From positions 2,976,001-3,040,000 of the forward strand of contig CM035355.1 of the NCBI GenBank assembly GCA_020137815.1: a DNA stretch of 64,000 bases, read 5' to 3'. Within the stretch, counting starts at the first letter, position 1, and the number at the start of each line of letters is the position of its first letter. Below, piece after piece: positions 1 to 64,000 of this stretch. The DNA comes from Hormiphora californensis (taxonomy: Eukaryota; Animalia; Ctenophora). The position numbers were made by a program, and so were the translations under genes. The notes beneath the pieces are model-generated. The model had not been told where the DNA came from. It did no database searches and saw only the letters and a program-made list of their open reading frames with translations.

Positions 1-3000
1 AATGGGGTGTTGGAAACCTGAGTATCCTAGATCTGAGCTTGTCTCTAACCGGTCTTTTCCTTCGATCCCCTCTACTAATTGTATCAGACTTCCATTCTTG
101 CTTCGAAAAACTAGGGTAAGGAATAAGGATCCTAACTAGGTTACAGCTATTAAAATCTAGAACAAGCTGATCTTCAGCAATCCTGTTTCCATGACAACCA
201 GCAGTAACTTTTGTAAAATCAAGAAGATATACTTGACAACCACCATGTTATGTTTCAGGGCTTGGTGTGTAATCTCCTCCTTTACATTTGGACTATTCCG
301 GTACATCAATACTGTGGCCCTACTTCCCATTACGATTGACAGGTATTGATTGACAGACAGCGTGACCTCCCCTTTCTAGCTCCAGACAAATGGTATAATT
401 ATCTACCGCCAACTTTACTCTCACGCTACCTAGTTGTCTGATCTTTTTGTAGACGTTAACTTCAAGGGCAAAATCAGGGGTGGCAAGGGTTCAAACAACT
501 TATTCTCTGCCAGTAGACAACTATCTAAACAGTTGATAGTTAATTCAGCGATAAATTGAAGTTCATAAAGTCTTCCTCTCTCTAATATATATTCTTGAAT
601 ACTGTGACCCCAGATTTTCTAAACCAACTCCCTCTCCCTCTCTCTCCATCCTATGACCACTCCACTCTCCACCACTAACTCTTCCCGATACAGGTTCATC
701 ACATTTTGGAAGCCCATCCATTACAAGTGTATCCTGGATTCAGGACGGATGAAGATCCTCATATTCCTCAGCTGGCTACCCAACGTTCTCTTCTCAGTTG
801 CTGGTAGGTGCATGCAGTTCTTATTGGCTCTACAGTCGTTAACCTAGCTTCTTTCGGGGGCACAAACTATTGAGTCAGGGGTGAGAGAGCACCTTACTCA
901 ACAAATATTAGGTCATCCAGTATTGATTGTCGTTAGGCTTGTATAGGAAAATGGTTTGAGATAGACCAAAATGGACTTCACCACCGTTTTTCTCACTCGA
1001 TTTTGGATCGGAATACAATGCCTGATATTGGTATGTGGTTGTTCTCGGTTCCCAGCAGGGTATTCTCTCTACCCCACTCTTGTTGCCGCTGCACGGGGTT
1101 ACCAACCTTTTTAAAACGAGTCTCTAAGAAAACTGGTACATTCTTTTAAGCTCCCATAGCAAATCGTCCAAGGATGATTTATATATGCGATTTAAGTCTC
1201 TGCGAGTTCACTAATAACCTCTAGAGCAGTAAATGTTACACAAAAAAGCGAAAAAGTGAACAAAAAACTGGCCCGTTTCGGGGGTTTGTTCGAAAACATC
1301 AATTAGTCAATTTCAAAGTCAACAAATTACATAATTGGCTTCACTATGTCTTAGAACTTATTTAGAACTATCTTTTACAGCAGAGTTTTTGATTATAAGC
1401 CAATCCTGATGAGACCCGGAAGTGAAAGTTTCTAATTTTTACCAAAACTTTTTGGAGGCCAATTGCTCAGTGAAAAAACAAAAATAGGATGTTTTATTAC
1501 ATCTGAAACGATAGATAATTGTCCAATGAACGAGCTTGATGCATCAAAACATCACTCTGGTACCATTTTTAAGAAGTACAGTAGCTTTAGTTCTTAAACT
1601 CGAAAATTGCAATTTTCCATTTGCAGCGGCAACAAGAGTGGGGTAGAGAAAATTGCCTGGTGGGAACCGAGAACAACCATATTCCAATATCAGGCATTGT
1701 ATTCCGATCCAAAATCGAGTGAGAAAAACAGTGGTGAAGTCCATTTTGCTATATCTCAAACCATTTTTCCGATAAAAGCCCAACGACAATCAATACTGGA
1801 TGACCTAATACAAACCACAACCCATTCCATAAAACCCACATATCTAGTATCTACCCCCCCCCCCCTCCCCCATGACAACCCCGCCCGATGATGGAACTCC
1901 CCTGGGACTCCCATAATCTAACCCACATCTCTCTCCTCCATGACAACTCCACTGCCCCATTATGGGACTCCCATAAAACTAACCACCACACCCCTCTCTC
2001 CCACATGACAGAGGGTGTCATGATGAGTAGAAACACCATCACAACGGAATATCTCCACTTCCAAGGAACGTGTGCCTACTCCATCTTCCTTGAGACCCTG
2101 GTCAAGGAGATAGTCTGCCTCCTTCTCCCTCCCATCTGTGTGTTTGCAATGTATCTTGGTGAGTGATCTTTGTTTCAGTTCTGATTTTGTGACTCTTTTT
2201 CAACCAAATGGTAACGGGATGGTAACTACTGGTAACGGGATTATAACCAAATGGTAACTAACGGTAACCAGATTCTAACTAATACCCCCAGGTATCTGGC
2301 GTGAGATAATCCAGGCCCGGTCCAACACAGTTAGCTACGTGAAGCACTGTCCCCGTATCACCAACACCTACCAAAGCAGGCTAATGTGGACCCCCATCAT
2401 TATTGTCACTGTCATCTCTGTCTCATCCCTGGTTTACATGGTCTCCAAATACATGGGTATGTTAAGAAGCAGCAACATACAGCATGTAGCTAAAATACTC
2501 CAATTAACTAAATTAATTGGGCGTCAATTAGTTAATTCAACCATAAAAACTTCTAATCTAATTCACATATTTTTGCAGTGACGAGTGAGATCCTCTCGCG
2601 GCTCTCAGATATCCTGTGTTTCATGTCGATCGTTATCAACCCGGTAGTCTACATTTTCCGAATACCCGATATCAGAAAGTTTCTCCGCTACAACTATCAC
2701 ATTGAAACTCGCTCCACTAATCGCAGGTATAATGAAAGAAAGTTGTTAGGGAGTACGAGACTTTTTTCAGAAATCACGGCGGGTGGCAATTAGCTGCTAT
2801 GAAGACAAGAGAGAAACAAATAATAATATTTTAAAGTCGCGTACGAGGTTAACCAATGCAAATGCTTTCTCTTCACAGCAGCTTGGCACTCGCCGTGATT
2901 TTCGAGATTCAAAAAGTCTCGTACAGCTTTTTTTAACAGATTGCTAAGCTGTCTTTAAATGGAAGCTGCAAGGTGCATGCCTTCCATGGATATACTACCA

Positions 3001-6000
3001 GGGATCTCATGTTATGTTCACGAGAATAAAATCTTGACTATATAGCAACCTAACCGTCCATTTGTCCATACAATTACATAACCTGTAATTCCTCCCCCTC
3101 TCTCTTCCCCTCTTTCCTGCATTATATCATTCTTTGTTGAGTAAGGGGGAAGAGACACTCTTCCCCCTTACTCAACAAATCATTCTAACCAGTGCAGCAT
3201 GAGTTACTAAAAAACCGCCCCTTTCTCATCACCCCCTCCCCCATGCGGTTATCCAGCTGCTACAAACTCACCACCCTCCCCTTGTTATACAGGAGATTAT
3301 CCAGTACTCCCTAATTCACCCCTCCCCCAGGAGATTATCCAGTAGTCCCTTACTGATCACCCCTCCCCCAGACGATTATCCAGTACTCCCTTACTCACCA
3401 CCCTCCCCTTGTTATACAGGCGATTATCCAGTAATCCCAAACTCACCCCTCCCCCAGGAGATTATCCAGTACTCCCGCTGCCCTGGTGTTCAGTCTAAAG
3501 AGGAAGAGTTTTATACCCATGAACATGGATGATAGTGTGTCAGCTGTTCAGAGGACCACCATAGCAGCTCCCACAATAGTGGAGGAGAGTCCCAGGTAAC
3601 TAGGCAACGAGGGAAGGGGGTCAGTAGCTGTGAGGGTACGGGGTTTCATAGCACCTCCCACTATAGTGGAGGAGAGTCCCAGGTAACTAGGCAACGAGGG
3701 AAGGGGGTCAGTAGCTGTGAGGGTATGGGGTTTCATAGCACCTCCCACTATAGTGGAGGAGAGTCCCAGGTAACTAGGCAACGAGGGAAGGGGGTCAGTA
3801 GGTGAGGGTATGGGGTTTCATAGCAGCTCCCACTATAGTAGAGGAGAGTCCCAGGTAACTAGGCAACGAGGGAAGGGGATCAGTAGCTGTGAGGTTATGG
3901 GGTACGGGGTTTCATAGCAGCTCCCACTATAGTGGAGGAGAGTCCCAGGTAACTAGGCAACGAGGGAAGGGGGTCAGTAGCTGTGAGGGTATGGGGTACG
4001 GGGTTTCATAGCAGCTCCCACTATAGTGGAGGAGAGTCCCAGGTAACTAGGCAACGAGGGAAGGGGGTCAGTAGGTGAGGGTATGGGGTACGGGGTTTCA
4101 TAGCAGCTCCCACTATAGTGGAGGAGAGTCCCAGGTAACTAGGCAACGAGGGAAGGGGGTCAGTAGGTGAGGGTATGGGGTACGGGGTTTCATAGCACCT
4201 CCCACCATAGTGGAGGAGAGTCCCAGGTAACTAGGCAACGAGGGAAGGGGATCAGTAGCTGTGAGGGTATGGGGTTTCATAGCACCTCCCACTATAGTGG
4301 AGGAGAGTCCCAGGTAACTAGGCAACGAGGGAAGGGGGTCAGTAGCTGTGAGGGTATGGGGTACGGGGTTTCATAGCAGCTCCCACTATAGTGGAGGAGA
4401 GTCCCAGGTAACTAGGCAACGAGGGAAGGGGGTCAGTAGGTGAGGGTATGGGGTACGGGGTTTCATAGCAGCTCCCACTATAGTGGAGGAGAGTCCCAGG
4501 TAACTAGGCAACGAGGGAAGGGGGTCAGTAGGTGAGGGTATGGGGTACGGGGTTTCATAGCACCTCCCACCATAGTGGAGGAGAGTCCCAGGTAACTAGG
4601 CAACGAGGGAAGGGGATCAGTAGCTGTGAGGGTATGGGGTTTCATAGCACCTCCCACTATAGTGGAGGAGAGTCCCAGGTAACTAGGCAACGAGGGAAGG
4701 GGTCAGTAGGTGGGGGTACGGGGTTTCATAGCAGCTCCCACAATAGTGGAGGAGAGTCCCAGGTAACTAGGCAACGAGGGAAGGGGGTCAGTAGGTGAGG
4801 GTATGGGGTACGGGGTTTCATAGCACCTCCCACTATAGTGGAGGAGAGTCCCAGGTAACTAGGCAACGAGGGAAGGGGATCAGTAGCTGTGAGGGTATGG
4901 GGTTTCATAGCATCTCCCACTATAGTGGAGGAGAGTCCCAGGTAACTAGGCAACGAGGGAAGGGGGTCAGTAGCTGTGAGGGTATGGGGTACGGGGTTTC
5001 ATAGCACCTCCCACTATAGTGGAGGAGAGTCCCAGGTAACTAGGCAACGAGGGAAGGGGGTCATTAGCTGTGAGGGTATGGGGTTTCATAGCACCTCCCA
5101 CTATAGTGGAGGAGAGTCCCAGGTAACTAGGCAACGAGGGAAGGGGGTCAGTAGCTGTGAGGGTATGGGGTACGGGGTTTCATAGCACCTCCCACTATAG
5201 TGGAGGAGAGTCCCAGGTAACTAGGCAACGAGGGAAGGGGATCAGTAGCTGTGAGGGTATGGGGTTTCATAGCACCTCCCACTATAGTGGAGGAGAGTCC
5301 CAGGTAACTAGGCAACGAGGGAAGGGGGTCAGTAGCTGTGAGGGTATGGGGTACGGGGTTTCATAGCAGCTCCCACAATAGTGGAGGAGAGTCCCAGGTA
5401 ACTAGGCAACGAGGGAAGGGGGTCAGTATGTGAGGGTATGGGGTACGGGGTTTCATAGCAGCTCCCACTATAGTGGAGGAGAGTCCCAGGTAACTAGGCA
5501 ACGAGGGAAGGGGGTCAGTAGCTGTGAGGGTATGGGGTACGGGGTTTCATAGCACCTCCCACTATAGTGGAGGAGAGTCCCAGGTAACTAGGCAACGAGG
5601 GAAGGGGATCAGTAGCTGTGAGGGTATGGGGTTTCATAGCACCTCCCACTATAGTGGAGGAGAGTCCCAGGTAACTAGGCAACGAGGGAAGTTGGTAATG
5701 AAATTCCCCCTCTGCGCTAGCTCACGGAGGGGTAATAATATCGCTTGTACGGCGGGAAAACAAGAATAACTGCATTATGTTTCATAATGCTATGTTTCCC
5801 CGCCAACCTTTATTTTCATAACCATCCAATGTGAAGGCGTGACAGACATTTCCGATCATTTATGAATCATTCAAACCGTATAGAACAAATCATTGTGTTT
5901 TAGTAGCACTAAATTGTGCCCCACATTGCGCGGCTCACATCTCCTGAAAACGTGCCATTGAAGTATTTGATGAAGGAGCAACACCGTTGTCCCTCGCAAC

Positions 6001-8593
6001 TAATCGGGTTACGTCACGGGACAAAAAAAGCGTGACACTTCACTAGTATGTAAACTTGTCGAATTCTAAACCCCTATGCCTTTTTGCAAAAGGCATCCGG
6101 GTGAATGCCGAAGGCATTCACCCGGGCGGGGAAAAAATTCCTGTGTCCAAACTACAAAACAGAAAGTTCTAATTTTTTGAACATACCGAGGAAATTGTCT
6201 GAGCTACCATTACATACCGGAATTTTTCGATATTTTGGCCATTAACACTGTTTTTGTTTTTGGAAAACTATGAAGATGCTGGAATTTGGCTACAAAAACC
6301 TTCAGAAATATGCAAAATGCCATTCCAAAGATATTAGAGGTGGATTCATTGATAACTAAGCTATAGTCGAGTCAGAAAAAATTCCACAAGATTGGAATTT
6401 TATGCCCATATAAGGAGTTATGCGACACACCTCTGTTGTTAAACATGTGGTGTAATCGCTACCGGTCGTTACTTTCTGTAGAATTCAGGTCCTGGTTACT
6501 ATACAAACTAGTACCATACGTTTTAGATAGGTTTTAGACAAGTTTTCGATAACTTTTTATGAGAAGGTCCCGTAAATTTTCATTTTTAGGTAGGCGGTAT
6601 TGTCACCCCTATATGCAATAATAGGGGTGACTTCGTAACCAACGAGGGAAGGGGGTCAGTAGGTGAGGGTATGGGGTACGGGGTTTCATAGCACCTCCCA
6701 CTATAGTGGAGGAGAGTCCCAGGTAACTAGGCAACGAGGGAAGGGGGTCACTAGGTGAGGGTATGGGGTACGGGGTTTCATAGCAGCTCCCACTATAGTG
6801 GAGGAGAGTCCCAGGTAACTAGGCAACGAGGGAAGGGGGTCAGTAGCTGTGAGGGTACGGGGTTTCATAGCACCTCCCACTATAGTGGAGGAGAGTCCCA
6901 GGTAACTAGGCAACGAGGGAAGGGGGTCAGTAGGTGAGGGTATGGGGTTTCATAGCAGCTCCCACAATAGTGGAGGAGAGTCCCAGGTAACTAGGCAACG
7001 AGGGAAGGGGATCAGTAGGTCAGGGTATGGGGTACGGGGTTTCATAGCCGCTCCCACTATAGTGGAGGAGAGTCCCAGGTAACTAGGCAACGAGGGAAGG
7101 GGGTCAGTAGCTGTGAGGGTATGGGGTACGGGGTTTCATAGCAGCTCCCACTATATAGTGGAGGAGAGTCCCAGGTAACTAGGCAACGAGGGAAGGGGGT
7201 CAGTAGCTGTGAGGGTATGGGGTTTCATAGCACCTCCCACAATAGTGAAGGAGAGTCCCAGGTAACTAGGCAACGAGGGAAGGGGGTCAGTAGCTGTGAG
7301 GGTATGGGGTACGGGGTTTCATAGCACCTCCCACAATAGTGGAGGAGAGTCCCAGGTTAGTTACTAGAACCTGCTTGGGGGGGTGGCACACCATAGCAGC
7401 ATCTACCATTGTAGTTAGGGTCTTTGAGACAGGTTATTCATCGATTTGTTATGAAATACTGAATTATTGTGGTGGCAAGGAATACATTTCTTCTTTCTCA
7501 GGGCACCCTCGTGGAATGATAGACAGCTCAGAAAGGCACCCAGCTTCGAGAGTGACCTGGATAAAGTGAGGTAAGATAAGGAGAGAGAGAGAGGGGGGGG
7601 GGGCTAAGGAGAAGAGCCCGTCTCGGCGTCTCATGAACTCGGACCTTGTTTTTCATTCAATGTTGTCGAAGGATGATGTCACTCACCGGGGGGGGGGGGG
7701 GGGATTAATGTGGATCCTCATTAATTCAAAAAGTGCTGGACAAGTCCTCATCCTCATTAATTATTGGCCGCCCCCCCCCCCTCACTCACACAATGCAGCT
7801 TTGAAAAGATCTAGATCAGATCCTGCCCATTTCAAGGTAGATCACTTTTTTCGCTATGGACGTCATATAGGTAGATCCCATCTCTAAAGTAATTTACTAA
7901 TGAGCTGCATGAAGAACCCACAGAATCCTGGCAGGGATAATACCCATGGGCCCCATCTGATCCATGGACTGGTAGGAATTCGCTGGTAGGAATAATAATT
8001 AACTGTGTGATCTAGGCCCTCTCTGGGCACCCTCTGATCCATGGCCTGGCACAGTGTGGTACTATAATCACTTTCTCACGCCCTTCATTCTCCTCCTTCC
8101 CTCAAATGTTATCCATGTTATCTACAAGTCTGTCTCCCCCATGAAATGAATTGACAGAACGGGGCACCCCCGCTTTGGATAACCACCATCTCGTTCTCCC
8201 TATCTCCATTTCTCTCCTCCTATCTTCACTTTATTCTCTTCCTGCACCTGTGCAAACTTTGCAGAACCTGCACTCTACAGTTCCGCAATCACTAACCAAA
8301 TTAAGTGACTTCCCTCCAAATTCAATGTGAAGGGAAGGCATGTGTCACAATGTGACATTGCCGGTTAGGCTCAGACTGGGAACATGTCATGTGTTGACTG
8401 TTGGTTATAGGACCAGCCAAAACAAAAAACTACAACACTTTTAACACTCTCCCCCTCTCACAGGATCCCCACCTCGCCATCAGACTCGTGTCTCGCTAAA
8501 TGTCTGGCAATAAACTACGGTGTCATTACCATTGTGTCTGATCAGAGGAGACGGTGGTCCCACAACGATGTCGTCGGCTTGGAGGTCTACTGA
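1..8593 (+). CDS. Rhodopsin-family (class A) GPCR, 5'-partial, multi-exon
   Basis: Phase-consistent GT-AG exons 1-115, 259-342, 694-803, 2012-2158, 2292-2456, 2579-2726, 3458-3595, 7502-7570, 8464-8593. They give TM2 NLSILDL, TM3 ITIDR|F (DRY-like), TM4 LSWLP, TM5 LLLPP, TM7 INPVVY and a Ser/Thr-rich tail ending ...GLEVY*. The TM core is strong; the last three exons rest on splice phase. Unspliced read-through would stop at 2793. Confidence 0.85.
906..1810. mobile_element. Non-autonomous TIR element (~0.9 kb) in a GPCR intron
   Basis: Imperfect terminal inverted repeats of ~190 bp (TATTAGGTCATCCAGTATTGATTGTCG... / ...CGACAATCAATACTGGATGACCTAATA), mirrored by ORFs 908-1105(-) and 1607-1891(+). 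No transposase; TSD not resolved. Confidence 0.75.
3250..3480 (+). repeat. Short tandem repeats that duplicate an intron 3' end and exon start
   Basis: About five copies of ...CCCCAG/TACAG-G(A/C)GATTATCCAGTA lie immediately before the real acceptor of exon 3458. Confidence 0.8.
3560..7357 (+). repeat. Minisatellite array (~85-93 bp unit, roughly 30 copies) filling a GPCR intron
   Basis: Unit CATAGCA(G/C)CTCCCACTATAGTGGAGGAGAGTCCCAG|GTAACTAGGCAACGAGGGAAGGGGGTCAGTAG...GGGGTTT, interrupted by an insertion at 5692-6642. Confidence 0.95.
5692..6642. mobile_element. 951-bp non-autonomous DNA transposon, TTGG...CCAA termini, 9-bp TSD
   Basis: Imperfect TIR TTGGTAATGAAATTCCCCCT / AGGGGTGACTTCGTAACCAA, flanked by CGAGGGAAG at 5683-5691 and 6643-6651. 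The empty site is visible in neighbouring repeat units. Confidence 0.85.
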
Positions 8594-9805
8594 ACTGTTT
8601 ATACTCAGCCAACCCAGCTGAATCCTAAACTGCATACCAGAACATTCAATCCTAACTCGGACTAAAAGATCCCACCGATATTGGACTGTCCTGAAAATAC
8701 TTGTTCCTCCTTACTCAACAAGAAAATACACAACCTGTCAACCTGAGACACAGTCGAGCCTGTATAGATTGGGTCGGAACATTCCCACACGATTCATGTG
8801 CCATCAGTCTGCAGTCAAGTTCAGTTGCCCAGGGTGCTGGGTGCTCTAAATGGATCGTTCTAGAAAACGGGACGGAGTCAGAAAACCAGAAATAAAATTT
8901 CAAAACAATCAACCGATCCTTATTCTCAGAAATAAAATGGTACGAGAGATATATTTAGAGCAGTCATTATTAGGTTTTAGAGACAGCAAAAAAATTAGGC
9001 TTAGGATTAGAAAACTGTGAAATAAACTGACTGTCTGAGATTTAGGACTCTACTAAATTGATCATTTAGATTGTCTGAGATTTAGGACACTGCTAAATTG
9101 ATCATTGTCTGACTATTTTATGTTTAGAATTTTTGTGAATTTACTTGTTCTCTATGAAAACAAGCATCGTGTTTTCCACTGTGTAAACTAATGATATATG
9201 AATTGCCTTGATAGATGAACTAATCACCTGCTGACATATCTCTCTCTCCCTCACTTTCTCCATTTTTTTCTCTCCCTCTTTAATATCTGTCTCTCTTGCA
9301 CTCTCTATCCCTCTCTATCTATCTATCTGTCTCTCTCACTGATCTCTATTACTCTATCTCACTGGTCTCTATCACTCTATCTCTCTCACTGATCTCTATC
9401 TCTCTATCACTCTCTCTCTCTCTCACTTCCGCGGTTCTTCTCATATCGAGTGTGGGAGAATATGAGAGTGTTGGGCGCTCACTGCTACTGCACGGGGTAT
9501 CACGTGTCCCTGCCACGTGACCCCCCGACACATGGGGATCACCTGCCCTGGGACTGTACCCTACATACACGGCAGGCACGTGTGTCTGTGTGTGAGAGAG
9601 GGAGTGAGAGAGAGACTAGAGAGGGTAAGAGAGAGGGAGATAGGGAGAGGGAGAGAGGGAGAGAGGGAGATAGATAATATGGAAGTTGTTTGTGTGAGTT
9701 TGTCCAGTGGCTGATGATGGATGTTCATTGATTTCTCTCCCTCCCTCTCTATCTCTCTATCTCCCCATTTCTCTCTCTAGTCTCTCCCTCTCTATCTCTC
9801 TGCAC

Positions 9806-10681
9806 CTTTATGGCTTCTAAATGCCCACTGCCCAGTAGTCTGAGATGCTATAACAGCGGCGTGCTGATTTAGATTGTTCACTGTTTTTTTAGTATGCCAG
9901 GCTACAGTGTGTGATTGCCTGCATTGTCGTGAGGTATGAAAACAATCGACCTCAGGTACCAGTTGTCGATTGTTTTCTCAAGTTTTCATCTAATTGTGAG
10001 GTGTATTTGTTTCCCTGACTGATCTAACCCTGATCTAACTGTGCAAACATCCTAGAACAATAGTTATACACTCCCATCAATTTCGTTTGCCCTCTCTCTC
10101 TCTCACCATAGGACTATCGTTTAGAAGCACTATTATTGTGTTTGTACGTGTATTATATAACTCTCATCGTGCGTGTGTGATTTTCGTCAGAGTAAGCACA
10201 GTTGGAAAGCTTCCAAACTTTATGACGTAAGTGCAGTGAGATCCCTCCCTCCCTCTCCATCTTTCTCTCCCTCCCTATATTATTATTATGTCACCCTGTT
10301 TTCTCTTAGTGACCCTTACAAGTTACACCCTGGACAGCTCCCATGACTTTCACACTCTTGCAGCAGCAAGCAACACTCCCTAGTCAGCTCTCTATCGTGC
10401 CAGTAGATCCCTTCTGTCAGTAGCTTCATTCTGCCAGTATAGCTGAACACCAGTTTTCTTGGGTACTGCCTTGTTTTGTTTGGAGGGTTGAACGCTAACA
10501 AGGCAAGTACTGTCGCAGTTTGTTGTAAAGTCTCGACTAACTTATGTCAACATGCCGCTCAGTCAAGACAAATTAATGTCTAAAACAGCCAGAAAGAAAT
10601 TAGTTTTCCGCCCGGCGGGATATGTTTTTAACATTAATATAGACAGTGGAAATAAGCAGGATCTTGAAAGAGATAAAGAGA

Positions 10682-10761
<80 letters not shown>

Positions 10762-12708
10762 AAATGACGAGAATGACGAGAAATCAGACAGGAGAGGAAC
10801 AGCTGCTAAACTAAAAGGTTCGTGCCGATGGCCCTCCTCCTTCGAGAGATAGCTGTTGGTCTCTGGCTAGTGTCAAATATCAAATCCATACACCCTCTCT
10901 CTCTCTCTCATTTTGTGTCTCTCTCATTTTGTCTCTCTCCGTGTCAGAAATAGTTCTGCCCTTGATCCCGCCTTATTTTAGCTGACCCCTGCTTGTGAGT
11001 AATCCTCAACCTGCAAGCATCACGAATCTTTACACTGCCATGCAGACTTTTATACCTCACTCTATACTTCACTCTCCAACAGCCGCTTTAGACCCTCTCT
11101 CTCGTTCTTCACTTCGTCTCGCATGATGACCTCTATATGACGTGTACTAACATTACATGATATCCTGCCAACTCGATTGTTATTATGTCATGTTGATGTC
11201 ATATGCCCATAATATATCACCTGTCAGTGTGTCAGAGAGAGTGTACCTAGTACGGACTATTTTGGGAGTGAGAGAGAGAGAGAGAGAGGCTAGGCTGGAG
11301 AGTGGTAGAGAGAGAGAGAACGGAGAGAAATGAGCGACAGAGAGAAAGAGTGTGTGTCCAGGAATGAAAGGAAATGGAGCAAGATTAATCTGGAGAAATA
11401 TTCCTGCATTATTATCCATGGAAACAACAAAAGTTAAGATTTAGTAGCACATAATATAAAATTATCGAAAAGCTCTGAATATACTGATCCTACTGGGAAC
11501 AGTGTGAATTATAGAAAGCTAAGAGTTGCGATGTCTACCACATCTAAAAAAACGATGGTAAAACATAGGAAAAACGATACAGTACAGGATAGAAAAATGT
11601 TAGTGGGAAGGTTCCAGTTGTTGTAGTGGCACAAGACACAGTCTCACGTAAGGGGGGAAGGGAGGAAGAAAAGAGAGATTCTACTTTAAACATATATTCT
11701 GTCTTGTATCGTTTTTACCATCGTTTTTACCTTTATTTTTTAGGATGTGTATCGAAGCACTATAGTAGCAGGAACCGATTTCTGCTGACGGTTTCTGCTA
11801 AGTAGGTACACTGTTTATGTGAGTTCACATATCTCTGCGAGGGTTCGGTACAGATCAAGATACTACTACAGATCAAAGGACTACTACAGATCAAAGTACT
11901 ACTACTATCTGTTATGTGCAACCAGTGCCACTCCCAAAATAGTCCGTACTAAAAAAGTAAAGGAGAGAGGGAACCGGAGAATGAGAGAAGAAAAGGAACA
12001 AGACGTGTTCATTACCCATTCTGTGATCGTTCCCTTGTTCCCCTCTCCCCTCTCCCTCATACTATTGCGGCAGGAACCCCCGACCCCTACTTGGGGGCGG
12101 AAACCCCCTTTTAAAGGGCATTTGCAGCAATATATCTTCAATATTTATTTTCCCAAAACTATAGGAACTTTTTTATTTTGTTTATCTGTTTAGAACCTGC
12201 TTTTATCAATGACTATTGTCCTTTTGGATCTTTTCCCCGGGCAATCCCCTCAGTTGAGAAGCTGAATGATGTTTCGGACCACTGAAGGCTATGATGTGCT
12301 GGACGGGGGGGGGTTTAGTTGTAATGGGGGGGGGCGATCAAGCATTTAAAAAGAATAAAAATGTAGGGTATACTTATGGGAAAAGAGGGAGATAGAGAGG
12401 GGAGACAGAGAGGGGGAAAAAGGCTTATAATTGTTTGACGAAAATGTCCCCCCTTTCCCTATCTCTCCACGCCCTTTTTCCCCTGATTTTTTCCCCATTC
12501 TTGCTACCTTGTTCATACCCCTAGTTGCGCTATATATCATTCTACCAACCTGCCGTCTCTTTCTCTCCTTGTTCATTCCAATATATCTCACCTTGTTCAA
12601 TATTTGTCTCATGCCATTCATTTGTTGGTATCGTTTCGCCAAGTTACACTTTTAGTACGGTGTTGCGGGATATATAGCATGACACTCCCTCAATTTGCTT
12701 TTTTTGTT

Positions 12709-12739
<31 letters not shown>

Positions 12740-13738
12740 TCCCCTCTCCCTATCTTTTCTCTGTTAGACAGGAAGCTCTTCGAATGCCCTATCGTCTTGC
12801 GTCTGGAATGTTTATAGCGACAAGGTTAGGCTTGTCTGCCGCTGACCGTTTCTTATGTTTCAGTGGGCGGTTGCGTTACTCCTGTCTGACAGTATTACTC
12901 ATTTTTCTACAAATTTTTTGTGTCCATTGTACAATTGTTTACCCCCGTCCTGTCTCACTCAGATCATACTCTTCCCTTAACCTTAACCTTCATTCCATCT
13001 CAACTATCATTAGCTTGGAGAGAACATGGGGAATCCAATCAAATCTGACGGGCAGATAATTCACTACAATAAATTGGTTTAAATAGTTGGCGTTTCCTAG
13101 TGGCTAGACAGTGGTATTTGCAAAAGGAAATTGAGAGTGCTAGTTGAGTCCAGTCAGAGTGGGTGATAAAACACTTTTGGAGTTGGTCAATTTTGTGTTG
13201 AAGGCCATCTAATCGCGCAAAACAACGCAGTTCGAGAGATAGAGAGATAGCAGAAGGAGAGATAGAGAGAGAGAGAGAGGAGGAGGGTGAAAGAAAATGC
13301 AAAATATTAGGCCAATTGGCCAGGAATTAGATGTGTGCGTGTTGCTGGTCTGTCTCTTTCTCTCTCTCATACCACTTTGTACTATTTGCTTTATGCTTAG
13401 CGAATGAGAAGTGTGAAAGAGCATTGAAAGGAAGAAAGAGGAAAGAGTAGGAGGGATTAGAGCAATCATTTACGAGTAACAGTTGTAAAATTCATTTTCT
13501 AAAGGAGCAGTTTAAATTGTAAGAGCACGTCGGCGACCCTTTAATCTCAATCCATTGCATTTTGCTAGTTTTATGATCTTCTTGACCCCTCATTATTACC
13601 CGATATAGCGACATGATAGTGGCAATCTGCAGCTCCAGCTCGGTTGAAGTCCTGTTCTACAGATGTATGTTAGCCTACCACCTCTTTGTGTGTTGGTATC
13701 GAGTTGAATACCCTGTGTACACACCTGCTGACAAGACC
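9806..13738 (-). CDS. Possible multi-exon gene for an unknown Cys-rich protein (fragments only)
   Basis: Exon-like blocks with AG/GT ends: ~13738-13599 (SCQQVCTQGIQL...SCRYI), ~10494-10320 (AFNPPNKTRQ...CCLLLQECESHGSCPGCNL) and ~9918-9806 (QSHTVAWH...WAFRSHK). The last two join in phase 2. No family recognised. Confidence 0.35.
11249..11951. mobile_element. MITE-like element (~0.7 kb)
   Basis: 23-bp inverted termini TAGTACGGACTATTTTGGGAGTG / CACTCCCAAAATAGTCCGTACTA, plus an internal inverted pair at ~11547-11730. Confidence 0.5.
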
Positions 13739-13751
13739 TACGGAGGTAAGA

Positions 13752-13786
<35 letters not shown>

Positions 13787-13790
13787 TAGA

Positions 13791-13838
<48 letters not shown>

Positions 13839-14665
13839 AGAGAGAGAGAGAGAGAGAGATAGAGAGAGGGGAGTCGGGAAAGAAGGAATGAGGTGGCATC
13901 ATCATCTCAATAATCGTATAAAAAGTGTGCCACCCGCACACCACATACCTCATTTTCTGCCACTAGGGTCCCCTAACTTATTCAGTGACTAATATTATCC
14001 ATCTCTTATTTCTTTCTCGATCCTTCTTCTCAATTCTAAATCCGAGCTATATGAATTATATGAGTGCATCCTACTATGTCTCCTAGGGATCAGAATGTCC
14101 CGAATGTAACACTTGTCGCAAACTATGGAGAAAGAGAGGTGGAGAGAGAATGAGGGTAGAAAGAGGGGGAGAGAATGGGGGTAGAGAGAGGGAGAGAGAA
14201 TGGGGGTAGAGAGAGGGAGAAGTCTGAGAAGTTGGAATAGGGCACAGGACGTTTTTCTGAGTAATCAACGCGTCGGCACTCGGAGACAGGCTGTATTTTG
14301 CGGCGGCATAGTTTAGGCTCAGGGGAATGAGAGAGATGAGAGATGGAGAAAGAAAGAGAGAGATAGAAATGGAGAGAGGACTGATTTCAAGATTTATGCA
14401 GAAAGGGTTTCGTAGACGGGGAAAATAATTATTGATATGGGGTGCGATTATTGCAGGTAATCATGTCTGCCCCAAACCGCAAACCGCAACAACCCTAGAA
14501 TTATGGGGGCCTTATAGTAGCCAGCCATCACGCTCCCAAAATATCTCGTTATGTCTGGTACTATAATATACCCCTAAATAATCTATCCACCCTAAACTCT
14601 ACAATCCCTCCTCCCCCTTCCCATCTCTCCAGACATCCTAAGTCCTAACCCTTTCCTTCCTTCAG

Positions 14666-15219
14666 GTAAATGGAAATACTTGACACACTGGAACGCGATG
14701 CTGCAACTCCTCTATTACCTCCTGTTCGGCACCCTCTCCCTCCTCACATCCTCCCTCCCAACCTCTCTCCGGAAACTCCGGGACTATCTCTACCACGTGC
14801 TCGTCCTGCCCCTATCTGTGTTCGTGGCGGCCATGTTTTGGGGTCTCTACCATTGGGACAGAGAGATGGTGTTCCCTGCCTGGCTGGATGAGATGATCAC
14901 ACCCTTCTTCAACCACCAGAAACATACTGCTATCATCATTTGGTCGATAGCAGAGTTGCTCCTAGTACACCACGTAGTCCCCTCTTTTACACATGGACTT
15001 CTTCTAGCCGTCCTGTTTCCTTCGTGTTACCTCATGACAGTGTTATATGTGAACTACCAATCGGGTGTGTGGGCCTACCCTATATTGGGGGTTCTGGACT
15101 CCACAGGGTTGGGCCTCTTCCTGGCAGCGTGTATAATGGGCTATGTGGCTCTATTCTGGGTTTCAGCTACGCTAGGAAGGACAACAGGCCGTGCTCGACA
15201 AACTGTTAAAATCGATTAA
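14666..15219 (+). CDS. AIG1/ADTRP (FAR-17a) family transmembrane threonine hydrolase, last coding exon
   Basis: The acceptor CCTTCAG at 14665 is followed by GKWKYLTHWN (KYLT motif with the catalytic Thr), FWGLY.WDREMVFP, NHQKHT (His motif) and GVWAYPIL, with several TM helices. The first exon was not located. Confidence 0.85.
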
Positions 15220-16147
15220 TGTATGTGTTTTTGGGCCGTTTTTTGTTCAGTTGGATTGTTTCTTTGGGATAGTTTTATTGTTTTTTTGAGGCATAGCTTC
15301 GTTATAATTTGTAGCCAGTTTTATCATAAGAGTGGTAATTGTATTAGTTGAGTGAAGTTTTCAGATGATTTTATTTGGGTCCAAGCGGTTTCATAGCCAT
15401 TGTGTCAAGGTATTATCTCGGCTTGTTTTCAGTAGATAAGATGGATGAAGCCTTACTACCATTATATAGCGACCTATAACCTGGTTATTTTGATGTGACA
15501 TTGTTCTTTATATTTCGAATGATTTGCACATAACAATACAAGCGTATTTTTCGGTTCAATTGGTGTCGGAAAATTTGACAGTCTACACATTGACAGTCTA
15601 CACATCAAATTTAACATGTGTGTGTGCTTCGTACGAAAATAATGCTTAGACTGTACGGACAAATAACTTACTCTCATCATACTAGTTTTGATCTCCGATA
15701 TCTGCTCTCTCTCTAGATAGATCAGACCTGTCTGGCGGCGGCCAATTTGATTCTGACAGTGCGCTCAGTTGGGGTCGGCGGCGCCAGACAGATCAGACTG
15801 GGAAGATCTGACACTGTCAGGCCAATGCTCTGACAGATAAGACACGTCCTATATATCTTATTGTCGAGTAGTGCAACTCAACAAATATCACACGCCCTAT
15901 CTCTGCAAGGAAATTTAAACAACAACACGCATCGCCCTAACACAGACGCCAGAGATGCTAAACTGTCCCATTTCCCCCGCCAATTTGTGGCATACTCGGC
16001 CCGTGTCGCTGCAGATCGTATGTTCCATTTTGATTTAGCGAATTTATCTGAGTTTCAACGTGATGACGTCAGAGCTGTGTCACGTGATGACGTCACGATC
16101 ATGTGTTCCCCCGTGTCGGTGAGACGGCCAACATAAATCTATCTGAC

Positions 16148-19100
16148 CTATCTGAGGCGCTCTCTCTCCTCTTCCTCCCAGGCTGCAAGGGCCTTCAACT
16201 GAGCCTCTGACAACTTTTTAGTATCCATGGCAACGTTTCCTGGGGTACGGTTTAGTGTGATTATTTGTTATATTCTAACCTCAAGGCGCGCGAAACAGAG
16301 TCTAGCTAGACAAGTAATAATTGGGTGGAGAGAGACAGGTCGTTATTTGGAAACCACAATTGGATAAAGTTCGGGGTAGATGGTACTTGCGAATCAGGTC
16401 CTACGGTAATTCCTATCCAGCTTGGCGGTAACTACAGAACGTTTACATGATCGCTCAATAACTCACCACTGTTTTCCCGTGATATCTGATCAGTGTGGTC
16501 CTTAGCGCTGAGCATGGCCCCGTTGACTGGTACCACGGTCCTTCTAGGGGGCTCAGCTGGTTTAGCTCCGTTCTGTTGTCCCATCATGGGTCTCTTGATG
16601 GGTCTTGCATGTGGCTGGGAGGGGTATTGGGTGTTAGTTTTCTGAGGCAGCTTGGGTATAAATCATTGGATATGATCAATGGAATAAATTTATCAGGATT
16701 GGAGGAATTACTACTGGGGTCACTATAATATCATTCTGAGAATCATAGCGTGACCTGTAATTCTAAGGATGATATCTCTGGAGGTTTCTAAAGAAAGCTT
16801 AAGTATTCCTTTACACGAAAACTGTCCCCCACTGAAACCCAGATTACTAAAAGATTAAGTTACTATACCTCAAGTTCTCGTTTTGTTCGGGGATGGCTAC
16901 TCTTCATTATGGTTGTAGCGGTGTTTTGATGTGATGAAGGGGTCGATGATGGGCGGGATGATTGGGTCGATGTTGGGCGGGATGATCTGTTTGGTGTCGA
17001 ATATCCCATGTTAGGGGAAGAACCCTGGACCGGCCGGGACGATTTGTTATTGGTCGGTCGGGGTCGAGCTGTGCCGTACAGGGATCCCAGAGGATTGTAT
17101 CTGCAGAAAAGAGGATTGTCGTTTGGAGTTGGTGGAATGATCAGCTTAGGGTGTCTCCTGGTATGAGACGGTTACGTAGGAGTGAGGGAAAGAAAGATAG
17201 GGTAAGAGGGAGAGAAACTGAGAAGTAAGAGGTAAAAGATTTGGCCTTTTTATATTTCGTAGGACTGTAGGGACCTTTACCATATACCGCCATATAATAT
17301 TCAAATATGAGTGATAGAGTCGAGTGATGATAAGTGAAGACTGAAGAGTGAAGAAAGCAAAGGGATGCCGTGACAGGTACAAATTCAAAAGTGAGGTAGA
17401 GGGGGAGAGATAGAGGGAGATAAAGGGAGAGATATAGAGGGAGAGAAAATAAGGAGATGAAGAGAAAAGGAAAGGGAGATATAGATGGAAAATAAAGGAG
17501 AAAGAGGGTAATTTGTCACATACCCCATCCTTGAGGGAGGCGTGTTGTCCAGGACAGCACGAGTGGGTGCCTCAGCTAGGAAGTCATCACCGGTGTACCG
17601 TCGAGAGGTGCCCGTGTAACCATGGTAACTGTTGTTGGGTGATGTACCGTTGTTGTTATAGTAACCTGGAGAGGGAGAGAGATCGTGAGATTCTTGTCAT
17701 GTTCCGGGTTCGTGAAACATATCACCCCCTGGTCACAGCTCAGCAAACCCGACATACAATAAAGAATGTGGGGTAACATTATTTCCATTAGTTCCGGTGG
17801 CATGACCCCCCACTTTTGTAATATTCTTGTATTGTTCATACCATTATTTTTTATTTTATAAAATAATAGTAGTGCCCGGGGGGACGTCCAAGAGAAATTT
17901 AGAACCTTTCCTCCCAGCTCTACCCCAGCGATCTACAAATGTTGTATGTAAGATGGCAAAATGGTGCCAGGAAGTTTATAGTGTCAAACTTGTTAGGTAT
18001 CGTGTTGAAATGAGTGAAAGATCAGGATAGGGTGTGAAAAATACCACATCTCCCCGTCTCCTCATATAATATCACTACGTCACAACTCTCGTGTTACAAT
18101 TTCTAAATTTCTGCAGAATTTTCTATCTACCCCCTTCTTGTTACAAAATGGGCATTTCCAAGATGAGAAGCACAAAGATCAAAACTCTCTAAATCGATCT
18201 CTAAAGCACTCACCGTTTGTAGAGACAACCCCAGCCCTGGGTCGATATGAGAACTCACCGTTTGTAGAGACAACCCCAGCCCGGGGTCGATATGAGAACT
18301 CACCGTTTGTAGAGACAACCCCAGCCCTGGGTCGATATGAGAACTCACCGTTTGTAGAGACTACCCCAGCCCGGGGTCGATATGAGAACTCACCGTTTGT
18401 AGAGACAACACCAGCCCGGGGTCGATATGAGAACTCACCGTTTGTAGAGACAACCCCAGCCCGGGGTCGATATGAGAACTCACCGTTTGTAGAGACAACC
18501 CCAGCCCGGGGTCGATATGAGAACTCACCGTTTGTAGAGACAACCCCAGCCCTGGGTCGATATGAGAACTCACCGTTTGTAGAGACAACCCCAGCCCGGG
18601 GTCGATATGAGAACTCACCGTTGGTAGAGACTACCCCAGCCCGGGGTCGATATGAGAACTCACCGTTTGTAGAGACAACCCCAGCCCTGGGGTCGATATG
18701 AGAACTCACCGTTTGTAGAGACAACCCCAGCCCTGGGTCGATATGAGAACTCACCGTTTGTAGAGACAACCCCAGCCCTGGGGTCGATATGAGAACTCAC
18801 CGTTTGTAGAGACAACCCCAGCCCTGGGTCGATATGAGAACTCACCGTTTGTAGAGACAACCCCAGCCCGGGGTCGATATGAGAACTCACCGTTGGTAGA
18901 GACAACCCCAGCCCGGGGTCGATATGAGAACTCACCGTTGGTAGAGACAACCCCAGCCCGGGGTCGATATGAGAACTCACCGTTTGTAGAGACAACCCCA
19001 GCCCGGGGTCGATATGAGAACTCACCGTTTGTAGAGACAACCCCAGCCCGGGGTCGATATGAGAACTCACCGTTTGTAGAGACAACCCCAGCCCGGGGTC

Positions 19101-22100
19101 GATATGAGAACTCACCGTTTGTAGAGACAACCCCAGCCCGGGGTCGATATGAGAACTCACCGTTTGTAGAGACTACCCCAGCCCGGGGTCGATATGAGAA
19201 CTCACCGTTTGTAGAGACAACCCCAGCCCGGGGTCGATATGAGAACTCACCGTTTGTAGAGACAACCCCAGCCCGGGGTCGATATGAGAACTCACCGTTT
19301 GTAGAGACAACCCCAGCCCGGGGTCGATATGAGAACTCACCGTTTGTAGAGACAACACCAGCCCGGGGTCGATATGAGAACTCACCGTTTGTAGAGACTA
19401 CCCCAGCCCGGGGTCGATATGAGAACTCACCGTTTGTAGAGACAACCCCAGCCCGGGGTCGATATGAGAACTCACCGTTTGTAGAGACAACCCCAGCCCG
19501 GGGTCGATATGAGAACTCACCGTTTGTAGAGACAACCCCAGCCCGGGGTCGATATGAGAACTCACCGTTTGTAGAGACAACCCCAGCCCGGGGTCGATAT
19601 GAGAACTCACCGTTTGTAGAGACAACCCCAGCCCGGGGTCGATATGAGAACTCACCGTTTGTAGAGACAACCCCAGCCCGGGGTCGATATGAGAACTCAC
19701 CGTTTGTAGAGACAACCCCAGCCCTGGGTCGATATGAGAACTCACCGTTTGTAGAGACAACCCCAGCCCTGGGTCGATATGAGAACTCACCGTTTGTAGA
19801 GACAACCCCAGCCCGGGGTCGATATGAGAACTCACCGTTTGTAGAGACAACACCAGCCCGGGGTCGATATGAGAACTCACCGTTTGTAGAGACAACCCCA
19901 GCCCGGGGTCGATATGAGAACTCACCGTTTGTAGAGACTACCCCAGCCCGGGGTCGATATGAGAACTCACCGTTTGTAGAGACTACCCCAGCCCGGGGTC
20001 GATATGAGAACTCACCGTTGGTAGAGACAACCCCAGCCCGGGGTCGATATGAGAACTCACCGTTTGTAGAGACAACCCCAGCCCGGGGTCGATATGAGAA
20101 CTCACCGTTTGTAGAGACTACCCCAGCCCGGGGTCGATATGAGAACTCACCGTTTGTAGAGACTACCCCAGCCCGGGGTCGATATGAGAACTCACCGTTT
20201 GTAGAGACAACACCAGCCCGGGGTCGATATGAGAACTCACCGTTGGTAGAGACAACCCCAGCCCGGGGTCGATATGAGAACTCACCGTTTGTAGAGACAA
20301 CCCCAGCCCGGGGTCGATATGAGAACTCACCGTTTGTAGAGACAACCCCAGCCCGGGGTCGATATGAGAACTCACCGTTTGTAGAGACAACCCCAGCCCG
20401 GGGTCGATATGAGAACTCACCGTTTGTAGAGACAACCCCAGCCCGGGGTCGATATGAGAACTCACCGTTTGTAGAGACAACACCAGCCCGGGGTCGATAT
20501 GAGAACTCACCGTTTGTAGAGACAACCCCAGCCCGGGGTCGATATGAGAACTCACCGTTGGTAGAGACAACCCCAGCCCTGGGTCGATATGAGAACTCAC
20601 CGTTGGTAGAGACAACCCCAGCCCGGGGTCGATATGAGAACTCACCGTTTGTAGAGACAACCCCAGCCCGGGGTCGATATGAGAACTCACCGTTGGTAGA
20701 GACAACCCCAGCCCTGGGTCGATATGAGAACTCACCGTTGGTAGAGACTACCCCAGCCCTGGGGTCGATATGAGAACTCACCGTTTGTAGAGACAACACC
20801 AGCCCGGGGTCGATATGAGAACTCACCGTTTGTAGAGACAACCCCAGCCCGGGGTCGATATGAGAACTCACCGTTTGTAGAGACAACCCCAGCCCGGGGT
20901 CGATATGAGAACTCACCGTTTGTAGAGACAACCCCAGCCCGGGGTCGATATGAGAACTCACCGTTTGTAGAGACAACCCCAGCCCTGGGTCGATATGAGA
21001 ACTCACCGTTGGTAGAGACAACCCCAGCCCGGGGTCGATATGAGAACTCACCGTTGGTAGAGACAACCCCAGCCCTGGGTCGATATGAGAACTCACCGTT
21101 GGTAGAGACAACCCCAGCCCGGGGTCGATATGAGAACTCACCGTTTGTAGAGACAACCCCAGCCCGGGGTCGATATGAGAACTCACCGTTTGTAGAGACT
21201 ACCCCAGCCCGGGGTCGATATGAGAACTCACCGTTTGTAGAGACAACCCCAGCCCTGGGTCGATATGAGAACTCACCGTTGGTAGAGACAACACCAGCCC
21301 GGGGTCGATATGAGAACTCACCGTTGGTAGAGACAACACCAGCCCGGGGTCGATATGAGAACTCACCGTTGGTAGAGACAACCCCAGCCCGGGGTCGATA
21401 TGAGAACTCACCGTTTGTAGAGACAACACCAGCCCGGGGTCGATATGAGAACTCACCGTTTGTAGAGACAACCCCAGCCCGGGGTCGATATGAGAACTCA
21501 CCGTTTGTAGAGACAACCCCAGCCCGGGGTCGATATGAGAACTCACCGTTTGTAGAGACAACCCCAGCCCGGGGTCGATATGAGAACTCACCGTTTGTAG
21601 AGACAACCCCAGCCCGGGGTCGATATGAGAACTCACCGTTTGTAGAGACAACCCCAGCCCGGGGTCGATATGAGAACTCACCGTTGGTAGAGACAACCCC
21701 AGCCCTGGGTCGATATGAGAACTCACCGTTGGTAGAGACTACCCCAGCCCGGGGTCGATATGAGAACTCACCGTTTGTAGAGACAACCCCAGCCCTGGGT
21801 CGATATGAGAACTCACCGTTTGTAGAGACAACCCCAGCCCGGGGTCGATATGAGAACTCACCGTTGGTAGAGACTACCCCAGCCCTGGGGTCGATATGAG
21901 AACTCACCGTTTGTAGAGACTACCCCAGCCCGGGGTCGATATGAAAACTCATCATCCTCCTCATCAGATTCACTAGACCCCACATCTTCTGGTCTCATTA
22001 GTATCGCATCCTCCGCCTCTTCATCTTCCTCCTCACCGGAGCTAACCCTCTTCCCTCTTCCCCGGACATTATCATCGTCAATGTTGTGCTCATAAACCTG

Positions 22101-25100
22101 CAGAACAGAGATTCTGGTACTACATATTGCTAGGCAAAAATCAATTGATAACTGCTTGAAGTTTCCAAATCACGATATATCTAGTTAGCATGGCTAGACA
22201 ACAGTTTTAGAAGGATATAACTATTGGCACAAAGCCATGGGAATATTGCCATACCTTCATAGCACGCTCCGTGAGACGACCTATTTCAGATATTTTGGGT
22301 CTGGGTCTCCGTGGTGTTACTGTGGAGACTGCCATTGGAGATGAACTAGTTGTACTGTGAACAACACTGGGGGGAGGAGGGTGGTGAGAGGGATGGTACA
22401 GACAAACATTCTTACTCAGATAATTCTGTCAGGCCAATGCTCTGACCGCGGTTCTCGCGGGCAGAACAGGAAATGAGAATAGGGTCAGGTAAATGCTCTG
22501 ACAGGTAGAGCAGGGCTAGTACTCAGTATAATATATCAGGAGAGAGTTAACAATTATATAGCTGTGTGTAAATGTAATGAGGAGTCACTTGCTGCTTACT
22601 TGTTGTTAGATGATCGAGGTGTAATTAGGCCACCAGCAGAGTGTAATCCCCTCTGTAACCGACTAGTAGAGTACACTGACTGGGGGAGTACCGTGCCCGT
22701 AGCAGGGCGACCTTGGGGTGTTGAAAATCGGACAAACGCCTTCATTTGGGGTCTACCTTGGTTCGGCCTGAAAGAGGTAAGTTAGTTTGGGATTTCTTCC
22801 TGTAAGAAGCCTGATCTAGGTAGATATCAGACCCAAGAAGACAAGCTGACAAAAACACACTCACTCAGTGTACCTTGGGGCAGAGTGAACTGTAGAGTGT
22901 TGTAACTTTGGTTTCTTTCTAACTTTAGTAGTACTAGGAGTCCCCCGGGCCATCAGGTGTAAGTTGAGTTTCCTGAACTTTTGCTGTAAGTGTAGGTAGA
23001 GCAACAACTGAGGAGAGAGGGGCTTTATTGGAACATGTGGGTGATAGAGAAAGGAGAGAATAGAAATTGAAGTACAGAATACAGATACTTCATAAAATGA
23101 CCGTCTTCATCATGGTTTCCTCCTACCTGTTCACAAATTGGACAGTACCAGTCCTCTTCAGGTATAACCTCAATGGGAGGATGCAGGCAGGCCATGTGAT
23201 ACGTAGCAAGATCACATCCATCACAAAACAACATCTATGGGAAAGTGTCCGTTGGTTGTACATTGTATAACATGCACATCTCTACACCGCTCTATCCCTT
23301 CCCTTCCTCTTGTCCGATTGACTCCGTTCTTTTTGGAGCTGTCCCGTCGTGCCGTGAGGTATGTAGGTGTGTTGGGGATGGGAACGGGGGTACAGGCATG
23401 GCTGGCGGGGAGTAGCTAACACGTGGTTTGGGCTTGCTAAAATGTCATGTATTTACATGAAAGAGGGCTGCGCGGTTACACTCTCACAGTGTTTGCACGC
23501 TTTACTTTATTTACCCCCCAACTGCGCGGTGAAATGCGCGCGCGGTCGATGGAAACTCCGCTCGCTCCCTTCTTCCCCCACACACATCTCTGCACTGGAA
23601 TGTCGCTATATACCACCAACTACATAGTACATACCAACTACATAGTACATACCAACTACATAGTACATACCAACTACATACCGTGTCTAGATTCTCTGAT
23701 CCCTGGCAAGCCCAGCACCGGTCCTCTGGTTCGGAGGGTTTCTTGATCTCCTTGATGGAGGGTAGGGTAACAAGGATGTCCAGGAACTGTCGAGTAATCC
23801 GGCACGCAGTGTGAAACTGGGGCTTCCTGAGGAGGTCGGTGTACATTGTTCATTAACAAAGAGAAACAAGTACATAGTTCATTAAAATAATGGGTGTTTT
23901 TTGTAACTTCTCCCTTTCTCTTGATTTCAGTTTGACAATCATACTACTTACTAAGCAAATTGTGTGACAGAGATCACCTAGCAACTACACTTGCACGTGC
24001 AATTATTAGAGCGACCTGGAGAGATCTCTCCCGGTTGCAGTTGGGTACCAAGGGGAAATTCAATTCTGCACGTGCATTTACTTCTGTCCTTATGTCTAGC
24101 TCTTCCACCCCAAGCGCTATTCGACAACGGTTATATGGGTCCAGAAGATCTGCTGCTGTCAGAGAGCAGGCTAGAGAATATGACAGATTACGCCAACGTG
24201 TTCAAGCGAGCCAATCAACCACTGAGGATAGCTTTACCCAACGTCGCCCAAGGGTGATTACTCCAGTCGAATATAGAAATCTCCGAATCGGCTACATAGC
24301 GGTCAAGTTTTCACGTGATGAGTTTCTGGAACGGCACTGCACCTCCATGACATTGATCTCTTAAATTCGGACCTTGACATTGTCAGGAAGCCCAGAGCGT
24401 ACAACAACATGAGTAGGGAGAAAGTGAGAGATAGGCTAGGAACGGATGGTGCAGGTGATGTCAGCGTTCCCTAATCAAGCTACCATTTCCGCGAAATTCG
24501 CCCGTAGGGCGAACGGGCCTACTAGTGAATACTAATGGGAATGAAAGAAACCATCAAACCATCAAGCTTTTATCTCTCATTACATCTTATCTCTCCCCTT
24601 CAAATATTAAGATATCCTAACTTTTCAAGAAGCCCCTTTGCTTCTTTTTCAACGTTAGATAAATGCAGTACAACTATAATTTTACTATGTATGGCTGTTT
24701 TCTTTTAACTAAAAGATTCAACTAACAGCGGCTGAATTGGTAATGAAATCGAAATATTGGAAGAAATAAGTTATCACTCAGTATTATACTCACTCCCAAC
24801 TTCCCCTGCTTGCTAATCCCAATTCCCCTCTCCCTAATATACCATATATGGTGTTCCATACCTTATAGGGTGCTCCAACATGGGTCTGCTCATTGCCTTG
24901 GTCCGTGCCACATCTGCAGGGACCACTGCACCCCCATTAGTCTTGTTTGTAGAGGAGGAAGAGTCTGTGGAGTTACCTCCGTCACTGGGCTGCTTACCTG
25001 AGGGTTGAATTGTTCATACGGAAACAGTGACAAGCGACTCAACCTGAGGGACTGTGGAGAGGGAATAGGGGAGGGCCGAGGGGTGGGGAGAGAAAGAGTA

Positions 25101-25404
25101 GGTAGGGCAGTAGGGTAGATGGATAAAATACCCGGGAGGACAATAGAATTTCCATTTTCCATCAAACACTAAGATGTCAGCCAACACCTTTCCTTGCTCG
25201 ACCCTATCTCACCGGGATTTGAACAAAACAACCACCAGTCTATTATAGATTACTACATTTGAAAAGTGTGTAGATTAATACTACTACTACAATGTGTACC
25301 TCTTGAAATACTGAGAAACTTCTTGGATCTCTTCCGGGATTTCGCCAGATCGATTGCCCTCTTGTACTGAGGGAGTGAAGCAGGGGTAAGTGGGTGGAAG
25401 AGGA

Positions 25405-25451
<47 letters not shown>

Positions 25452-28400
25452 GATTATCGCAAACGATTCTGCGAATACAGCTGTGCACAGAGCAAGAATC
25501 AAGATCAACAAACTAAAGTACTAGGGTGATCCATAATGATTGTCACTTGGCTATTATCTCCCAGATTTTGAGTCAGAACCAAATAAAACCTATTCTACTG
25601 TTTAGTATGGACATTTTGCTATCGGAAATCAGTTTTTATATCGTAGACGAACATACGTCACCTTCTTGACACCCGAAACAGAAAGTGGTATCGAAGGCGC
25701 CGTCTCACGTCAAAAAATAGGGTGACACACTTCATGTTATGGCATCAAATTCTTAGGGTAAATTGATATGCGACTGCATTATTATCTGGAACCATAGTCT
25801 TAGCTTTAAAATGAACCCAAAAATTCGCAAAAAGGACTTCAAACTCGGCGCTGGCAAGGATTTTAGAAAACAGTGTTAATTTTTGGTTTTTCAAGTTCCA
25901 GCAGCGCTTGCCAGACCAAATGACATTGCATTGACGTTTCAAGCATTAGAAAACTTAGATTGGACCATTTCTAAGCTGTATAAATAATTGTATTGACAAT
26001 ATCTCGTGTTATCTTTTCAATGTACTGTTCTTAAAAACTGATCTCCAAAATGGCTGTTTTTCAGGTCAAAATTTTCCTATTTTTCTTCAATATTTTGGCA
26101 TTTCCACCAAATAAGCCTTAACTCGCAACAAAAAACGCTTGATTCTCTGTTGCAATGGTACTGCCGCTACCGGTTAGTGAAGGTTTCAGACATTTTTAAA
26201 TGTTTTGCTGGCCATGGGAGCCCGAAAAAGGGTAAGTGAGACGCTTCTCAGACCAACATGTCTAATCCAAAGAAAAAATATTAGAAATCGACCCTCAAAT
26301 AAGGCGATAAGTATGCAAATTGACTCTATTTTGTCTCCTGAATCAGATAAAACAAGCCCCAAATCATTCTGACGAGTATTTCTTGGTAAAAACCCCAAGT
26401 GACAATCATTATGGATCACCCTAGTAATACAGAATACAGAATCTAAAACAGTATCTGAGTCAGCTCTTACCTCGCTATCTTTTTCTTTCTGTCCCTCGGT
26501 CTCTTCCTCACTATCCTCCCCACTTTCTTCCTCATCTCCCTCAAACTTGTACACCTTCCTGTCTGTTATACGCAGACTCTTCCTCTCCTGGGGAGTGGGA
26601 GGGGGTTAGGGGTTAGGGAAGCTTTGACTCTTCCTCTCCTGGTGAGGGGGGAGGGATTAGGGAAGCTTTGGACCGTTCCTCACGTGAGAGTCTGAACAAG
26701 ACAAGGGAATCGCTGTGTAGCTCACACTGCTCTGTGAGGGCTTGGCAGAATTGAACAAGGGAATTGATGATTTGGGTGACACTTTTTAGAGTTTAGTCTA
26801 GAGATTTAGTAAATATTCAATTAAGTGTGATAGCTGAATCATAATCATGATAATCATTGGTAACTAATAGGTTTTCACACTAGACAGTAGACACATACCC
26901 CGATTTCATTCTTCCTCACTCGATGCTCAATATCAAGATCCACAGTGGTCGGTTCCTTCACTTTTTTAGGTTTCTTCCTCTTCTCAGGCTCCTCTACTGG
27001 CGTGGGAGGGCGAACCTGGGCCAGATACACCTGACCTGTAGACAAGGTGGGGTAAATAAGGTGGTACATCATCCAGGGGCTGATTGGGGGCCGATTGTGA
27101 CGAGATGGGAAATTCTTAGAACTCGGATGATGACTTGGTTACGACTTGGTTACGAAGTTACCCCTCCCCTACCATACCGGGCGTTAGAGGGGTTATTTCG
27201 TAACCAAGATGATGACATGCCAGATTGACATGCCAGATTGGATTGTCATTTTGTCAATGAATATATGCTATTTCACTGCCATTTATAAGTACTTGACATG
27301 ACACAATGTGTGTAACAAAAGTACATAGTTGATTTACTGTTCATACATCTGTGCAGTTTGAGGTATGTAGTTTAGCATGAGGTATTAACATTACAATGAA
27401 CAATGACTGATCCCTCTCTTACCTATCTTGGTAACTTTGATCGCAGCCTCGCTCTCATTAGGTCTGATCTGCTCTAGTACCCGGGCTAACTCCGTGTTGT
27501 TCGAAGATAGGAGGGTCCAATTAGACCCATCATAGGGAGGGCGCCACAGGTACAGTCTGTGTGATTTCTCATCGTCCTGAAAAATGGAGGAGTATCCAGA
27601 TTGAGCTGAATTGTCATAGGGAAAAGGTCGAAATCTAAACTGGACCAATAGTAGCGTAGGTCTAGGGTGCAATATTTACTGTAAAAGGTAAAAGCCCATT
27701 TCTTGCACCAACTGTTCATGATTAATATCCTAAATAAGTAGTACATTCTTGCTATAATAGGTGATATATGCGTGTATGCCGGAGAGAGTATTTTATCAAT
27801 GTAGGTTCATATTTGTATGTCTAAGGCCCGATGAGGGTGAGTCCTATCTTTCTAAGGGTACATGTTACTAACCGTGACAAGCCAGAACTGGTTGCCGTCC
27901 ATATCTCTGCCGATGGGGTCAAATCGAAGGGATTCCGGATGGTATTGCGAGTTGAAATCACTTTTAAACTTGGTATTCTCATCAAACTGACTAAGACAGA
28001 TCCGCAGCATTATTGATAATTTAGTTGTGTTCACAAGTCTTTTGAATGTCTGGTGGCCAGACAAGATACCGTAAAGTTCTGGATCCCGATATCGAAAAAA
28101 CCGGCAGAGAGTTTGAACCAGTTTCTCTGGATTTGTGACTAGTCCACATCTGTGGAGAAGAGAGATAACGAGCCTTTCCACTGCATTGCAACACGCTGAA
28201 ATAGAGATAGAGTTAGATATATAACATGGCCAACTTACTTTAAACTTAGTACCTCGGTACGGAGTGGCTTAGGGCTTAGAATTGGGGATAAGCACCTTTC
28301 TAAGTTCACTTATTATCTTACCATCAAAGTACAAATCAGGCTCTAAGGATGTGTAATCTAGGCCATCCTCCAGTGTGTCTAGAGAGAGGGAGGGAAGACG

Positions 28401-28793
28401 TAGCATCCACCCGAAACTATCCATAAATTGTGCAATGTTTAGAAAATCAGGGTGGTTTGATGATCTTGGTAGAGGTGGGATAACTTTCACCTCGCTCTTG
28501 ACCTCTTCCTCAGACTGTTCGGTCTTAACTTCAGTAGGATCTTCAGATTTAACTTCAGTAGGATCTTCCGATTTAACTTCAGCAAGGTCTTCAGATTTAA
28601 CTTCAGCAGGATCTTCAGATTTAACTTCAGCAAGGTCTTCAGATTTAACTTCGAAGGGTGGTTCTAACACTTTGGATTCAAGGGGAGCAACAGGTTTAGA
28701 TGGAGAAACAGGTGGAGTGGTAGGAGCTTCCATTTTGATGAGATCCGATGGAGCTACCGAGGATGGCGAGGGCTGCTCCAGTTCCTCACTCAT
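16148..28793 (-). CDS. RSF1: Remodeling and spacing factor 1-like protein (DDT-like, WHIM motifs, PHD finger)
   Basis: ATG at 28793. N-terminal HPDFLNIAQFMDSFGWML; WHIM2-like LRFDPIGRDMDGNQFW; RLYL...WTLLSSNNTEL; PHD finger split over two exons (CWACQGSENLDT|MLFCDGCDLATYHMACLHPPIEVIPEEDWYCPICEQ). About 17 exons, mostly phase-checked (e.g. 22098-21908 joined to 17665-17524), ending ...EEEERERLR* at 16148. The exon near 16.5-16.7 kb is less certain. Confidence 0.8.
18209..21950 (-). repeat. 45-bp tandem array (~83 copies) in an RSF1 intron
   Basis: Unit CTCACCGTTTGTAGAGACAACCCCAGCCCGGGGTCGATATGAGAA, nearly homogeneous, with a few SNP variants and four +1 G variants (~18690, 18780, 20761, 21890). 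Confidence 0.97.
22426..22504. repeat. ~80-bp dispersed element with CTGTCAGGCCAATGCTCTGAC-type ends
   Basis: The same element appears inverted at ~45530-45608. The end motif alone recurs at ~15814, ~60276 and ~63827. Confidence 0.6.
25519..26426. mobile_element. Non-autonomous TIR element (~0.9 kb) in an RSF1 intron
   Basis: Termini TACTAGGGTGATCCATAATGATTGTCACTTGG / CCAAGTGACAATCATTATGGATCACCCTAGTA resemble those of the 906-1810 element. No ORF; TSD not resolved. Confidence 0.75.
27135..27207. mobile_element. Tiny MITE of the TTGG...CCAA family
   Basis: TTGGTTACGA...CCCCTC / GAGGGGTTATTTCGTAACCAA with a 9-bp TSD GATGATGAC (27126-27134 and 27208-27216). Relatives at ~36654, ~37138 and ~49591. 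Confidence 0.75.
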
Positions 28794-29216
28794 CCTAACA
28801 TGGGTGAAGTATCTTGGTTAATTTTATAAGAGGATAAGTCATAAGAGCGTGCCGAACAGCAAACGCTGAAGTACCTATGCCACGAGGGGGGCGTCGGCGA
28901 GAGCGGGGGCCAGGGGGGGCTTCAGTGACACGAAAAGAAATTGATCCTTTAAGTGAGTAGGAAAATGACTGAGGAAACATTTTCGAGTTGGCATATGGTA
29001 CAGCCGTCACAAAATTTAAAGGCAGACACGAAATCGCATTTCTTCAAAAACAGAAAATTTCGCCGAAATTTCGGCGAAATTGTTTGAAATGATAAGTTAT
29101 AATAAAAGAAGCCACATGCATCTGGCCTAACAATGTCAATAATAATATATATAAATTGTTTTTGCCTGGCCGGCTACACGAAGAAAATCACATAAAATGC
29201 ATGCAACAGTTAAAGA

Positions 29217-29583
29217 CTAGTATGTATGGTACAGATCTGATGAAGAGCCATCATTCTTGTTCCTTCCTCTGTAACCCCGAATAGAACAAGTTATGGAGCG
29301 GACCATTGAAAATGATAGACGAACACGGAGGTATCGAATACACTCCTGGTAGGTATAGCCAGTTTTCCGCGATTTCTTGGTTGCGAGTTGCTTCAGAGTT
29401 CTGCTGAACTCTTGACCAAGTCCACCGGTCGTTGACATAACGAGGGGAGTAAAAGAAGCTTTTTCCACCTCGAGAATGCGATGTAGATAATTCTTCTTCT
29501 TCCCTTCCTCGTGCTTGATATACGTTTGAGGGATATCCTGAGTCTCATTAGACTGTGCCCTTGGGTTAAAAACCCTTACGTCG
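29217..29583 (-). mobile_element. 5'-truncated non-LTR retrotransposon fragment (restriction-like endonuclease C-terminus, CRE-like)
   Basis: Translation DVRVFNPRAQSN...KHEEGKKKNYLHRILEVEKASFTPLVMSTTGGLG...RLSFSMVRSITCSIRG matches the typical C-terminus of RLE-type non-LTR elements. Confidence 0.75.
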
Positions 29584-29890
29584 AAATTTCGGATTGGAAA
29601 TTTCGCGAAATTTCCAATCCGAAATTTGTCAGATTTTGGTGATAAATGTAAGATGCTTTAATTGACACACGCTTACTTTTATGCTTTGCGATGCATTTTC
29701 GCATGATCGAATGCGCGCGCGTTCGATTCGCGGAGTTTTAAATTCGAAACTTTTTTTAAAAAAAAGGAGTTTGTGCTCAAATTTTTTTCCTGAACAAAAA
29801 TTTGAATTTTCTAATATTCTTCTTCTTGAGTAACGATAATCACATTCCCTTCGTATCAACCGTGTGCTAACCTATGATATAGGTCGGAAT

Positions 29891-31508
29891 ATGGCAAAGT
29901 TAATTCAGCGGTTCAACCTGACTGGGCGGGTAACGAAGGGATTTGGGCGGGGAAGCAAGGAACTGGGATGCCCCACAGCAAACATGGACGAAAAAGCGGT
30001 GTTAGCTGCATCCCATCTATCTACGGGTGAGTTTTAGTGACTGTTGCTCTCTATTTTACTCCTTAAATGCACGTTAGCACACTTTGTGAATTTCAGCGAC
30101 TACTCACGGAATGATGAATGGCGTCCACTACTCGCTTCTGTGTCCTAAACCATCAGAACGAGGCATTGTCTTTATTCCCGGATTTACCTCTGGAAAATCT
30201 ACTCCTGATTGCTCGGCACTGTCCGAGTTTTGTGCTGCCCGATCCCGGAATTTTCTTTGCTACGATCCCCGGGGGTTGGGTGAATCTGAGGGGAGATTTC
30301 AGGATCATTATCTAGGGGATTGGATCCAGGACGCATGCAACATGGTGGACTTGATGAAGGAAACAACCAACCAACCGCCTGTAATTATTGGTCAATCAAT
30401 GGGAGGTCATATAGCCTCTAAAATTGCTCAGAACCAACTCTGTGAGTTTTCTTCTATGATTCTCGTGTGTCCAGCGATTAATTTCGGCGGGATCTTCCAT
30501 GAATGGGTTAATAGCATTATTGGAACTGAGCAAAGAAAGGATTTGATGGATGGCAAAGTTATATCAGTCGATTTGGGGAATTTTGAAGACTGGGAACCAT
30601 TTCCCTACAGCTTGGCACTTAGAGACGACTTCCTCTCGAATAATTTAACTACATCCACTATTCCTGGTCAGTTTCCCCTGAGAATTATTCAAGGATTGAA
30701 GGATGAAACTATACCATACGAATGGGTCCTAGACCTGAACCTTCAGGATGTTTATGAGACTGAGGATTTGGAAATTCGACTGCTGAAATCTGTGAATCAT
30801 TCGGTTTTGAGTTGCGAAGCGGGATTGCGGGCTGTAACAGATGCACTAAATGAACTGTGTTAGAAATTACAATCAAATCTTTCTTTATGTACCGGGTACC
30901 CTAACACAAATAATTTCTGATAAATTACATCTATCTCTGTCTTAGTTTTAATTTCATCGTTTTCTGTTAATTCTAAAGATCGTGTCTTATGTAAAGCATT
31001 CTCAAACAGCACACCAAAAACTAGTAACCCTTTTCTCAACACAAGAAGAATGTTAGTCACAATACCCCATCCCCACTAACTACAGGTATCTACTACGGGC
31101 TGGCTTGTGTGGGCAACGGACCAGTATACAAGGCAGTGACCAGTGTGGGCTGGAATCCGCAATACAAAAACGAACACAAGAGTGTCGAGGTTCACATAAT
31201 GCATGATTTTGGGGAGGATTTTTACGGGGAAACGCTTCGCTTCATGTTTCTAGGTTAGAATAGTGAACACTGCCCTCTTCGATCGATCTGCTAAATCCGT
31301 TGTCAACAAACGTATTTATACTGAATATTTTCTCCTAAACACATTTCTTCCAACAGGGTACATCAGAGATGAGATGAAATTTGATTCATTGGAAGCTCTT
31401 ATTGAAAGGATTAACCTGGACATAAAGGAGGGAGTGAAGCCTTGGAAACACATCTCCACTTATCAGAAGATCCATTCTTCAAATGACCGGTGTAATGTGG
31501 GGTGTTAG
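29891..31508 (+). CDS. RFK: Riboflavin kinase (3 exons)
   Basis: Exons 29891-30026, 31086-31253 and 31357-end give GRVTKGFGRGSKELGCPTAN, GIYYG, SVGWNPQYKNEHKSVEVHIMHDFGEDFYGE and LGYIRDEMKFDSLEALIERINLDI. The true stop may be at 31486 (see findings). Confidence 0.95.
30111..30863 (+). CDS. Intronless alpha/beta hydrolase, ABHD10-like, nested in RFK intron 1
   Basis: 250-aa ORF with VFIPGF (oxyanion region), YDPRGLGESEG, GDWIQDA, nucleophile elbow GQSMGG, IIQGLKDETIP (Asp) and a C-terminal NHS (His). Confidence 0.88.
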   Translation: MMNGVHYSLLCPKPSERGIVFIPGFTSGKSTPDCSALSEFCAARSRNFLCYDPRGLGESEGRFQDHYLGDWIQDACNMVDLMKETTNQPPVIIGQSMGGHIASKIAQNQLCEFSSMILVCPAINFGGIFHEWVNSIIGTEQRKDLMDGKVISVDLGNFEDWEPFPYSLALRDDFLSNNLTTSTIPGQFPLRIIQGLKDETIPYEWVLDLNLQDVYETEDLEIRLLKSVNHSVLSCEAGLRAVTDALNELC

Positions 31509-31870
31509 TTAATTTTGTAGCTGTTATGTTCTTATTAAGGAAAAGAGTCTTGAAAAGTGGTGTAAGGGTGCATGTTTATTGAATTTATTAGTTTCGTTAG
31601 ATATAAATATGGAATGGAATGCATGGAAATAATCCTGTTCTTATAATCCTGTAACTTATTAAATGTTAGTTCTGTAGAGCAGACGATTGGTGTGTCCTAT
31701 GATTGTGACGCCTTTGTTATTCAATTCTTACATATTCTTTTGTATGTTTTTTTTTGCTTTCTGTAACATCACAACATCTAGAAGTTTGGTAAATTTATTT
31801 AACAATTCAATATATTATTTCGTGACTAATTACTTAAAACACCCATCTCCACTACCAGCTGAATGTCAAT

Positions 31871-34367
31871 ATGTTTAAGGGCGAGGTAGCTCAGAGAGCT
31901 GCCAGAGTTCTAGGGAATGTGATTAGGGAGCCTATCAGTAAGAAGGACCACCAACTACTACAACCCTACCTAAAGGCTGCCCGGCCTGTTCAACCTCAGG
32001 TATGCATGATCTTATTTTGTGCGAGGAAGGAGTGTCGAACAAGGCATGATCGCCCTCATTCCCTTACTGGTACCTAGTTTGATTTAAAATCTTGCTTGTG
32101 GTACGTGAGTCGTGAATATCAGTTGCGAGAGAATACGAAAGAGAGAAAGATAGAGCGGAAAGGGAGAGGGAAAGAGAGAGGACCAGAGAGAGAGAGAAGG
32201 ATAAAGAAATATATCATGTACATGATGCTTGTTAGAGGAGGGTGAGATTCCTTCCCACGCCCTTGAGATGCAGGCCGCGGCTAATGTCTACTTTTTTAGA
32301 TAGCAATAGTGTCCTACAGACCAGGCAGGGAATCTTCAGGGGTGACCCGGCATACCCCGGGGTAAACCATGAAGCTCTTGAACTGCCTGGAGCATCTCAC
32401 ATACCACTCCAAGGAAACAGAGCTGCCCTCCTTGGGTGGTGTGTTTTTCTCTCTTCCTTTCTCTAATCCGCTCATGACTCTTCTCTCTCTGAATAGAGAT
32501 ACCCCCCGGCCGGTATTACACCATCTCCCCAGCCTTGTGCACTGGGCCAAAGTAGATGGCTAAATACCGGCCAAAACCCGTCCTCCAGCAAAAGTCCAGG
32601 CTGGAGGAGGTCTAATCTCAACTGGCCTTCCTCTACCTTCTGTCCACCTAGCCTCTGGACAGGTATAAAAGGTCTAACAAGCTAGGTCATAACTGGTTAG
32701 CTACCACCGACTCTCGGCAAAATTCCCACGCCGAGGTCGAGATAAACTCAAGGGGTGTTTCCGTAGCCCAACAGGGAGAAACTACACTAACCAGTAGCCT
32801 CGCTACTACCTACGCTTCTTCAAAAGTCCATGAGAAGCGTAGGAGATTCCCAAATGGCGATTACCCCCCAAACGATGAAGGTAACAAACCAACATCATCC
32901 CTCTCTACCAACAAACAAGCCTCCACAAAAACCTGATCAACAAACAGAACAAACCACTATCCCATGCTACAAAACAAATTTCTATGAGTGACACACATAG
33001 ATACCTAACCCACTAAACATTTCACACGCCAGAGTTCCGTTAATTGGGAAGGAACCTGCCCTAACTACCCCATGAACGGCCGGACGCTGCATCTGCATCA
33101 CGAACAAAAAGTGATGTTCCATGAACCCGCATGGAGTACTGATTACAAATCAGAGGTTGGCAGCGCAAAATCTACAAAGGTGCCATAGTCAATGGAGCGT
33201 CCGAATTGTCCTAGCCAAGGCCACATCTAAAGCGATCAATGCTGAGATGCCACTCACCAAGGATCGCTGGAGATATCCGAGACTGGCACAATGTGAAAAC
33301 AGTGCTGGTGCGGTCCTTTTCATGGGACCTGTCAAGGCAGCTATGGGAGACGATTCCACCCTTATCTCCAAAACCATGGACACAAGACGGAGGAAGAAAA
33401 CTCTCCCGGGGGAAAGAGGAAACTCTGGAACCTGAGCTCCGTCCTTCTCGGGCGTGAGGAACTGGCTGCCGGACGGGATAAAATCACAAGTAGAGGATTG
33501 GAAGCGGAGGCGCATACAACAACAACAACAACAAATGCTTGTTAGAGAGATTTCAAAGTGGGACCTCATAATAATTCGCACATTATGCATTGTACAATCT
33601 GATCTATTCTGTCATTATTTTATGTCTGAATGACCCTTCTAGCCTTGTTCGACCCTCTCTCTCTCCGTGCCCTGGTAAAGGAGGGTTAGAACATAACAAC
33701 CCTCTCTCTTCGCAGGAGGTGAACTGGCATGTTCCGACCCAAAAGATGACTGACCTGACGAGAGAGATGAGGAACATAGGACTGGCTAATGATGGATACA
33801 TGAATTTTACTGATCTAGTAGGAGGAATCCGGAAGGAGAGGGGTCTCAATGTTTGGAGGGACATCGTCCTGGGACATCATATTAAAATGCTGAAGAAACA
33901 TCATGCCATGAGGAAGATCGAGCTAACGGTAAGAAATATATTTGATTCCTCACATCAATTTGTAACTGCTGCATCTTGATCTACCGAACCCACGAAATAA
34001 GATAATGGTGTGAGCCACACAATTACTGTTTTCTCCCCATCACAAATCATTTTGAGACTAACCACCTCCTCCTATTCCTCAGGATGGTGCATTCAAGACA
34101 GCAGGTGTCCGTGGACAGACGCCCCTGGACGACTACTTCATGTGCCACAACAATGTCAGAGAGAGCTGGGTCACTAAAACTAGGAGATGGAACACTGAGT
34201 ACGAGAGGAGGACTGGAGAGGTTCCCTTCCAGCTGGGGTATCACACTGATATTGCTAGGTTACAGAGTGAGGATAAGTTGGTGGAGCTGAAGGTGGCTAA
34301 GGATATTAATCCTAATGGGCTGGTGAGGAAGAAGAAGAAGATGATACCGGGGAAGAGGAGATCATGA
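31871..34367 (+). CDS. MRPS33: Mitochondrial ribosomal protein mS33-like with a long C-terminal extension (208 aa)
   Basis: Exons 31871-31999, 33716-33928 and 34083-34367 (all phase 0). AQRAARVLGNV and NWHVP...MRNIGLANDGYMNF...IRKERG align by eye with mS33 (SRLSARLFGEV; DWYP...LRFLGLYRDEHQDF...LRG). Confidence 0.72.
32300..33560 (+). other. Unique non-repetitive intronic block, possibly a decayed retroelement
   Basis: Coding-like composition with broken frames and a (CAA)n run near 33515. No diagnostic motif recognised. Confidence 0.25.
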
Positions 34368-34647
34368 AGATTGTACTGCCGTGTTATTTATATCTTTCTG
34401 TTGCACTTTCATTGCACGTGTATTGGGTATTTTAACACCGGCGACTCTACAGTCTACACCCCCCCCCCCATCCCTATCCCAATGTATTGAAAACTCCCCA
34501 TCCCAATGTATTCAGTATTGATGCCGAAAACTCTAAAATCTACCACCAATTCCCTGACAACAAATCCCTTGATTTTATACCTCGCCCCATATCATAAACA
34601 GAGATCTGCTATAACTAATCGGCCCCTAATTAATTACCAACTATAGG

Positions 34648-60969
<26,322 letters not shown>

Positions 60970-62023
60970 ATTAGACAGTATGCAACGACCAGTATCAGTT
61001 TTGATAGACTCGATAAATCTAACGGACGGGGTTTAGTGTTCATGTTATGCTCTCTTTTCGGAGCGTGTTCGTCTCGGCATTGCGCGTCGCGGGTGCAGGA
61101 GCTAGCCCGGGTGAGCGAGCTAACAATAGTGAACTTCCATGCGATATAGTACATCGCGCGCATGTAATTGCACTATTGTTAGCTTGTTCACTCGGGTTTG
61201 GTACAGCATGCGACGCGCAATGGTGAGACGAACACGTTCCGAAAATGCAGGATTAGAAGAAAGGAAGCACAAAAGTGCTGTCAAAAGTATTTTTGAAAAC
61301 TTGCTCTTTTCCTTTGTGTTCATGTTGGATACGTTTTACAGTAGTCTTCAAGCATTCAGGGTGGAAGATTAGAAGATTAGGAAAGATACTATACAATGGA
61401 GAATGATTGTGGCCATCTTTCTCCATGTCTTTCTCTATCAATTTTGCAATGATAAAAGGTAGAAGTGATAGCTAGGTGCATGTGAAAGTAATATTGGTGA
61501 AGCTATGTTAAACTGATATATATGGACTTATTGTCCCCGAGTTATTTGATATTTGGAGTTTGTGAGATTTTATTATATTTGTAGAACTAAAATATGCCGT
61601 GAAACCTCTGGGAAGAAGTCTTGGTAGATGCGACTATTTCTAACACAGATTTTGGCAAGCTGTAACTCAGACCGTACCAAGGAAACAGCTGCCGTATATA
61701 TAATATATGTCGGGTATATATTTGAATCTTTTTCTCTCTCTCTGTTGAGTCAAAATGCAATATGTGGGAATGATATTAACCGTTGCCAGAAAATCCCGCC
61801 TCTTGTTCCTTTGTACACGACAAAACCGGCCAGCTGTAAAGAATTTCGGTATAATCGATATTTCGATTCTATATAATCGATCAAGGGTATTATACTGACT
61901 AAATCATGATCGTGTCGAAACTAATCAACGTGCTATGAGAAATGGTCTAGGAAGAACTAGACTTGGTTAATGGTAATTGAACAAGATCGTTTATCTTCCC
62001 CGTGTTGGCTCAACACTCACCCC

Positions 62024-63827
62024 GTGCCTGAACAAAGTTTAACCTCGGATGAAAAATGTACACTAAGCGGACTTCACTAGGGTCTTCAGATAGGTATTTG
62101 GAGTGGAAAAATGTAAAAAAACACCCCAATTTTATGAAAAGTTTTTTCTCTACATGGATTTTAAAATGGGTCGTTTTGACTGCAAAACGGCTTGAAAAAC
62201 CATGCTGTGTGCAGATTTATAGTTCTTTTCCGGTAAAAAGGTTGTACCTGACCGTTTTTTGCACGTAGAATCGATTGCCGGTGAAGAGAAATCTCTAAAA
62301 CGACTGGAAAATGGTCAAAATTTGATTTTTTGACGTTTTTTGAGGGTTTTTCGCCCCTAACCCCATCATGGCATCAAGATAGAAAATTTTCACTAGTGTC
62401 AAACGTTAAAATGGACATTTTTCTACCGGATCCCAAAGTTTCAGATAAATCCAATAACAGGGTAAAATTTGGCTAGTTATTGAAAGTGGCTAGATGAGAG
62501 AAAGTGAACTTGAACTTAATTTTTTCACAATTTTGGCCTTTTTGACCAACTTCTGATTGAAATGGCCAATCCGGACCATGCTCACGCTAAAGAAGGGACA
62601 ATTTCCTACTAAAATGCAAATTTTCATGCCGATACGACAACAGGTCATGGATCTGTAGCAAATTTAAGCGAGCTAACTAGGCTATTTCTACTGTCTAAAA
62701 CGGTCATTTTTTCTTATTTTCGGGTCGATTGGCAGTAAAAAAGGGTACCCGACCTATTTTTGCCCGTAGATTTGATTTCCGATGGAGTTGGACCTCCAGA
62801 TCGTCAGCAAAATTTTTTCAAACGAATATTTCAGTTTTTTGGGGAAATAGCCAGAAAATGAGTAAAAAACAAACAAAAATGAAATTGACCTATTTTCTCG
62901 TAGATTAAGAGCTCCAATTCCATTTTAGAGCGATTTTACGTGAAAAATTGGGCTGGGAACACTTTTGATTGCCGATTGACACTAAATTACCAATTTCTGG
63001 CTATTTACCCAAAAAACTGAAATATTCGTTTTCTTCAATTTTCCTGACGATCTAGAGGTCCAACTCCATCGGAAATCAATTCTACGGGCAAAAATAGGTC
63101 GGGTACCCTTTTTTACTTCCAATCGACCCGAAAATAAGAAAAAATGACCGTTTTAGACAGTAGAAATAGCCTAGTTAGCTGTCTCAAATTTGCTACAGAT
63201 CCATGACCTGTTGTCGTATCGGCATGAAAATTCGCATTTCAGTAGGAAATTGGCCCCTCTTTAGGGTGAGCATAGTCCGGATTGGCCATTTCAATCAGAA
63301 GTTGGTCAAAAAGGCCAAAATTGTGAAAAAATTAAGTTCAAGTTCACTTTCTCTCATCTAGCCACTTTCAATAACTAGCCAAATTTTACCCTGTTATTGG
63401 ATTTATCTGAAACTTTGGGATCCGGTAGAAAAATGTCCATTTTAACGTTTGACACTAGTGAAAATTTTCTATCTTGATGCCATGATGGGGTTAGGGGCGA
63501 AAAACCCTCAAAAAACGTCAAAAAATCAAATTTTGACCATTTTCCAGTCGTTTTAGAGATTTCTCTTCACCGGCAATCGATTCTACGTGCAAAAAACGGT
63601 CAGGTACAACCCTTTTACCGGAAAAGAACTATAAATCTGCACACAGCATGGTTTTTCAAGCCGTTTTGCAGTCAAAACGACCCATTTTAAAATCCATGTA
63701 GAGAAAAAACTTTTCATAAAATTGGGGTGTTTTTTTACATTTTTCCACTCCAAATACCTATCTGAAGACCCTAGTGAAGTCCGCTTAGTGTACATTTTTC
63801 ATCCGAGGTTAAACTTTGTTCAGGCAC
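62024..63827. mobile_element. 1.8-kb palindromic non-autonomous element
   Basis: Near-identical inverted arms of ~800 bp (GTGCCTGAACAAAGTTTAACC... / ...GGTTAAACTTTGTTCAGGCAC); mirrored ORFs 62056-62268(+) and 63583-63795(-). TSD not evident. Confidence 0.85.
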
Positions 63828-64000
63828 TGTCAGAGCATTGGCCTGACAGGCAGTCAACACTGAGCAGCTCGAGTAGGCACATTAGAACCGTTGGTGACAT
63901 TGACACCTAGCGCGAATTAGAACAGTTCATCCCGTTTTAATAAATAAAAACGGGAATCACGGACATAAACAGTTCGCGAGCAAAGTTCCCTAAACTTGTC

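Follow-up and report, generated by a model that had tools for sequence, protein, structure and literature searches.

A hydrolase gene nested in the first intron of a riboflavin kinase gene: spliced-leader acceptor or shared first exon?

Introduction

How does a gene that lies wholly inside an intron of another gene, on the same strand, obtain the 5′ end of its own mRNA? The question is raised by a hydrolase ORF of 250 codons, which reading-frame and Pfam analyses place entirely within intron 1 of a riboflavin kinase (RFK) gene, parallel to its host. This nesting is not a product of chance. The original prediction held that RFK exon 1 can be spliced either to the remaining RFK exons or to the hydrolase, which might thereby borrow the basic kinase N-terminus as a targeting leader; addition of a spliced leader (SL) in front of the hydrolase was named as an alternative.

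The setting that we infer is a pleurobrachiid ctenophore that trans-splices. In the ctenophore Hormiphora californensis, at least 56% of Iso-Seq reads bore the SL; the same study counted 2357 nested genes in 1654 hosts, many of them parallel to the host (PMC8527503). Since nesting and SL addition are both frequent in Hormiphora, their combination is the explanation that base rates suggest here. How parallel nested genes of ctenophores are processed is stated to be open in the same source, and the 1.6-kb locus described below offers a compact test case for it. All positions refer to the window, i.e., the whole 64-kb stretch of DNA that was analysed.

Organization of the locus

The features of the locus and of the neighbouring genes are collected in Table 1. 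The RFK start codon, the RFK donor, the proximal acceptor and the hydrolase start codon were all found where they had been predicted (29891, 30026, 30096 and 30111).

Table 1. Features of the RFK/hydrolase locus and of flanking genes (window coordinates)
Feature	Positions	Strand	Basis
RFK start: CTAAC resembling a branch point, with an AG (ends 29882) 8 nt ahead of ATG; likely SL acceptor	29867..29890	+	sequence
RFK coding exon 1: 45 codons + 1 nt	29891..30026	+	PF01687 residues 6-34
Spacer of 70 nt from RFK donor to proximal acceptor TTTCAG; 37% GC; no YTRAY	30027..30096	+	sequence, intron comparison
14 nt from acceptor to hydrolase ATG	30097..30110	+	sequence
Intronless ABHD10-like alpha/beta hydrolase, 250 aa	30111..30863	+	Pfam, homology, fold
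222 nt: presumed hydrolase 3′ UTR, then CTAAC and distal acceptor of RFK intron 1	30864..31085	+	sequence
RFK exon 2	31086..31253	+	Pfam; RNA-like contig match
RFK intron 2, 103 nt	31254..31356	+	reading frame
RFK exon 3 to stop	31357..31508	+	Pfam, reading frame
MRPS33-like gene, 208 aa; AG 12 nt before ATG 31871; 350 nt after RFK stop	31859..34367	+	frames, X1 contig
2-oxoacid dehydrogenase E1 gene; AG 1 nt before ATG 34648	34647..41660 (3′ end not delimited)	+	E1_dh, Transket_pyr
Divergent gene, weak DDT match; AG 1 nt before ATG 28793; continues below 22000	22000..28794	-	Pfam

RFK exon 1 contains the first strand, the GFGRGS flap and the PTAN motif of the flavokinase domain and ends, after 136 coding nucleotides, in phase 1 at a G/GTGAGT donor. 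When 30026 is joined to 31086, and 31253 to 31357, the product is a riboflavin kinase of 151 amino acids with PF01687 matching on all three exons, as had been expected of the distal acceptor at 31085; the flavokinase domain, flap and PTAN motif included, is present across the spliced exons. Joining 30026 to 30097 leaves an open frame of 300 amino acids, RFK exon 1 followed by the hydrolase, with no stop and with the junction residues that were foreseen. The caveat that came with this prediction holds too: an in-frame phase alone is a one-in-three event. The 14 nt between the proximal acceptor and the hydrolase ATG would be a 5′ UTR if an SL is added there; if the two frames are fused, they would supply about five in-frame codons, possibly part of strand beta-1. 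The spacer contains a second AG, at 30077, which is out of frame with RFK. Downstream of the hydrolase stop codon, only variants of the poly(A) hexamer are present, at 30908-30924, and no canonical AATAAA was found in the interval up to the distal acceptor (30864..31085).

RNA-like contigs were available from run X1, which represents a more distant species; they are spliced and about 80% alike in conserved exons. They join exons of the MRPS33-like and the DHTKD1-like genes, with exons 1 and 2 of the former in a single contig. Searched at 85% or 80% likeness, run X1 left the hydrolase and RFK exon 1 uncovered, which, with contigs only some 80% alike, is uninformative on expression. The one RFK contig matches 31082-31257, covering exon 2, and continues for about 59 nt upstream of it, unbroken at the junction, which speaks very slightly against frequent alternative splicing in the species concerned.

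The nested ORF encodes an ABHD10-like hydrolase

The hydrolase ORF matches PF12146 (E 1e-13), and its best sequence match in the PDB is mouse ABHD10, 6NY9 (E 1e-18). A fold search was led by the same structure together with two alphaproteobacterial proteins, 3LLC and 8TRF (TM 0.79-0.82). The product has an alpha/beta fold with a cap, ABHD10 being the nearest among solved structures, and its Ser96-Asp198-His230 triad is invariant in all ten aligned sequences. What it shares with ABHD10, 3LLC and 8TRF is this standing as best sequence or fold match, the Ser-Asp-His triad and the cap region. It differs from ABHD10 in having no N-terminal presequence, a short N-terminus and a long branch in a clade of its own. 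We class it as ABHD10-like, not as ABHD10, since it has no presequence and is only a possible orthologue of animal ABHD10. That the ORF lacks a presequence had been correctly noted: the net charge over the first 23 residues is +1 and the fold starts immediately. Since there is no presequence, we would expect an esterase or thioesterase that works outside mitochondria.

Closest among the proteins matched is a gene model of Pleurobrachia bachei, which begins at the same methionine and shows 96% identity in the aligned part; three further relatives show 40-44% identity. In a quick unrooted tree of 88 rows, few of which are named, these four sequences and the hydrolase form a clade (support 99) that lies outside a 63-row group (support 98) holding named prokaryote-type sequences. 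Close to its C-terminus, the P. bachei model carries insertions of 8, 2 and 26 aa that are absent from all relatives and are likely gene-model or assembly errors.

In the ESM Atlas, the hydrolase matched generic ABHD10-like clusters, while RFK exon 1 gave no informative match. In two metagenome pattern scans, none of 30 and one of 86 matches proved to be relatives. The single locus recovered (L001) encodes a distant homologue, and inspection of its ORFs by eye revealed no RFK frame. At 2259-2726 of L001, the methionine at which the fold starts is preceded, within the ABHD10-like frame, by basic residues resembling a presequence; the gene is arranged head-to-head with a multi-exon gene. A search with RFK exon 2 gave one match, which is distant.

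Acceptors and introns in the window

Five other genes were modelled in the window: RFK, RSF1-like, MRPS33-like, DHTKD1-like and one with a Far-17a_AIG1 Pfam match (FAR-17a/AIG1). Their starts, at 29891, 28793 (minus strand), 31871, 34648 and 13613, and 32 introns were modelled from reading frames. The starts were picked by ourselves and the motifs were chosen after looking; four further RSF1-like introns, not in frame, were left out of the 32.

At each of the five starts, a YAG lies 1-12 nt ahead of the ATG and a YTRAY upstream, compared with 115 of 1046 background ATGs (11%), which is a large excess; YAG alone precedes 42.6% of the latter. There is thus nothing unusual, in this window, about an acceptor 14 nt from the hydrolase ATG. 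The acceptor preceding the RFK ATG is likely an SL acceptor. TTTCAG occurs within 15 nt of just 7 of 1046 background ATGs and ends 5 of the 32 modelled introns, and because of this combination, the acceptor at 30096 is probably real.

The hydrolase acceptor, a CAG without YTRAY, is unlike the other gene starts. Gene-start acceptors have TAG in four of five cases and YTRAY in all five; among the cis acceptors, CAG is found in 26/32, TAG in 3/32 and YTRAY in 11/32 (Fisher p 0.0025 for TAG and 0.01 for YTRAY, both post hoc). TAG with YTRAY at gene starts may be a signature of trans-splicing in ctenophores. Scored with a matrix over four window sizes, the proximal AG ranks 6-26 among the 47 AGs of RFK intron 1, and only 0-3 of the 32 cis acceptors score below it, while the distal AG at 31085 ranks 1-4. 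The AG at 30077 scores below 30096 at all four window sizes.

The modelled introns (n = 32) measure 103-1716 nt with a median of 161 nt, and many fall at 103-131 nt. The spacer, if it were an intron, would undercut the smallest of these by 33 nt. No paper on ctenophore intron length was found in the literature search. No match to an SL RNA gene was found in the 64-kb window, and a scan for bacterial promoters, which does not apply to this DNA, gave results at chance level.

Proposed spliced-leader addition at the proximal acceptor

To our mind there is a somewhat better than even chance that the hydrolase receives the 5′ end of its own mRNA by SL trans-splicing at 30096, as far as this can be judged from sequence. 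Transcription would begin at the RFK promoter or within RFK exon 1, because donor and acceptor are just 70 nt apart. A spacer of this size is likely below the local minimum for an intron, so the RFK donor would be unable to use 30096; it would skip to the stronger site at 31085 and leave the proximal acceptor for the SL. RFK exon 1 would then be a discarded outron whenever hydrolase mRNA is made, the protein would start at its own ATG without any kinase sequence, and the mRNA would have its 3′ end at about 30.9-31.0 kb. The prediction that had offered 30096 as an SL acceptor thus fares better than the shared exon to which it was appended, although the site does not have the TAG/YTRAY signature of the other gene starts.

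An outron has no usable donor ahead of the acceptor. SL is added at unpaired acceptors (PMC3074122), and in C. elegans, cis-splicing took over when a donor was introduced upstream of a trans-splice site (as cited in PMC3074122). At the present locus, a strong donor does lie upstream of 30096, at a distance below that of all 32 modelled introns. The upstream RFK donor is the main difficulty for SL addition, and we infer that the short spacer resolves it. In flatworms, cis-splicing is reported to be strongly prevented at SL acceptors that resolve operons, and SL acceptors are often shared with cis-splicing (PMC12582326). By analogy with such sharing, some reads joining RFK exon 1 to the hydrolase could exist here without having a function.

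With the parallel nested genes of Hormiphora (PMC8527503), the locus has in common that a whole gene is contained in one same-strand intron, in a lineage where most mRNAs receive an SL. It differs in the short distance, 70 nt, between host donor and nested acceptor, and in the frame that this donor shares with the nested ORF. The published list may include this RFK/hydrolase pair. A description of the locus was not found in the literature searched, the searches not having paired both gene names. The locus suggests a rule whereby spacing below the minimum intron size may shield the acceptor of a nested gene against the donor of its host.

A possible shared first coding exon

We regard it as unlikely that RFK exon 1 is a coding exon common to both genes, its donor being cis-spliced to 30097 to give the 300-aa fusion or to 31086 to give RFK. 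Such a fusion is in frame and free of stops, a strong donor lies 70 nt upstream, and the TTTCAG acceptor, a CAG without YTRAY, is of the kind that ends cis introns. Its 70-nt intron would, however, be smaller than any of those modelled, and the tract score of 30096 is weak. The unbroken RFK contig, albeit from a more distant species, does not favour it either. The fusion was found neither among three hydrolase matches (137-438 aa) nor among the 100 proteins matched by exon 1; none of the latter contains a hydrolase domain, which is weak evidence, as the set holds no ctenophore RFK. In a weaker form of the same idea, RFK exon 1 supplies only a promoter and a start codon to the hydrolase.

The N-terminus of the hydrolase itself gives the fusion some appeal. 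Read from its own ATG, the ORF is missing most of strand beta-1, so that its description as a complete hydrolase was generous. From the first ATG to strand beta-3 there are 18 residues, compared with a family median of 31 (the motif used for this measurement was found in 132 of 151 homologues). In the clade, the distance from the first methionine is 18, 17, 10 and 5 residues. These N-termini may be genuinely short, or they may belong to gene calls cut at an intron, an example of which is provided by two homologues of 218 and 280 aa (P0117 and P0271). An alignment of the four closest relatives revealed neither a presequence nor a piece of RFK. Adding the five upstream codons brings the distance to 23 residues, near the shortest of the otherwise complete homologues. 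In an AlphaFold model based on an alignment of 122 sequences, the residues forming beta-1 include those of four codons upstream of the ATG, which would suit a fusion. With 11 sequences, an alignment holding little information there, the strand vanishes (pLDDT <50 for residues 1-14), but this control has low power, as beta-2 was itself barely formed. The family HMM gains just 0.3 bit from the upstream codons.

In its strongest form, in which the 45 RFK residues act as a mitochondrial presequence of the hydrolase, we consider the fusion highly improbable. Mammalian ABHD10 is mitochondrial (PMC13625376), and the first 23 RFK residues, which end at the flap, contain six K/R and no acidic residue, a net charge of +6. 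Over the same 23 residues, 25 of 100 RFK homologues have a net charge of at least +5 and 46 have no acid, with only two reaching +6. The basic N-terminus thus appears to be largely a family trait, and the small excess of charge keeps the idea of a leader alive. Against it, three acidic residues follow after position 23. In addition, PF01687 begins at residue 6 of exon 1, which aligns to the core of solved riboflavin kinases; the exon is part of a folded catalytic domain and not a separate presequence. The proposal that exon 1 serves as a targeting leader is accordingly less well supported than SL addition, the exon being catalytic and the spacer shorter than all 32 introns. That a catalytic RFK exon, joined through a 70-nt intron, both completes the first strand of the hydrolase and replaces its lost mitochondrial presequence strikes us as quite improbable.

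Precedents nevertheless exist for both leading readings, the SL-processed nested gene and the shared exon. Sharing of a promoter and a 5′ exon is familiar from the cholinergic locus ChAT/VAChT, where the exons concerned are non-coding. CPNE1 and RBM12 likewise combine two unrelated coding sequences under one promoter, one of them intronless in an intron of the other, but the exons they share are non-coding (PMC2568002), while at the present locus the upstream exon is coding and could be discarded by SL addition. Closest to a fusion are the plant genes rps14 in sdh2 (maize, rice) and rps7 in trx-m3 (Passiflora), each nested in an intron and sharing the frame of the host's first exon, as here; in those cases, the shared exon is reported to encode a genuine transit peptide, with RNA evidence for the splice (PMC7488351). 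The RFK exon differs from the rps14/sdh2 arrangement in being a kinase catalytic domain, PF01687 starting at residue 6, with no separate targeting exon. Should most of the product turn out to be the fusion, animals would have an equivalent of plant rps14/sdh2, with a catalytic exon as leader.

An independent start and other possibilities

Also improbable, in our opinion, is a hydrolase transcription start inside RFK exon 1 or the 70-nt spacer with no splice at 30096, or with SL addition at 30077, TTTCAG being incidental. The weak score of 30096 by the local matrix and its lack of YTRAY would fit such a start, as would the second AG, which does not keep the RFK frame. In Hormiphora, as many as 44% of the reads are without an SL, the authors treating their count of SL-bearing reads as a lower bound (PMC8527503). 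On the other side, TTTCAG so close to an ATG is rare, very little space is left for a separate promoter, the other gene starts all carry an acceptor, and 30077 is the poorer site at every window size. That the ORF is an unexpressed or decaying insert is extremely unlikely: the lack of X1 coverage, uninformative as it is, and of a canonical AATAAA would agree with it, but 250 codons are open, the triad is intact, and both the near-identical P. bachei model and the wider clade speak against decay.

Neighbouring genes

The MRPS33-like product resembles what we take to be mitochondrial ribosomal protein S33, though no MRP-S33 Pfam domain was found in it. The E1 gene, presumably DHTKD1-like, begins about 280 nt beyond it and is the source of 19 of the reference introns. 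On the opposite strand, the divergent gene, which we assume to be RSF1-like, is separated from RFK by a head-to-head spacer of about 1.1 kb.

Along 29891-41660 of the plus strand, RFK with its nested hydrolase, the MRPS33-like gene and the DHTKD1-like gene follow one another in tandem, with an acceptor just before each ATG. The region is a candidate operon of mitochondrial or flavin-related genes. Within an intron of the DHTKD1-like gene (41196-41420, plus strand), a frame of 75 codons matches AZUL at E 0.0012, below the cut-off, and is possibly another gene's exon, or a chance frame.

The head-to-head spacer holds a frame of 146 codons (29217-29657, minus strand) that has no Pfam match and that we presume to be akin to a retroelement fragment; two related palindromes, at about 29056-29081 and 29583-29627, flank this region. 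The first exon of the RSF1-like gene (about 28520-28650, minus strand) encodes short peptide repeats of the VKSED type. Farther away, a tandemly repeated unit of about 39 bp occupies about 18200-21900 and gives rise to long repetitive open frames on both strands.
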